Below are positions 1 through 64,000 of a stretch of DNA of 64,000 nt, one piece after another. Source of the stretch: Myxococcota bacterium (GTDB taxonomy: Bacteria; Myxococcota_A; UBA796; UBA2385); contig JBIJDH010000026.1 in the NCBI GenBank assembly GCA_044344255.1, positions 32,781 through 96,780 of the forward strand, given 5' to 3'. Each line of letters opens with the position of its first letter. Position 1 is the first letter of the stretch. Made by a program: the position numbers and the translations under genes. The notes below the pieces were generated by a model. That model had not been told where the DNA came from and searched no databases. It saw only the letters and a list, made by a program, of their open reading frames with translations.

Positions 1-645
1 CTCGAAGAGCAGCAGCACGTCGATGAAGTCGAGGTAGCTCTCGCAGGTGTCGGTGCCGGGGTTGAGGGCCACGAGGCTGCCCTCGGCGTGGATGGCCGCC
101 GCGTAGCCGTCGTACTGCACGCGCACCCCCTCACAGGAGGCGGTGTCCGGCCCTTCGTCGAGGAAGATGCCGTCTACGCCGTACCAGGAATAATAGAGGT
201 GGACCTCGTCGAGGACGTCGAGCGGGTCTCGCGCTCCGTATCGGGTAGAGACGTAGCCGAGCACCTGCGTGCCGCCGGCCTGAATGGCGGGGACGAGGTC
301 TTGATAGGCCGCGTCGGGCGTGAAGCCGGGGCCGCTGTTGGGGTTGATGACAGCGACGCTCACGTCGTCGTGGGCCTCGGCGAGCGAGGCCCAGAGGCCG
401 CCGTCGTCGAGGTCGGGATAGAAGTAGCTCGGGATGGCGATGGTCTGGTGATCGGTGTCTGCGTCGCTGTCTGCGTCGCTGTCTGCATCCGTGTCCGTGT
501 CCGTGTCCGTGTCCGCGTCGGCGTCAGACTCCTCGGGGGGGCCCGCCTTGGACCCCACGCTGTCGCAGGCGAGGAGCAGGAGGAGCGGGAGGGGCGCGGC
601 GCAGCGCGGCAGCGGCAGGACGGCACCGAGGCGGGGAGGGTTCAT
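1..645 (-). CDS. Spherulin-4 / GH135-like glycoside hydrolase lipoprotein (runs off window start)
   Basis: Not in ORF track. Manual translation from ATG 645 (ATGA overlap with upstream stop): lipobox LLLLAC, DADTD linker, then IPSYFYP, VINPNSGPG, VLGYVSTRYG, VDGIFLDE, LNPG, D-x4-FE, the spherulin-4 motif series. Confidence 0.85.
   Translation of the reverse strand, partial: MNPPRLGAVLPLPRCAAPLPLLLLLACDSVGSKAGPPEESDADADTDTDTDTDADSDADSDADTDHQTIAIPSYFYPDLDDGGLWASLAEAHDDVSVAVINPNSGPGFTPDAAYQDLVPAIQAGGTQVLGYVSTRYGARDPLDVLDEVHLYYSWYGVDGIFLDEGPDTASCEGVRVQYDGYAAAIHAEGSLVALNPGTDTCESYLDFIDVLLLFE
455..525 (-). repeat. Asp-rich low-complexity coding repeat (DADADTDTDTDTDADSDADSDADTD)
   Basis: 6- and 12-bp tandem units (gtgtcc, gtctgcgtcgct) seen directly. 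Confidence 0.9.
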
Positions 646-2360
646 TGGATGTAGCCGAGGGCCCGAAGCGCCGCCTCGTTGAGCGCGGCGGCGTCGCCGG
701 TGGCGTTGGCCAGAGGGGTGGACAGGGCGGTCTCGGCCTCTCTCGAGCGGGTGCCCGCGTGCGGGAGGGGCGAGCGAGCGCCGGGATCGGCCGCGCGGTC
801 ATAGAGCTCCACCCGCGGCCCCGCGGGGGCGTCCCAGGTGGCGATGGCCCGCCGCTCGCGGCTGCGGGCGCTGGTCTGCTGGGGACCATAGAGGTTGCCG
901 CTGGCCGACAGGACGCGGTCTGCTGCGAGCGGCCCGCGCAGGTCCTGTCCGGCCCCACCGCCCGCCGGGAGGCCCGCGGCGGCGCGCAGGGTGGCGGCGA
1001 CGTCCACCAGGGAGGCCTCGGTCTCGCGGGGCCCGGGGGTGAGGCCCGGGGCGCGCAGGGCGAGCGGGACGTCGAGGACCTCGCCGTGGTGGCTGTGGCC
1101 GTGCTCGAAGCCGCCGTGGTCCCAGAGCTCTTCGCCGTGGTCGGCGGTGAAGAGGAGCACGCCACCCTGCTCGAAGAAGCGGCGGGCCTCGAGCGCGTCG
1201 AGGACACGGCCGATCTGCGCGTCCTCATAGGCCACCTCCCGCCGATAGGCCGCGCGCACCGCCTCCTTCAGGGCGGGGGTGACCTCGACGCGGGACTCGC
1301 GCACGTCCTGGGGAGAGTGGAGGGCGAGGGCGGGGTCGCCGTCGGGGAGGTGGGCGTAGGGGAGGTGGCAGTCGAAGAGGTGGACCCAGAGCAGGAAGCC
1401 GCGGTCGGGGGCCGCGTCGAGCCAGCCGAGGGCGCGGTCGACCACGCGGGCGCCGTCCTGGCTGTGCGGCCCCGGCCGGCGCCCCATCCAGAGCAAGGGC
1501 TGGCGGAGGTCTTCGTCGGGGTTGCTCCAGGTCGAGAAGCCGCGCCGGAAGCCGAGGCCCGAGGCGATGAAGGGGTTGGCGACGAAGGCGGCGGTGGCGT
1601 AGCCGGCCCGGCCGAGCTCTTCGGCCAGCAGGGGCGCGCCCTCGGCCATCGGCGAGAAGCCCCCGGCGGGGATCAAGGCGGCGCCGTGCTCGGCGGGGGT
1701 GAGGCCTGTCCAGAGCGAGGCGAGGGAGGGCACCGTCCAGGAGGCGGTCGCCATCGCCCGCTCCCAGGTGGCGCCGCCCTGCTGCAAGCGCGCCCAGGAC
1801 TTCATCCTCACCGCCTCGTCGGAGCGGAGCGTGTCGACCGTGAGCACGACGATGGGCGGGGCGTCGGCCCCGGCGGGGGCCGGGCGGAGGCGGGTGAGGG
1901 GAGAGAGGAGGTCTTCGCCCAGGCGGCGGTGGGGCTCGGCCACCGGGTTCGTGAAGAGCACCACCGCCCGCGCCACCCCGGCCCCGCCCAGGGCGAGGAG
2001 GAGGCCGGCGCCGCGGGGGAGGCGGGTGAGGAGGTCGTCGCCGACCCGCACCGCCATCACGCCGAAGAGCAGCGCGCCGAGGACCGCGAGGGCGAAGGTG
2101 GGGCCATGGAGCTCGGGGGCGCGGAGGGCGGCGCCGGCGATCAGGGCGACTGGGGCCCAGGCGGGGGAGGCGAGCCAGCCGGAGGGGGCGAAGCGGGCCT
2201 GGAGGCCGCCCACCAGGGCGCAGAGGGCGAGCTCGGCGGCGGCCTGCAAGGCGAGGGGGGGCTCGGCGGTCTCGCGGGCGAGGAGGAGCTCACCGACGCC
2301 CGCGGTCAGCCAGGCGCCGAGCGGCCCTGCGGCGGCGTCGGCGAGCCGCCGGCCGGTCAA
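642..2360 (-). CDS. Membrane-anchored sulfatase-like / alkaline phosphatase superfamily enzyme
   Basis: N-terminal TM helices; VDTLRSD, ASWTVPSLASLWTG, HLFDCHLPY, TADHGEE, EHGHSH, C-terminal LRALGYIQ. Confidence 0.85.
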   Translation of the reverse strand: MTGRRLADAAAGPLGAWLTAGVGELLLARETAEPPLALQAAAELALCALVGGLQARFAPSGWLASPAWAPVALIAGAALRAPELHGPTFALAVLGALLFGVMAVRVGDDLLTRLPRGAGLLLALGGAGVARAVVLFTNPVAEPHRRLGEDLLSPLTRLRPAPAGADAPPIVVLTVDTLRSDEAVRMKSWARLQQGGATWERAMATASWTVPSLASLWTGLTPAEHGAALIPAGGFSPMAEGAPLLAEELGRAGYATAAFVANPFIASGLGFRRGFSTWSNPDEDLRQPLLWMGRRPGPHSQDGARVVDRALGWLDAAPDRGFLLWVHLFDCHLPYAHLPDGDPALALHSPQDVRESRVEVTPALKEAVRAAYRREVAYEDAQIGRVLDALEARRFFEQGGVLLFTADHGEELWDHGGFEHGHSHHGEVLDVPLALRAPGLTPGPRETEASLVDVAATLRAAAGLPAGGGAGQDLRGPLAADRVLSASGNLYGPQQTSARSRERRAIATWDAPAGPRVELYDRAADPGARSPLPHAGTRSREAETALSTPLANATGDAAALNEAALRALGYIQ

Positions 2361-3253
2361 GGGGCCCTTCTCTGCTCGGCGAGGCGGGTCAGGGTCTCGA
2401 CGAGGCTCTTCTGGATCGCGCCGGGGGGCGGCACGAGGCCGAAGGCGTCGGGGATGGCGCCGAGCTCGTCCCAGGCGTTCACCTCGACCTCGAGGGTCCA
2501 GCCGAGGGAGGGGAGCGTGACCACGAGGCCCTCGGGCAGCCAGGCGCGGCCCACCCGCCGGAAGTCGCTGTAGGTCACGGTGGCGAAGGTCTCGGCCAGC
2601 TCGAGGCCGCCGCCGGGGCCGGACCGGCCGAGCTCGAGGGAGAGCACCACGTCCTTTCGGGGGTCGAGCCGGGCGCGGAGCCGGAGGTCCTCACAGCGGA
2701 GCCCGGCGGCGGCGCCCTCGGCGCAGCCCGGGACCTTGGGCGCGCCGAGCACGACGGCCACGTCGCGATCGACGGCCACCGCCGAGAGCAGGGGCGCCTC
2801 GGACAAGGGGAGGCGGGCCATGAAGATGGAGAGGAGGTCTGCCGGCGACACGGCCCCCCCGCTGAGGGCGCCGAGCACGACGAGGGCGTCGTCGCCGCGG
2901 TAGAAGGTCGTGTCCCGCGGCGACCACACGTGGAGGGCCCGCCCGTCGGTGGCGAGCGTGTAGAAGGGCGTGCCGAGCGGGGTCAGGATCTCGACCCGCA
3001 GGCGATCGGGGGCGTGCATCACGAGGCCGCCCTTGGTGCTCCCGCCGGTGGCGGGCCCCTTCACGGTGATGTCGAAGCGGGCCTGGAGCGCGAAGGGGGC
3101 GGGGGCGTCTCGCTGCTGCTCGACCACGGCGGAGGGGTCCCGTCGAGGGGAGCGGGCGCCCTCCTTCGGCGCGCAGGCCGCCACCCCGAGCCACAGGAGC
3201 GAGAGGAGGAGGAGGGGAGTCCAAGCACGATGGAGGGGTCGAAGCGGCCGCAT
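2357..3253 (-). CDS. Lipoprotein, DUF4292/LolB-like fold
   Basis: Lipobox VAAC; PDRLRVEILTPLG...TDGRALHVW pattern typical of LolA/LolB-like proteins. Confidence 0.6.
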   Translation of the reverse strand: MRPLRPLHRAWTPLLLLSLLWLGVAACAPKEGARSPRRDPSAVVEQQRDAPAPFALQARFDITVKGPATGGSTKGGLVMHAPDRLRVEILTPLGTPFYTLATDGRALHVWSPRDTTFYRGDDALVVLGALSGGAVSPADLLSIFMARLPLSEAPLLSAVAVDRDVAVVLGAPKVPGCAEGAAAGLRCEDLRLRARLDPRKDVVLSLELGRSGPGGGLELAETFATVTYSDFRRVGRAWLPEGLVVTLPSLGWTLEVEVNAWDELGAIPDAFGLVPPPGAIQKSLVETLTRLAEQRRAP

Positions 3254-3287
3254 CGCGCGCGGTTAACCGATCGGGGCCCCTGGGGGA

Positions 3288-3713
3288 TCAGGGAGCGGGC
3301 GGCGCGCTCGGGCTCGGGCTCGGGCCGGGGCTCGGCGGCACGGCGAGGGTGGCGAGGGCGGCGAGGCCGGCGAGGGCGCGCGGCTCCCCGGGGGCGCGGC
3401 GGAGGGCCTCCTCGTAGCGGGCGCGGGCGAGGGCGACCTCTCCCCGCGCGGCGTGGGCCTCTCCGGCCGCGATCAAGGGGTAGGGGCTCTGTCGGTCGAA
3501 GAGGGCGGCCTCCTCGAAGGCCCGCGCCGCCTCGTCGAGCTCCCCCGCCGAGCGGGCCAGCGCGCCGCGGAGGTACCAGCCCACCGCTGGGGCTTGGAGG
3601 GCGGGCGGACGGGGCGGCGTCGTCGGCGTCGGCGGCGGTGAGGCCGGCGCCCCGCGATGGAGGCACCCGCCGAGCAGGCAGAGGCTCAGGAGTTTGGCAG
3701 CTCGTAGGCCCAC
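3288..3713 (-). CDS. Small TPR lipoprotein
   Basis: In-frame GTG at 3713; LLGGC lipobox; TPR-like helices GELDEAARAFEEA and ARARYEEALRRAP. Confidence 0.65.
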   Translation of the reverse strand: MGLRAAKLLSLCLLGGCLHRGAPASPPPTPTTPPRPPALQAPAVGWYLRGALARSAGELDEAARAFEEAALFDRQSPYPLIAAGEAHAARGEVALARARYEEALRRAPGEPRALAGLAALATLAVPPSPGPSPSPSAPPAP

Positions 3714-5404
3714 AGCGCGCGCGCCCCCTTCTTGATCGGCCAGATCGTGGCGAAGACACAGGCCCCCACCGCGGCGAGGAGCGGCAGCACCACGGCGAAC
3801 CACTCCCAGGTGAGGAGGGCCCGCTCTTTGTAGTCGGCCTTGAGCACGAGGTAGATCGGCGCCGCCTCGAGCAGCATCACGACCGCGACGAGCGAGAGGG
3901 CATAGGCCATGAAGAGGAGGGCGGTCGGGCTCGCCGCCACCCGCTGCGCGCTGTCCGCCTTGAAGTCGGGCCAGGTGGCTCCGACCCCCACCGCGATGCC
4001 CGACAGGCCGAAGCCCAGCCCGAAGGCGTTGCCGACCGCGACGAAGAGCTGAAAGGTGCCGGCCTTGAGCAGGAGCATCGAGGGGACGGCGATGCCGAGG
4101 CCGAGCATCACGATGAGCGGCAGCGCCGGCCAGACCTTGGCCCAGAGGAGCTGCTCGGGCCGAATGGGGGCGGTGCGGATGAACCAGAAGGCCCGCGACT
4201 CCAGGGAGATCGCGGGGAACTGGAAGCGCGTCGCGATGGCGGCCATGATGAAGCCGACCATCGCGTGGCTCGCATAGGCGATGAAATTGGACCAGAAGAC
4301 CGCATAGGCGCCGCGAAAGACGTCGCGCGGCAGGTAGGCGACGCTGGTGAGCGCGATGGCGACGATGCTCGCGACGAGGAAGAGCTGGCTCCACTGGGCG
4401 GGGTCGCGGATGAAGACCTTGACGTCCTTGACCACCATCGGGCGGATGATCGGCGGCAAGGGGGCGGTCCAGACCTGGAGGACGCGGTCGAGCCAGCCGG
4501 ACTTGGCGAGGCGGGCGGTGCGGGCCTCCTGGGAGCGGGCCCGGCCCTCGTCATAGACCGTATCGGTCAGGTGGCGGGCGACGGCCATCATCACCACGCC
4601 GCCGCTCAGCAGGAGGCCGAGCTCTATCCAGGGGAAGGGCTTGTCCATCAGCGAGGCGATGAGGAGGTCGCTCGTCCAGCGCATCGGCGTGAAGCGGGGG
4701 AGCGGGGCTTGCATCCCGGCGACATAGGCAGCGACGCTCTCGAAGCTCTCGGCGTCCACGAGGCGCTCGGGGCGGATGAGGCGGAGCATCATGAACAGGA
4801 AGACCACCACCACCACGCCCACGAGCACCATCGCCTCCCGGATCTTGCGGGCCGGGAAGAACCGGACGAGCACGCTCGCGATGCAGAGGGCCAAGGAGGA
4901 GGGGAAGAGCAAGAAGCCCGGCAGCACGATGAGGATGGTGGCGTACCAGCGGAGCCCCGCCTCGTAGGCGTTACCATAGGCCACCACCATGGGCAGGCCG
5001 AAGAAGATCAGCATCCAGCTCGACTGGATGATCTGGTCAATGAAGCGGGCGAAGAAGAAGGAGGGGCGACTGACCGGCAGGGAGTGGACGAGGTCGAGGT
5101 CGTCCGACAGATAAAAGGTGGACAGGGCCGTGACCACGCCCGAGAAGCCCACGAGCGGGAAGAGGCCGAGCACCATCAGCTCGAGCAGCGTGCGGGCGAT
5201 GATCGGGCCGAAGATCTCGACCTCGTGGAAGGCGTCTACGATCCAGATGAGGAAGGCGAAGATGCCCGCCCAGAAGGTGAGCCCGAAGAGGCCGAGGAGC
5301 GCGTAGGTGAAGCGGTCCGCCTTCGGCGCTCGGGTCCAGCGGTTCCGCTGGGCGCGGAGCCGGGGCCACAAGAGGGCCAGAAAGGCGGGGGTGTTGGCGT
5401 TCAA
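3686..5404 (-). CDS. Putative ABC-2 type transporter permease
   Basis: About 12 TM segments; DLDLVHSLPV, KDVKVFIRDPAQWSQ and ISLESRAFWFIRTAPI motifs. Confidence 0.8.
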   Translation of the reverse strand: MNANTPAFLALLWPRLRAQRNRWTRAPKADRFTYALLGLFGLTFWAGIFAFLIWIVDAFHEVEIFGPIIARTLLELMVLGLFPLVGFSGVVTALSTFYLSDDLDLVHSLPVSRPSFFFARFIDQIIQSSWMLIFFGLPMVVAYGNAYEAGLRWYATILIVLPGFLLFPSSLALCIASVLVRFFPARKIREAMVLVGVVVVVFLFMMLRLIRPERLVDAESFESVAAYVAGMQAPLPRFTPMRWTSDLLIASLMDKPFPWIELGLLLSGGVVMMAVARHLTDTVYDEGRARSQEARTARLAKSGWLDRVLQVWTAPLPPIIRPMVVKDVKVFIRDPAQWSQLFLVASIVAIALTSVAYLPRDVFRGAYAVFWSNFIAYASHAMVGFIMAAIATRFQFPAISLESRAFWFIRTAPIRPEQLLWAKVWPALPLIVMLGLGIAVPSMLLLKAGTFQLFVAVGNAFGLGFGLSGIAVGVGATWPDFKADSAQRVAASPTALLFMAYALSLVAVVMLLEAAPIYLVLKADYKERALLTWEWFAVVLPLLAAVGACVFATIWPIKKGARALWAYELPNS

Positions 5405-5407
5405 CGC

Positions 5408-6541
5408 TTACTCCTTCGCGGGCTCCCAGGGGGAGGCGTTCGTCTCCTCCCCCTTCTTGACGGTCTGTCGGATGTAGGCTCGCAGGAGCTTGTTCCGCTG
5501 CGCCCCGCCCACGAGGGCGCGGAGGTCTTCGTAGAGGGCAGGGTCCTTCGCGAGGAGGCCGATGCTGCCTTCACCGGAGTTGATGGCCTCGCTCGTCTGC
5601 TTGAGGGCGGCCGCGGTGGCGGCGAGGTCGTCGACCATCTTCGCCTTCTCGGGGTCATAGACGAGGGAGTGGACGACGGAGTCCTTGTCGCGGATGTCGG
5701 TGGCCAGCGCCGCCATCGCCTCGGCCACGGCGGAGAGGTCGGTGGCGAGCTTCTTGCCCTCGTCGCCGTAGACGAGCTGGTGCGCGATGCCGTCGCCGGT
5801 GCGGATCTCGGTGGTGGTGGCGCGGAGGTCGGCGCTCATGCCCTCGAGGTTGGTGAGCGTGCCCTGCACCTTGGTGGTCATCCCCTTGTCGTAGACGAGG
5901 GCGTGCATGAGGCCGTCGCCGTTCTCGGCGGCGCCGAGGATGCTCTCGAGGTGCTGGAAGGAGCGGGAGAGGCTGGCCTTGGCGGCCTCCTGGTCATCGC
6001 CCAGCATCAGGTTGACCTTGTGGGCGATCTTGCTCGTGCTCTCCAGGATTTGAGTGACCTTCTTCGAGTACTCGAGGAAGTCGAGGGCCTCCTCCGTCTC
6101 GATCCAGTCTTCGTCTTCGAGCTGGGGGCTCTTGGGGTCGCCCATCGTGATCGAGACGTACTTGTCGCCGATCACGCCCACGGTGTCGATGCGGGCCTCG
6201 GAGTCCTTCCGGATGCGGGGCTGGAAGTCGCTCATGATCTTCATCTCGACGTAGACCTGGCGCACGCCGAGGTCATCCGAGAAGGTGATCTTGGTGACCT
6301 CGCCGACGTCCCAGCCTGCGAGGCGGACGGTGGAGCCCTCTTTCAGGCCGCCGATGTCGTCCCAGGCCCCTTGGAGCGTGTAGCGGTTCGCCAGGAGATC
6401 GGTGGAGCCTCCGACGAAGAACAGCACGACGCCGGTGACGATGATGAGGCCGAAGACGAAGATGCCGACCTTGATCTCCCTCGCGCGCTCGGGGGCGTCC
6501 GCGGGGTTGACGTCGGGCTGGGGGAGCGGCGCGGCGGTCAT
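5408..6541 (-). CDS. mlaD: MCE/MlaD family protein with long helical extension
   Basis: EIKVGIFV TM; GGLKEGSTVRLAGWDVGEV; IDTVGVIGDKYVSI MCE signature. Confidence 0.9.
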   Translation of the reverse strand: MTAAPLPQPDVNPADAPERAREIKVGIFVFGLIIVTGVVLFFVGGSTDLLANRYTLQGAWDDIGGLKEGSTVRLAGWDVGEVTKITFSDDLGVRQVYVEMKIMSDFQPRIRKDSEARIDTVGVIGDKYVSITMGDPKSPQLEDEDWIETEEALDFLEYSKKVTQILESTSKIAHKVNLMLGDDQEAAKASLSRSFQHLESILGAAENGDGLMHALVYDKGMTTKVQGTLTNLEGMSADLRATTTEIRTGDGIAHQLVYGDEGKKLATDLSAVAEAMAALATDIRDKDSVVHSLVYDPEKAKMVDDLAATAAALKQTSEAINSGEGSIGLLAKDPALYEDLRALVGGAQRNKLLRAYIRQTVKKGEETNASPWEPAKE

Positions 6542-6663
6542 GGAGACCCTCCGCCGCGCCCTGTATCGCAGCCCCCGGCTCCGCCGCCACCCCCCGGCTG
6601 TGAGCCGCCGGGCTGGCCACCCTCTCCCTCCGGAGGGTACGCTGCCCGCAGCCCGAGGTCTTC

Positions 6664-7887
6664 ATGCGCTGCCGCTCGTCCGCTCTCTCCTCCCTGCTCT
6701 CGCTCGCCTCCCTCGGCGCCTTCGCCTGCTCCCAGGGCCACGAGTTCGACTACGTCAAGCCGAGCGAGGAGGGCGACGCCGACACCGACGCCGACGCGGA
6801 CAGCGACGCTGACGCCGACGCCGACGGGGACAACGACGGGGATGGCTTCACCGTCGAGGAGGGCGACTGCGATGACGAGGACATCGGGGTCAACCCCGCC
6901 CGCGACGAGGACCCTGCCGACGGCAAGGACAACGACTGCGACGGGCGGCTCGACGAGCAGTGGTCCGGGCTCGTGGCCGCCTTTCAGCAGGATGGCGGCG
7001 GCTCGGCGCTCCAGGTCTTCGACACCGTCGGGCAGGTAGACCAGACGATCACCCTGGACGACGATGAGGTTGTGCCCTACGCCGTCGACGCGGGGCTCAA
7101 CGGCGGCTGGGTCGTGACGGGCACGCCGCTCTACATCAACATCTCGGCCGGCACTCCCTCCTTCGAGTACGACGTGGCCACGGTGTACGAGGTGTCCCCG
7201 GATGGCACCACCACGGCGCTCGCCGAATTCGGTGATGACTTTTACGACGACACGATGTTTTATTGGTATGGACCGCTTGTCCAGTCGGTCCGCGTCCACC
7301 CGGATGGCTGGTATGTGGCCGCCTTGCCCGGCGCGCTCTACCGCATCGACACCGACGGCACGGTCACCGAGCTCGCCACCTGGGCCTGGGACATCAACGA
7401 CGACACCACCTTCGAGCTCTATGCGATCGACCTCGCGGTGGACATCCAGACCGGTGAGGTCGGCGTGCTCGACCTCCTCGGCGGCTTCGCGACGTGGACC
7501 GAGGAGGGGGGCCTCGTCCAGCACCGAAAGGCTGACCTCTCCGACGGCTGGGCCAATTGGGACGCCAAGATCGGCATCGGCCTCGTGGCGCAAGACGAGG
7601 GCCTCGGCTGGTACGCGATGCAGGGCGACTTCGCGGTGGGGTCCTATTCCCTCCAACAATTCAACCTCGGCTCCGGGCAGTGGACCACCACCCTCGAGTG
7701 GGAGGAGAGCCTCCTCCGTCCGCTGGCCATCGCCGCCGACGGTGACCACGGGGAATTTTATGTGAGCGCGAAGGGCGGCGACCACTACACCCTCTGGCGC
7801 CTCCGTGTGGATGGTGCGCTGGTCGACGACTTCTTCGACGAGGTGGCCGACGGGCGAAACCTCTGGGGCCTCGCCAGCGCATATTGA
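6664..7887 (+). CDS. Acidic lipoprotein with DAD linker, MopE-like metal-binding motif and probable beta-propeller
   Basis: Lipobox AFAC; DADTDADADSD; DGDGF...GDCDD...VNP...DGKDNDCDG. Confidence 0.75.
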   Translation: MRCRSSALSSLLSLASLGAFACSQGHEFDYVKPSEEGDADTDADADSDADADADGDNDGDGFTVEEGDCDDEDIGVNPARDEDPADGKDNDCDGRLDEQWSGLVAAFQQDGGGSALQVFDTVGQVDQTITLDDDEVVPYAVDAGLNGGWVVTGTPLYINISAGTPSFEYDVATVYEVSPDGTTTALAEFGDDFYDDTMFYWYGPLVQSVRVHPDGWYVAALPGALYRIDTDGTVTELATWAWDINDDTTFELYAIDLAVDIQTGEVGVLDLLGGFATWTEEGGLVQHRKADLSDGWANWDAKIGIGLVAQDEGLGWYAMQGDFAVGSYSLQQFNLGSGQWTTTLEWEESLLRPLAIAADGDHGEFYVSAKGGDHYTLWRLRVDGALVDDFFDEVADGRNLWGLASAY

Positions 7888-7959
7888 CAGAAGTTCGGTG
7901 AAGCCGGCGAGCGCCGAGGCGGCCAATCGGGTTAGCCGGGCGGCCTGTTTGGAGCCCTG

Positions 7960-10900
7960 ATGGCCGGCCGGCGTCCTTCCTCCCCTTCGACCGAACCTCT
8001 TCCCGCGTCTCCGATGAAGCCTGCGCCGAGGGTCCCGCCCGCGTCCGACGTGCCGAACGCCGACGACTCCGCCTTCAGTCGCCTCCTCGCGTGGTTCGCC
8101 GCGGAGCGGCCGCACCTCCTCTCGCGGCGCCTCGCCGACGCCCTCTTCACGCTCGCCAGCCACCCCAACACCCGCCAGGCCATCGAGGCGCGGGTCACGC
8201 AGTCGGGGGCCGATCCCACCACGATCACGGTGCGGGAGGCCCTGAGCTCCGCGCCCCTGCGCGCGCTGCTCATCGGCGCCCGCGTCCACACGATGTTCGC
8301 CGCGACCCTTCGAAATTGGGCTGTCGCCGGCGCGGTCGTCTCGCCGGCCGATCCCATCCTCCCCGGAGTTGGCTCGGAGCGCCTCGAAGCCTGGGCGCGC
8401 CGCAACCGGGTCCCCGATCGGCCGTATATGCCCCTGGCCGGCCTGCCTGACCTTGACACCGCCTCCTGGGGTTGGACCCTCTCCAACCCCGAGACCACGA
8501 TCTCCGGGGCGATCTGCGCGGCGCCGGCCACCGGGAGTCGTCGCTCGGTCTGGGCGCCGCCGCCGGGGCTCGTCAAGCGGGCCATCGAGTGGCTGCAGCA
8601 GGAGGCCCGCACACAGCTGCCTGACCCGGTCGAGCCCTTCCCCGAGGAGGGCGACCCCCACAGCCGTCGCTTTCGGGCCCGCCTGGACGAGCTGCGCGGC
8701 CGGCTGCGCGCCGAGGTCGTCCCCCGCGCGCCGGCCGCGGAGCCCTGGTCCGTCGTGGTCGAGTCGCACCAGGAGCAGATCGTCGGCAGCTCGGTCGGGC
8801 CCTGGCCCTGCGCCGGGCGACGCGGCTCCGTGGCCATCGGGCTGAACCTCCAGGACGCGGACGTCCCGCTCACCCTCCGCTGCGCCTGCCCCAACCGCAC
8901 GGGCGCGCGCTGCGCCGCCGGGCTCTCCTTCCTCGACGCCCTCCGCGGCAGCCTCTCCGCCCCCGAGCCCGGCCCTGCGGCCCGCGCCATCCGCGACACG
9001 CTCAGCACCCCGGTCTGGCTCCGGGCCCTGCGAGAGCTCGACCAGGCCCTGTCCGTCTTCAACGACACCGATGACGCGCCCATCGGCTGGATCGTGAAAG
9101 GAGAGGGAACTCGAAGGGCGCTCCGCGCCTGCCGGGTGCGGGAGAAGAAGCGGGGAGAGGGCGTCAAGCTCGACTTTACCACCCAGGTTCGCGGTCACCC
9201 GCGCGCCACCTTCCAAGACGAGAAGGTCGCCGCGCTCACCCAGGTCGACTCGTATTACCTGAAGGACTCCCACCTGCTCGTGGCCCTCGAGACCCTGCAG
9301 GGACACCCGCATGTCTTTGACGAAGATCGGCGGCCCCTCCAGATCGTGACCGGTGTGGGTCAGCTCTGTTTTCGAAGTCAGGCCCTCCCGTCGGCGGTCG
9401 AGGTCGGCGACGACGAGCTGCGCGAGATCGAGGTCGTCCTGCAGATCGGCCCGGCCACGCTGCCGATCTCCGAGGCGGTGGTCAACACGGGGTTTGTTGA
9501 GCATCGAGTCGGAGACACCATCTATCTGTTCCGGTTGGACGAGGCGACCGTCCGGGCCGCCAATGCGCTCCAGCGGCTCGGCTCCCGCTTCCCCGCGGAG
9601 GCGGCGGCCGAGCTGCTCCCCCGCCTCGGGCAGCTCGCCAACCGGACCTCCCTCCGCATGGAGGGGCTCGGCGACACCGAGAGGTGCGACGCGCCCACCT
9701 CGCCGATCGTGCTGCTGCAGCGCCGGGTGGACGGGGGCCTCTCGGTCCGCGTGGGGGTGCGCCCCCATGAGTCGATGCCCGTGATCGAGGCCGGGCTCGG
9801 CGACGCCCAGCTCTGGCGGGGGACGACCACCGGCCTCATCCACATCACGCGCGACCTCGACGCCGAGGTGCTGGCGACCGCCGACCTCTGCGGGCAGCTC
9901 GGCATCGACGGCACCACCGAGCAGATCATCCCCCTCGGTGAGCCCCTCCTGGACCTCCTCGACCGGCTGCGGCAGATGGGCGACACCGTCACCGTGGAGT
10001 GGAACGGGTCGCCCACCCGCCTCCACCGCGCGGTCAAGGGGAGAGACCTCAAGGTCCAGCTCGGCGACCAGCGTGACTGGTTCGGTGTGAGCGGCTCGGT
10101 GGAGACCGAGGGCGGCCCGATCCCGCTCGGCGAGCTCCTCGCCGCCCTGCGCGAGCGGCGGGCTTGGGTGGCCGTGGGCGAGGACGGCTGGGCCCGCATC
10201 GATGAGGCCCTCCGGGAGCGGCTCGCCCGCCTCGCGGCGGCCTCGCGCAACGTCCGCGGCAAGGAGGAGCTCTCCCCGCTGCACGCCGAGGTGGTCGAGG
10301 CCCTCCGCGAGGAGGGGGTCCAGGTCGACGCAGACCGTGAGTGGGCGGCGCGGGTGAGCCGCATGCGGGAGGCCATGTCCTCGGACCCCGCCCTCCCCGC
10401 GGGGCTCCAGGCCACGCTCCGCCCCTACCAGCTCGAGGGTTACCGCTGGATCCAGCGCCTCGCCGCCTGGGCCGGAGGGGCCGTGCTCGCCGATGACATG
10501 GGGCTCGGCAAGACCCTGCAGGCCTTGACCGTGCTGCAGGCGCGGGCCGCCCTCGGGCCCGCCCTCGTGGTGGCGCCCACCTCCGTCGGCTTCAATTGGC
10601 TGCGGGAGGCCGCCGCCTTCACGCCGGAGCTGCGGGTGCGCTCTCAGCGGGGGGCCGAGCGCTACGTCGATCCCGCCACCCTCGGCCCGGGCGATGTGGT
10701 GGTCACGAGCTACGACCTCCTCATCCGCGACATCGATCGCCTGCGCATCCCCTGGGCCACGCTGGTGCTCGACGAGGCCCACGCCGTCAAGAACCCCGAC
10801 ACCCAGCGCGCGCGCGCCACTCGCGAGATCAACGCCGACCTCCGCCTCGCCCTGACCGGCACCCCGATGGAGAACCGCCTCTCGGAGCTCTGGAGCCTCT

Positions 10901-12306
10901 TCAGCGTCGTGCTCCCCGGCCTGTTGGGCCCCTGGGAGAGCTTCCGAGAGCGCTACGCCACCCCGATCGAGCGCGACCGCGATCCCGTGGCCCAGGCCAA
11001 CCTCTCCCGCATCGTCCGGCCCTTCCTGCTCCGTCGGCTGAAGTCCGAGGTGGCCCGCGAGCTGCCCGATCGGATGGAGGTCCGGGTGGACGTCGAGCTC
11101 ACCGCCGAGGAGCGCCGTCTCTACGAGCTGGTCCGTCAGGCCTCTGTTCAGGCTCTGCAAGACCAAGACCCCTCGACCCCGCCGCAGCAGCGCCGCTTCC
11201 AGGTGCTGGCCGCGATCACGCGCCTCCGCCAGCTGAGCTGCCACCCGAAGCTTGTGGATCCGGCCTCCGAGGTCCCATCGGCCAAGCTCGCGCGCCTCGT
11301 CGAGCTCTGTGAGGAGCTCAAGGCCGAGGGCCGCCGAGCCCTCGTCTTCTCGCAGTTCACCGAGCACCTATCCCTGGCTCGGGAGGCCCTCACCGAGGCC
11401 GGCTTTTCGATGCGAAACATCGAGGGCTCCACACCCGAGAAGCAGCGCCGCGACGAGGTCACCGCCTTCCAGGCCGGCGAGGGCGACCTCTTCCTCCTCT
11501 CGCTCAAGGCCGGCGGCACGGGCCTCAACCTCACCGCTGCCTCCGACGTGATCCTGCTCGACCCCTGGTGGAACCCCGCGGTCGAAGATCAGGCCGCTGA
11601 TCGGGCACACCGCATCGGCCAGACCCGCGCCGTCACCATCTGGCGGCTCGTCGCCCGCGGCACGATCGAGGAGCAGATCTTGAAGCTCCACGCCGCCAAG
11701 CGCGACCTCGTCTCTGGGGTCCTCGACGGGACCGCGGCGGGCGGCGCCCTCGGCGTGGATGAGCTCCTCGCCTTGCTGGACGGAGAGACGCCGTCTGTCC
11801 AACCGACCGAGCCGGTGGCCCGGGCCCCGAGGCTGGCGCCGCCGCCTGCGCCCGTGCCGGTGCCCGCTCCCGCGCCCGTGCTTGCACCCGCGCCTGTGCC
11901 TGCTCCCGCGGCTCCGCCCGCGCCCGCGCCCGCGCCCACGCCCGCGCCTTCGCCGCCGCGGACCGAGTCGGTCCCTGTGATCGTTCCCCTCGTCGTCGAC
12001 ACCGACACCGAGGAGGGGCGGGCGCGGCTCCTCGCGGCTTATGGTGAGCACCTCCAGGTCGAGCTCGAGGCGGGGAGGATCCGCAGCTCCGCTCGCTCCA
12101 GCGCGTGGAACCCGCTGAGCCGGGTGGCGGACTGGGCCGAAAAGTACGGCGGCTGGACCTTGGAGAGCCTCAGCGACTACCGCGACGCCTACTTGCAAGA
12201 GGCCGAGCTCGACGGCAGCGACGGGCCCGCCTCCGACAAGCGGACCGCTCCCACCGCGGTCGCCCGCTTCCTCCGCTGGGCGAATGAGCAGGCGGGCCGA
12301 GCCTGA
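7960..12306 (+). CDS. SNF2-family helicase with degenerate SWIM, Pro/Ala linker and extra C-terminal domain
   Basis: LRPYQ, LADDMGLGKT, DEAH, TGTPMEN, FSQF, SLKAGGTGLNL, DPWWNP, QAADRAHRIGQ; start could be 8014. Confidence 0.95.
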   Translation: MAGRRPSSPSTEPLPASPMKPAPRVPPASDVPNADDSAFSRLLAWFAAERPHLLSRRLADALFTLASHPNTRQAIEARVTQSGADPTTITVREALSSAPLRALLIGARVHTMFAATLRNWAVAGAVVSPADPILPGVGSERLEAWARRNRVPDRPYMPLAGLPDLDTASWGWTLSNPETTISGAICAAPATGSRRSVWAPPPGLVKRAIEWLQQEARTQLPDPVEPFPEEGDPHSRRFRARLDELRGRLRAEVVPRAPAAEPWSVVVESHQEQIVGSSVGPWPCAGRRGSVAIGLNLQDADVPLTLRCACPNRTGARCAAGLSFLDALRGSLSAPEPGPAARAIRDTLSTPVWLRALRELDQALSVFNDTDDAPIGWIVKGEGTRRALRACRVREKKRGEGVKLDFTTQVRGHPRATFQDEKVAALTQVDSYYLKDSHLLVALETLQGHPHVFDEDRRPLQIVTGVGQLCFRSQALPSAVEVGDDELREIEVVLQIGPATLPISEAVVNTGFVEHRVGDTIYLFRLDEATVRAANALQRLGSRFPAEAAAELLPRLGQLANRTSLRMEGLGDTERCDAPTSPIVLLQRRVDGGLSVRVGVRPHESMPVIEAGLGDAQLWRGTTTGLIHITRDLDAEVLATADLCGQLGIDGTTEQIIPLGEPLLDLLDRLRQMGDTVTVEWNGSPTRLHRAVKGRDLKVQLGDQRDWFGVSGSVETEGGPIPLGELLAALRERRAWVAVGEDGWARIDEALRERLARLAAASRNVRGKEELSPLHAEVVEALREEGVQVDADREWAARVSRMREAMSSDPALPAGLQATLRPYQLEGYRWIQRLAAWAGGAVLADDMGLGKTLQALTVLQARAALGPALVVAPTSVGFNWLREAAAFTPELRVRSQRGAERYVDPATLGPGDVVVTSYDLLIRDIDRLRIPWATLVLDEAHAVKNPDTQRARATREINADLRLALTGTPMENRLSELWSLFSVVLPGLLGPWESFRERYATPIERDRDPVAQANLSRIVRPFLLRRLKSEVARELPDRMEVRVDVELTAEERRLYELVRQASVQALQDQDPSTPPQQRRFQVLAAITRLRQLSCHPKLVDPASEVPSAKLARLVELCEELKAEGRRALVFSQFTEHLSLAREALTEAGFSMRNIEGSTPEKQRRDEVTAFQAGEGDLFLLSLKAGGTGLNLTAASDVILLDPWWNPAVEDQAADRAHRIGQTRAVTIWRLVARGTIEEQILKLHAAKRDLVSGVLDGTAAGGALGVDELLALLDGETPSVQPTEPVARAPRLAPPPAPVPVPAPAPVLAPAPVPAPAAPPAPAPAPTPAPSPPRTESVPVIVPLVVDTDTEEGRARLLAAYGEHLQVELEAGRIRSSARSSAWNPLSRVADWAEKYGGWTLESLSDYRDAYLQEAELDGSDGPASDKRTAPTAVARFLRWANEQAGRA

Positions 12307-12339
12307 GGGCGCGGGCCGGGCGGGGCCTCGAGGGCGCAC

Positions 12340-12376
12340 CTAGGAACTCATTTCCCGATCGGGACTCTTTTCCTAG
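12340..12376. promoter_or_regulatory. Imperfect palindrome, candidate enhancer-binding site upstream of pilin operon
   Basis: CTAGGAA-N6-TCCCGATCGGGA-N5-TTCCTAG; perfect 12-bp core plus 7-bp outer arms. Confidence 0.5.
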
Positions 12377-12427
12377 CACCCCCAGGGCATCGGCCGAGAC
12401 GATCGGCTTCCCGCCCATCTTCCTCAA

Positions 12428-12443
12428 GGGCATGGTCTTTGCA
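12428..12443 (+). promoter_or_regulatory. Sigma54 (-24/-12) promoter of minor pilin operon
   Basis: GGGCATGGTCTTTGCA: GG-N10-GC with TTGCA, close to TGGCACG-N4-TTGCW. Confidence 0.7.
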
Positions 12444-12506
12444 TGGTGACCTGTGCACACGGGGGCGCCGAAGGGTCGGCACCCTGAACGCTCAACCCCC
12501 GAGCCC

Positions 12507-13175
12507 ATGTCCCGCGCCTTCACCCTCGTCGAGCTCTTGATCGTCCTCGCCATCCTCGCGGTGGTCGGCGCGATCGGCTGGGGGACGATGCGAGACGACC
12601 TCCCCCGCTTCCGCCTCGTCCAGACCGCCAAGGCCCTCCGCGCGGACCTCATGCAGCTCCAGAGCCTCGCCGTACAGCGCTCCCGCGAGACCCGCCTCCG
12701 CCTCGTGGAGTCTGGAGGCACGTGCACGGACACCAGCCGGTGGGGCGGGCGCTGGGTGCTCGAGGTCGGCGATCGTTCAAGCGGCTCGACCCGCTGGGAC
12801 ATCCTCCCCGAAGACAGCAGCGCCGACGCCTCCGACGATGACACCACCGAGGGCATGGTCGACATCGGCCCCGACGGCAACCGTAAGGCCCGCTTCGTCT
12901 GCCTGGAGCCCTGGTCCAGCATCGGCGGGCCGGGCTCTGGCAACGCCGACAGCATCGTCTTCAGCCCCAGCGCCTGGGTGACCAACCCGAGCACCGACTT
13001 CGACGCCGCCGGCGCCATCGAGCTCACCCTGGTCAACGAGGTGGCGCGCGAGCAGGGCGTCGTGGATGAGATCTCGATCCGCGTGGCTCGATCCGGCTTT
13101 GTCCGCCTCGAGTCTACCCTCGGCAGCTCCAGCGCCGCTTCTGCCAGCGCCGCTCCGACCTCGAGCGCGCCATGA
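12507..13175 (+). CDS. fimT: Type IV minor pilin FimT/FimU (GspH-like)
   Basis: Class III signal MSRA|FTLVELLIVLAIL; first gene of the cluster. Confidence 0.8.
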   Translation: MSRAFTLVELLIVLAILAVVGAIGWGTMRDDLPRFRLVQTAKALRADLMQLQSLAVQRSRETRLRLVESGGTCTDTSRWGGRWVLEVGDRSSGSTRWDILPEDSSADASDDDTTEGMVDIGPDGNRKARFVCLEPWSSIGGPGSGNADSIVFSPSAWVTNPSTDFDAAGAIELTLVNEVAREQGVVDEISIRVARSGFVRLESTLGSSSAASASAAPTSSAP

Positions 13176-13732
13176 CCCGCTCTCTGGTACCATCGCGCAC
13201 CATGATCTCGAGCAGCCCGCGCCGCGCCTCTCCGCTCACCCGCCCGCCCCGCGGACGGCTGGGCTTCACGCTGGTCGAGGTCCTGATCGCGGTCTCGTTG
13301 CTGGGCTTCTCGCTCATCGTGATGTTCGGCTTCCACACGCAAGCCGTGCGCTCGAACATGCAGGCCCGCAAGATCACCGACTGCACCTACCTGGCGCAGA
13401 CCCAGATGGAGCGCCTGATGTCGGTGCCCTGGAACACCGTCACCGCTCGCAGCGGGGGCCCGCTCGAGGCCGGGACCGCGGGCGGCGGGGAGTGGGATGA
13501 CCTCTACCACTCCGAGAACGGCCCCGGAGTCTCGCCCTCGGCGGTCAACGCGATGAACGAAGAGGCAGACACCTTCGGCGTCCCGACCTACTATGTGTCC
13601 TGGGATGTCGAAGATATGGACGCAGAGTCCACCTGGACCCGCTTGCGGGTGCGGTGCAAGTACGAAGACAAGGCCTTTGGCGCTTGGCGCGGCACCACGG
13701 TGTCGGCCTATCGCTACCGGGACTCCGGATGA
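13172..13732 (+). CDS. pilV: Type IV minor pilin PilV
   Basis: LG|FTLVEVLIAVSLL; LAQTQMERL; gene order; start may be 13202. Confidence 0.8.
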   Translation: MTRSLVPSRTMISSSPRRASPLTRPPRGRLGFTLVEVLIAVSLLGFSLIVMFGFHTQAVRSNMQARKITDCTYLAQTQMERLMSVPWNTVTARSGGPLEAGTAGGGEWDDLYHSENGPGVSPSAVNAMNEEADTFGVPTYYVSWDVEDMDAESTWTRLRVRCKYEDKAFGAWRGTTVSAYRYRDSG

Positions 13733-14838
13733 ACGACACCCGATCCCCGCCCCGCGCCGCGCGGCTCGACCTCCGGGTCTCGCCCCGGCGCCGTCGCGCC
13801 CGCGGCGCGTTCACCCTCATCGAGGTGATGATCGCGATCGCGCTCTCCGCCTTCGCGGTGGCCGGTCTCTACGGCCTGTTCTCTGTTCAGTCTCGACAGT
13901 TGATGACCCAGGACATCAACATGGAGATGCACCAGAACCTCCGCTTCGCCTCCGACATGCTCACGCGCAGCGTGCGCGTCGCGGGCTTCGGCACCGCGGG
14001 TGAGGTCGCCGGGATCTATGGGCCCAACGGAGCCTCCGACGAGAACGACCTCCTGCCGGTCATCATCCCCCACGACGGAGGCTCGGACGCCGACGCGATC
14101 ACGGTCGTCTACGCCGATCCTTCGCTCCAGATGGAGACCCGCAACGACATCGTGCCCACCTGCGACACCACCGAGCTGGGCTTCCGAGCGGACATGCTCG
14201 ACTACTCGGAGAAGCTCCAGCAGTATGTGGCCGGCGACACCCTGCTCTGTATGGACTTCGCCGATATCTCGGGCATGAAGTCGTACCTCTGGTCCATCGC
14301 GGGCGCCCCGGACACCACCAACGGCACCATCCCCGTCGGGGACCTCTCTGGCTACTCGGACTACGCGGCCCTCTGTGAGCCGGGTGAGAACCTCTCCCCC
14401 ATCATCTCCTGCTCGCGGGGCACCGTCGCGACCTTCTACATCGACGCCGTGGATGATGGTGTCGGGCCGGGCTCGGAGAGCCACCCTGTGCTGATGATGG
14501 ACTCGAACCTGAACTGGCCCGCCAGCGATGACGTGCCGCTGGTGGACAACATCGAGGACATGCAGATCGAGTACTGCTTGGATGACGGCACCAAGTCCGC
14601 CGACTGCTCGCTGTCCACGAGCTGGGACGATGACTTCGACACCGCCCAGATCACCAACGTCTGGATGGTCCGCATCAGCCTGCTCGTCCGCAGCGCCCGC
14701 CCCGACTTCCGCGACCAGTACCCCGGCAAGCGGCCGGCGCTCGGCAACCGCACCGAGGGTGGTGATGACAATTACTACCGGGAGACCCTCGTGAACGAGG
14801 TCACCGTCCGTAACCTTCGCTACCAGGCGGGGATCTGA
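13729..14838 (+). CDS. pilW: Type IV minor pilin PilW
   Basis: ATG 13729 overlaps pilV stop; GA|FTLIEVMIA, QNLRFASDMLTRSVRVAGFG, LVDNIEDMQIEY, VRISLLVRS, VTVRN. Confidence 0.85.
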   Translation: MNDTRSPPRAARLDLRVSPRRRRARGAFTLIEVMIAIALSAFAVAGLYGLFSVQSRQLMTQDINMEMHQNLRFASDMLTRSVRVAGFGTAGEVAGIYGPNGASDENDLLPVIIPHDGGSDADAITVVYADPSLQMETRNDIVPTCDTTELGFRADMLDYSEKLQQYVAGDTLLCMDFADISGMKSYLWSIAGAPDTTNGTIPVGDLSGYSDYAALCEPGENLSPIISCSRGTVATFYIDAVDDGVGPGSESHPVLMMDSNLNWPASDDVPLVDNIEDMQIEYCLDDGTKSADCSLSTSWDDDFDTAQITNVWMVRISLLVRSARPDFRDQYPGKRPALGNRTEGGDDNYYRETLVNEVTVRNLRYQAGI

Positions 14839-15404
14839 TGGCACACCGCCGCGCCTCACCGCTGCTCCGCGCCGTAGCCGGGCCCCGCTCGCGCGCCGCG
14901 CGAGGCGGCTACGTCATGCTGGTGGCGCTGCTGCTGCTCGCCATCCTCGCGGTGATCGGCGCCAGCACGCTGCAGGTCGCGGGCATCGACCAGCGCATCG
15001 CGCTGCAGAATCGAAAGCACATGTTGGTGCTCAACACGGCGAACGCGGGCATCGAGCACGCGCGCAACACGCTCGAAGACGCGGACCCCTCCGACGAGGG
15101 CCTGGATACGGCCTCCACCGCCCCCGACTTTGTGACGGCCAGCGACGCCGAGACCTCCTTCGGCGGGCTCACCTATGCCCACAACCTCGGCGTCTATTGG
15201 GTGAAGGCCACCTTCATGCGCTGCGGAAATCCGCCCCCTGGCTACTCCACGGAGCTCGGCGTGAACAAGTTTCGCGCGGACTACTGGATGATGAGCTCGA
15301 CGGCCCGCATGCAGGACACCGCCTTCAACAACATCAACGAGTCTCAGGCCACCACCGCTGCGGTCCTCCGCAAGGTGAAGTTCGGCTCGTGCAAGATTCG
15401 GTAG
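14838..15404 (+). CDS. pilX: Type IV minor pilin PilX
   Basis: GG|YVMLVALLLLAILAVIG lacking E5; ANAGIEHA motif. Confidence 0.85.
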   Translation: MAHRRASPLLRAVAGPRSRAARGGYVMLVALLLLAILAVIGASTLQVAGIDQRIALQNRKHMLVLNTANAGIEHARNTLEDADPSDEGLDTASTAPDFVTASDAETSFGGLTYAHNLGVYWVKATFMRCGNPPPGYSTELGVNKFRADYWMMSSTARMQDTAFNNINESQATTAAVLRKVKFGSCKIR

Positions 15405-15415
15405 GGAGATCATCC

Positions 15416-18400
15416 ATGAACCTCCGATTGAACGGCGCCCCACTGCCCTCGCCCCGCCCGAGTGATCCTCGGAGGGCGGGCCTGCTGCCGCTGCTCGGCG
15501 CGCTGCTGCTCGCCGCCCCGGGGTCGGCTCAGGCGGGCTCGGAGTACATCTCCCTCACAGAGGCCGTGCCGCCGAACATCTTGTTCGTGGTGGACATGTC
15601 GGCCTCGATGAACGATCCCTGCCCCGACGGCAGCGGCTCGGGCGGCACCTCGATCTTTTCGACGAACCCCTGTTATGAAGACGTCTTTGACGCGATCGAG
15701 AAGGTGGCGCAGCACTTCGATTGGGCCCACTACGGGGTGGTCGGCACCAGCGACGATCTGACCGTCTCGGACGGCTACTTCCCCATCGTGCCCCTCGGCA
15801 CCCCCTACGCCGAGCTCTCCGCCAAGCTCTCCGCGACCCTCCCCCACGCCACGACCACGAGCAACATCGCCGAGGCGGTGGCGGACGTCGGCGAGAACTA
15901 CCTCTCCAATTCGACCGCCTCGGACGGTGTCGACTCCGACGGCGATGGTTTCGATCTCGACTGGGCGGAGGCGCCGATCGAGTTCTCCTGTCAGAAGACA
16001 CACATCATCGTGATCACGCCCCAGCGACCGGAGGGTGACACCAACCCGAGCTCGTCCTGGACCGCCTCGCTGCCGACCAAGGACGTGACCTGCGACACCG
16101 GGGGCCGCACCACCTCAACCGACACCGAGTGCCTCTACGACAACGTCGTCTATGGCCTCTACAACGGGGACATGCGGTCGGATCTGCTCGACACGCAGAA
16201 CGTCACCGTTCACACGCTCGGCCTCGGCATCCCCGGGACCGCGGTGGCGGAGGAGCTCTTCGGGAACGCCTCCGATCAGATCGGCGGCGCCGGGCTCTAC
16301 GCCTCCGCGACCTCCGCCGACGAGGTGCTGAGCAGCATCCTGCTCATGATGCAGGACATCCGCTCGGGCAGCTTCACCCGCTCCACTCCGGTGCTCTCGG
16401 CCGCTGGAAACTACCTCATCTACACCTACTACGAGCTCAATGGCGACGAGGAGATCGCGCAGCCAGACGGCATGGCCCTCGGCCAGGGGCACATCCGCGC
16501 CTACGCGATCGACGACGACCCCACGAGCAGCACCTACGGGCAGGTCGTCCTCACCGGCCCCACTGAGTTCGGCGGCGCGGTCTGGGACGGCGGCACCTTG
16601 CTCGTCAGCCGCCTCGTCACCCCGAGCGAGTCAAACCTCGACGACCGCGACGGCGTCGGTCGCCGCGACATCTACACCTTCTTCGAGCCCGCCTATTCGT
16701 TGGGTGGCTCGCTGATGTCCGAGGCCGACAACGACGGTCGCATGGGCTTCGACTACGACTTCGTGACCGAAGTGGCGATGAACCCGACCGCGCTCGACGC
16801 CATCCTCGACACCTCGATTTCGACGACGACGGCGCCCTGCGCCAACGACCAGACCTGGGACTTCTTCGACGACTGCCTCGTGGACGGCGCCGACCTCCAG
16901 TCCATGGTCGACTTCGCCCGCGGTTACAACGACTCCACCTTCCGCTACTTCGACTCCACGCGGGGGCGGTGGCGCCTCGGGGACTCCCCCTACTCGATCC
17001 CGGTCGTGGTGGAGGCGCGTAACAACACCTACGCGATCGACCCCACCTACCGAAAGTTCCTCGACGAGCTCATCGTGAACGAGGAGGCCGGCGTCTCCCC
17101 CGACATCGTCCTGCTCGCCGCCAACGACGGCATGTTGCACGCCTTCTCGCTCAATGACAACCCGAGCACCGCCGACACCGAGGAGGGTGAGGAGCTCTGG
17201 GCTTGGATCCCGGGCTACCTGCTCTACCGCGACCATGACATCGAGTGGGCCGGTCGCCTCGCTGACCTCATGCTCTACGGTCGCACCTTCCTCTTCGACG
17301 GCTCGCCGGTGGTGGAGGACGTCTGGGTCGACGCCAACGAAGACGGCGTGAAGGACTGCAAGAGCGTCCCGGATGACTGTGAGTGGCGCAGGGTCGTCGT
17401 GGTGCAGCAGGGCAAGGGCGGCCCGGTCACCCTGGCCCTCGACATCACCGACACCGACAGCCCGAAGTTCCTCTGGGAGCAGTGGGACACCGTCGACAAG
17501 TCGGCCATCGGCTACACCATGGGCCGGCCGGTCATCGCCAACGTCTACGACACGAGCGACCCCGGCAACGTCCACGACCGCTGGGTCGCCCTCTGGGGCT
17601 CCGGTCGCGCCGTCCCCTACAGCGCGAGCACCGACTACTACACCAAGGCCGAGTCCAACCTGTATATGTGGCATATCGGGGACGACTTCTGGGGCACCTC
17701 GGACGTCGGCTATCAGGACGACTCCGGCACCGGCCACCCGCGCGGCGACAACAACCACCCGCAGTCGGGCTCCGTGAGCTCCCTCGACGTGGACGGTGAC
17801 GGACACTACGAGTACGCCTACATCTCGGCGGCCTTGGCCGTGGTGGACACGAACTCGGACGGTGACGCCGATACGATGTACTTCCCGGTGACCACCACCT
17901 ACACCGCCACCGACGAGGGCGGCGGTGGTCCCTCCGACGTGCAGGATCCCGGCTCCACCTGGATGTACAAGGCCTGCATTGACCCCACGGACCCTGGCAA
18001 CCTCACCTGGATCGAGTTCTTCGACCCCAAGGTGGACGGTGGGCTCTCCGAGCGGCCCGAGGTCTTCTACGCTGCGACCACCGCCTGGCAGACCGACGGC
18101 TCGCTCGGCGTCTACTGGGGCACGGGCACCCCCTTCGGCCGCAGCTCCAGCTCCTCCGCGGGCTACTTCTTCGCTGTCCGGGACACGGACCCGAGCAACT
18201 GCGACACCGACACCATGCAGCCCATCGACGACTGTGGCGCCAACGGCGTCTACACCATGGAGACCGGCGAGGGCCTCACCGCGGACCCCATCGTCTACGC
18301 GGGCGTCGTCTACTACTCCACCTGGAAGCCCGCTCTGGACCTCTGCGACGGTGGCACCGGGCGCCTGTACGGCCTCGACTACCGGGACTGCGCCGCCGGC

Positions 18401-18613
18401 ATCGACACCGACGGCAGCGGGGCGGTCACCAGCGACGATCTGGCTTACGTAGAGACGGCGGGCTCCTACATCTCGGGCGTCGCGGTCAGCGACAAGGGCA
18501 CCCTCTTTTATGGGAGCTCCGCCTACGACGAGACGGGCACGGGGATCGGGACGATCACCGCGAACAACCCCTTCCTCGGTACGGCGACCCTCGCCTGGAT
18601 GGAGGTCTTCTAA
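15416..18613 (+). CDS. pilY1: PilY1/PilC pilus tip adhesin with N-terminal vWA domain
   Basis: GGGAG RBS then ATG 15416; PNILFVVDMSASM (MIDAS DxSxS); LGD...S, AANDGMLHAF, GEELWAWIP, DGSP, ALDITD...PKFLWE; several DxDxDG loops. Confidence 0.9.
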   Translation: MNLRLNGAPLPSPRPSDPRRAGLLPLLGALLLAAPGSAQAGSEYISLTEAVPPNILFVVDMSASMNDPCPDGSGSGGTSIFSTNPCYEDVFDAIEKVAQHFDWAHYGVVGTSDDLTVSDGYFPIVPLGTPYAELSAKLSATLPHATTTSNIAEAVADVGENYLSNSTASDGVDSDGDGFDLDWAEAPIEFSCQKTHIIVITPQRPEGDTNPSSSWTASLPTKDVTCDTGGRTTSTDTECLYDNVVYGLYNGDMRSDLLDTQNVTVHTLGLGIPGTAVAEELFGNASDQIGGAGLYASATSADEVLSSILLMMQDIRSGSFTRSTPVLSAAGNYLIYTYYELNGDEEIAQPDGMALGQGHIRAYAIDDDPTSSTYGQVVLTGPTEFGGAVWDGGTLLVSRLVTPSESNLDDRDGVGRRDIYTFFEPAYSLGGSLMSEADNDGRMGFDYDFVTEVAMNPTALDAILDTSISTTTAPCANDQTWDFFDDCLVDGADLQSMVDFARGYNDSTFRYFDSTRGRWRLGDSPYSIPVVVEARNNTYAIDPTYRKFLDELIVNEEAGVSPDIVLLAANDGMLHAFSLNDNPSTADTEEGEELWAWIPGYLLYRDHDIEWAGRLADLMLYGRTFLFDGSPVVEDVWVDANEDGVKDCKSVPDDCEWRRVVVVQQGKGGPVTLALDITDTDSPKFLWEQWDTVDKSAIGYTMGRPVIANVYDTSDPGNVHDRWVALWGSGRAVPYSASTDYYTKAESNLYMWHIGDDFWGTSDVGYQDDSGTGHPRGDNNHPQSGSVSSLDVDGDGHYEYAYISAALAVVDTNSDGDADTMYFPVTTTYTATDEGGGGPSDVQDPGSTWMYKACIDPTDPGNLTWIEFFDPKVDGGLSERPEVFYAATTAWQTDGSLGVYWGTGTPFGRSSSSSAGYFFAVRDTDPSNCDTDTMQPIDDCGANGVYTMETGEGLTADPIVYAGVVYYSTWKPALDLCDGGTGRLYGLDYRDCAAGIDTDGSGAVTSDDLAYVETAGSYISGVAVSDKGTLFYGSSAYDETGTGIGTITANNPFLGTATLAWMEVF

Positions 18614-19765
18614 GTGCTCATCCGGGTGCGGTCGGGCCTGGGCGAGGTGGCGGCCTCGGGTTGGGACGCGCTCGTCCCCCCAAACGATCCCTTCACCACC
18701 CACGCCTTCCTCTCGACGCTGGAGGAGAGCGGGAGTGTGAGCCCCGAGACGGGCTGGCAGCCCTTGCACCTCGTCATCGAGCGGCAGGGCCAGCTCGTCG
18801 CCGCGGCTCCCCTCTACCTGAAGGGCCACAGCTACGGAGAGTACATCTTCGACTGGGGGTGGGCGCGCGCGGCCGAGGGGGCGGGCATCCCCTACTACCC
18901 GAAGCTCTCCTGCGCGGTGCCCTTCACCCCGGCGACCGGCAGCCGGCTGCTCGTGCACCCCGACGAGGCCGATCCCGCCGCGCTGCGGCGCCTCCTCGTC
19001 CAGGGGATGCGCTCGCTCGCTGATCAGACGCGCGCGAGCTCGATCCACCTCCTCTTCCTGCCGGAGGCTGAGCTCGAGGCGACCGAGGGGCTCCGCTTCA
19101 CCCCGCGCCTCAGCCACCAGTATCACTGGGAGTCGCCGGGAGTGGCCAGCTTCGAGGCTTGGCTCGGCCTCTTTCGGCACCATGATCGTAAGGAGGCCCG
19201 CCGCGAGCGTCGCCGCCCGGCTGACCAGGGCGCCATCGTGCGGGTGGTGCCCGGCGCCGAGCTCAGCCCGCGGCAGTGGGCCGCCCTCGAGGGCTTCTAC
19301 CGGAGCACCGTCGATCGGAAGTGGGGGGAGGCCTACCTGAGCCCCGCCTTCTTCGCCCTCGCCCCGACCCGCCTCGCCCACCTCGCCCTCGGCATCCTCG
19401 CCGAGGTCGATGGCGAGCCCGTCGCGGGCTCCCTCCTCTTCCAGCGCGGCGCCCACCTCTACGGCCGCTACTGGGGCTGTAAGGAGGGCTATGAGAAGCT
19501 GCACTTCGAGCTCTGTTATCACAAGCCGATCGAGCTCTGTATCGAGCGCGGCTGGACCCGCTTCGAGGCCGGAGCCCAGGGGGACCACAAGCTGAAGCGC
19601 GGGCTCCTGCCGAGCGCCACCCGCTCCGCCCACTGGCTGCGAGACCCCGGCCTCGCCGACGCGGTCCGGAGGGCGGTCCAGCAGGAGACGGTGGCGGTGA
19701 CGCGGCAGATGGAGGCCCTCGCCAGCCACGGCCCCTTTCGGGTGGAGCCGCAACCGGGCCCGTGA
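18614..19765 (+). CDS. FemAB-like GNAT family protein (DUF482 type)
   Basis: PF...FL..LEESGSV...GW, LYLKGHSYGEYIFDWGWA, YYPKL, PFTPATG, LHFELCY, FEAGAQGDHKLKRG. Confidence 0.9.
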   Translation: MLIRVRSGLGEVAASGWDALVPPNDPFTTHAFLSTLEESGSVSPETGWQPLHLVIERQGQLVAAAPLYLKGHSYGEYIFDWGWARAAEGAGIPYYPKLSCAVPFTPATGSRLLVHPDEADPAALRRLLVQGMRSLADQTRASSIHLLFLPEAELEATEGLRFTPRLSHQYHWESPGVASFEAWLGLFRHHDRKEARRERRRPADQGAIVRVVPGAELSPRQWAALEGFYRSTVDRKWGEAYLSPAFFALAPTRLAHLALGILAEVDGEPVAGSLLFQRGAHLYGRYWGCKEGYEKLHFELCYHKPIELCIERGWTRFEAGAQGDHKLKRGLLPSATRSAHWLRDPGLADAVRRAVQQETVAVTRQMEALASHGPFRVEPQPGP

Positions 19766-19822
19766 GCGGGCTCCGCGCCGGTCCCCCTGGCCCCGTCGCC
19801 CCGGCCCCGCTAATGGCCGGCG

Positions 19823-21199
19823 ATGCCCTGGTTCCGTGATCGCAGGCTCCTCTTCGCCCTCGCCTTGGGCCTCGTGGTCCGCCTCCTGTTCGCCCTCAGC
19901 TCGTACGACGACGCCTGCATCCGCGACGAGTGCACCTACCTCAAGATGGCGGAGCGCCTCGTGTCCGGGCAGGGCATTACGAGCTCTGCCGGCTGGCTCT
20001 GGGCCCCGGGCTACCCCTTCCTGCTCGGCGTCGCCAAGTACCTTTTCGGCTACGGCGCCGGGATCGTGGCGCTCCAGATCGTCTGCGCGGGAGTCTCGGC
20101 GGTCCTGGTGTACGCCATGGCCCTGCGGGCCTTTGAGGGTGACACCCGGGTGGCCCGCACCGCTGCCTTGCTGTACCTGTTGTCGCCGCACCAGGCCTTC
20201 TTTTCGACCCGGCTCTGGAGCGAGGTGATCTACGGCACCATCCTCCTTGGCGTCCTGCTGCTGATCGACCGCGCCCGCCGCCAGGCCGCGGGCGCCTCGC
20301 CGGGGAGCGGCCTCCGCACCGCTGCCCTCGTGGGCTTCCTCGCGGGTACGTGCGTGCTCTTCCGCGGCGTGGCCACCTATATGGTGCCCATCCTCGCCCT
20401 CGGCTTCATCTGGGGGCGCTGGCGGCTCCGCGTCGCCCAGAAGCAGGTGGTGATGATGGTCGCGCTGACCGCGATCACGGTGGCCCCCTACAGCGCCTAC
20501 GCCACGCACAAGTTCGGCGCCTTCGTCATCACCGACCGCACCCTCGGCCAGATGATGTACCTCGGCAACAACGACTTCGAGCCCATCAGCTTCGACTACG
20601 GCAACGGGGAGCTCAGCAAGCGGGCCTTCGACCGGGAGCGGGCGAAGGGCCGCGAGCCCTGCGCGGCGCGCGCCAACGCGATGGACCGTGACACCTGCCA
20701 GACGCAGGAGGGTGTGCGGTGGATAGAGGAGAATCCGCTCCAGTTCGTGAAGCGGATGCCGCTTCGGGTGGCGCAGATGCTCACGCCGCACACCCTGCTT
20801 ACTCGCCACCTCCGCTGGGATCGCTGGCCGGGCATGCCCTGGTGGCTCGATGAGGCCCTCATCCTCTGGACGGTCGGCTGGTCGCTGGTGGTGCTGCTCG
20901 TGGGCGCCCCCGCGCTCGCCGCCCGCGCCAAGGGGGCGATCGGCCTCGTCATCGGCCTCATCCTCCTCTACCATGTGGCGGCCATCTCGGTCCTCGCTGG
21001 GATCTCCCGCTACCGGGTGCCGCTCGAGCCCTTCTTGATGGTCTACGCCGCGGCCGCCCTCGCGCGGCCGGCCGACACCTGGGAGGCGCTGCGCCGCCAC
21101 CGCTGGCGGCTGGGCCTGAGCGCGCTGGTTCTCCTCGTGATGCTGCCGCTCGTGCTCTGGTTCCTCCCCGCAGGCTGGCCGGAGTGGCGCCACTGGTAG
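19823..21199 (+). CDS. ArnT/GT39-like (GT-C) membrane glycosyltransferase
   Basis: DE..Y..MA after TM1, PGYPFLL, WSE, RYRVPLEP; many TMs. Confidence 0.75.
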   Translation: MPWFRDRRLLFALALGLVVRLLFALSSYDDACIRDECTYLKMAERLVSGQGITSSAGWLWAPGYPFLLGVAKYLFGYGAGIVALQIVCAGVSAVLVYAMALRAFEGDTRVARTAALLYLLSPHQAFFSTRLWSEVIYGTILLGVLLLIDRARRQAAGASPGSGLRTAALVGFLAGTCVLFRGVATYMVPILALGFIWGRWRLRVAQKQVVMMVALTAITVAPYSAYATHKFGAFVITDRTLGQMMYLGNNDFEPISFDYGNGELSKRAFDRERAKGREPCAARANAMDRDTCQTQEGVRWIEENPLQFVKRMPLRVAQMLTPHTLLTRHLRWDRWPGMPWWLDEALILWTVGWSLVVLLVGAPALAARAKGAIGLVIGLILLYHVAAISVLAGISRYRVPLEPFLMVYAAAALARPADTWEALRRHRWRLGLSALVLLVMLPLVLWFLPAGWPEWRHW

Positions 21200-21231
21200 G
21201 CGGTGCCTCGGCGCTTGAATTAGTGGCTCGG

Positions 21232-22842
21232 ATGTCCCGGCTGACCCTTGCCTGCCCTCGAGACTCGGCGCGCCACCGCGCCGCGCCGCTGGCCTCCGCC
21301 CTCCTCGTGGCCTGCTCCGGGGAGCCCACCTTGCCCGCAGGGGCCTCGGGGGAGCCCGACATCGTGCTGCTGAGCGTCGACACGCTGCGCGCCGATCACC
21401 TCGGCGTCTATGGGTATGGCCGCGACACGAGCCCCACCTTTGACACGCTGGCCCGCGACGGAGTCCGCTTCTCAGCGGCCCGCAGCGCCTCTCCTTGGAC
21501 GCTCCCCGCGCACACGACCATGCTCTCCGGGCAGCTCCCCGAGACCCACCACGTCGTCGAAGACACGCTCTCGCTCGACGCCGGCGTCCCCGTGCTGCCC
21601 GAGCTTCTCCAGGCGAAGGGCTTCGCCACGGGGGGCTTCGTGGCCACCCTCTATGTCTCCCGCCTCTTCCACTTCGAGCGCGGCTTCGATCAATTCGAGG
21701 ACTTTGACCTCAAGACCGAGCGGCAGAACCTCGCCGGGGAGGTCACCGCCGAGGACGTGGTGGACAAGGCGCTCTCCTGGTGGTCGGCCCAGCCGCCGGG
21801 GAAGCCCGTCTTCCTCTTTCTGCATGTATATGATGTTCATTATCAGTATGATCCGCCGGCGCCCTACTCTACCCTCTTTGATCGCGCGCCAGAAGGCGAT
21901 GACGCCCGTTACAAGAGCTACGCCTTCTACAAGAAGAAGAAGCTCAAGGCCGCGCAGATGGAGCATCAGGTCGCGCAGTATGACGAGTCGATCCGGTACG
22001 TGAATGATCAGGTGGCGCGGGTCGCCGCCGCGGCCGCTGCCGCAGGTCGGAAGATTCGATGGGCGATCACGGCCGATCATGGGGAAGAGTTCGGCGAGCG
22101 CGGCTCCTGGGGGCATGCCCATACCCTGTACAATGAGCAGCTCCACGTGCCGCTGATCTTGTCCGGTGAGGGTGTCCCTGCGGGTCTGGTCGTGGACAGA
22201 CCGGTCGGCACGCAGGACATCGCCCCCACCCTCGCCGCGTGGGCCGGGGCCACCGGCCTCCAGGCCGACGGGCTCGATCTCAGCGCCCTCCTCGCCGGGG
22301 CCAGCCTCCCTGAGCGGCCCTTCCCCGCCGAGACGAGCCGCTTCAAGACCAACCGGATCGGGCTGCTGGAGGGGCCCTACCGCATCGAGTGGGACCTCGA
22401 GCACGACCGCGCCGAGGTCTTCGACACTCGGGTCGACCCCGCCGAGGCGAAGCCGCTCGCCGATCCCGCGCTCCGCCAGGCCCTCCAGGCTCGGGTGGAG
22501 GCGGTCTGGGGCCTGCCGTGGGAGGCCAAGGTCGCCGGGAAGGTGCGCAGCACGGGAGTCATCCTCTCGAAGGGCCGCCACACCGAGCTCGTCGTCGCGC
22601 CGGGTGACCGCTTCCTCGTGATGCCCCCCGACGCGGACCTCCACTTCGAGGGCGCGTCCGGGGTGGCGGGGCCCTACCGCGCGGCCGGCGGGGCGCAGCC
22701 CGGTCCGTCGGACCCCGTCTCCTGGGGCGGCCAGGGGAGGGTGAAGGGCGTCGAGCTCGACGCACAGACGCGCGAGATGTTGGAGAAGCTCGGCTACGTT
22801 CAGGGTGAGGAAGAGGCCCCGGCCGGGGCTCCCGAGCCTTGA
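21232..22842 (+). CDS. Sulfatase-like lipoprotein
   Basis: LVAC lipobox; SVDTLRADHLG, ASPWTLPAHTTMLSG, HVYDVH, ADHGEEF, WGHAH, LEKLGYVQ. Confidence 0.85.
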   Translation: MSRLTLACPRDSARHRAAPLASALLVACSGEPTLPAGASGEPDIVLLSVDTLRADHLGVYGYGRDTSPTFDTLARDGVRFSAARSASPWTLPAHTTMLSGQLPETHHVVEDTLSLDAGVPVLPELLQAKGFATGGFVATLYVSRLFHFERGFDQFEDFDLKTERQNLAGEVTAEDVVDKALSWWSAQPPGKPVFLFLHVYDVHYQYDPPAPYSTLFDRAPEGDDARYKSYAFYKKKKLKAAQMEHQVAQYDESIRYVNDQVARVAAAAAAAGRKIRWAITADHGEEFGERGSWGHAHTLYNEQLHVPLILSGEGVPAGLVVDRPVGTQDIAPTLAAWAGATGLQADGLDLSALLAGASLPERPFPAETSRFKTNRIGLLEGPYRIEWDLEHDRAEVFDTRVDPAEAKPLADPALRQALQARVEAVWGLPWEAKVAGKVRSTGVILSKGRHTELVVAPGDRFLVMPPDADLHFEGASGVAGPYRAAGGAQPGPSDPVSWGGQGRVKGVELDAQTREMLEKLGYVQGEEEAPAGAPEP

Positions 22843-23948
22843 CCACCGCGGGGGCCTCGGCGCCGCCGCCCGCGCGCCGGTGGTTGGTCGTCACGGTGGA
22901 CTTCCCGCCGGCCTTCACCGGAGGGATCGCGGCGTGGGCCCAAGACCTCGCCTTGGCGCTCTATGGGGCCGGCGAGGCGGTCACCGTGCTGGCCCGCGGT
23001 GGCGCCGACACCGCCGCCGCGGACGCCGCGCTCCCCTTCCCCGTGATCCGCATGGCGGGCCGCTCCTGGGGCTCCTGGCAGGGGACCTGGGCCCTCCTTC
23101 AGGCGGGACCCCACCTCGGCCCGGGCGTCATCGCCGTGGCCGCCACCTGGCGCCTCGCCACCGGCCTCGCCGCCTTCACCCGGGCCCTCGGCGCGCGGCT
23201 CGTGGTCGCCTTTCACGGCAGCGACCTGAGCACCCTCCGCTCCGCCCCCGCCGCGCTGCGCCGGGTGGTCGAAGGCGCGGACGCCCTCACCCCCGTCTCG
23301 GCCTTCCTCCGCGAGGAGCTCGTGCGGCTCGGCCTCGCCGCCGATCATGCGCAGGTCCTGCCGATGCCCCTCGCCCTGCCGCCGGCCCGCCTCGGCTCCG
23401 GGGAGGGGCTGGCCCTCGTCTGTCGGCTCACGCCCCTCAAGGGGGTGGATCGGGCACGGCGCCTCGCGCAGGCCCTGGGCGAGCCCCTGACCGTGGTGGG
23501 CGACGGACCCGCCCGTGCGCTCCTCGAGGGGCAGCCCGGCGTTCGGCTCCTCGGCGCTCGGCCTCGAGTCGAGGCGCTGCGGGTGATGGCCGGGGCCCGC
23601 GCGGTCCTCCTGCTCCCCGAGACCGACGGGCAGGGCATGGGCGCCGAGGGCCTCGGGCTCTGCTTGATCGAGGCGGCCGCCCAGGGGGTGCCCGTGATCG
23701 GCTGCCGCACGGGCGGCGTCCCCGAGGCGACCGGCCCGGGCCTGCTGCTCGAAGACCCCGACCATCCCGACCTCGCCGCCGTTCGACGCTTCCTCGACGA
23801 TCCGGCGGCCGGCCTGCGCGCCCACGCCTGGGCTCACGGGGCCCACGGGGCGAGCCGGTCCACGGCGGTCCTGCGCGCGCTCGTGGGGGAGCCGCGCCCC
23901 CGGCATCGAGGGCTGAGGCCGCCCTTCGCGGGGGGGCGACCGGGCTGA
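22839..23948 (+). CDS. Glycosyltransferase family 4
   Basis: DFPPAFTGGI, FHGSD, RL...KG, EGLGLCLIEAAA.G.PVI...GGVPE. Confidence 0.9.
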   Translation: MTTAGASAPPPARRWLVVTVDFPPAFTGGIAAWAQDLALALYGAGEAVTVLARGGADTAAADAALPFPVIRMAGRSWGSWQGTWALLQAGPHLGPGVIAVAATWRLATGLAAFTRALGARLVVAFHGSDLSTLRSAPAALRRVVEGADALTPVSAFLREELVRLGLAADHAQVLPMPLALPPARLGSGEGLALVCRLTPLKGVDRARRLAQALGEPLTVVGDGPARALLEGQPGVRLLGARPRVEALRVMAGARAVLLLPETDGQGMGAEGLGLCLIEAAAQGVPVIGCRTGGVPEATGPGLLLEDPDHPDLAAVRRFLDDPAAGLRAHAWAHGAHGASRSTAVLRALVGEPRPRHRGLRPPFAGGRPG

Positions 23949-23990
23949 TTCCCGGAGGGGGGGTTAGGTCGCGGGCTCTTCGGAGCGCCG

Positions 23991-25520
23991 ATGACCACCC
24001 CCGCCTGGGAGCCCACCGACGAGCAGCTTGGGGAGGCCGACCTCACGGCCTTCCAAGAGGCGTTGGAGACGGACTGGGACATCGCCTTTGATGAGCCCGC
24101 CGAGCTGTGGCGCTGGTCCGTCGAGGCGATGGACTGCTTTTGGCTCACCTTCAAAGACCACGCCGAGCTCCTCGCTGACACCTGGGGGGAGACGGTGGTC
24201 GAGCCCTCCGAGTCCCCTCCGGGGGCGCGCTGGTTCCCCGAAGCCAGCTTCAGCCTGGCGCGCAACCTGCTTCCGCGGCGCGATGAGGCGCTGGCGCTGG
24301 TCATCGTGAACGAAGCGGGGGTGCACCGCTGGAGCTGGGAGAGGCTGGCGGCGGAGGTGAGCCGCGTCCGCCAGGCCCTCCGCGCCGACGGGCTCCGGTC
24401 GGGTGACCGCCTGCTCCTCGGCCTCCCCGCCTGCCCGGAGGCGGTCGCCCTCTTCATCGCCGCGGCGGCCGAGGGGCTCACCGTCGCGCACCTCCCGCCC
24501 GGCTCTCCGGTCGAGGCGGCCCGAGGCCCGCTCGCGCAGCTCCGGCCGTCCTGCGCCGTAACGGTCGCGGGGGGCCTCGACCGCAGCCTCGCGGCCCTCC
24601 TGCCTGGCCTGCCGCGCGTCTCCCTCGCGCTGGGTCTCGTCGAGGGGCCTCCGGGCCTCCGGGCCTACGCCGGCTGGATCGCCCCCTTCGGCCCTATCGA
24701 GCTCGAGGCCGAGGGCCGGCCCTTCGATCATCCGCTCCTCGTCTCGTTCGTCGCGGAGGCAAGTGGGGCGGGGCTCGGCGTGGTGCACGGCGCCGGGGGC
24801 CTGTTTCTCCATCACCGAAAGGAGCAGCGCCTGGAGGTCGATCTCCGCCCCGGTGACCGCCTCCTCGCCGTCAGCCGCCCCGAGGCCGCCCCGTGGGTGT
24901 GGCTCGTGCACGCCCTAGGCGGTGGGCATGGCCTCATCTTGATCGACCCCTCCGTCACGACGGAGGCAGGGCCCGGCCGGGAGAGCGCCCTCGCCCTCGC
25001 CGCGACGGAGGCCTACAGTCACCTCTGCGGCGACGGGGCGGCCCTCCGTCTCCTCGGTCCCGCCTCGCTGGGCGGAGGCTCGCTGAGCGGGGGCTCGCTG
25101 CGCGCCTGGGTCTGCCTGGCGGGGCCGCTCTCGGAGGCGGACCGGTCGGCCCTGGAGGGGTTGGACCTCCGCGGTCGACGTGTCATCGAGCTCTGCTCGG
25201 ATCCGCTCGCCCGCTGTGTCGTCGCTGGCGGCCACCCCTGGGCCGCCGCCCGTTGGGGAGAGCTCAGCACCCCTGCGCTGGGCATGGGCATGGAGCTCTG
25301 GACGGGAGAGGGGGAGGCCGCCGAAGGTGAAGGGCTGGTCGTGATCCTCACCCCCTTCCCCGGGATGCCCGTCGCCCTGCTCGATGACCCCGGCGGCCTC
25401 CGCTTCCAAGCGGCTGGCTTCGGTCGATGGCCCGAGGTCTGGAGCAGCGGCCTTCGCCTCGTCCGCGCGGCCTCCGGCGGCTTCACGACCTGCGAACCCG
25501 GCAGCGTGACCGCGCTGTGA
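23991..25520 (+). CDS. Degenerate acetoacetyl-CoA synthetase homolog (probable pseudoenzyme)
   Basis: LWRWSVE...FW, PGARWFPEA, PFDHPL, VHGAGG...HRKE...DL retained, but SSGTTG P-loop absent and C-terminal domain missing. Confidence 0.7.
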   Translation: MTTPAWEPTDEQLGEADLTAFQEALETDWDIAFDEPAELWRWSVEAMDCFWLTFKDHAELLADTWGETVVEPSESPPGARWFPEASFSLARNLLPRRDEALALVIVNEAGVHRWSWERLAAEVSRVRQALRADGLRSGDRLLLGLPACPEAVALFIAAAAEGLTVAHLPPGSPVEAARGPLAQLRPSCAVTVAGGLDRSLAALLPGLPRVSLALGLVEGPPGLRAYAGWIAPFGPIELEAEGRPFDHPLLVSFVAEASGAGLGVVHGAGGLFLHHRKEQRLEVDLRPGDRLLAVSRPEAAPWVWLVHALGGGHGLILIDPSVTTEAGPGRESALALAATEAYSHLCGDGAALRLLGPASLGGGSLSGGSLRAWVCLAGPLSEADRSALEGLDLRGRRVIELCSDPLARCVVAGGHPWAAARWGELSTPALGMGMELWTGEGEAAEGEGLVVILTPFPGMPVALLDDPGGLRFQAAGFGRWPEVWSSGLRLVRAASGGFTTCEPGSVTAL

Positions 25521-26188
25521 GCGGTCTCCGCACCCTACTCGACGTGCTCTGGCCCGACGTGTGCCCCGGCTGCGGGGGCCTCGCCGGCACCCACGGTGAG
25601 ACGCCCCTCTGCGCCGCCTGCGACGCCCTCGTGCCCACGCTGCCCCGCGCCGTCGCCGTGCCCCCGCCCGTGGCCGGGGCCTGGGTGCTCGGCCCCTATG
25701 AGGGGGTGCTGGGGGCGCTCCTCCGGCGGGGGAAGTACCGCCCAGATCCGCTGCTGGTCGAGGCCCTGGGAGAGCGCCTCGCCGAGGCCGCCTGCGGCCG
25801 TGTCCCGCCTGTCGATCGGATCGTCCCGGTCCCGGTCACCCTCTCCCGCCGCCTGCAGCGCGGCTTCAACCAGGCCGAGCTCCTCGGCGCCCCGCTGGCC
25901 CGCGCCCTCGGCCTCCCCCTCGAGCGCGCCCTCCAGCGGGAGATCGCGGGCAAGCAGGCCGCGCTCGATCAGGCCGGCCGACAGCGCGGCGCCCGAGAGG
26001 CCTTCCGCAGCGCCACCACCCTGTCCGGCCGCGTGCTCCTCGTCGATGACGTGCTCACCACCGGCGCCACCGCCGCCGCCTGCGCCACCGAGCTCCTCGG
26101 CGCCGGGGCCAGCCGGGTGTACCTGCTCACGCTCGTCGCCAGCCGGATGGAGCCCCCCGCGCCGACGCCCGCCCGCCCCGCGGCTTGA
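25517..26188 (+). CDS. comF: ComF family (zinc ribbon + PRTase) competence protein
   Basis: GTG 25517; CPGC..CAAC, VPVP, RGFNQAE, LLVDDVLTTGAT. Confidence 0.9.
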   Translation: MSGLRTLLDVLWPDVCPGCGGLAGTHGETPLCAACDALVPTLPRAVAVPPPVAGAWVLGPYEGVLGALLRRGKYRPDPLLVEALGERLAEAACGRVPPVDRIVPVPVTLSRRLQRGFNQAELLGAPLARALGLPLERALQREIAGKQAALDQAGRQRGAREAFRSATTLSGRVLLVDDVLTTGATAAACATELLGAGASRVYLLTLVASRMEPPAPTPARPAA

Positions 26189-26196
26189 GAGTGGAC

Positions 26197-26226
26197 CAAT
26201 GTCCGAAGATTCGGACATTGTCCGAA
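26197..26226. promoter_or_regulatory. Overlapping palindromes, candidate sigma54 enhancer (UAS)
   Basis: CAATGTCCGAA-GA-TTCGGACATTG perfect 11-bp inverted repeat; third half-site TGTCCGAA forms a second palindrome TTCGGACA-T-TGTCCGAA. Confidence 0.7.
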
Positions 26227-26315
26227 GTGTTGAATGATGACCGGAGCTGAGCAATTCCGGAGACCTGGAGCGATCCGGTGACATGAGCGGCCCGGCGGCG
26301 CCGCCCTGTTTTCGA

Positions 26316-26331
26316 TGGCACGGTTCCTGCA
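26316..26331 (+). promoter_or_regulatory. Sigma54 (-24/-12) promoter
   Basis: TGGCACGGTTCCTGCA versus consensus TGGCACG-N4-TTGCW. Confidence 0.85.
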
Positions 26332-26362
26332 TAAACTGTGCTGGCCTCACCCCGGAGTCCCC

Positions 26363-26611
26363 ATGAACCTCGCCCTCCGCAGCGCCCCCTCTGCCGCCGC
26401 CTCTGCCACCTCTGGTGCTCCGCGTCGGTCCCCGGCCCCCCGCGTCGAGACCCGCCAGACCACCCTCGGCGACCTCATCTCTCTGTTCTACGACGAGTTC
26501 ATGGAGCAGTACGGCGATCCCGAGCTGGCCAGCGTGGCCGCCGCCGCCGTGATCAATGACCTCCTCTCCCGCGAGGCCAGTGAGTCCGCGTCGATGGAGG
26601 CGGCCGCCTGA
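26363..26611 (+). CDS. Small acidic hypothetical protein (82 aa)
   Basis: GGAG RBS, ATG 26363; core TTLGDLISLFYDEFMEQYGDPELASVAAAAVINDLL; own promoter and terminator. Confidence 0.8.
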   Translation: MNLALRSAPSAAASATSGAPRRSPAPRVETRQTTLGDLISLFYDEFMEQYGDPELASVAAAAVINDLLSREASESASMEAAA

Positions 26612-26639
26612 ACGGTCGTCACCACCACCCCGGGGCGAG

Positions 26640-26674
26640 CGCCGGACGTACCCACGTCCGGCGTTCTCTTTTTT
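26640..26674 (+). terminator. Rho-independent terminator
   Basis: CGCCGGACGT-ACCC-ACGTCCGGCG followed by TTCTCTTTTTT. Confidence 0.85.
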
Positions 26675-26825
26675 GGGCCCGCGCCGCGGAGCGGACCGCC
26701 GATCTTTCACCGGCGTTTTCACCCGCACGATCTCGCAGGGCCGGCCCGACCTCCCCTCCCGCGTTACAATGTTGACCCCCCTCGTGCGGCGCACGAGGTA
26801 GGTCGCCCCGCGATATCCCCGCCGT

Positions 26826-26877
26826 CCTCTTGACGCTGTCTCTTGACGCTGTCTCTTGACGCCGTCTCTTGATGCTG
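26826..26877 (+). repeat. 13-bp tandem repeat x4 (TCTCTTGACGCTG)
   Basis: cctcttgacgctg / tctcttgacgctg / tctcttgacgccg / tctcttgatgctg. Confidence 0.9.
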
Positions 26878-26952
26878 CGTCTCCCGCCGCTTCTCCGCCC
26901 GCCCCTCCTCCCGCCTCGAAGCCTCACCGCCTCCCCGGCACCGGGCTCCCCC

Positions 26953-28458
26953 ATGACGTCACCCGGCACTCCGTCGGTCCCCACCCCCGATCTCGCGCGC
27001 TCGATCTGGCTCCCGATCACCGTTCGGGTCGCCTGGGAGCTGGTCCTCGCCCGCATCAACGTTCGCCCCGACGTGCTCATCGACGCGCGTGAGCACGTGC
27101 TGCGCTGCCTCCCCGAGGGCGCAGGCGTGGATGAGGCCGAGCGGGTCGCCCCCCACCTCGTCCGCGACTACCTCGTTCGGGTCAAGGAGGGAAAGGTTCG
27201 GCGTTTTACGCCGGATCCGGACGCCTCTTTCGAGATCCCCCGCTCCTGGCGGACGCACATCCTCGCCGACCTTGACCCCTTGAGCGACGCCATCCTTCGC
27301 CTCCATTACGGCGATGGTGTCCCCCTCGAGCAGGTCGAGAAGCAGGTCGGCGCCTACAAGAGCACGGTGGCCGCCGCGGTCGATGGTCTGCGCGAGAGCC
27401 TGCGCGCCGTCGGCTCCCGGGACGGTGACGTGCTCGCGGGCTGGACCGACGCCCGCGTCGACCGCCTGCTCGGCCACATCGCCAACCTCGCCGAGCCCGG
27501 CTGCCCCGGTCCCGGCGGCCTGCTCTCCGAGGCAGGCCAGACCCACGCCGATCGCTGCCCGCGCTGCAGCCGGGCGATTCGCCTGCTCCGCGGTGGCGTG
27601 CTCGCGGCCAAGGACCTCTTCCCGCCCCCCGGCAACACCATCCTGCCGGACACGCGGGAGGGCATCTTCGCCCTGCTCGTCCACCCCGACGCCCAAAAGC
27701 ACAAGCGGAGGATGGACGAGCTGCTCGGTGACAACGTCGTCCCCGCCGGCCCCGACTGCTGGCTCGTGACCGAAAGCAAGCTGTCTGCGGTGGTCCCGGT
27801 GCTGGAGGCCCTCTGCGAGGACGCCTCCCCGCCGCGCCACCACTTCCGCGGCGCCCTCGTGGGCGGCCCGGGCCGCTGGGCGGGCAACGTCCCCCTCGGC
27901 ATGGTGGCGGTGCAGGCCATTGAGGCCGCCCGCGCTCGCCCCTGGTCGGACGTGGGCAAGGTCTGTGAGCTGCCGGCGCCCCTCCCGCAGCCCCCCAAGG
28001 CGACGGGCTGGTGGGCCTCCGCGGGCGCCCTGGCCCTGGTCGTGGTCGCGGTGGGCGCCTTCGTGTTGAGCCCCTCGGCGCCAGAGCCCCTCACGCCGCT
28101 CGACGCCGCCTTCGCCTCCACCGGCACGTCCTGGGATGTCCGCTTCGACACCCGCGATCTGGCCGTGGTCGACCTCGTCGCCCTCGACGGTGCGGGGCGA
28201 CTCTCTGTGGTCCGTCGGGACATGCGGGCCACAAAGGGGACCCTCTCCACCGGAGAGGGGGACTACCGGATGCGGGTGCCCGGTGAGGCCGTCGCCGTGC
28301 TGGCCAGCCCCGATGGGATCGCAGACCTCGACTCCCTCGTGGACGACGCCAACGACGAGCCGGCGCCGCTGCAGGCCCTCGCCAAGAAGGTGCGGGCGCA
28401 GAACGACCGCGCCGACGTCGCGGTCTCCCCGGGTGGCCACCCGGCGTCGGCCCGTTAG
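26953..28458 (+). CDS. Hypothetical membrane protein with sigma-70 region-4-like HTH and HxxxCxxC zinc motif
   Basis: LADLDPLSDAILRLHYGDGVPLEQVEKQVG...STV; C-x11-HADRCPRC; TM WWASAGALALVVVAVGAFVL. Confidence 0.6.
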   Translation: MTSPGTPSVPTPDLARSIWLPITVRVAWELVLARINVRPDVLIDAREHVLRCLPEGAGVDEAERVAPHLVRDYLVRVKEGKVRRFTPDPDASFEIPRSWRTHILADLDPLSDAILRLHYGDGVPLEQVEKQVGAYKSTVAAAVDGLRESLRAVGSRDGDVLAGWTDARVDRLLGHIANLAEPGCPGPGGLLSEAGQTHADRCPRCSRAIRLLRGGVLAAKDLFPPPGNTILPDTREGIFALLVHPDAQKHKRRMDELLGDNVVPAGPDCWLVTESKLSAVVPVLEALCEDASPPRHHFRGALVGGPGRWAGNVPLGMVAVQAIEAARARPWSDVGKVCELPAPLPQPPKATGWWASAGALALVVVAVGAFVLSPSAPEPLTPLDAAFASTGTSWDVRFDTRDLAVVDLVALDGAGRLSVVRRDMRATKGTLSTGEGDYRMRVPGEAVAVLASPDGIADLDSLVDDANDEPAPLQALAKKVRAQNDRADVAVSPGGHPASAR

Positions 28459-28529
28459 GCCAGAGGCCGCCGCCCCCCGCCGCCGCCCGTCGGCCGCTCC
28501 CCTGGCCCCCCTTCCCTGAGCCGATCCCG

Positions 28530-28997
28530 ATGCGCGTCACGCCCCTCGACATCATCCAGAAGCAGTTCGGGCCCGCGCGCCGGGGCGGGGTCGATCAAGA
28601 CGAGGTCAAGCAGTTCCTCGACGAGATCCGGGACTCGATGGAGGAGCTGCTCAAGGAGAACCAGCGCCTCCGGGATCAGCTCGGCCGGCGAGAGGCCGAG
28701 ATCGGCGAGCTGCGCAGCAGCGAGTCTGACATCAAGGAGACGCTCCTCCTCGCCCGCCGCCTCTCCGAGGACATGGAGCGGAATTCCCGTCGCGAGGCCG
28801 ACGTCATCGTCGGAGAGGCCCGCCTCGAGGCCGAGCGCATCCTGATGGCGGTCTCCGAGGAGCGCCGTGAGCTGCAGGCCGACATCGTGCGCCTGCGCTC
28901 CAACCGCATCAAGCTGCAGGTCGATCTGCGCGCGGTCATCGACACCTACGGCCGCATCCTCGACACCATGGAGCACGACTCCGGCTCGAACACGTGA
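28530..28997 (+). CDS. divIVA: DivIVA domain coiled-coil protein
   Basis: MRVTPLDIIQKQF...GVDQDEVKQFLDEI then coiled coil. Confidence 0.9.
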   Translation: MRVTPLDIIQKQFGPARRGGVDQDEVKQFLDEIRDSMEELLKENQRLRDQLGRREAEIGELRSSESDIKETLLLARRLSEDMERNSRREADVIVGEARLEAERILMAVSEERRELQADIVRLRSNRIKLQVDLRAVIDTYGRILDTMEHDSGSNT

Positions 28998-29839
28998 GCC
29001 CCCCAGGGCCCCTGTCCATCCGCCGCGGTCGGCTCGACCTCCACCTGCACTCCAACCGCTCGGACGGGCGCCACGAGCCCCGGTTCGTGCTGCAGACCTG
29101 CGCCGCCGCCGGCGTCACCCTGGCGGCGCTCACCGACCACGACCTGCCCCCCGCCCTCGACGGCGGCGCCTACACCTTCGGCGAGCGGTCGATCATCCAC
29201 CTCGAGGCCGCCGAGGTCTCCGGGGCCTGGGCCGGGCGAGAGCTGCACCTGCTGGTCTACTTCCCGTCCAAGATGCCCGAGGACTACCGGGAGCTCTTGC
29301 GGGGGCGCGCCCGCTTCCGGGCCCGCCGCTGGGACGCATTTCGGGCCGCGGCCGGCCTTGAGGCGCGCCTGCCGCCGGCCCCCGAGGAGGCCCTGGCTGG
29401 GCGCCTCGCGCTCACCCGCCACCACCTCGCCCGGGCCCTGCTCGACGCCGAGGTCGTCTCTCGCTGGCAGGAGGCCTTTGACGGGCCGCTGAACCCGGCG
29501 AGCGGCCTGCTGCTCCCGCTCGACCTCAGCTTCCCCGAGGCCATCGCCGGGGCCCGCGCGGCCGGCGCGGTCTGCTCCTGGGCCCACCCCGAGCTCGACG
29601 ACGCGCGCGCCTGGGCTGGCACCTTCGCCGGGATGGGCCTCCAGGGCCTCGAGTCGGGCCGGCCCGGCATCGGGCGCCTGATGCGCGAGGAGCTCGGCCG
29701 CGTGGCTCACAAGCACCGCCTCTTCCTCACCGGCGGCACGGACTGGCACGGGTGGAGCGGGGAGCGGCCGAGCTTCTCCTTCCCGATGCGGGAGGGTCAC
29801 GCCTTCGTGAGCGCGCTCGGACTCCCCACCGGTCCTTGA
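28994..29839 (+). CDS. PHP domain metal-dependent phosphoesterase
   Basis: DLHLHSNRSDG, ALTDHD, LHLLVY, WAHP, TGGTDWHG. Confidence 0.9.
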   Translation: MSPPGPLSIRRGRLDLHLHSNRSDGRHEPRFVLQTCAAAGVTLAALTDHDLPPALDGGAYTFGERSIIHLEAAEVSGAWAGRELHLLVYFPSKMPEDYRELLRGRARFRARRWDAFRAAAGLEARLPPAPEEALAGRLALTRHHLARALLDAEVVSRWQEAFDGPLNPASGLLLPLDLSFPEAIAGARAAGAVCSWAHPELDDARAWAGTFAGMGLQGLESGRPGIGRLMREELGRVAHKHRLFLTGGTDWHGWSGERPSFSFPMREGHAFVSALGLPTGP

Positions 29840-29860
29840 CCGTCGGCAGGGATCTGCGCC

Positions 29861-29889
29861 TTGCCAGGGTCGAGGCCGGTGGGTACGAT
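29861..29889 (+). promoter_or_regulatory. Sigma70-type promoter for SCP2 gene
   Basis: TTGCCA-N17-TACGAT. Confidence 0.55.
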
Positions 29890-30000
29890 TCCGCCCCTTC
29901 GGGTCCCACCCGACGGTGGGCCGGCTCCGCGCCGGTTCAACAAGCAGCGACTCCAGCCCGCGTCCTCATCCTGATCTTCATCCTCTTGCCGGGAGCTGTC

Positions 30001-30306
30001 ATGGCCGACACCGCCACCTTCTTCTCCGACTACCTGCCTGCGAAGCTGAGCAACCCAGGCCTCGCCGCCGAGACGGGTGTCTTCCAGTTCGACATCAAGG
30101 ACGCCGGCACCTGGACGCTCGATCTCGGCGCCAAGACCGTGACCGAGGGCGCCCACGCCGCCCCCGGCTGCAAGATCACCGTCGACAAGGCCACCTGGGA
30201 GGGCATCCTCGACAAGCCGGCCAACGCCACCATGGCCGTGATGACCGGCAAGATGAAGGTGACCAACCTCGGCATGGCCACCAAGCTCCAGAAGATCCTG
30301 GCCTGA
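30001..30306 (+). CDS. SCP2 sterol/lipid-binding domain protein
   Basis: GGGAG RBS; VFQFDIKDAGTWTLDL, AVMTGKMKV...ATKLQKIL. Confidence 0.85.
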   Translation: MADTATFFSDYLPAKLSNPGLAAETGVFQFDIKDAGTWTLDLGAKTVTEGAHAAPGCKITVDKATWEGILDKPANATMAVMTGKMKVTNLGMATKLQKILA

Positions 30307-30396
30307 ACCTTCGAGCTCGCTAAACGCACAGCTTGAATGCACGGAAGGCCGCGGAGGATCACCCCTCCGCGGCCTTCCAAATTTCGGGTCGCTCGC

Positions 30397-32058
30397 TCAG
30401 AGCTGGCGGCGGATCCGCCAGGTGGCGATGGCCCCCACGATGGTGGCGCCCGGCACGAAGAGCAGGCAGATCAGCACGCTCAGCAGCATCTGGACGAGGT
30501 CCATCGAGAGCTTGCCAGCGGCCGCCTCGTTCGGGCGGATGCTGACCTGGTCCTCCTCCCCCACGAGCCAGGCGATCGTGTTCGGGAACACGTCCTGGTT
30601 GCTCACCTGGTCGATGAGCGCGTTGGAGGTGAGCTCCGCGTCCCCGGCCACCACCACCTTGCCCCCGGCCTTGCGGACGAGGTCGGCCGGCGGGGCCCCC
30701 GTGACCGCCGTCGGGACGGCCCCACCCGGCAGGGGGGACTGGAGCTCGCCCACCGCGCCGAGGGTGGTGGCGCCCACGGCGAGAGCGGCGGGATCGTTGA
30801 CCTCGGCCACGGCGAAGACCGAGACCGGGCCGAGCTTGTCGGCGCCATCGGGGGCGGGCTGGGTGGTGCCGTCGAGCGTGCTCTCGCCCCAGGCCTGCGC
30901 CGAGGTGTGGGCGAGCTCCGTCACCGTCACGCCGGTCACCTCGGGCCCCTTGGACACCGAGCGCACCGCGTGCATCAGCACGCCGCCCTTGATGTCCCCG
31001 GTGACCGGGTGGGGCGCGAAGCCGGAGGGGTCGAGGAAGAGGTAGGTGGGGTCGCCGCCGGCGGACTGCAGGTCGGCGTTGGGCTCGATGACGAGGTCGT
31101 CGCCCACGGTGATGCCGTAGCGGGCCATGTCACGGGCGAGCAGGGGCGTGTCGAGCACGTCGAGGAGGGCGACGAACTTGCCGCCCCCTGCCACGTAGGC
31201 GGCCGCCATCTCGCGCTCGCCGGCCAGCCACTCCTGGCGCGGCCCGGCGGCGATGAGCACCTCGCAGTCGGCCGGCACCTTGCCCTCGGTGGCGAGGGTC
31301 ACCTTCTTCGCCTTGTAGTTCTGCCCCTCCATCTTGGTGACGATGCCGCCCATGCCGGACCCGGAGCCGTCGTCGTCGGGGTCGAGCTCCTCGTGGCCGG
31401 CGGTGAAGCAGAGCACATGCTCCTTGCCGCTGGTGAGGCGAATGAGGGCGTTGGTGATCGCCTCCTCCTTGAACTCGCTGTCGAGCCGCTGCTTGACCTC
31501 GAGGCCCTCGGGTGACTTCGTCTTCAGCACCACCGTGCCGTAGGCGCTGGTGATCTCGTTCTGGCGGGCCACGACGGGGTCGCGGAGGGGGTCGAGGTGC
31601 TCGACCTTGAGCAGCGTGGTGTGCTCCTGGTAGCTGACCATGAGGTCCTTGAAGGCCTTCTCTTCCGGCGAACCGCCTGCGAAGAAGGCCTGCACGGTGA
31701 TCTCACGGTCGAGGCCGGTGAGCACCTTGATCGTCTGCTCGGAGATCTGGAAGCGCTGAGCGGTGGTGATGTCCCAGCGCTGGTCGTGGCGGTAGCCGAG
31801 CACGTTCGCCGCCACCAGGATGGCGAACATCACGGCGACGAGGCCGAGGGCCATCCAGGTGTAGCGGGCGCCGCGGCCAGCGGCCGAGCGGGAGAGGGAC
31901 TCCCAGTCGAGCGCGATCCAGCCCGCCAGGGCGGCGAGGCCGACGCCGCCCACGACCATCCAGGGGGTGTCGATCTTGTCGACGAAGGCCGCGTAGACGC
32001 CGAAGGTGATGAGGAGGATGACGCCGAGGACGCCGAACAGCCAGGAGAAGCGACGCAT
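30397..32058 (-). CDS. GldG-like ABC auxiliary periplasmic component
   Basis: WDIT...FQISEQT, EEAITNALIRL, FTAGHEE, IAAGP, VVVAGD, N.IAWL; TMs at both ends. Confidence 0.85.
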   Translation of the reverse strand: MRRFSWLFGVLGVILLITFGVYAAFVDKIDTPWMVVGGVGLAALAGWIALDWESLSRSAAGRGARYTWMALGLVAVMFAILVAANVLGYRHDQRWDITTAQRFQISEQTIKVLTGLDREITVQAFFAGGSPEEKAFKDLMVSYQEHTTLLKVEHLDPLRDPVVARQNEITSAYGTVVLKTKSPEGLEVKQRLDSEFKEEAITNALIRLTSGKEHVLCFTAGHEELDPDDDGSGSGMGGIVTKMEGQNYKAKKVTLATEGKVPADCEVLIAAGPRQEWLAGEREMAAAYVAGGGKFVALLDVLDTPLLARDMARYGITVGDDLVIEPNADLQSAGGDPTYLFLDPSGFAPHPVTGDIKGGVLMHAVRSVSKGPEVTGVTVTELAHTSAQAWGESTLDGTTQPAPDGADKLGPVSVFAVAEVNDPAALAVGATTLGAVGELQSPLPGGAVPTAVTGAPPADLVRKAGGKVVVAGDAELTSNALIDQVSNQDVFPNTIAWLVGEEDQVSIRPNEAAAGKLSMDLVQMLLSVLICLLFVPGATIVGAIATWRIRRQL

Positions 32059-32822
32059 CAACGCCACCGGTGCGACTCAACCTGTTGCTGCGTCGCAAAC
32101 AGGAAGAAGCCGATGAAGGTGAAGAAGTAGACCAGGTCCTTGATGTGGACGAGGCCCTTCGCGAGGTCAGCCGTGTGCGTGAGGATCGAGGTGTAGAGGA
32201 GGGCGGTGAGCGCGTCGCTGCTGCCCCCCGCGCCTTCCGCCCAGGACACGATCCAGCAGAGCAGCAGGGCGCCGAAGGAGACCACGAAGGCGACGAGCTG
32301 ATTGGTGGTGAGCGAGCTCACGAACATCCCGAGGGCGAGGTAGGCGGCGCCCGACAGGAAGAGGGTGAGGTAGCTCGCCGTCAACACGCCCACGTCCGGG
32401 GTGCTCAGCCAGTGCAGGATGAGCGGGAAGTGCAGGGTGCCGGCGAACATGATGAGCAGGAAGCCGAGCGCGCCAAAGTACTTGCCGAGCACTATCTCCA
32501 GGCTGGAGACCGGCGAGGCGAGCAGGAGCTCGAAGGAGCGCTGCTTCATGTCCTCGGAGAAGGTGCGCATCGAGAGCGCCGGGCAGAGGAAGAGCAGGAT
32601 CACCGAGCAGTTCGAGAAGAACCCGGGGATGAACTCCTCGTTGATGTTGAGCCCCTGATCGTAGCCACCCATGGACTGCAGCGAGGCCTGGTTGAAGACG
32701 ATGAGGAGCAGCGAGAAGAAGCCGCCGGTCATGAGGAGCCACAAGCAGAGGCTCACCCAGCCGATCGGCGTGGTGAAGTAGGAGTCGAGCTCCCGCTTCG
32801 CGATGGTGAAGACGCGGCTCAC
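32058..32822 (-). CDS. GldF-like ABC permease
   Basis: IAKRELDSYFTTP, PALSMRTFSED..FELL, GKY, SSLTTNQLVA. Confidence 0.9.
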   Translation of the reverse strand: MSRVFTIAKRELDSYFTTPIGWVSLCLWLLMTGGFFSLLLIVFNQASLQSMGGYDQGLNINEEFIPGFFSNCSVILLFLCPALSMRTFSEDMKQRSFELLLASPVSSLEIVLGKYFGALGFLLIMFAGTLHFPLILHWLSTPDVGVLTASYLTLFLSGAAYLALGMFVSSLTTNQLVAFVVSFGALLLCWIVSWAEGAGGSSDALTALLYTSILTHTADLAKGLVHIKDLVYFFTFIGFFLFATQQQVESHRWR

Positions 32823-33718
32823 GCGTCACCTCCCGTCGTCAGTCGGATGTAGATGTCTTCGAGGCGCTGGGCCTGGCTGAGCTCGAGGAGCCCAAAACGA
32901 ACGGCGACGCCGGCGATGGCCTCGCGGACATCGGCCTGGGTGCCGAGGGTGAAGGTGCCGTCTGGGTTGGCGACCACGCGGCTCACCCCGGGGACCCGGC
33001 TCATCTGGGCCTCGAAGTCGGCGCTCGGTCGGGCGACCCGGACGCGCACCTGATTCTGGCCCGCGGCGAGGTTCTCGATGGAGTCCATCGCGACGATGCG
33101 GCCCTCGTTGATGATGATGACCCGCTCGCAGATGGCCTCGATCTCGGTGAGCACGTGGGTGGAGAGGATGACCGTGCGGTCACCCTCGGCCAGCTCGGCG
33201 AGGAGGTCGCGGATCTCTTTGCGCTGCGCGGGGTCGAGGCCGCTCGTGGGCTCGTCGAGCACCAGCACCGCCGGATCGTGCACCATCGCCTGGGCGATGC
33301 CCACGCGCTGCCGGTAGCCCTTGGAGAGGTGGTCGATGACCCGGTGCTTGACCTTGCCGAGGCCGACCTTGTCCATCACCCGGTCGGCGGCGCCCTTTGC
33401 GTCGGAGACGCCCTTCAGCTTCGCGGCGAAGGCCACGTAGTCGCCGATGGTCATGCTGCCGTAGACCGGCGGCACCTCGGGGAGATAGCCGATCTGCCCC
33501 TTCACACCCTGAGGGTCTTCGAGGACGTCGCGGCCGCCGATGAGGGCGCGGCCGGAGGTGGCGCCGATGCAGCCCGTGAGGATGCGCATCGTCGTGCTCT
33601 TGCCGGCGCCGTTGGGGCCGAGGAACCCGACCACCTCGCCCTTGTTGACCTGAAAGGAGACGTTGTCGATCGCCGCGCGATCGCCAAAACGCTTGGTGAG
33701 CTGTTCCACCTGAATCAT
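32819..33718 (-). CDS. GldA-like ABC ATP-binding protein
   Basis: GPNGAGKST, LSKGYRQRVG, LDEPTSGLDP, STH. Confidence 0.95.
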   Translation of the reverse strand: MIQVEQLTKRFGDRAAIDNVSFQVNKGEVVGFLGPNGAGKSTTMRILTGCIGATSGRALIGGRDVLEDPQGVKGQIGYLPEVPPVYGSMTIGDYVAFAAKLKGVSDAKGAADRVMDKVGLGKVKHRVIDHLSKGYRQRVGIAQAMVHDPAVLVLDEPTSGLDPAQRKEIRDLLAELAEGDRTVILSTHVLTEIEAICERVIIINEGRIVAMDSIENLAAGQNQVRVRVARPSADFEAQMSRVPGVSRVVANPDGTFTLGTQADVREAIAGVAVRFGLLELSQAQRLEDIYIRLTTGGDA

Positions 33719-33804
33719 GCAGGGGACTCCGTGGGGGGCCAGGGGGGCGCCGAGCCGGGCCGAGGGCCGCTGTTCGGGGCCGAGGACAGTTCAGCGGGGC
33801 CGGC

Positions 33805-33832
33805 AGACTATTCAGCGGTACCCCGCCGTCAA
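33805..33832 (-). promoter_or_regulatory. Sigma70-type promoter for ABC operon
   Basis: Minus strand TTGACG-N16-TAGTCT. Confidence 0.55.
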
Positions 33833-34051
33833 GGTGGGAGTTTTCGGGGCTTGTGTCGACGGGAGCGCCGGGTGACCGCCGTGCGCGGACCGGCCCCCAC
33901 CGCCGGGGGCAGGCTGCGACACCTGCGGTGGTCTCCCCATTCCCTTCGCCGATCCAGCACACCGGAGGCCGGGAACACCCAGGGCGATGCGCCCGCGTTA
34001 GCCTCTGCACCGAGGCTGGGCCCCCCGATTGGTCGGCCTCTCGAGGTGGGG

Positions 34052-37015
34052 ATGAGATGTGCGCCGCTGCTGTTGCTCGCCCTGCTGGGCTGCCACCCCA
34101 AGTGGACCGTGGTGGACGGCGACGGCGACGGCTTCACCGCCGCTGAGGGTGACTGTGACGACAACGACGGCGGCCGGCACCCGGGCGCCGAGGAGGTCTG
34201 GTACGACGGGATCGACCAGGACTGCCTCCAAGACGACGACAACGACCAGGATCAGGACGGCGTCGCGGTCGACCTCGACTGTGACGACCTCGACCCCACC
34301 GCCTTCCCCGGCGCGGAGGACGCCTGGTACGACGGCGCTGACTCTGACTGCGCGGGCAACGACGACTTCGACGCCGACTCGGACGGCTACGCCACCGCGC
34401 TCTACCCCGGCGAGGGCGGCGCTCTGGGCGATGACTGCAACGACGGCGACCCCCAGGTCAACCCCGGCGCCTCCGAGGTCTGCGACGACCTTGACAACGA
34501 CTGCGACGCCGCCATCGACGGCGAAGACAGCTCGGTTGACCTCGAAACCGCCCGCACCTGGTACGCCGACACCGACGCCGACACCTATGGTGACGCCGGC
34601 ACCGCCACGGTCGCCTGCGATCAGCCCGACGACTACGTCCTCGACGACACCGACTGCGACGACGCCGAGAGCGTGGTCAACCCGGGCGAGGCGGAGGCCT
34701 GCGATGGCCTCGACAACGACTGCGACGACGACGTCGACGAGGGTGTGACCACGACCTACTACGTGGACGGTGACGGCGACACCTACGGGGATGATGACCT
34801 CACCGTTGAGCTCTGCGCGGCCAGCGACGGTTACGTCCCCGCCGGCGGCGACTGCGACGACACCGACGTCGCCATCAACCCCGGGGCCGACGAGCGCTGC
34901 GCCACCGTCGGGGTGGACGACAACTGTGACGGCGCCGCCGACGAGGTCACCGCCGTCGATGTGTCCACCTGGTACGCCGACACCGACGGCGACACCTACG
35001 GCGACCCCGACGACGCCACCCCGAGCTGCACGCAGCCGGGCGCCACCGTCTCCAACGCTACGGACTGTGACGACACCGACGCGGACGTCAACCCAGGCGA
35101 GACCGAGGTCTGTAACGGTGGCGTCGACGACGACTGCGACGCCGTCGCTGACGACGACGACCCCGGCGTGTCCGTCGCCACCCGCACCACCTGGTACGTA
35201 GACGGAGACAGCGACACCTACGGCAAGTCGAGCGGCTCGATCGCGCGCTGCGCCATGCCCACCGGCTACGCCGCCCGGAGCGGGGACTGTGACGACGCCG
35301 AGGCGGCGATCAGCCCCGCCGCCACCGAGGTCTGCGATGGGGGCGTCGACAACGACTGCGACACCCAGGCCGACGACGCTGACCCCTCCATCGACAGCGG
35401 CTCCCAGACCACCTGGTATGACGACGACGACGGCGACGGCTACGGCGACCCCGCCACCGCCGTGGACCTCTGCCTCGCCCCCGCCGGCACTGTCTCCGAC
35501 GGCTCCGACTGCGACGACACGAGCGACCTCGCCCACCCCGGGCTCACCGAGGTCTGCAACGACGAGCTCGACAATGACTGCGTCGACGGCCTCGGGACGC
35601 GGGACGCCAGCGCCCCCTCCGCCACCTGTGAGCTCAGCGACGGCCCCCTCACCGACGCCGCCTGGACGATGATCGGCTCCAGCCTCAACACGCTCGGCTT
35701 CAGCGTCTTCGGCGGGGTCGACATCAACAAGGACGGCGTGTCCGACGTCGTCACTGGCAACCCTGGCACCTCGGGCGGGGGCTCGAACGCGGGCTCCGTC
35801 ACCGTCTTCACCAACCTCGACGCCAGCCTCGACCCCGACAGCCCGGCCAGCGCGGCCGTCACCACCGCGGCGCTCACGATCGATGGCGGAGCGGCCGCCG
35901 ACCGGTTCGGCGCCTCGGTCACGGGCGGCGTCGTCGCCGGCAAGCCCTGGCTCGTCGCGGGGGCCCCGCTCACCGGCGCGCAAGACAAGGGGACCTTGTA
36001 CCTCTTCAAGGACCCGATCGCGACCACGGATGACGCTGTGGCCGACGCCGACCTCTCCATCACCGGCGGCACCAACAAGGACTACCTCGGCTGGGCCGCT
36101 ACCATGGGCGGTGACGCCGACGGGGACGCCAAGGCCGATCTCCTCTACAGCGCGCCGCAGAACGTCAACCTCTGCGGCTTCGGGGGCGTCGGCACCGCGT
36201 CGGGCGCCGGCTTCGTCGTGCTGCTGAAGAACAGCACCGTGGCCGCCAACAGCACCACCGCCACCGCGACCCTCACCGGCACCACCGCGGGGGACGGCGC
36301 GGGCTTCAGCCTCTCCTGGGTCGACATCGACGGTGACGGCCTCGACGACGCCGCGGTCGGCGCCCCCCTCGCGCCCTTCAGCGGGACGGCGGGCGCCGGC
36401 AAGGTCTACCTCCTCGACAGCGCCGCCCTCACGGGCACCGTCGGCCTGGCGAGCTCCACCGCCATCCTGTCGGGGGTCACGGCCCTCGACGCCCTCGGCG
36501 CCTCGCTCTCGAGCGGCGACGCGGACGGGGACGGCTACGAGGATCTCCTCGTCGGCGCCGATGGCGCCAGCTCGAAGGCGGGCGTCGCCTACCTCTTCCC
36601 CGGCGGGGCCTCGGGGGTCTCCACCCGCAGCGCGAGCGCGGCCGACGCCTCCTTCACCGGCGTCGCGGCCTCCGATGGCGCGGGCGTCGCGGTGAGCCTG
36701 CTCCTCGACGGCGACGATGACGGCAAGGATGAGGTGGTGGTCGGCGCCTCGAAGGGGGACGGCGTCGCCGCCGACTCCGGGCAGGTCTATCTGTACCTCG
36801 GGCAGAGCTTCTCCGGCAGCTATGCCCTCTCCGCCGCAGACGTCACCTGGGATGGGCTCGCTGCTACCGACCGCGCCGGCGCTTCGCTCAACGGGGTGGG
36901 TGACATCAACGGGGACGGCCGCGGCGATCTCCTCATCGGGGCCTACAACTACGACGGGGACGGCGCCGCCAGCAACACGGGTGCTGCCCACCTCTTCCTC
37001 GGCCTCGGCCAGTAG
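34052..37015 (+). CDS. Surface lipoprotein with about 8 MopE-like Ca-binding repeats and FG-GAP (integrin-alpha-like) propeller
   Basis: LLGC lipobox; repeated DxDGDxYG...DCDD...NPG..E.C.G.DxDC; FG-GAP repeats DINGDG..DLLIGA. Confidence 0.85.
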   Translation: MRCAPLLLLALLGCHPKWTVVDGDGDGFTAAEGDCDDNDGGRHPGAEEVWYDGIDQDCLQDDDNDQDQDGVAVDLDCDDLDPTAFPGAEDAWYDGADSDCAGNDDFDADSDGYATALYPGEGGALGDDCNDGDPQVNPGASEVCDDLDNDCDAAIDGEDSSVDLETARTWYADTDADTYGDAGTATVACDQPDDYVLDDTDCDDAESVVNPGEAEACDGLDNDCDDDVDEGVTTTYYVDGDGDTYGDDDLTVELCAASDGYVPAGGDCDDTDVAINPGADERCATVGVDDNCDGAADEVTAVDVSTWYADTDGDTYGDPDDATPSCTQPGATVSNATDCDDTDADVNPGETEVCNGGVDDDCDAVADDDDPGVSVATRTTWYVDGDSDTYGKSSGSIARCAMPTGYAARSGDCDDAEAAISPAATEVCDGGVDNDCDTQADDADPSIDSGSQTTWYDDDDGDGYGDPATAVDLCLAPAGTVSDGSDCDDTSDLAHPGLTEVCNDELDNDCVDGLGTRDASAPSATCELSDGPLTDAAWTMIGSSLNTLGFSVFGGVDINKDGVSDVVTGNPGTSGGGSNAGSVTVFTNLDASLDPDSPASAAVTTAALTIDGGAAADRFGASVTGGVVAGKPWLVAGAPLTGAQDKGTLYLFKDPIATTDDAVADADLSITGGTNKDYLGWAATMGGDADGDAKADLLYSAPQNVNLCGFGGVGTASGAGFVVLLKNSTVAANSTTATATLTGTTAGDGAGFSLSWVDIDGDGLDDAAVGAPLAPFSGTAGAGKVYLLDSAALTGTVGLASSTAILSGVTALDALGASLSSGDADGDGYEDLLVGADGASSKAGVAYLFPGGASGVSTRSASAADASFTGVAASDGAGVAVSLLLDGDDDGKDEVVVGASKGDGVAADSGQVYLYLGQSFSGSYALSAADVTWDGLAATDRAGASLNGVGDINGDGRGDLLIGAYNYDGDGAASNTGAAHLFLGLGQ

Positions 37016-37060
37016 ACGGCCTCGGGCGCGGTCGCGCGGGCCGGTCCAGGGAGCGCCCCC

Positions 37061-38335
37061 GTGCGAGTCCTCCTCGTCAGCCATGGCTACCCCCCCCGCG
37101 AGACGGCGGGCACCGAGCAGCACGTGGCGACCCTCGCGGGCGCCCTCCGCGAAGGCGGGCACGTGGTGCACGTCCTCGCCGCCACCCGCGCCCCGGGCCG
37201 TAGAGCCGGCGCTGTCTTCCGGGAGCCCGGGGTCACGCGCTTCGTCAACAACCTCACCGTCCGACCCCTCCGGCAGGCCGAGCGCGACCGCGCCGTCGAG
37301 GCGCTCGCCCGGGAGGAGGTCCACCGCTTCCGGCCCGACCTCGTCCACCTGCACCACGCCCAGTTCCTCTCGGCGGGGCTGCGCTTCGAGGTGCCGCTGG
37401 TCTTCACGCTGCATGACCAGTGGGCCTGGTGCGCGGCGGGCGGCCTCGGCCTCCTCCCCGATGAGCGCCTCTGTCCGGGCCCGCTGCCCGAGCGCTGCGC
37501 CCCCTGCGCCGCCGCCTGGGCGCCGACCCCCGGGCGCACCGCCACCGAGCTCGTGCGCGCGGCGGGCTTGCTCTCCCCGTGGATCGCGCCCGAGCGCCTG
37601 CACCGCCTCTATCAGCGCCTCCCCGCGCGGCTGCGGGCGCGGGTCCATCGGGGCGAGGTGGGCGTCGAGCCCCCTGTGGCGGCGGCCCTGCGGAACGGCG
37701 CCCTGCTCGACCTCCTCCGCTCCGCCGCGGCGCGCATCTCGCCGAGCCAGCACCTCGCCCGCCTCGCCGAGGCCCAGGGCTCGGGCCCCGTCGACGTCAT
37801 CCCTCACGGGGTCGCGCCGGGGCGGCCCCGGGTGGGGGGCGGGCCCCTCCTCTTCCTCGGCACCATCGCCCGCCACAAGGGGCCCGACCTCGTGGTGGAG
37901 GCCTGGCGGCGCGCCTTCCCGAGCGGCGATCCCCCGCTCGCCCTCCATGGCCCCGTGTCGGACGCCCGCGCCGCCCTCGGCCACCCGATCGGCGCCCTGC
38001 TCGACCGCGACGGGGTCGCCTACGCCCTCTCGCTGGCCTCTGCCCTCGTCCTCGGCTCTCGCTGGCCCGAGAACGCCCCCCTCGTCGTCTCCGAGGCCCG
38101 CGCCGCCGGCTGCCCGGTCATCGCCCCCCGCATCGGCGGCCTCCCGGAGCTGATCCTGGAGGGGCGGGACGGCCTCCTTTATCCCCCAGGCGACGTCCAG
38201 GCCCTGAGCGCCGCCCTGCGCGCCCTCGTCGCCGCGCCGCCGGGCCCGCCCCGCCCGCCGCCCGATCTCGCGGCCTCGCTCCGGGCGACGATAGGGGTCT
38301 ACCGGCGCGTCACCGGCCTCGGAGCCACCCCATGA
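37061..38335 (+). CDS. Glycosyltransferase family 4
   Basis: HGYPP...GTE, TLHDQWAWC, HKG, WPENAPLVVSEA, IGGLPE. Confidence 0.9.
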   Translation: MRVLLVSHGYPPRETAGTEQHVATLAGALREGGHVVHVLAATRAPGRRAGAVFREPGVTRFVNNLTVRPLRQAERDRAVEALAREEVHRFRPDLVHLHHAQFLSAGLRFEVPLVFTLHDQWAWCAAGGLGLLPDERLCPGPLPERCAPCAAAWAPTPGRTATELVRAAGLLSPWIAPERLHRLYQRLPARLRARVHRGEVGVEPPVAAALRNGALLDLLRSAAARISPSQHLARLAEAQGSGPVDVIPHGVAPGRPRVGGGPLLFLGTIARHKGPDLVVEAWRRAFPSGDPPLALHGPVSDARAALGHPIGALLDRDGVAYALSLASALVLGSRWPENAPLVVSEARAAGCPVIAPRIGGLPELILEGRDGLLYPPGDVQALSAALRALVAAPPGPPRPPPDLAASLRATIGVYRRVTGLGATP

Positions 38336-39144
38336 CCTCCCGAATCTCTCTCGCCCACCCCCGGTTCGGCCTGCTCGGGCTGCTCGGCCTCTCGATCGTC
38401 GGAGGGGGCGGGCTGGCCCGGGCGGCGGAGCCCCTCCCCGCGCCCCTCTTCAGCCCGGGCACCGTCACCCTCGAGGAGGCGCGCGCCGAGCTCCAGAACT
38501 TGGATGATCTCGTCGATGACGCGGACAGCCGCGCCGTCCGCGAGGAGATCCACCGCAAGGTCACCCGCCTCGACGCCCTCCTCGTGGAGCTCGAGCGGGC
38601 CCCGCTCGCACAGTGCCCGAGCGCCGCGCCCGCGGGCGAGGGCGTCGTGTCCACGCCGAGCGCCGTCTCCGCGGCGAGCCTGATCTCCAGCCCGAGCGGC
38701 GTCTCGGCCCTCAGCGCCGCTTCCGTCAGCAAAGACCCCCTCGAGGCCCTCGCCCGCTCGCTCTCCGGCGCCGCAGCGGCGATGGCCGTCCCGGGCAGCT
38801 TGGCCCCCGCCGCCGCCCCCGCGACCGCGCCGCCGCCCACCCCACCGGCGCAGCGCGGCCCGCCCGCGACACCTGCGCGGATGGATGAGCTCCTCTACGC
38901 CATCGACCAGCGGGGCTTCCCGAGCGCGAAGCAGGAGGTCATCCGCGCCGCCGCCCGCACCACCTGGTTCAACACCGCGCAGGTGATCCTGGTGCTGCAG
39001 AGCTTCGCCTTCGGCAGCGATCAGGTCGAAGCGGCGGTCACCCTCTACCCACGCGTGACCGATCCCCAGCGCTGGGAGCAGGTCTACTCGGTCTTCACCT
39101 TCGACAGCGACCGCAAGGCCCTCCGCGCCAAGGTGGGCGCTTAG
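38332..39144 (+). CDS. Secreted DUF4476-like protein
   Basis: Signal peptide; C-terminal F...K...F..AQV...F.FGSD......LYPRV.D......Y..FTFDSD. Confidence 0.75.
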   Translation: MTSRISLAHPRFGLLGLLGLSIVGGGGLARAAEPLPAPLFSPGTVTLEEARAELQNLDDLVDDADSRAVREEIHRKVTRLDALLVELERAPLAQCPSAAPAGEGVVSTPSAVSAASLISSPSGVSALSAASVSKDPLEALARSLSGAAAAMAVPGSLAPAAAPATAPPPTPPAQRGPPATPARMDELLYAIDQRGFPSAKQEVIRAAARTTWFNTAQVILVLQSFAFGSDQVEAAVTLYPRVTDPQRWEQVYSVFTFDSDRKALRAKVGA

Positions 39145-39941
39145 GGCACCTGGAGCGAGGTCTCGGGCAGGGAGCGCTGTGAGGAGGCCGGCCCGGGCGA
39201 GAACGCGGCCCAGGGGGTGGGCGTCCGCTCGAGGAGCGAGCCGTGGGGCGCGACGCTGCGGGCGGGGGCGCCGGGCTCGCGGGCGTAGCCGTACTTCTGC
39301 AGCCAGCCGCAGTCCCCGTAGCAGTACTCCTGGGTGTCACCCTCGAAGACGGCCGCGCACTCGTAGCCGCGGGGGCAGGCGTTGTCGTCACCGGCGTCAC
39401 ACTGCTGCAAACAGAAGGAATTGTAACAGACCTTCCCGAGCCCATAGAGCGTGAAGTCACCGCAGACGAGGCCGTCGTCGCAGTCGGAGTCGCGGCTGCA
39501 GTTGTCCTCGGTCAGCTCCCAGATCGCGCAGATGCCGCCGCCGGCGCAGGTCTCAGACTGGAGCCACTCGCAGGTCTTGCAGTTGTCCTGATCGTCTTGG
39601 TAGCAGATGCCGGTGGTGGTGTCACAGAACTCGCCGAGCGGGCAGTCGAGCTGCGTGTCGCGACAGCCGTACTCCTTACATTCGTGGGAGTCGGTGTCAC
39701 ACTGCTCGCCGGCGATGCAGTCGTCGTCCGACTCACAGCCGTCTTTACACTCGAAGCGCTTGCTGGAGCAGTACTGCTGGATGCCGCAGTCTGTCGATGC
39801 GATACACTCGACCTCTGTGCAGCCGCCCCCTACGCAGGCCTCGCCGCTGCCGCACTCATCATTGTAGGTGCAGGCCTTGCCCGGCGCTTTCTGAAGCGCG
39901 CAGGCGGTCAGCAAGGGGAGCAGGAAGATCAGCGGACGCAT
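39141..39941 (-). CDS. Cys-rich lipoprotein (Dickkopf/EB-like CxxDxDC repeats)
   Basis: LLTAC lipobox; about 30 Cys in CxxDxDCxxGxxC repeats. Confidence 0.75.
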   Translation of the reverse strand: MRPLIFLLPLLTACALQKAPGKACTYNDECGSGEACVGGGCTEVECIASTDCGIQQYCSSKRFECKDGCESDDDCIAGEQCDTDSHECKEYGCRDTQLDCPLGEFCDTTTGICYQDDQDNCKTCEWLQSETCAGGGICAIWELTEDNCSRDSDCDDGLVCGDFTLYGLGKVCYNSFCLQQCDAGDDNACPRGYECAAVFEGDTQEYCYGDCGWLQKYGYAREPGAPARSVAPHGSLLERTPTPWAAFSPGPASSQRSLPETSLQVP

Positions 39942-39947
39942 GAGACG

Positions 39948-41042
39948 TCACTTTCCCTTGCAGAAGGCGGAGGCGTCGCCGGTGCCGAAGTCGTAGCCCA
40001 CCGAGATGCGGGACTGGGGCGGCGGCATCTTGGCGCGCTCGAAGACGATCATGCCGACGTCCTCGCCGTTCTTCTCGCCGCGCTCATACCGCCAGTCGCC
40101 GGACTCGCAGTCGATGTCTTCGCCGTCCACCGCGACCACGAGGGTCTCGGGGTCGGGGAGGTGGGAGAGGTAGAAGGTGTCGGTGAGGCGGGAGCTGGCG
40201 AGCGAGAGCTCGGTGACGATGTCGCCGAAGTCGTCCGAACAGATGCTGCCGAGCACGCCGTCGGTCTGCTCGGCCACATCGACGTAGCGGCTGCCCTCCT
40301 TGGCGCCGGAGTTGACCTGCTGCGTGCTGCACTCGTCGATGTCGGTGACAGCGAGCGCGCTGGCGTTGAAGACATCGCGGTTGCGCTGGCCCTTCACGTC
40401 GCGGAAGGCGTTGATGTAGCCGTTGACCGTGAGGGGGGAGGAGTCCTGCTCGTCGGTGACGAAGATGACCGAGAGGTAGGCGTCGTCGCGGAGGAAGCCC
40501 TCGTTCGGCCCCGAGAGGTTGGGCTCGGTGAGCGCGAGGTAGGCCGACTCGAGACCCATCTCGTAGCCGCTGCCGCAGGTGCCCACGCTGACGAGCTCTT
40601 GGAAGAGGGCGTCGCCGTCGTCGGTGCTGGGCGTGATGTAGGTGCCGTTGACCAGCTCGCCAGCGGGGGGCACGGCGTCGACCTCGGTCTGGGAGCAGCC
40701 CGAGCCCTGGACGTAGACCGGGGCGACCACGGAGGAGGTGACGACGCCGATGTGATAATCGACGTTGCCCTCGATGAAGTAGGTGAGGAAGAGGTCGAAG
40801 TTCGTGGAGAGCTTACGCTGATAGGGGGCCATCGAGCCGGAGTTGTCCACCATCAGCAGCACGTCGACCTTGCCGGCCTCGAGCTGATAGAAGAGATCGT
40901 CGGCTTCGAGCTTGATGATCTCGTTGTCCGGGGCGCAACCCGCGAGCGTGGCCGAGAGCGCGACGACGAGCGCGAGGCCGAGCCCGAGCGGAGCGGCAGA
41001 CGGGGCGACAGGTACGGCACCAGATACTGCAGATCGGGACAT
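39948..41042 (-). CDS. vWA-domain lipoprotein, CglB-like
   Basis: GGAGG RBS, ATG 41042; LAGC lipobox; KVDVLLMVDNSGSM, DYHIGVVTS, EMGLE, GFLRDDAYLSVIFVTDEQD. Confidence 0.75.
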   Translation of the reverse strand: MSRSAVSGAVPVAPSAAPLGLGLALVVALSATLAGCAPDNEIIKLEADDLFYQLEAGKVDVLLMVDNSGSMAPYQRKLSTNFDLFLTYFIEGNVDYHIGVVTSSVVAPVYVQGSGCSQTEVDAVPPAGELVNGTYITPSTDDGDALFQELVSVGTCGSGYEMGLESAYLALTEPNLSGPNEGFLRDDAYLSVIFVTDEQDSSPLTVNGYINAFRDVKGQRNRDVFNASALAVTDIDECSTQQVNSGAKEGSRYVDVAEQTDGVLGSICSDDFGDIVTELSLASSRLTDTFYLSHLPDPETLVVAVDGEDIDCESGDWRYERGEKNGEDVGMIVFERAKMPPPQSRISVGYDFGTGDASAFCKGK

Positions 41043-41234
41043 GGAGCCCTCCGAGGACATCTCCTGCTGTACCATGACGAGGTGCCCTCGGCATCCTCGG
41101 TGGTGGGCGCCGGCTGACTTCACGCGGGTCCCATCGGCCCCTCCGCGCTCGGAGCGCCCCTGTCCTCGTCCGATCCGCGCCCCACCGCTCACCGCCGCCC
41201 GCCGTGGGCGCGCTCCCTCGATCGGGCCCTCGGC

Positions 41235-41708
41235 GTGCTCTCTCCGGTCGTGCGCCTCCTCCTGCCGCGCCCCGCTGAAGACGCGCTGAGCCGGCTCGCT
41301 CGGCTCGACCGACCGGCGCCGCTCCCCGATCCGGAGGCCCCGGCGGGGACCGGCGGGGCGGGGGGCCTCGGCCACGAGGGGCCCCTCCAGGAGGGCCGCG
41401 TCGCCTTCGCCGATGGTCGGTATGGGGAGGCCCTCTTCCACTTCGGCGCGCTCTTGGAGCGGCAGCCGGACCACGGCTGGGCCTGGCACGGCCGCGGCGA
41501 CGCCCTGCAGCTCCTCCAGGAGCCCGCGCTCGCCCTCGCCGCTTATGACCGCGCGGCGCGCCTCCAGCCGGGGGTGGGCCTGCACGAGGCGGGTCGGGCG
41601 AACGCCCTGCGCGCCCTCGGCCGCCATGGAGAGGCCGACGAGGCCGAGCGGCGGGCCCGGAGCCTCGACCCCTCCCCGCGCGCCTCGATCCCGACCCCGC
41701 GGGCTTAG
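41235..41708 (+). CDS. TPR protein
   Basis: GRYGEAL, AWHGRGDAL, ALAAYDRA, RANALRALGRHGEA. Confidence 0.7.
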   Translation: MLSPVVRLLLPRPAEDALSRLARLDRPAPLPDPEAPAGTGGAGGLGHEGPLQEGRVAFADGRYGEALFHFGALLERQPDHGWAWHGRGDALQLLQEPALALAAYDRAARLQPGVGLHEAGRANALRALGRHGEADEAERRARSLDPSPRASIPTPRA

Positions 41709-42385
41709 GGCGCCGAGCGCCTCATCTTCCCGGCGGGGCCCCAGGACAGCACGGGCCAGCTCCGTTGACGGGCGACCCGCAGCAGGCGGGGATCGGGGTG
41801 GACCGCGACCGGTCGGCCGACCCGCTCGAGGGCCGCGAGATCGCTGAAGCTGTCGGTGTAGAAGGCGCAGTCGGCGAGGGGCACACCGCGGGTCTCCGCC
41901 CAGGCCTGGGCGTGATCGACCTTGCCGGGGCCGTAACAGAGGGGCTCCTCGGCGCGGCCGGTGAAGCGCCCCTCGGCCACCTCGAAGCCGTTGGCGAGGT
42001 AGCCGTCGAGGCCGAAGTGGGCCGCCGCGAGCGCCGCGAGGTAGCGGCTGCTGCCGGTGAGGAGCACGAGCGACTCGCCCTTGGCGCGGTGGGCGGCCAG
42101 CACCTCGCGGGCGCCGGGGCGCTCGGTCTGCCGGACCTCTTGCTCCCAGAAGGCGAGGGTGCGGCGCGCGATCACGGCCTCTTCCACCCCGGCGAGCGAG
42201 GCCACGGCGTCTCGAATCACGGGCTCCATCGCCGAGAAGCCGAGGCGGTAGGCGCCGAGCCATGCGGCGGCCTTGGCCACCTGCCAGCGGCTGAGCGAGC
42301 CCTCCCGCAGCTCGCGCTGGACCCAGAGGGTGGCGGAGTTGACGGAGATCAAGGTGAGATCGAGGTCGAAGAAGGCGATGCTCAC
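41705..42385 (-). CDS. HAD-IB family hydrolase (SerB-like)
   Basis: GTG 42385; AFFDLDLTL, LLTGS, GPGK, FYTDSFSD, VHPDPRL. Confidence 0.9.
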   Translation of the reverse strand: MSIAFFDLDLTLISVNSATLWVQRELREGSLSRWQVAKAAAWLGAYRLGFSAMEPVIRDAVASLAGVEEAVIARRTLAFWEQEVRQTERPGAREVLAAHRAKGESLVLLTGSSRYLAALAAAHFGLDGYLANGFEVAEGRFTGRAEEPLCYGPGKVDHAQAWAETRGVPLADCAFYTDSFSDLAALERVGRPVAVHPDPRLLRVARQRSWPVLSWGPAGKMRRSAP

Positions 42386-42897
42386 GGCCGCCACTCCATG
42401 CCGAGGGCGCCTGTGAGCTCCGCGGAGGCGCCGGCGGCCTCCCAGCGCAGCGGCCAGCGGGCGCGGGCGACGAAGCCGACGTGCGGGCCGAGCGCCACGA
42501 TGGCGCCCACGGTCGGCCCCGCCTCGAAGTAGGCGGCGCTGCTCGCCACCCGCTCGCCTGCGTACTGGGTCGAGCCTCCGCCGACCGCGAGGTCTGCCCC
42601 GACGAACCAGCGACCGCCCTCCCAGCGGGCCCGGCCCTCCAACCGCCCCTCGCGGGAGCGGACGTCCTCGCCGTCGAGGGGCGCCTCGTGCAGCGAGAGG
42701 GAGGGCGCCAGGATGAAGGCGAAGGGCCCTGCGCGCAGGCCGGCGTAGGGCTGCAGCGCCGGGCCCTCGTAGGCGGCGAGCTGCAGCTCTGGCTCGGCGC
42801 CAGCGGAGAGCGACCGCGCGACGGAGGCGGCGGGATCGGCCGCAGGGGAGAAGCGGTGGAGCTCCAGACCGACCAGCCAGAGCGCGGGGTGAGGCAT
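42382..42897 (-). CDS. Hypothetical protein with amphipathic beta-strands (possible OM beta-barrel)
   Basis: Alternating strands, C-terminal ALGMEWRP; coupled to HAD gene. Confidence 0.5.
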   Translation of the reverse strand: MPHPALWLVGLELHRFSPAADPAASVARSLSAGAEPELQLAAYEGPALQPYAGLRAGPFAFILAPSLSLHEAPLDGEDVRSREGRLEGRARWEGGRWFVGADLAVGGGSTQYAGERVASSAAYFEAGPTVGAIVALGPHVGFVARARWPLRWEAAGASAELTGALGMEWRP

Positions 42898-42964
42898 GCG
42901 GTCCCCGTATCTCCGGGGCCGGGCCGGCGCTGGTCAAGCGGCCTCGGCCGCGGTATCGACCCGC

Positions 42965-43525
42965 ATGCCCACCGAGCTGCCCCCTCCCCTCAGCCCAGAG
43001 GCCGAGCGCATCCAGCAGATGCCCGGCTGCGGCCTCGCCGCCTACACCGGCCTGCTGGTCATCGTCTTCCTGGTGGGGCTCGCCGGGGTCGTAGGCAGCA
43101 CGATGCAGATCATGAGCGGGGGAGACCTCGGGCCTCGCGACGTCATCCCGGGCGAGCACGTGGCCGTCTGGCAGATGAAGGGTATGCGCCAAGCTGGCGT
43201 GGCCGGCCTCACCGAGGCGCCCCTCACCTGGCACGACGAGAGCACCTTCTTGGACGGCAGCGTCGCCTGCGCGCTCTTCGCGGATCGGGTGGCCCGCGTC
43301 GACGAAGCGGCGAGCTGGGTCTTGCCCTACGCGGCGGTCGATGAGCTCCACGTCCAGGGTGACGAGTACACAGGCTTGACCCTGACCATCTCCGGCCACC
43401 CACAGTCCGGCCACCCCGTCGAGTTCCGCTGCGTCTTCGCCGCGGAGGAAGGGGGGAGCCGCTTCCATCGGCAGCTCGAGTCCGAGGTTCGCCAGGCGCA
43501 CGGCCTGCCCCCGAAGCTCGATTGA
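42965..43525 (+). CDS. Hypothetical single-pass membrane protein
   Basis: One TM then soluble domain; GC-biased codon usage. Confidence 0.6.
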   Translation: MPTELPPPLSPEAERIQQMPGCGLAAYTGLLVIVFLVGLAGVVGSTMQIMSGGDLGPRDVIPGEHVAVWQMKGMRQAGVAGLTEAPLTWHDESTFLDGSVACALFADRVARVDEAASWVLPYAAVDELHVQGDEYTGLTLTISGHPQSGHPVEFRCVFAAEEGGSRFHRQLESEVRQAHGLPPKLD

Positions 43526-43564
43526 CCGAAGCTCGAGCGACCGCCGCTCGACGGACCGCGGCGC

Positions 43565-43813
43565 TCAGCCCGCGCGGGAGGCCTCGTCCTGCGCGGCGGG
43601 GGCGATGGCTGGCTCGTCCTCGACCTGAACGGGGATGAGGCGCTCCGTGGGGAGGTCCTCCAGGTCGTCCAGCGCGGGCGGGATGAGGGGCAGCTCGACG
43701 GGGAGAACGGGCTCGGACGCGGACACGGACACCTCCACTGGAGTTTCAATCACACCGATTACATCACGAAGAGCGAAGGACGGCGCGCCGGTTGTCCGCA
43801 GCTCGACCCACAT
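43565..43813 (-). CDS. Small hypothetical acidic protein
   Basis: ATG-started ORF filling an intergenic gap; no motif. Confidence 0.35.
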   Translation of the reverse strand: MWVELRTTGAPSFALRDVIGVIETPVEVSVSASEPVLPVELPLIPPALDDLEDLPTERLIPVQVEDEPAIAPAAQDEASRAG

Positions 43814-43958
43814 TTTCTCGAGCGGCCGCGCTCGCGCGCTCGCGGGGCTGTGGCCCTGGCTGGCCCTCCCCCTCCTGTTCGCCGTGCTCGCCGCGCTCCT
43901 CCTCCACGCGCTCCGCCCCCCGGACGGGGGCGGCTACGCGCCCTGGTGAGCCCGCGGC

Positions 43959-45854
43959 TCAGGGACAGACGGGGTCGGTCCAGGCGAGCTCGTTGTTGGT
44001 GTCGTCACACTCCGAGCTGGCGTCCATGCCGGAGCCGCTGTCGCCCAGCACGATGACGAAGCCCTCGCTGCCGATGTCGGTGGGCAGGACCTCGATCTCG
44101 AAGCTGTCGAGCGCGGTGCCCGCCGGGAGCTCGGGGAGGGTGCCGGTGGTCACGAGGGTGCGGACGCCGCCGTCCACCTTGTAGAAGGCCCAGGCGGCCC
44201 CCGCGGCGATCACCTCGGCCCCCTGGTTCTGCACCTGGACCGAGACCTTGACGGGCCCATTGTCACAGTCCGCAGCGCAGACGCCGAGGATGGCGCCGGT
44301 GAGGTCGGGCATCTCGGGGTCGTCCACCGCGGGGCGGGCGCGGAAGACGTTGTACTCGAGCCAGCTCGCCGTGGGCGTGGTGGGCACCGTGCCGTCGGCG
44401 TCGATGTTGGACACGGCGAAGTCGTGCACGGGCCAGGTGGGCCCGGCGGCCGGCCAGCCGTCGCCGCCATGGCCGTAGACGGTGAGGCCCATCAGGCTGC
44501 CCAGGTTCTCGGCGACGACGATCTCGGCCGAGCCATCGGCGTCGACGTCGGCGATCACGGGGTACTCGAAGAGGGTGCCCGAGTTGTGGGCGAAGCTCTG
44601 GTAGAGGACGGCCCCCGTCGCGCCGTCGTAGAGCCGGAGCGCGATCTCGTCGGCGAAGAGCACCTCGTAGATGCCGTCGCCGTCCATGTCGTAGCCGGAG
44701 CAGCCGGCGAGCCCCGAGTAGTCCTGCATCGCGGCGCGCCAGAGCTCAGTGCCGTCGGTGTCGTACATGTAGAAGTAGGTGCCTGAGGGCACCGCCACCT
44801 CCACCTCGCCGTCGCCGTCAAAGTCGGCGGCGCAGGGCGGCCCGGGGGTGGTGGTGGGGATGGGCGTGGCGTGGATGAGCGTGCCGTCGTCCTCATAGAG
44901 GTAGAGCTTGTCGCTCGCGAGGAAGATCTCGGCGTTGTTGTCGGAGTCGGCGTTGACGACGACGTGCATCGCCGAGATGCCCGTCCCGCCCATCGTCCAC
45001 TCGAGGGCGCCGGTGTGCGAATAGACGTTCTTGCCGAGGATGATCTCGGCCGTGCCGTCCTGGTCGATGTCGGCGCAGATCGGCTCGCTGTAGGCCCCCG
45101 AGATGCTGATCTGGAAGGCGGTGGTGCCGTTCTCGCCGTTGATGATCTGGTTATCGCCGATCACCTCGGGGAGGCCGTCCTGGTCGAGGTCACAGATCGT
45201 GATCTCGGGGTAGCTGTTGGTGGTGCGGGTGGTGGAGGTCCACTCCATGGTCCCGTTGACGTCGGCGCACTGGACGTTCCCGGAGGGGCTGAAGCCGCAG
45301 ATGTCGACCAAGCCGTCTCCGTTCACGTCGGCCGTCGCGACGCCGCCGGCGCCCAGCCAGCCGGGGCGGACGAAGAGCTCGCCCGAGTAGTCGCCGGAGA
45401 GGGCGACGAGCTGGTTCGCGCCGTAGATCGTCGAGACGATGTCGGGGATGTCGCTCGTGCCGATCACGCCGTCGCCGTCGTCGTCGGTCAGGTTGATGAT
45501 CGAGGGCTTGACCACCGACCCCGAGGCGGCGCTCGTGTATTGGTACTCGATCTGGAGATCGTAGGGGTCGGTCACGGTGCTGTCGCCGCCCCCCGCGCAG
45601 GCCTCTACGATCTCCACCGAGGTGGTGGCGGCGGAGGGCAGGTCGCAGTCGTCGGGATCGGTGGTCACGGCGCCCGAGTCACTCGGGGGGTCTGAGTCAC
45701 CGGTCTCGTCGGGGGGCGGGTCGGTGTCGCAGGCGCCCGGGCCTCCAGGGCACTCCGATTCGGCGGTGTCGGAGCGGCCGGGGGGCTGCTTCTCGCCCGC
45801 GATCTGGTACTCGGAGCAGGCGGCGAGCAGCGAGAGGAGGGACAAGGCGCGCAT
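43959..45854 (-). CDS. FG-GAP/VCBS repeat lipoprotein with C-terminal CARDB-like Ig domain
   Basis: LLAAC lipobox; ADVNGDG, DLDQDG.PE, ADFDGDGEVE; VQNQG...ECDDTNN. Confidence 0.8.
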   Translation of the reverse strand: MRALSLLSLLAACSEYQIAGEKQPPGRSDTAESECPGGPGACDTDPPPDETGDSDPPSDSGAVTTDPDDCDLPSAATTSVEIVEACAGGGDSTVTDPYDLQIEYQYTSAASGSVVKPSIINLTDDDGDGVIGTSDIPDIVSTIYGANQLVALSGDYSGELFVRPGWLGAGGVATADVNGDGLVDICGFSPSGNVQCADVNGTMEWTSTTRTTNSYPEITICDLDQDGLPEVIGDNQIINGENGTTAFQISISGAYSEPICADIDQDGTAEIILGKNVYSHTGALEWTMGGTGISAMHVVVNADSDNNAEIFLASDKLYLYEDDGTLIHATPIPTTTPGPPCAADFDGDGEVEVAVPSGTYFYMYDTDGTELWRAAMQDYSGLAGCSGYDMDGDGIYEVLFADEIALRLYDGATGAVLYQSFAHNSGTLFEYPVIADVDADGSAEIVVAENLGSLMGLTVYGHGGDGWPAAGPTWPVHDFAVSNIDADGTVPTTPTASWLEYNVFRARPAVDDPEMPDLTGAILGVCAADCDNGPVKVSVQVQNQGAEVIAAGAAWAFYKVDGGVRTLVTTGTLPELPAGTALDSFEIEVLPTDIGSEGFVIVLGDSGSGMDASSECDDTNNELAWTDPVCP

Positions 45855-45938
45855 CAGCAGTCCGGGGGCGGGTGGAGAGCCGTCAAGATACCGTGAAGGC
45901 CGCCGCGCCGCCGCTCCCAATCCGCGCCTCGCCCGCGC

Positions 45939-46733
45939 TCAGAAGGGGCCGCCCATCTCTCGACGGATCGCGAGGTACTGGGGCGTCCACTGCCCCTCCT
46001 CGTCGCGGATCACGACGGGTGGCCGATCTTCGCGCGGGCCGCTCCAGCCGCAGAGGAAGAGGGCGATGGTGGGGGGCCGGCCGGCGCGGAAGTAGACGTC
46101 TTGCCTCGCTAAGAGCTGGAGCCCGGCGGCGGCGATGGCCTGCTCCGGCCGGGGATCGGCCCCTGCGTGGCAGAGGGCGAAGCGGCCCTCCGGGGCGAGC
46201 GCGAGGGCGGCGGTGCGGCAATAATCAAAGACGTCGCCCAGCAGCTCCATCCGCGCGCCGGCCCGCTGCGGGTGGGAGGAGACGACCCCCTTCCCAAGCG
46301 GGATATACGGCGGACTGCCCGTGACGAGCGGATAGGATCCGTGCTCCGACGGCGGGAGCTGCGCAGGGTCGCGCAGGTCGCCGTGGCGGGCGGTCACGCG
46401 CTCGGTGAGCCCATTGACGGCGAGGGTGCGCCGCGCGAGCCCGTGGCTCAAGGCCTGGGCCTCGATCATCGTGAGGCGGGCGGTGGGCGGCAGGCGCCAG
46501 AGGGAGAGCAGCCCGACCGAGCCGATGCCGGCGCCGAGATCGAGCTGGTGGGCCGCGTCGGGCACGGCGCCGGAGGCCATCCAGGCGGTGAGGAGGTCGT
46601 CGGTGGAGAAGCGGTGCCCGGACCGGAGCTGGAAGATGCGCCAGCTCCCGCAGAGGTGGTCGAGGGTCTCCCCTTCTCCGGGTTCCCGTCCGCTGGGCTC
46701 GCGTCCGCCGGGCTCGCGCTCGTCCAGGCTCAT
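45939..46733 (-). CDS. tRNA1(Val) A37 N6-methyltransferase-like SAM methyltransferase
   Basis: GHRFSTDDLL, LDLGAGIGSVG, IEAQ, GSPPY. Confidence 0.8.
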   Translation of the reverse strand: MSLDEREPGGREPSGREPGEGETLDHLCGSWRIFQLRSGHRFSTDDLLTAWMASGAVPDAAHQLDLGAGIGSVGLLSLWRLPPTARLTMIEAQALSHGLARRTLAVNGLTERVTARHGDLRDPAQLPPSEHGSYPLVTGSPPYIPLGKGVVSSHPQRAGARMELLGDVFDYCRTAALALAPEGRFALCHAGADPRPEQAIAAAGLQLLARQDVYFRAGRPPTIALFLCGWSGPREDRPPVVIRDEEGQWTPQYLAIRREMGGPF

Positions 46734-47365
46734 CGGCGGGGCGCTCGCGGGGTGGGCTTCGGGTTCCAGAGCTCGATGGCGGCGATGGCCACGGCGCGGA
46801 CCTCGGGGTTGGGGTCCGTCTCGGCGGGGCGGAGCACGGGGGTCATCACCGGGCCGGCCAGGGCGGCGACGGCTCGCACGGCCTCGAGGCGCACGGTGGC
46901 GTCGGCGTGGCGGACGAGGCCGCGCATGTTCTGCACCGCGCTCTTCCAGCCGGTGAGCCGGGCGATGAGGCAGCCCATCGCGAGCTCCCGCGGCTGGGTG
47001 CTCTGCAGCATGTCGCGGACGCGGTCGCGGCCGGAGGGATCGAGCTGGAGCCCCTCGAAGGCCCGCGCGGCGCCCACGAGATCGCCGGCCTCGGCCAGGG
47101 CCCAGGCGCTCTCGCCGACCTCGGTGCCGGTGGGCGTGGCCTCGGGGGGCGCGCCCAGGGTCTCGGCCTCGACCACCTCGAAGCGGGCGTCGGGGACGGC
47201 GCGGGCCATCGCCACGGCGAGGTAGAGCAGCTGGGCCGTGCCGAGCTTCACGGTGGCGCGCGCCACCACGTCGCCCTCTCCCCGAACGCCGACGCAGCCG
47301 CCGGGCAGCTGACCGAGCTCCAGCGGCGTGAGCGATTGAGCGCGGCGGAGGAGGAGGATCGGCAT
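46730..47365 (-). CDS. HEAT repeat protein
   Basis: VRLEAVRAV, DPNPEVRAVA. Confidence 0.65.
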   Translation of the reverse strand: MPILLLRRAQSLTPLELGQLPGGCVGVRGEGDVVARATVKLGTAQLLYLAVAMARAVPDARFEVVEAETLGAPPEATPTGTEVGESAWALAEAGDLVGAARAFEGLQLDPSGRDRVRDMLQSTQPRELAMGCLIARLTGWKSAVQNMRGLVRHADATVRLEAVRAVAALAGPVMTPVLRPAETDPNPEVRAVAIAAIELWNPKPTPRAPRR

Positions 47366-47494
47366 CGGAGCTCCCGGGGCGGGCCCCCTTAACCGGTCCG
47401 GCGGGGCCCTGGCCCGGGGGTCGAGGTCCCCAGTGGTCGAGGCCGTCGGGCGGCTTGTGCTTGAAGGCGGTGGCGGGGCGCGTGAGGAGGGGAG

Positions 47495-48634
47495 ATGCGA
47501 CGCTGGCCCGCCCTGCTCCTCGTCTTGTCCGCCCTCTGCGGGCTCCCCCTCGAGGCCCGCGCCGACTGCCCGATCCGCAGGGTGCGGGGCCCCGGAGACG
47601 CGCTCGGCGCCGAGCTCGGCGGGGTGTGGCTCCAGAACAGCACCCTCGTCGAGCGGCTCCCGGCGCCCGACTGCGAGACCGGCGTGGGCCTGCGGGTGCG
47701 CTCCGATCCCGCCCTCTACGCCGACGGGCACGCCCTCCTCGGCCGCACCCTCTGCGTTCGGATGGAGGAGCCGGCCCTCCGCTCCGTCGTCGGTGATCGC
47801 CTGCTCCGCCCCGGGGACAGCCAGCCCGTCGGCCCCATCGACGCCGCCTGCCACCTCCCGGGCCGACAGGACCTCCGCGACCTCGACCTCTCCCACGCCG
47901 TCCCGCTCCGCCCCGCCGCCGCCGCCACCTGGCGCCAGCTCCGGCGCCGGCTCCAGGCCCTCTACGGCGCAGACCTCGGCGGGGTCGATCCCACGCGCAT
48001 CCGCGTCGATGACTGGGGGCGGGCCGAGCTGCCGATGGCCGCGCTCCGGGGCCCGGCTGAGCTGGCCGAGGAGTACGCCCGAGAGGGCCTCGACACCGAG
48101 GCACGCCGCCAGCGCGCCGTCACCGCCTGGGGGCCCCGCCTCGGCGCCGAGCCCGTCTACGCCCACTTCCTCGGCGCGGACCCCGCCGGCGCCGACCTCT
48201 GGGCGCAGCCCGACGTCATCCTCTCGCTGCTCCAGCTCTCCCACGACTGGATGGCTTGGTGCCCCTCCGCGCTCCACCGGCCCGCTGAGCGCTGCACCCT
48301 CCAGATCGGCGACCTCGCCTGGTTCAACAGCCAGCGGCCCGATCCGCTCGGCCACAAAGACCACTGGGCCGGCCGTTGTGTCGACCTCCGCCTCTTTCGC
48401 AGCGACGGCTCCCGCTACGAGGCCTGGTGGAACCGCCCCGACGACCGCCCCGGCGTCGCGCCCGCCTACGACGCAGCGCTTACCGCCGCCTTCGTCGGCT
48501 TCGTCCGCGCGCGCTTCGCCGTGGGTGACCTCTTCTTCAACGATCCCGCCGTCCCCGGGGTCGAGCCCCAGCCCGGCCACGACGACCACCTCCACCTCTG
48601 CCTCAGGGCCGGAGGGTCCCGATCCAGTCCGTGA
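47495..48634 (+). CDS. Secreted MepA-like (LAS) Zn murein endopeptidase
   Basis: Signal peptide; IGDLA, GHKDHWAGRCVDLR (H-x6-D), GHDDHLH (HxH). Confidence 0.7.
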   Translation: MRRWPALLLVLSALCGLPLEARADCPIRRVRGPGDALGAELGGVWLQNSTLVERLPAPDCETGVGLRVRSDPALYADGHALLGRTLCVRMEEPALRSVVGDRLLRPGDSQPVGPIDAACHLPGRQDLRDLDLSHAVPLRPAAAATWRQLRRRLQALYGADLGGVDPTRIRVDDWGRAELPMAALRGPAELAEEYAREGLDTEARRQRAVTAWGPRLGAEPVYAHFLGADPAGADLWAQPDVILSLLQLSHDWMAWCPSALHRPAERCTLQIGDLAWFNSQRPDPLGHKDHWAGRCVDLRLFRSDGSRYEAWWNRPDDRPGVAPAYDAALTAAFVGFVRARFAVGDLFFNDPAVPGVEPQPGHDDHLHLCLRAGGSRSSP

Positions 48635-50615
48635 TCGCGGCGATGCCCTCGGTGTCCGGCTCCCAGATGGCGGTCGGCGGCATCAGCCCCTCCTCCATCA
48701 GCGTGATCAGCACGCTGTCCTCGGGGCTGCGACCGTCGAGCAGCGGGTCACCGTCCTCGGAGTTTGCGTTGGCGAAGTAGTACTGGGCGACCGCTCGCAG
48801 ATCGACCTCGGCGTCGTAAGAGAGGTCGAGCTGGACGGCGGTGGCCTGGGAGGCCGCCCCCGCGGGCCGATGGCAGAAGGAGCAGTTGCTGTGCAGGTAG
48901 CCGCGGGCCGCCTGGGTGGCGGCGTCGCCGGTGGGCGTCGGCGCGGGGGCGGGCGGGGCGTCGAGGTGGGCGGCGACGTCGGCCAGCCCCTCATCGCCGA
49001 GGACGACCGGGTCGAGGCCGAGCGGCCCGTCCGCCCCGCGGGCGGCGGCGTGGCACTCCTCGCAGGAGGCGTCGGAGGGCAGGGTGTAGGGGGCGCCGCT
49101 CGGGAGGGTGAACTCCGCCCGCGCCCCGTCGGTGAGCCAGGCCTCCTCGCCCTCCCAGCGATACACGCCGCCGAGCCAGCGGCCGTCGCGCTTCTCGAGG
49201 AGGCGCGTCTCGACGGGCGCCCCCTCCATGTGAAACGTCTTCCAGAGCAGCGCCCCCTCGGGCCAGGTCCACGGGGTGGTGCGCGTATCGACCACCGTGT
49301 CGGGGGGCAGCCACAGCCGCCGCTCCTTCTCGGCGCCGTTCGACCAGAGGGGGTAGCGCACCGAGAAGGGGGTGGCCTCCGCATAGGGCGTGTCGGAGAG
49401 GGGGCTGCCCACCGCGGCGACGGTGGGGGCCTCGGCGCGGAGCCCCACCCGGCGCACCGTCCCGCCGAGCTCGGTGAGGTAGAGCGTGCCGTCCGGCGCC
49501 TCCACCACCCGGGTGATGAAGGCCAGGTGACCGGCCGGCGCCGAGCCTCGGGAGAGGTTCCCCGCCTCGTCCACGTCGAGGGCGCGAATCCAGCCGTCAA
49601 AATAATCGCCCACCAGCACCTTCCCGGACAGGGCGCCGTCGTATCCGCGGCCGGAGATGCGCCCGCTCACCCAGGGGACGTGCGCGAAGCCCACGTGGCC
49701 GGCGCCATAGAGGTCTTCGGTGGGGAAGGTGTCGTCGTCGTCGGCCCAGGAGAAGGCGGGGTCGTCGAAGCGGCTGTCACTCGGCCCCTCCACCGCCGGA
49801 TAGCCGTAATTTCGGCCTGGCTCGTCGTATCGTTGGATCTCCTCGTAGCTGTGGTCGCCGGGGTCCGCGATACAGAGCGCGGCGCCGCAGTCGGTGACCC
49901 GCCAGGGGTTGCGGAGGCCGGCGGCGACGATGCGGGGGTCCTCAAAGGGGCCCTCGAGGGCGGCCTCTCCGAGGGAGCCGGGCTCGACGGACAGGGCGAG
50001 CAGCTTGCGGTTGAGGGAGGCGGGGTCCTGGGCGGTGCCGTCTTTGAGCACGCCCACCCCGAGGTAGAGGGCGGGCGTCGCGGTCTCCCCCGACCAGAAG
50101 GTGAGGCCGCCGCCGCAGTGGCCCTCGCCGCCGCCGGTCTCGACCTGGAGCACGGTCTCGGGGTCCGACAGGGTGAGCGGGGACAGGCTCAGGGACACGG
50201 CCCGGAGCTCTCCGCTCTGGCTGCCCCAGGCATAGAGGCGGTCATGATCGCCGTCGCCGAAGCGGGGATCGACGGCGATGCTGAGCAGCACGGCCTCGGG
50301 CTCCATCAGGGTGGCGGTGCCGAGCGTCTCGCCGGTGGCGGGGTCAAGGTGGATGAGCTCGCCCAGCAGCGTGGAGACGAGCAGGGTGCCGTCAGGCAGG
50401 GGGGCGAGGTCGGCGGCGTAGGGGAGGGTCGCCACCACCTCGAAGGCGAGCAGCGGCGCCTCGACGGGCGCCTCCTCGCCCCCGTCGGGCTCGGCGCCCT
50501 TGTCCCGACAGGCCGAGAGGGGCGCGAGCAGCAGCGTGAGCGGCAGGGTGAGCGGCAGGGTGAGCGACGGGGTGAGCGACGGGGTGAGCGACGGGGCGAG
50601 GAGCAGGGGGCGCAT
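48603..50615 (-). CDS. PQQ-dependent sugar dehydrogenase-like propeller fused to diheme cytochrome c (lipoprotein)
   Basis: LSAC lipobox; GHCGGGL.F, GLRNPWR, EEI, NYGYP; LWSNGAEK.R, P.G...KTF, ETRLL, CEECH, YLHSNCSFCH. Confidence 0.8.
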   Translation of the reverse strand: MRPLLLAPSLTPSLTPSLTLPLTLPLTLLLAPLSACRDKGAEPDGGEEAPVEAPLLAFEVVATLPYAADLAPLPDGTLLVSTLLGELIHLDPATGETLGTATLMEPEAVLLSIAVDPRFGDGDHDRLYAWGSQSGELRAVSLSLSPLTLSDPETVLQVETGGGEGHCGGGLTFWSGETATPALYLGVGVLKDGTAQDPASLNRKLLALSVEPGSLGEAALEGPFEDPRIVAAGLRNPWRVTDCGAALCIADPGDHSYEEIQRYDEPGRNYGYPAVEGPSDSRFDDPAFSWADDDDTFPTEDLYGAGHVGFAHVPWVSGRISGRGYDGALSGKVLVGDYFDGWIRALDVDEAGNLSRGSAPAGHLAFITRVVEAPDGTLYLTELGGTVRRVGLRAEAPTVAAVGSPLSDTPYAEATPFSVRYPLWSNGAEKERRLWLPPDTVVDTRTTPWTWPEGALLWKTFHMEGAPVETRLLEKRDGRWLGGVYRWEGEEAWLTDGARAEFTLPSGAPYTLPSDASCEECHAAARGADGPLGLDPVVLGDEGLADVAAHLDAPPAPAPTPTGDAATQAARGYLHSNCSFCHRPAGAASQATAVQLDLSYDAEVDLRAVAQYYFANANSEDGDPLLDGRSPEDSVLITLMEEGLMPPTAIWEPDTEGIAAITDWIGTLRP
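50536..50595 (-). repeat. 12-bp tandem repeat x5 in signal peptide (SLTP/PLTL)
   Basis: gtgagcggcagg x2 then gtgagcgacggg x3. Confidence 0.9.
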
Positions 50616-50752
50616 GGGGGCGACCTCCGCGCGGAGCATGGCCGCTGTCTTTGCGCCTGTCAAACCGAGTCCGGACCCTGCCGCCCCGCCCGCCCGCCCC
50701 GCTGGCCACGGCGCCGTCGGCCGGATAGCCGGCCCGCCTCCCGGGGATCCCC

Positions 50753-52033
50753 ATGCTCGCGCTGACGTATATCCGCAAGAACGTCGATCTGGTCCGCAAG
50801 GCCATCCACGACAAGCGCTCCACCTGTGACCTCGACGCCCTGCTCGCCGCCGATCAAGTGGTGATCGCGCTCCAGAAGCAGGCCCAGAGCGTGCAGGAGG
50901 AGCGGAACCGCCTCGCGAAGTCTTTCGGTAAGGCGAGCCCCGAGGAGCGGCTCATCAACCAGGAGCGGAGCCGCGTCCTCCGCGAGGAGATCGAGCAGCT
51001 CGGCGAGCAGGTCAAGGTGGCCGAGGCCCGCCTCCAGGAGCACCTCTGGCTCGTGCCGAACGTCCCCGCCGAGGGTGTCCCCGTCGGCGCGGACGCCGAG
51101 TCCAACCCGGTGGTCTCCTCCTGGCGGAGCCCGAACGTCTTCGACTTCCCGGTGCGCGACCATGTCGACCTCATGACCCGCCAGGGCTGGGCCGAGTTCG
51201 AGCGCATCACTGAGGTGAGCGGCAGCCGCACCTTCGCCCTCAAGGGGGACATGGTCCGGGTGGAGATGGCCGTGCACGCCCTGGTGCTCGACCTCCTCGA
51301 GCAGAACGGCTTCACGCCGATCACCGTGCCGGCCCTCGCCCGAGAGGCCGCCCTTTACGGCACGGGCCACTTCCCCATGGGCCGCGAAGACGCCTACTAC
51401 CTGGAGAAGGACGGGGTCTACCTCGCGGGCACCGCCGAGGTCGTGCTCACCAGCCTCCACCGCGGCGAGCTGCTCGACGAGTCGCAGCTCCCCCTCCTCT
51501 ACGCGGGCCTCTCCCCCTGCTTCCGCCGCGAGGCGGGCAGCGCCGGCCGCGACGTGCGCGGGCTGCTGCGCGTGCACCAGTTCACGAAGGTCGAGCAGTA
51601 CGTCATCTGCCGGAATGACCCCGAGGAGTCCCTCGCCTGGCACAAGAAGCTGCTCTCGATCGCCGAGCAGGTGCTCCAGCTCCTCGACCTCCCCTACCAG
51701 GTGGTCGAGTGCTGCACCGGCGACATGGGCGCCGGGAAGATCCGCATGAACGACATCGAGACCTGGGTGCCGAGCCTCCAAAAGTACCGGGAGACCCACT
51801 CCTGCTCCACGCTGCACGAGTGGCAGGCCCGCCGGGCGGATCTCCGCTACCGCAACAAGGAGGGCAAGGTCCAGTACGTCCACACGCTCAACAACACGGC
51901 CATCGCCACGCCGCGGGTGCTCGTCCCCCTCGTCGAGAACCACCAGCTCGCCGACGGCCGCGTCATGGTGCCCGAGGCCCTGCAGCCCTACCTCGGCGGC
52001 AAGAAGCTGCTCGGTCGGGTGCTCGAGGGCTGA
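50753..52033 (+). CDS. serS: Serine--tRNA ligase
   Basis: GTAE, SPCFRREAGSAG, RVHQFTKVEQ, DIETWVP, ETHSCS, HTLNNTA. Confidence 0.97.
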   Translation: MLALTYIRKNVDLVRKAIHDKRSTCDLDALLAADQVVIALQKQAQSVQEERNRLAKSFGKASPEERLINQERSRVLREEIEQLGEQVKVAEARLQEHLWLVPNVPAEGVPVGADAESNPVVSSWRSPNVFDFPVRDHVDLMTRQGWAEFERITEVSGSRTFALKGDMVRVEMAVHALVLDLLEQNGFTPITVPALAREAALYGTGHFPMGREDAYYLEKDGVYLAGTAEVVLTSLHRGELLDESQLPLLYAGLSPCFRREAGSAGRDVRGLLRVHQFTKVEQYVICRNDPEESLAWHKKLLSIAEQVLQLLDLPYQVVECCTGDMGAGKIRMNDIETWVPSLQKYRETHSCSTLHEWQARRADLRYRNKEGKVQYVHTLNNTAIATPRVLVPLVENHQLADGRVMVPEALQPYLGGKKLLGRVLEG

Positions 52034-52081
52034 GCGCCGGGACCGGGGGCTCGGGTTCCCGGGGCTCGGGTATAGGGCCGC

Positions 52082-52804
52082 TCAGCCAGCGTTCTTCCAG
52101 CGGGCGTGGAGCCACCACCAGGCCTCCGGTCGGCGCCGGATCCGATCCTCGTAGAAGGCCTGCGTGGCCGTGGTGATCGCGGGGATGGCGGCCGCGCGGT
52201 CCTCGGGGATCTCGATTTGCAGGGGCTCGATCATCACGACCCCGCCGCCCTCGTCGAGGGTCTGGTAGATGCCCACCACCGGCGGTCGTCGCTTGTGGAG
52301 CAGGGCCGCGAAGGCCGCCGAGGTGAGCGCCGGCCGGCCGAAGAGGGGCGCGGGGACGCCTGCGTTGTGGCGCTGGTCTTGGACGAAGATCACGAGCCGG
52401 CCGCGATCGAGGGCCGCCTCGGCCGCCGCCATCGAGCCCTTCGGCGGGAGGAGCTCGAGGTCGGCCCTCGCCCGCAGCCGGCCCACCAGCCAGGCGGCGA
52501 CCGGGTTGCTCGGCGTCTTCACGAAGATGGTCGCCGGGACGTGGCGGGCGCCCGAGACGAGCGCGAGGTCCCAGCAGGCGAAGTGCCCGGCCAGCGCGAG
52601 GGTGCCGCCACGGAGGTGCTCCACCCCGCGGAGCGTGCTGTACCGACCGAGGAGGAGGAGCAGGTAGCCGTAGGCCACCGTCCCCACAGTGCGGCGGAGG
52701 GCCCCGGGGTCCATCGTCGGGAAGCAGCGGCGGAGCTGCGCCGTGGCGAGCGAGCGCCGCACCGGCAGCACGAGCCACCACAGCCAGCCGAGCAGGGTGA
52801 TCAT
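52082..52804 (-). CDS. Lipid A late acyltransferase (LpxL/HtrB family)
   Basis: GHFACWD, DQRH, FGRPA, IRRRPEAWWWLHARWK; next to waaA-lpxK. Confidence 0.85.
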   Translation of the reverse strand: MITLLGWLWWLVLPVRRSLATAQLRRCFPTMDPGALRRTVGTVAYGYLLLLLGRYSTLRGVEHLRGGTLALAGHFACWDLALVSGARHVPATIFVKTPSNPVAAWLVGRLRARADLELLPPKGSMAAAEAALDRGRLVIFVQDQRHNAGVPAPLFGRPALTSAAFAALLHKRRPPVVGIYQTLDEGGGVVMIEPLQIEIPEDRAAAIPAITTATQAFYEDRIRRRPEAWWWLHARWKNAG

Positions 52805-52826
52805 GGCCGTCCTCGGGGGGCGGCCG

Positions 52827-54947
52827 TCACGGGATGAGGGCGCGGAGCGTGGTGAGGAGGGGCTCGGCGCCCTTCACCACGAGCTCCATCCGCAGCACCC
52901 GCACGGGCGCGCCGGGGGGCAGCCGGGCGGCGTCCTTCTCGGTCACCACGCAGCCTGCGGGGAGCTCACCCAAGGGGCGGTGGTCACCCACCACCCGACA
53001 GGAGCGCAGGGTCAGGCCGAGCGAGAGCAGGGCGCAGAGGAAGCGCTCGGGGCGGGCGACGCCGACCGCGACGTCGATCTCGCCCTTCACAGCGCCGAGC
53101 GGGTGGAGGGCGCCCTCGAACCACCAGCCGGCGGGTCGCAGGGTGGAGCGCACCGTCGGCAGGGCGGGGAGGCCGGCGGGGGCCTCTCCCGGGCCGTGCA
53201 GCCAGAGGGAGTGGGCGCGCAGGAGGGCGTCCAGCCCCTCGCGGCCCGCCCCCATCGGGATGGGGCCGCCGCCGGTGGGCGAGAGGGGGTCGAGGCAGAC
53301 GAGGTCGTGGTCGCGGTGGAGGCGGCGGTGCTGGAAGCCGTCGTCGAGCAGGATGAGCCGGGCCCCGAGGCGGCGGGCGGCCTCGGCGCCGGCCACGCGG
53401 TCGGGGGCCGAGACGACGCGCAGCCCGCGTCGACGCAGCATCTCGAGCTCATCGCCGAGGGGGCGCGCGGGCGCCGCTCCGGGGAGGCCCACGCGGACGT
53501 CGTCACCGCCGCCCGGCCGGCGGTACCCGCGGCCCACCACCCAGGCCCCCTCGAGCTGCTCGGCGAGCCAGCCGGTCACCGGCGTCTTGCCGACCCCGCC
53601 GGCGACGAGCGCCCCCACGCTCACCACGGGGAGCCCCGCCCGCTCCGGCGCCCCCGACCAGCCGCGGCCCCGGCGGGCGAGGGCCTGATAGGCGGGCACC
53701 AGCGGGCGGAGCAGGGGGCGTGGCGGGGCCTCGGGGGGCGTGACAGGGGCGGGCAGGCGGCCTGCGGCGCGGATCGCCGACTCGTTCTGCCCCACCGCCT
53801 GGGGCCCCACGGAGATGGCGGAGCGGATCGCGCGCGCCAGCCGCTCGGGCTCGGGCCGCTCGACCCGCACGGCGATGCCCTGGGTCCAGGCGTTGGGGTT
53901 GGCCGCGGTCTCCGGGCCGTGGACGACGGGGATGCCGGCCCGGAAGGCCTCGGCCGGGGAGTGGCCGCCGAGCGCGGGGTCAAAGGTGCCGCCGATGTAA
54001 GCTGCGCGGGCCTGGGCGAACAGACCGCCGAGCTCGCCCAGCGTGTCGAGGAGGAGGACGGCCCGCCCGGGGTCTACGCCCTCGGTGCGGCGGCTCCAGC
54101 GGAGGCCGCTCTGCTCGAGGAGGGCCACCACGGCGGGCACCCGGTCGAGGTGGCGGGGAGCGAGCACGAGCAGGGGCTTCGGGACGCGGCCGATGGGGTC
54201 GGGCACGAGGGCCCAGGCGGCGAGCAGCAGCCGCTCGTCGCCCTCACGGGTGCTGGCGGCCACGAAGGCGTCGCGGCCGAGCGCGAAGGTGGCCTCCTGG
54301 AGCTCGGCGGCGAGCTTGAGGTCGCCGGTCTCCTCCTGGCTCACGAAGCGCAGATCGCGGCTCAGCCAGCGCCAGAGCGGCGGGATGCGGCGCCAGCGCG
54401 CGGTGCCCCGGCTCGGGCGGGCGTTGACGACGACCACGGGGATGGAGCGGGCCCGACAGGCGGCCAGCCAGCCCGGCCAGAGCTCGGACTCGATGAGGAC
54501 CAGCCGCCCCGGGCGGGCCCGGTCGAGCCAGCGCTCGAAGACCCACGGCAGGTCGAGCGGCGCCGGGAAGGCCCCCTTCACCGGGGTGCGGAGCGAGAGG
54601 CTCGTGCGCCAGGCCCCAGGCTCGATCAAGGGCGCCAGGGCCCGCGCCGCCACGTGCTCACCCGCGCTCGCCCCGTGCAGCCAGGTCCAGCCGGGGACCG
54701 GGGACGGGAGGCCCCAGATGTGGCGCCGCGTGCGCGGGTCGAGCAGCAGGAAGGGCAGGGCCAGCGCGCCGAGGAGCCGCCAGAAGAACAGGAAGGTGGC
54801 GCCGATCCGCTCGTCCCAGGGGCCGCCCTCGGCGGGGGAGCCTCGTCCGACATCGGCCCCTCGGCGGGTCCACAGGATGGCCGGGGCGCCGGGCGGCGGG
54901 GCGCCGGGGGCGGGCAGCGGGCGGACGGGGCGCCGGGGCTCGCTCAC
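52827..54947 (-). CDS. waaA-lpxK: Fused Kdo transferase (WaaA) and tetraacyldisaccharide 4'-kinase (LpxK)
   Basis: WaaA: WLHGASAGE, PLD, ESELWP, VNAR, GDLK, AAST, APRH, DTLGEL, GGHS. LpxK: VSVG...GGVGKTP, RGY, GDE, LDDGFQH, TEKDA. Confidence 0.9.
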   Translation of the reverse strand: MSEPRRPVRPLPAPGAPPPGAPAILWTRRGADVGRGSPAEGGPWDERIGATFLFFWRLLGALALPFLLLDPRTRRHIWGLPSPVPGWTWLHGASAGEHVAARALAPLIEPGAWRTSLSLRTPVKGAFPAPLDLPWVFERWLDRARPGRLVLIESELWPGWLAACRARSIPVVVVNARPSRGTARWRRIPPLWRWLSRDLRFVSQEETGDLKLAAELQEATFALGRDAFVAASTREGDERLLLAAWALVPDPIGRVPKPLLVLAPRHLDRVPAVVALLEQSGLRWSRRTEGVDPGRAVLLLDTLGELGGLFAQARAAYIGGTFDPALGGHSPAEAFRAGIPVVHGPETAANPNAWTQGIAVRVERPEPERLARAIRSAISVGPQAVGQNESAIRAAGRLPAPVTPPEAPPRPLLRPLVPAYQALARRGRGWSGAPERAGLPVVSVGALVAGGVGKTPVTGWLAEQLEGAWVVGRGYRRPGGGDDVRVGLPGAAPARPLGDELEMLRRRGLRVVSAPDRVAGAEAARRLGARLILLDDGFQHRRLHRDHDLVCLDPLSPTGGGPIPMGAGREGLDALLRAHSLWLHGPGEAPAGLPALPTVRSTLRPAGWWFEGALHPLGAVKGEIDVAVGVARPERFLCALLSLGLTLRSCRVVGDHRPLGELPAGCVVTEKDAARLPPGAPVRVLRMELVVKGAEPLLTTLRALIP

Positions 54948-55318
54948 TCGGGCGCCGGGACCCAGCGGAATTGGGCCATGTCCACGCGGTCTCCGCTCGG
55001 GACCACCCCCTCGAGCGCGAGCCGCCGGAGCTGCTCGGGGCCGCGAGCGGGGTCTCCTTGGAGGGCGACGCTGCCGTCACTCCGGATGACGCGCCACCAG
55101 GGCACCGACGTGCCGGGCTCCAGGGCCGCCAGCGCGTAGCCCACCTGCCGCGCCGCCCGGGGGCTGCCGAGCGCCGCCGCCACCTGACCGTAGCCTGCGA
55201 CCCGCCCGGGCTCGACCTGAGACACCACCTCGTAGACCGCGGCCCGAAAGCCGATACGGTCCTCGGAGAGCGCGGCGGCGAGGTCCTGGAGGCGGGGCCG
55301 GTCGTCGTCGGGGAGCAT
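54944..55318 (-). CDS. Alkyltransferase-like protein (ATL, MGMT family)
   Basis: YGQVA, ARQVG, VPWWRVI (Trp replaces active-site Cys of PCHR). Confidence 0.85.
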   Translation of the reverse strand: MLPDDDRPRLQDLAAALSEDRIGFRAAVYEVVSQVEPGRVAGYGQVAAALGSPRAARQVGYALAALEPGTSVPWWRVIRSDGSVALQGDPARGPEQLRRLALEGVVPSGDRVDMAQFRWVPAPE

Positions 55319-55357
55319 CCGGCCGGCGTATCCCGCCGAAGCGGGCGCCGGGATCGC

Positions 55358-56134
55358 TCAGGGGGGGGCGCCCTGGCGCATCGGACCCGTGGGGGGGCCC
55401 ACACCGCCGTCCGCCAGCCCTTTCAGCACCTGACCGCATCGGTCGGGCGGCTCCGCCAGGTGGGCCACTCCGGCCTCACAGTAATGCTGGCGGTCCGGGA
55501 GGCCCTCACAGCTCCCCACCTTGAGGCAATATACGGAAGCTGCCGTATAAGAGCCCACGATCTGGTCGAAGGGGGAGGGGGTGCTCATCACCCTTGCGAT
55601 CTCCGCGGCGTCCGGGTTCGTATTCCACCAGCGCTGAAGGGAGTGGCGCCCGCAGTCCTGACCGTACTCTTCCGCGAAGAGCCCACAACGGTTGAGCTGA
55701 ACGAGGATGTCGGAGTGGGGCCGAAAGTCCAGAATTTCAAAGGCACAGTCCGGGATACCTCTGCACATCCCAAGCAAGGTCTCATCCGACCATTGGGCCC
55801 GATCGCGAAGCCGGGCGCTCACCCAACTGTGTAAACAACGCTCCTCCCAGTCCCCTGCCTTCTTACACCAGCTCCGGGTGGCTTCGGCGTCCCGGATGGC
55901 GGGGGAGGTAGAGAAGACGCAATACCCGTACTCGTCGGCTTGTCCGACATACTTCTCACACTGTGCGGGGTCCATCGCTGGACTCGGCGAGCGGCTGTTG
56001 CTCGGAGGGGCAGGCGCACCTGCTGCAGCCACCGGCGGAACGGAGCGGTGCCCGACGGCGGAGTCACCATCGGTCGGCGGGCGCCCGATGCAGCTTATCG
56101 CTGCAAGTGCGGTGAGGAGAGTCGGCGGAGACAA
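55358..56134 (-). CDS. Cys-rich hypothetical exported protein
   Basis: Hydrophobic N-terminus with Cys; about 13 Cys; atypical lower-GC codons. Confidence 0.6.
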   Translation of the reverse strand: MSPPTLLTALAAISCIGRPPTDGDSAVGHRSVPPVAAAGAPAPPSNSRSPSPAMDPAQCEKYVGQADEYGYCVFSTSPAIRDAEATRSWCKKAGDWEERCLHSWVSARLRDRAQWSDETLLGMCRGIPDCAFEILDFRPHSDILVQLNRCGLFAEEYGQDCGRHSLQRWWNTNPDAAEIARVMSTPSPFDQIVGSYTAASVYCLKVGSCEGLPDRQHYCEAGVAHLAEPPDRCGQVLKGLADGGVGPPTGPMRQGAPP

Positions 56135-56442
56135 TAGGCTTTGTCCTGTCCTTCGAGGAGGGAGCAGAGCTCCTGACCCATCTGTGGGTTGAGCTCCTTG
56201 ACATGCGCCGCCACCCAGGCGGAGACGGCGGATCCCCGAATGATCGTGTCGTCGATCAGGCGGCCCTTCGCCAGGACCGTCGGGGCGGCCGTTCCGGGAA
56301 GCCGGCCGATCTCGTCATGCAGGCAACGGTCGCGATCCAACCCGGGTGACATCTCTTCGCAGGGGCGCGCGGCCTGGCCGCCGCATGCGACGAGCAGGCA
56401 GACGAGGAGGGCGAGGCGGGTCGGCAGCGGGCGGTTCACCAT
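56095..56442 (-). CDS. Small Cys-rich lipoprotein
   Basis: LLVAC lipobox; C..M...DRDRCLH, LCSLL...AYCLRRL. Confidence 0.65.
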   Translation of the reverse strand: MVNRPLPTRLALLVCLLVACGGQAARPCEEMSPGLDRDRCLHDEIGRLPGTAAPTVLAKGRLIDDTIIRGSAVSAWVAAHVKELNPQMGQELCSLLEGQDKAYCLRRLSSPHLQR

Positions 56443-56571
56443 CGTGGCGTCACGCTAGCACCTCTCCCCGCCATCCGTGGGCCCCTTGACATCTCTTGAC
56501 CGGAGTTCGACCTCGGAGCGTACCTGCTGCCGGTACGCCTTCCCGGCTCTCGCGATCGGGTAGGATGGGCC

Positions 56572-58839
56572 GTGCTCCTCCTCCTCGCCCTCGCCTGTCG
56601 TTCGGATCCCTCGCCCAAGGCTACGCCCGAGGCCGGGTCCTGTGAGACCACCTTCACCTACACCGCCGTGGGCGAGGCCGATTTTGACGGCGTCTTCCTC
56701 GCGGGAGACTGGGACGGCTGGGACCCCTCCGCCACCCCGCTCACCGAGGTGTCGCCGGGGCTCTGGTCGGTCTCCCTGCCGCTCGAGCCGGGGCCCCACA
56801 GCTACCGCTTCGTGGAATTCCAGTCCTGGACCTACGACGGGCACCGCAGCTGGGTCTGTGACCCCGAGGCGCCGTTGATCCAGTGTGACGAGGGCTACAC
56901 CACCGTCGGCAACACCGACTGGGCGCAGACCTGCACCACCGGCGAGGACTCGAGCTGTAACAGCCTCATCGTCGTCGAAGACTGCGCCCGGCCCACGCTC
57001 TCGCTCACCGCGCTGCACATCGACCGCGCCGCCAAGGGCGTCCAGGCCTCGCTCGCCTTCGTCCCCGGGGCGGGCGGCGAGGGGCTCGGCGCCTCCTCGG
57101 TCACCCTCGACGGCGCGCCGCTCAGCCTGAGCTGGGTCGATGGTCAAGCGGTCATCGACCTCTCCGGCCTCACGCCCACCCGCCACACCCTGCGAGCGGT
57201 GGCCACGGACGCCGCCGGCCGTGAGGCGGAGGCCCTCTACGTCCCCTTCTGGCTCGACCAGGACGAGGCCGGGGACGCCGCCTGGCGCAGCGCCCCGCTC
57301 TACTTCGCCTTCGTCGACCGCATGCAAGACGGCGACCCCGCCAACTCTGCCCCCGAGGGCACGAGCATCACCATCGGTGATTACGAGGGCGGCGACTACG
57401 CGGGCCTCATCGCGCTCCTGCCCTACCTCCAGAGCCTCGGCGTGGGGGCGCTCTGGCTCTCGAACGCCTCCGACAACGCCGAGGGGCCCTGGGCAGGGGC
57501 CTGCGGTCAGACCATCGCCGGCTACCACGCCTACTGGCCCGACGCCGCGCGGGACGTCGAGGAGCACTTCGGCACCGAGGCTGACCTGCACGACCTCGTG
57601 GACGCCGCTCACGCCTCGGGCATGCGCGTGCTGATGGACTGGGTGGGCAACCACGTCCACGAAGACCACCCCTACTACACCGAGCACGCGGCCGACGGCT
57701 GGTTCACCGAGGCCTCGGCTTGCGATGAGACGGTGGGCGGCCAGCTCGGCTACGACCGCATCCCCGAGACCTGCTGGTTCGCCGGCTACCTGCCCGACCT
57801 CGACTACACCCACCCCGAGCCCCTCGTCACGATGGTCGACGACGCGCTCTGGTGGGTGAAGACCTACGAGCTCGACGGCCTGCGGGTCGACGCCGTCAAG
57901 CACATGAACCACGCCGTCGCCTGGAACCTCGAGGCGAAGATCCAGGCCGAGGTGGAGCACCGCGCCGTGGGCGGCGACGAGTCCTTCTGGACGGTGGGAG
58001 AGACCTTCGACGGTTACGAGCGTATCGCCAATTACCTGTCCAAGGGCGATCAGAAGGGGCTGGACGGTCAATTCGATTTCCCGATGTATTACACCCAGCT
58101 CGGCGCCTTCGCGACCCGCTCGAGCAGCCTCGCCGACCTCGAGGGCACGGTGGCCGCCTCCGAGGCCGCCTTCGGGGACGCGCTGATGAGCGGCTTCCTC
58201 GGCAACCACGACGTCGTGCGCTGGACCAGCTACGCCGCCGAGGGCTACCAGGGCTCTTGCGAGGGCGACGGCCTCACCCCGCGCTACGCCGCCGTCACCA
58301 CCGACCCCGCCATCTACGCCCGCCTGCGCCTCGCCTGGACCTTTCTGTTCACGCAGCCGGCGGTCCCCCTCGTCTATTATGGCGATGAGCTCGGCATGCC
58401 CGGCTATGCCGACCCCGACAACCGCAAGCCCCTCTGGGAGCTCGCGGGCGACCTGTCGGGCGTCTCGAGCGTGGATGACCTCGCCGCCCAGGTCACCGCC
58501 GAACAGGCGAGAGTGCTCCGCCAGGTCGCCGCCCTCGCCGCCGCCCGTAAGGCCCACCCCGCGATGTGGCGCGGCACCACCACCGAGTGGTGGCTCGGCC
58601 CGTCGGACTGGGCCACCGTCTGGGCCTACGCGCGGACCGACGCCGACACGGGCGACGCCGTGCTGGTGGCCATCAACAACGGTGACGACGACGTCACCCT
58701 CACGAACGGCCTCGCCTTCGCGGGCCTGCCCACCGGCGGCACCTGGACCGACGCCCTGAGCGGAGAGACCTTCTCCGCCGCGGGGGACTCCCTCTCCTTC
58801 TGGCTCCCGGCGCGGAGCTCGCGGGTGCTGGTCCCCTGA
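56572..58839 (+). CDS. GH13 alpha-amylase family lipoprotein with N-terminal CBM48-like domain
   Basis: LALAC; LAGDWDGW; GYHAYW, DWVGNH, DGLRVDAVKH, VGE, LGNHD, YYGDELG. Confidence 0.9.
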   Translation: MLLLLALACRSDPSPKATPEAGSCETTFTYTAVGEADFDGVFLAGDWDGWDPSATPLTEVSPGLWSVSLPLEPGPHSYRFVEFQSWTYDGHRSWVCDPEAPLIQCDEGYTTVGNTDWAQTCTTGEDSSCNSLIVVEDCARPTLSLTALHIDRAAKGVQASLAFVPGAGGEGLGASSVTLDGAPLSLSWVDGQAVIDLSGLTPTRHTLRAVATDAAGREAEALYVPFWLDQDEAGDAAWRSAPLYFAFVDRMQDGDPANSAPEGTSITIGDYEGGDYAGLIALLPYLQSLGVGALWLSNASDNAEGPWAGACGQTIAGYHAYWPDAARDVEEHFGTEADLHDLVDAAHASGMRVLMDWVGNHVHEDHPYYTEHAADGWFTEASACDETVGGQLGYDRIPETCWFAGYLPDLDYTHPEPLVTMVDDALWWVKTYELDGLRVDAVKHMNHAVAWNLEAKIQAEVEHRAVGGDESFWTVGETFDGYERIANYLSKGDQKGLDGQFDFPMYYTQLGAFATRSSSLADLEGTVAASEAAFGDALMSGFLGNHDVVRWTSYAAEGYQGSCEGDGLTPRYAAVTTDPAIYARLRLAWTFLFTQPAVPLVYYGDELGMPGYADPDNRKPLWELAGDLSGVSSVDDLAAQVTAEQARVLRQVAALAAARKAHPAMWRGTTTEWWLGPSDWATVWAYARTDADTGDAVLVAINNGDDDVTLTNGLAFAGLPTGGTWTDALSGETFSAAGDSLSFWLPARSSRVLVP

Positions 58840-58851
58840 GCGCGGCGAGCC

Positions 58852-59439
58852 TCAGGCCGGGGCGCCGCACCCGCAGGCGCGAGGGCGGGCCTCGATCACC
58901 GCCCCCCGCGGGTCCGTCACCAGCTCACAGCAGGCCTCGAAGGCGGCCCGCATCCGGCGCCGCCCCCGCTGCACGCGGGCCTTCAGCGTGGGGAGCGGGA
59001 CGCCGAGCCGCCGCGCCGCTTCGGCCTGGCGGAGGCCCCCCTGGTCGGTGAGGCGCAGGGCCTCGGCCTGCTCGGGGGGCAGCCCTTCGAGGAAGGGCTC
59101 CAGGCAGGCGGCGAGCAGCGGGCGGAGCAGCGCGTCCTCCGCCTCGGGCTCCTCGGGCCCCGCCGCAGGGTCCTCCACGAGGGCCGCCTGTCGGCGGGCG
59201 GCGGCCGCGGCGCGCCGGTGGTGGTCGATGAGCACGCTCCGCGCCACCCGATAGACCCAGGGGGCGAGGCGGTCCTGCGCCCGCAGCGCGCCCACCCCCT
59301 GGTGGACGCGGAGGAGCGTGTCCTGGACGAGGTCGTCGGCCTCGGGGCCCGCCACCCGAGCCCCGAAGAAGCGGCGCAGCTCCCCTTCGAAGCGCCGGAG
59401 CACGTGCTCGCTGTCGAGGATCGGGTGGGGCGCGGTCAC
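58852..59439 (-). CDS. sigZ: ECF sigma factor, SigZ-like with Cys-rich tail
   Basis: ADDLVQD, WVYRVAR..LIDHHR, CL.PFL..LP, TLKARVQRGR, ACCE...ACGC. Confidence 0.85.
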   Translation of the reverse strand: MTAPHPILDSEHVLRRFEGELRRFFGARVAGPEADDLVQDTLLRVHQGVGALRAQDRLAPWVYRVARSVLIDHHRRAAAAARRQAALVEDPAAGPEEPEAEDALLRPLLAACLEPFLEGLPPEQAEALRLTDQGGLRQAEAARRLGVPLPTLKARVQRGRRRMRAAFEACCELVTDPRGAVIEARPRACGCGAPA

Positions 59440-60236
59440 GGCTTGCAGGCCTCGATGGTGGCCGAGAGCACCTGCTGGGCGGCGGGGTGTCCGGGGGCCC
59501 AGGCCTCGATGATGTCCTGGGAGTCGGACTTCTCGCGGATCTGCACCTCCGTGAAGCCCGCCGCCTGGAGCCAGACCTCCACCTCCGCCACCGAGGCGGC
59601 GCCGCTGATGCAGCCGACGAGCAGGGCCAGCTCGGCCTGGTGCGCCGGGGAGAGGGGCCCTCGGCTGATGACGTCGGCGATGCGGAGCCGCCCGCCCGGC
59701 CTCAGCACCCGATAGGCCTCTCGAAAGACGGCCGCCTTGTCAGGGGAGAGGTTGACCACACAATTCGACAGGATGACATCGACGCTGTCGTCGGCGACCG
59801 GCAAGTGCTCGATCTCTCCCAGCCGGAACTCCACGTTCTTCGCCCCCGCGGTTTCGGCGTTGGCGCGCGCGCGCCGGAGCATGTCGGGGGTCATGTCCAC
59901 CCCGATCACCCGCCCGTCGGGCCCCACGGCCTGGGCGGCGAGCAGCGCGTCGAAGCCGGCGCCGCTGCCCAAGTCGAGCACCACCTCCCCCGGGCGCAGG
60001 GCCGCGATGGCGAGCGGGTTGCCGCACCCGAGGCCGAGGTTGGCCCCCGCCGGCACCGCGGCCTCCTCCGCGGCGCTGTAGCCGAGGCGACGGGCGTCCG
60101 GGCCGGGGCCGGCCGCGGGGGCGGCGGCGGGCGAGCAGCAGGAGGGGGCGCAGCAGGAGGTGCCCTGGCGGGCGATCTCCCCGTAGGCCGTGCGCACCGC
60201 GTCGCGGACCTGATCGGCTGAGCTCGTGGGGTTCAT
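59436..60236 (-). CDS. arsM: Arsenite S-adenosylmethyltransferase
   Basis: SCCAPSCC, LGY, NLGLGCGNP, LDLGSGAGFD, DMTPDM, SNCVVNLSPDK, GCISGA. Confidence 0.92.
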   Translation of the reverse strand: MNPTSSADQVRDAVRTAYGEIARQGTSCCAPSCCSPAAAPAAGPGPDARRLGYSAAEEAAVPAGANLGLGCGNPLAIAALRPGEVVLDLGSGAGFDALLAAQAVGPDGRVIGVDMTPDMLRRARANAETAGAKNVEFRLGEIEHLPVADDSVDVILSNCVVNLSPDKAAVFREAYRVLRPGGRLRIADVISRGPLSPAHQAELALLVGCISGAASVAEVEVWLQAAGFTEVQIREKSDSQDIIEAWAPGHPAAQQVLSATIEACKP

Positions 60237-60277
60237 GGTCGCTCCCGGGCCGGGGGTTGTGCCGGCCTCTACCCTAC

Positions 60278-60304
60278 AGACGCGCCCGCCGTCGGATGGA
60301 TGCA
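60278..60304 (-). promoter_or_regulatory. ECF-type promoter upstream of arsM-sigZ
   Basis: Minus strand TGCATC-N16-CGTCT, about 40 nt upstream of arsM ATG. Confidence 0.6.
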
Positions 60305-60463
60305 GGCGGGGGCCGCCGCCCCGCGCTTCGCCCCCCCCTTCGGGAGGCGCGGTGCTTTCGAGCGATTGCGGGTCTATGCCTGGACGCGGCGCCGGGCCCT
60401 ATAGGAGGGGCGTCGATGATGATTGACGTCCTCGCCGGTCCGAATGGGCCCATTGGAGCCACC

Positions 60464-61519
60464 ATGTCTGCTGCTCGTAACTCCTCTTCTTTTGTCCCCT
60501 CGTTGGCCGTATTTCCCCTCTTGCTCCTGTCCAGCGTCGGGTTGTCCGCGCAGACCGAGGCCGCAAGCGGCCCGGCTTGGAAGTGGGAGACCGGTCACGT
60601 TCGCACCTGGTACCTCGAGAATGACGTGCAGTTGCCGGTGGCGATGACCGTGACCGCGCCCAACAAGGAGGCCCGAATGGGCCGCTTCCAGACCCGAATG
60701 GTCCTCGCTTGTCAGCCGAAGGAGGCTGTCGAGGCGGGAGACTCGCGGCTCACGCTCCGCTGCGACGTGGTCGACGCCTCCATCATCGGCGTGCCCGTCG
60801 AGCAGGACGAGGGGAAGCTCGGCCCCATCCTCGCGCTGCACGGCTCCCTGCTCGAGCAGGCCACGGTGGAGCTCGACATGAAGGAGAACGGCGAGCTCCG
60901 GGGTGTGGCCCTGCGCGACATCCCCAAGGTGGATCGCAGCTCCTCCGAGCGGGCCGAGCAGCTCCGGCTGATCGTGTCGCGGGCCGTGGCCGGCCTCGAC
61001 CTCCAGCTCTCGGAGGGCCCGAGCGAGTGGGTCCAGAAGGAGGTGGCCCTGTCGCGGTACCCCAGCCCCACCGGCACGAACGGACACACCCGACTGACCC
61101 ACCAGGCGGCGCCGGGCCCCGATGACACCCTCGCCATTCGCTCGACCGGGAAGGCGGCCTTCTCGCTGCCCGGGATCGCCTCGCCCAACAACTTTGTCAG
61201 CGCCACCAGCGGCGCTGGCGCGATGATCCGCGCCGACATCGGCAGCGTGGCCCTCTTCGACGAGGCGGGCGGCGCGCTCCGCTCGCGGGTCTGGTGGGTG
61301 AACGGAGAGCTCACCGCCTCGGCCTCCGACGTGGGCGCGGTCTGGGTGCTCGCCGACGGCCGTCCGGCCTGGCGCTCCTACGCCCAGGTGGGGGTGCTCA
61401 CGCTCCTGCCCGATGGCGCCCCGGCCCCCTCCGCCGGGGAGAGCGGGGAGTCGACGCTCCTCGCCTGCGGCGCGGTGGAGCGGGCGGAGCAGGAGGCGAT
61501 GGGCCTCGCGATGCGCTGA
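60464..61519 (+). CDS. Secreted hypothetical protein
   Basis: GGAG RBS, ATG 60464; signal peptide; beta-rich. Confidence 0.65.
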   Translation: MSAARNSSSFVPSLAVFPLLLLSSVGLSAQTEAASGPAWKWETGHVRTWYLENDVQLPVAMTVTAPNKEARMGRFQTRMVLACQPKEAVEAGDSRLTLRCDVVDASIIGVPVEQDEGKLGPILALHGSLLEQATVELDMKENGELRGVALRDIPKVDRSSSERAEQLRLIVSRAVAGLDLQLSEGPSEWVQKEVALSRYPSPTGTNGHTRLTHQAAPGPDDTLAIRSTGKAAFSLPGIASPNNFVSATSGAGAMIRADIGSVALFDEAGGALRSRVWWVNGELTASASDVGAVWVLADGRPAWRSYAQVGVLTLLPDGAPAPSAGESGESTLLACGAVERAEQEAMGLAMR

Positions 61520-61576
61520 GCCCGGTCGCGGGCGGCCCGCTCCCCCGGTGGCTCACCGGTTAGGCCCACGCTGGAG

Positions 61577-62446
61577 GTGTCGATGGGCCTCGCTCCCTAT
61601 CTGGTGGTGCTCGGCATCGCCCAGGACGGCGGGCACCCCCACGCCGGCTGCACCCGGGCCTGCTGCGCCGCCGCTTGGGCAGACCCTGCGCTCCGCCATC
61701 GGGTGAGCAGCCTCGGGCTCATCGATCCCGCGACGCGCTCCTGGTGGCTGCTCGACGCCACCCCAGACCTCCCGGACCAGCTCCACGCCCTCCAGGAGCT
61801 CCTCCCCGCGGGGAGGCTCGCCGGTGTACTGCCCACCCACGCCCACATCGGCCATTATTCGGGGCTCATGTACCTCGGGCGGGAGTCTATCGGCGCCACC
61901 GCGGTGCCCGTCTATGCGATGCCGCGGATGCTCGATTACCTCGCGCACAGCGGCCCCTGGGAGATGCTCACCCGCCTCGGGAACATCGCGCTCACGCCGC
62001 TGCAGGACCAGCAGGCAGTGCGCCTCAGCCCCACCCTCACGGTCACCCCCCTCCGGGTGCCCCACCGCGACGAGTACTCCGAGACCGTCGGCTTCATCAT
62101 CGAGGGGCCCGCGCACAAGGCCCTGTACCTCCCCGACATCGACAAGTGGGAGCGGTGGGGCACGCCGGTGGAGTCTGTGCTCGCGGGGGTCAATCGCGCC
62201 TGGATAGACGCCACCTTCTACGCGGACGGAGAGATCCCCGGCCGCTCGCTCCAGGAGATCCCGCACCCCTTCGTCTCCGAGACAATGCAGCGCTTCGCCA
62301 GCCTCCCCGAGGCAGAGCGCGGGAAGGTGCACTTCATTCACCTCAACCACACGAACCCGGCCATCGTCGCGGGGAGCGAGGCGCGGCGGGCCATCCAGGC
62401 GGCCGGGATGGCCGTGGCGGTGGAGGGGGAGCGCTTTGAGCTCTGA
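61577..62446 (+). CDS. PqqB-like metallo-beta-lactamase fold hydrolase (stand-alone)
   Basis: LGIAQDGGHPHAGC...C, DATPD, THAHIGHY.GL, VPHRDE.SET, PDIDKW, HLNHTNP. Confidence 0.85.
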   Translation: MSMGLAPYLVVLGIAQDGGHPHAGCTRACCAAAWADPALRHRVSSLGLIDPATRSWWLLDATPDLPDQLHALQELLPAGRLAGVLPTHAHIGHYSGLMYLGRESIGATAVPVYAMPRMLDYLAHSGPWEMLTRLGNIALTPLQDQQAVRLSPTLTVTPLRVPHRDEYSETVGFIIEGPAHKALYLPDIDKWERWGTPVESVLAGVNRAWIDATFYADGEIPGRSLQEIPHPFVSETMQRFASLPEAERGKVHFIHLNHTNPAIVAGSEARRAIQAAGMAVAVEGERFEL

Positions 62447-62455
62447 CCGGGCCGC

Positions 62456-63670
62456 TCAGCCCCCTCGGCTGCGCTCTTCGCGGGAGGGCGGGTATCCGAA
62501 CCAGGCCTTGTAGACGCGGGAGAGGTAGGCTGGGGCCATCCCCACGGCGTCGGCGGCCTCGCTCACTGAGCCCCCGCGGCGCAGCAGATCCTGCGCGCTC
62601 TCGAGGCGGAGCTCTTGCAGCCAGCTCGAGGGGGCCTTGCCGCTGAGGCGGTTCAGGACACGCTGGAGGGTGCGGGGGCTCATCGCGACCGCGCTGGCGA
62701 GGACCTCGACCGTGAAGCTGGGGTCACTCATCCGTGCCCGGGCGATGCCGAGGAGGCGGTCGAGCAGGGCGCGCTCGGCCTCGTTGAGCGGCGCCTGCCC
62801 GGCCTCCACCGGGGGAGGGGCCTCCACCGGGGAAGGGACCTCCAACGGAGCTGGGAGCCCGAAGCCCCCGGCGCGCAGCCGGAGGAGGGCGGTCTCCCCG
62901 TCGCCGACGGCCTCCACGTCGACCTCGGCGGAGAGGCGGGCGGCGAGGTAGGCCCGGAGCTCGGGGTGGTCCTCGACCAGCAGCACCCGTGGCCGCGACC
63001 CGACCGGAGGGGGCGGGCGGATGGGGGTTGGGAAGGAGGGATCGGAGGGCTCGTCGAGCCCGATGTCCTCGATAGAGAGGTGGTCTGTCCCCGACGGGAG
63101 GCTGAGCGCGAAGGTGGCCCCGGCGGCGCCGCCTTCGAGGAGCTGGAGGGAGCCGCCCTGGAGCTCGGCGAGCTCCCGCGCGAGGGAGAGGCCGATGCCT
63201 GCGCCCTCCGCGCTCTGATGGCCCCCCGACTCGGCCTGATAGTACCGCTCGAAGATGCGCTCCCGGTGCTCGGCCGCCACGCCCGGGCCCTCGTCCTGCA
63301 CCAGGATTCGCACCTCGCCGGCCTCTATCGTTACGCTGAGCGCGACCGTGCCACCCTTTGGGGTGAACTTGAGCGCGTTGCTGAGGAGGTTCCCGACGGC
63401 CTTCTCGAGGAGGTCGGGGTCGGCCCAGAGGATGATCGGACGCCCGCCCGCGTTCGGGTCGGGGTTGCCCAGCGCTCGGAGATCGAGGATGAGCTCGAGG
63501 CCGCGCGCCATCGCGATGGGGCGGTGGCGGGACACGAGCTCCTCGAGGAAGCGGCCGATGCGGATGCGACGCGCCCGCATGGGCAGGCGCCCGGCCTCGA
63601 GGCGCACAAGGTCGAAGAGCTGATCGATGAGCTGTCGCAGGCGGTCGGCGTTTCGGAGGGCGAGGTCCAC
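62456..63670 (-). pseudogene. Truncated hybrid sensor kinase / receiver / AraC regulator
   Basis: HATPase (NLLSNALKFT, DEGPG, GAGIGL) and AraC HTH present; H-box and sensor missing with in-frame TGA about 70 nt upstream; receiver cut after alpha2. Confidence 0.8.
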
Positions 63671-63681
63671 CGGGCTCTCGG

Positions 63682-64000
63682 ATGGGGGAGGCCGGAACGG
63701 CCCTGCCTCGGCACGTCGAGGACGAGGTGGAAGGCTACCTCAACTGCGGCGACCCGGCGCGAGGCTTCGCCTGGTTAGAGTGCGAGGGCTGCGCCTCGCA
63801 CCGGCTCATCCCCTTCTCGTGCAAGGGGCGGGGCTTCTGCCCGTCCTGCGCGGGGCGCCGGATGGCGGAGGGCTCCTTGCGGTGGGCCGAGCTCTTTCCA
63901 CCGGTTCGCGTACGGCAATTCGTGCTGACGGTGCCGTACGGACGTCGCCTGCTCATCGCCCGGGACCGAGCGCTGGAGCGGGGTGTGCACGCGACGGCCA
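63682..64000 (+). mobile_element. IS91-family (rolling-circle) transposase, Zn-binding N-terminal domain, runs off window end
   Basis: Manual translation: LPRHVEDEVEGYLNCGDPARGFAWLECEGC...PFSCKGRGFCPSCAGRRM...VRQFVLTVP. Confidence 0.88.

Follow-up and report, generated by a model that had tools for sequence, protein, structure and literature searches.

A SigZ-type ECF sigma factor very probably reads its own promoter in an accessory arsM cassette of a Myxococcota bacterium

The 64,000-nt stretch of Myxococcota DNA analysed here (the window) carries on its minus strand a two-gene unit in which arsM, an arsenite methyltransferase gene, is followed by the gene of a SigZ-type ECF sigma factor that very probably reads its own TGCATC-N16-CGTCT promoter. 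Such autoregulation had been proposed in an earlier note on this DNA and is strongly supported by comparison between loci. The case is built from motif enrichment with a fixed spacer, the genes served by the motif, covariation between a sigma residue and a promoter base, the absence of the motif before arsM genes without a linked sigma factor, and the joint loss of all parts in an empty-site allele. By analogy with characterised sigma factors, the chances are about even that a trivalent arsenical gates the protein through its conserved cysteines.

The arsM gene (59436..60236, minus strand) encodes a protein of 266 residues, which was assigned by alignment and by its score of 334 bits against the curated arsenite methyltransferase family NF008823 (cut-off 263). 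C28, C29, C71, C159 and C209 are invariant in six of six aligned ArsMs; C71, C159 and C209, together with the N-terminal C28/C29, are taken here as equivalent to the catalytic cysteine set. The gene of the sigma factor (58852..59439, minus strand, 195 residues) overlaps arsM as the earlier note had described, with its GTG start overlapping the arsM TGA stop in a GTGA junction, which suggests coupling of translation. The promoter motif reported before arsM was located at 60304..60278 (minus strand), with a predicted -35 element TGCATC at 60304-60299, a 16-nt spacer and a predicted -10 element CGTCT at 60282-60278. This site ends 42 nt ahead of the arsM ATG, and a likely ribosome-binding site, GGGAG (60242..60246, minus strand), is placed 5 nt upstream of the ATG. 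The unit is bordered by a convergent gene of the alpha-amylase family and by a divergent gene; in agreement with the earlier reading, no ArsR or anti-sigma gene adjoins it, and none of the seven PF01022 matches in the genome lies on the window's contig. The divergent reading frame (60257-61519) has a signal-peptide-like start and belongs to no Pfam or NCBIfam family; its real start is probably near 60446. A search of the unit for a sigma-70 promoter facing arsM or for a terminator found neither, and its ends showed no convincing terminal repeats.

Promoter, arsM and sigma gene come and go as one unit, which leaves no space for a further regulator. In lake-water contigs from two sequencing runs (X19 and X20) of one freshwater study, an empty-site allele was observed in which position 58841 is joined to position 60331 through 123 other bases, in place of the accessory cassette at 58842..60330. 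The depths in the two runs were 24.3 and 23.8 for the cassette allele and 22.3 and 28.5 for the empty-site allele. Neither repeats nor a mobility gene accounting for this exchange were found. The amylase gene of one relative is on a different contig from its arsM-sigZ.

Judged by its sequence, the sigma factor is a SigZ/ECF24-type protein, probably of group ECF238, and not a CorE protein. It comprises only the sigma-2 (PF04542) and sigma-4 (PF08281) domains, scores 68 bits against TIGR02937 (cut-off 42.9) and gives fold matches to ECF sigma factors, which places it in the ECF class (group 4). Its best families, NF007215 (132 of 212 bits) and TIGR02959 (126 of 168.65 bits), both remain below their cut-offs, and the NCBIfam SigZ equivalog score is not reached; five of five tested relatives from the same tree pass TIGR02959. 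In our tree, the protein is nested among SigZ proteins and apart from the CorE-like ones, and it ends in the short Cys-containing extension (about 20 residues) that is a trait of the ECF24 branch of ECF238. The CorE-type label of the earlier note is retained only in part. The protein is indeed a Cys-tailed ECF sigma factor without an anti-sigma factor, but it falls in the SigZ/ECF24 branch, has a different tail, and is set apart from CorE because the CxC of the linker is missing. No anti-sigma-like family was found beside it or among the recurrent neighbours of 92 loci. ArsM itself was considered as an anti-sigma factor and dropped because the partner gene of the sigma factor varies from lineage to lineage.

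Within the window alone, TGCATC-N16-CGTCT occurs at chance level (one match against 0.62 expected). Two sources supplied the first set of loci for comparison: a profile built on 63 homologs, and 154 genomes belonging to the same order, of which 35 had a match and gave 30 loci. The set was divided into SigZ-like and other ECF loci, and the window's own locus was left out, as were a duplicate and three loci that were ambiguous. In this set, which is not independent because the choice of A or G was made after viewing some of the same-order loci, TGC[AG]TC-N16-CGTC was observed at 75 of 91 SigZ-like loci (100 sites) and at 5 of 94 other ECF loci, one of which is a misfiled SigZ. At the SigZ-like loci, spacers of 14, 15, 17 and 18 nt gave 6, 7, 6 and 2 sites, compared with 100 for the 16-nt spacer and 4.65 in shuffled sequences. 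In an independent TIGR02959 set drawn from three other groups, the motif was found at 9 of 14 loci in one group, at 12 of 16 in another and at 11 of 30 in the third (32/60 overall); among the rest of the third group, seven Bacteroidota loci have it with a spacer of 15 nt, and three loci are CorE-like. Conservation upstream of homologs, one of the checks that the earlier note had asked for, is borne out in both sets. Six further Bacillales loci carry the motif without exception. When plasmids were searched with a single gammaproteobacterial SigZ, 15 records were returned, none of them from Klebsiella, and the motif was present at two of five loci inspected. Named records of the motif-bearing SigZ family come from about ten phyla.

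With a family matrix built from the first locus set, the window site scores 27.2 bits and ranks first among the genome's 1036 candidates, with the runner-up at 22.9 bits. Since all the next sites fall short of it by 4 bits or more, a wider regulon in the same genome was not supported. At loci L002, L005, L011, L031, L119 and L120, promoters were observed in overlapping pairs that stand back to back, one per strand and 4-25 nt apart.

At arsM-sigZ loci within the same order, the motif stands before arsM in 16 of 17 cases; at control arsM loci, it does so in 0 of 20 (in 18 of the 80 genomes searched, out of 119 without a SigZ match). The control means "no linked sigma", since the genomes were picked by a single-protein search and a profile search of four of them located a SigZ elsewhere in two. 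In one genome (G097; L263:1430-1500 and L283:5830), an arsM 73% identical to that of the window still ends in GTGA; sigZ is missing after it, and its promoter survives in decayed form as CGCATC-N16-CGTCC. A profile search of this genome returned only a CorE-like sigma factor; it is a single case.

The variable base of the -35 element appears to follow a residue of the recognition helix. When 114 loci with a single base type were compared, the -35 A/G covaried most strongly with the column of Pro150 (codon 58990..58992, minus strand), in the sigma-4 recognition helix. Pro occurs with A (TGCATC) in 24 of 25 cases, all three cases of Ala also go with A, and Ser occurs with G (TGCGTC) in 75 of 82. 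In an alignment with Mycobacterium tuberculosis SigE, Pro150 falls on the G of that protein's GTVRSR helix, and positions beside this G set -35 specificity (PMC7776599). On a tree of 110 rows, 10 changes of the residue and 13 of the base were counted. The Pro/Ser covariation is suggestive only, since phylogenetic control on well-supported branches leaves four independent pairs, 2.7 changing the same way and 0.0 in the opposite way (p 0.25). Two Pro-type sigma factors that were added later both have TGCATC.

The genes behind the promoter lean to methylarsenite handling. At 149 sites, the first gene is arsM (42), arsI/cadI (27), sigZ (23), a DUF2703 gene (18), an ArsP-family PF03773 permease (5), an FAD oxidoreductase (3), PIG-L (2) or another gene (29), and acr3, arsC, arsR and arsH are never found in this position. 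An ars-type gene is present in 114 of 149 SigZ loci (78/92 and 36/57) compared with 1 of 93 control loci, DUF2703 being counted as ars-type because it is part of an arsenic-induced ars cluster in Rhodococcus (PMC6514093). The other 35 SigZ loci have no ars-type gene within the DNA fetched. Of 30 VOC reading frames linked to these loci, 27 keep the CC pair that binds organoarsenicals in ArsI (PMC12607644). Cd and Cu/Zn proteins belong to the ArsI/CadI and PF03773 families as well. In some subclades, the same promoter precedes non-arsenic targets, namely GNAT, PhzF, PAP2, FmdE, HMA-MauE and PIG-L genes. At three Bacillaceae loci (L294:3909-4954, L299 and L300), whose SigZ tail has only the CC pair, it lies upstream of an aldo/keto reductase gene, which we take to be yrpG, and this site is a candidate for the promoter of Bacillus subtilis SigZ. 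Tiny Cys-rich, metallothionein-like peptides were observed after a second promoter copy at L244:2112-2189, L248:1336-1443, L251:2103-2180 and L296:5688-5864; the copies before flavobacterial Cys-rich peptides have a 15-nt spacer. A second SigZ subclade, with an xC...CC tail, was observed within acr3 operons with the promoter before a PF03773 permease (L290 and L291, from genomes G124 and G137). This probably corresponds to the context described for ECF238s2 as "permease and thioredoxin".

The cysteines of the sigma factor are concentrated in its tail (58867..58932, minus strand), which has the pattern ACC-x17-CGC. As the earlier note had reported, the protein ends in ACC...ACGC (...EACCELVTDPRGAVIEARPRACGCGAPA), with C170 and C171 at the start of the pattern and C189 and C191 at its end. 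A single further cysteine, C112 (codon 59104..59106, minus strand), is located before sigma-4 and, aligned by eye, matches the latter Cys of the CxC in CorE-like proteins. Among 149 SigZ-like proteins, C170 is conserved in 134, C171 in 145 and C112 in 110; the remaining 39 have W, Y or another residue at the C112 position. Most of the 149 have two or more distal cysteines. The CxC is absent from all 141 scorable SigZ-like proteins and present in all three CorE-like ones. In the AlphaFold model (mean pLDDT 90), C170-C171 are predicted to end the last helix, followed by a beta-hairpin (171-186); none of the solved structures compared covers the tail. In the freshwater runs, the change in the C189 codon is silent, and the neighbouring codon changes Ala to Val. 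Loss of C112 was observed at 21 of 37 loci with arsI only and at 10 of 46 with arsM only, a distribution that is clustered on the tree and serves as a lead only.

These features can be combined into an ArsR-independent positive loop. The sigma factor would bring RNA polymerase to TGCATC-N16-CGTCT, so that arsM and the sigma gene would both be transcribed. With no anti-sigma factor at hand, the brake would have to lie within the sigma protein, which would be poorly active without ligand. Arsenite or methylarsenite might bind C170-C171 together with C112 and/or C189-x-C191 and fix sigma-4 and the hairpin tail in the active form, as suggested by analogy with CorE and by the targets. The loop would then amplify itself until ArsM, by methylating the arsenical onward, removed the signal, and inorganic efflux through acr3 and arsC would remain under ArsR elsewhere in the genome. 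We infer that methylarsenite fits as ligand as well as arsenite does. In ArsR proteins, three cysteines bind As(III) and two bind MAs(III) (PMC11868830). A bolder proposal, doubtful enough to be held only tentatively, is that SigZ-type sigmas are one-component methylarsenite sensors. C170-C171 would bind MAs(III) like the two-Cys sites of ArsI and SpArsR, the organoarsenical arm (arsM, arsI and the ArsP-family permease) would be read from one promoter in about ten phyla, and ArsR would keep the inorganic arm (acr3 and arsC).

A Cys-gated sigma factor at its own promoter could also be a general sensor of thiol-reactive stress, whether from soft metals, electrophiles or oxidation, with arsenic genes as merely the commonest cargo. 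The non-arsenic genes behind the same promoter, from aldo/keto reductase, GNAT, PhzF, PAP2, FmdE, HMA-MauE and PIG-L to the Cys-rich peptides, fit such a sensor, as does the response of the characterised relatives CorE and CorE2 to Cu, Cd and Zn (PMC8999054, PMC4937300). It is nevertheless somewhat doubtful: arsM is the only cargo in the clade of the window's sigma factor, four unrelated arsenic-associated families recur over about ten phyla, metal-efflux ATPases are absent from the recurrent neighbours, and the CxC essential to CorE is missing. That the sigma factor is always active is improbable. The cysteines would then be structural, for example as a zinc site holding the tail hairpin, and arsM would be expressed steadily without sensing; the absence of an encoded inhibitor and the predicted tail fold, which is confident without ligand (pLDDT 85-94 for residues 161-190), would agree with this. 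However, an unbraked loop would hardly need a dedicated sigma factor kept over many phyla, the Cys pattern decides metal specificity in CorE and CorE2 (PMC4937300), and B. subtilis sigZ is nearly without activity or phenotype in ordinary conditions, which fits a missing inducer (PMC7826278).

Control by a distant ArsR, which the earlier note had named as evidence that would count against its proposal, would make the sigma factor a mere supplier of polymerase. The candidate is the ArsR encoded with acr3 and arsC on contig C54, where an ordinary acr3-arsC operon converges on arsR (C54:119679-121700 of the window's own genome, G000); arsH lies apart, at C75:10052-10657. This ArsR is 57-60% identical to the ArsRs encoded divergently upstream of arsM-sigZ in close relatives, and arsR is present in the fetched DNA at 9 of 43 arsM-SigZ loci, which makes dual control possible elsewhere. 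At the other 34 of the 43 loci, no arsR was found in the fetched DNA, many stretches of which are short. The operator-like motif GCGCATATG stands before arsR in four close relatives, and its matrix, a rough one of five rows with one misaligned, scores 15.2 bits before the genome's own acr3 but reaches at best -0.5 within 60237-60460 of the window. The arsM promoter thus has neither an adjacent arsR nor the operator-like motif, and an arsenic response through the C54 ArsR acting in trans is very unlikely at this locus.

The reading preferred here remains a sigma factor that activates arsM and itself. Most ars operons are read as ArsR-repressed, and sigma factors that activate arsM, arsI/cadI and ArsP-family genes would, if confirmed, place arsenic methylation and demethylation under a second mode of control. 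These two processes determine the toxicity of arsenic in water and paddy soil, and methylarsenite is an organoarsenical antibiotic. The motif, the Pro/Ser rule and a short list of ligands make the question of the B. subtilis SigZ promoter and signal testable, and sigma factor and promoter together might serve as a two-part arsenical biosensor. What this locus adds is the empty-site allele, the residue-base rule, the control of arsM genes without a linked sigma factor and the division of targets into organoarsenical and inorganic ones.

Among known systems, B. subtilis SigZ (ECF24, now ECF238) shares with the window's sigma factor the C112 equivalent and the CC-x4-D-x2-G tail (PMC3817407, supplement), and like the ECF24 proteins (TIGR02959, NF007215), the window's protein has no anti-sigma factor. 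It differs from B. subtilis SigZ in being coupled to arsM, in its probable autoregulation and in scoring below the curated SigZ cut-offs. The function and signal of B. subtilis SigZ are described as undetermined, with yrpG as the one suggested target (PMC4105308). The ECF reclassification unites SigZ (ECF24) and CorE2 (ECF44) in ECF238 and proposes metal gating for the group, which it describes as having no conserved promoter and no autoregulation (PMC7826278). In contrast, a conserved promoter was observed here, and sigZ lies in or heads the target operon at many loci. The text of that paper and part of its supplement contain no match to "arsen". The promoter candidate published for ECF24 by Rhodius et al. 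has another -35 element and showed no activation (0.97-fold) by either ECF24 sigma factor (PMC3817407), and the text and searched supplement files of Todor et al. 2020 name no ECF24 or ECF238 regulon (PMC7776599). A link between SigZ and arsenic was not found in the open-access literature that was searched. CorE and CorE2 of Myxococcus xanthus (ECF44) are likewise ECF sigma factors that have C-terminal cysteines and lack an anti-sigma factor, and they are the model of how a thiophilic ligand can activate a sigma factor directly (PMC8999054, PMC4937300). Metals switch them through their tail cysteines, the CxC linker is required, and the Cys pattern sets the metal specificity, whereas the window's sigma factor has C112 alone in place of the CxC, and a different tail. 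ArsR proteins, including the MAs(III)-selective SpArsR and the ArArsR of the Arsenicibacter arsRMC operon, also control arsM and methylarsenite genes through cysteine thiols (PMC11868830). ArsR is a repressor that is released from its operator, whereas the window's sigma factor would activate its own promoter.
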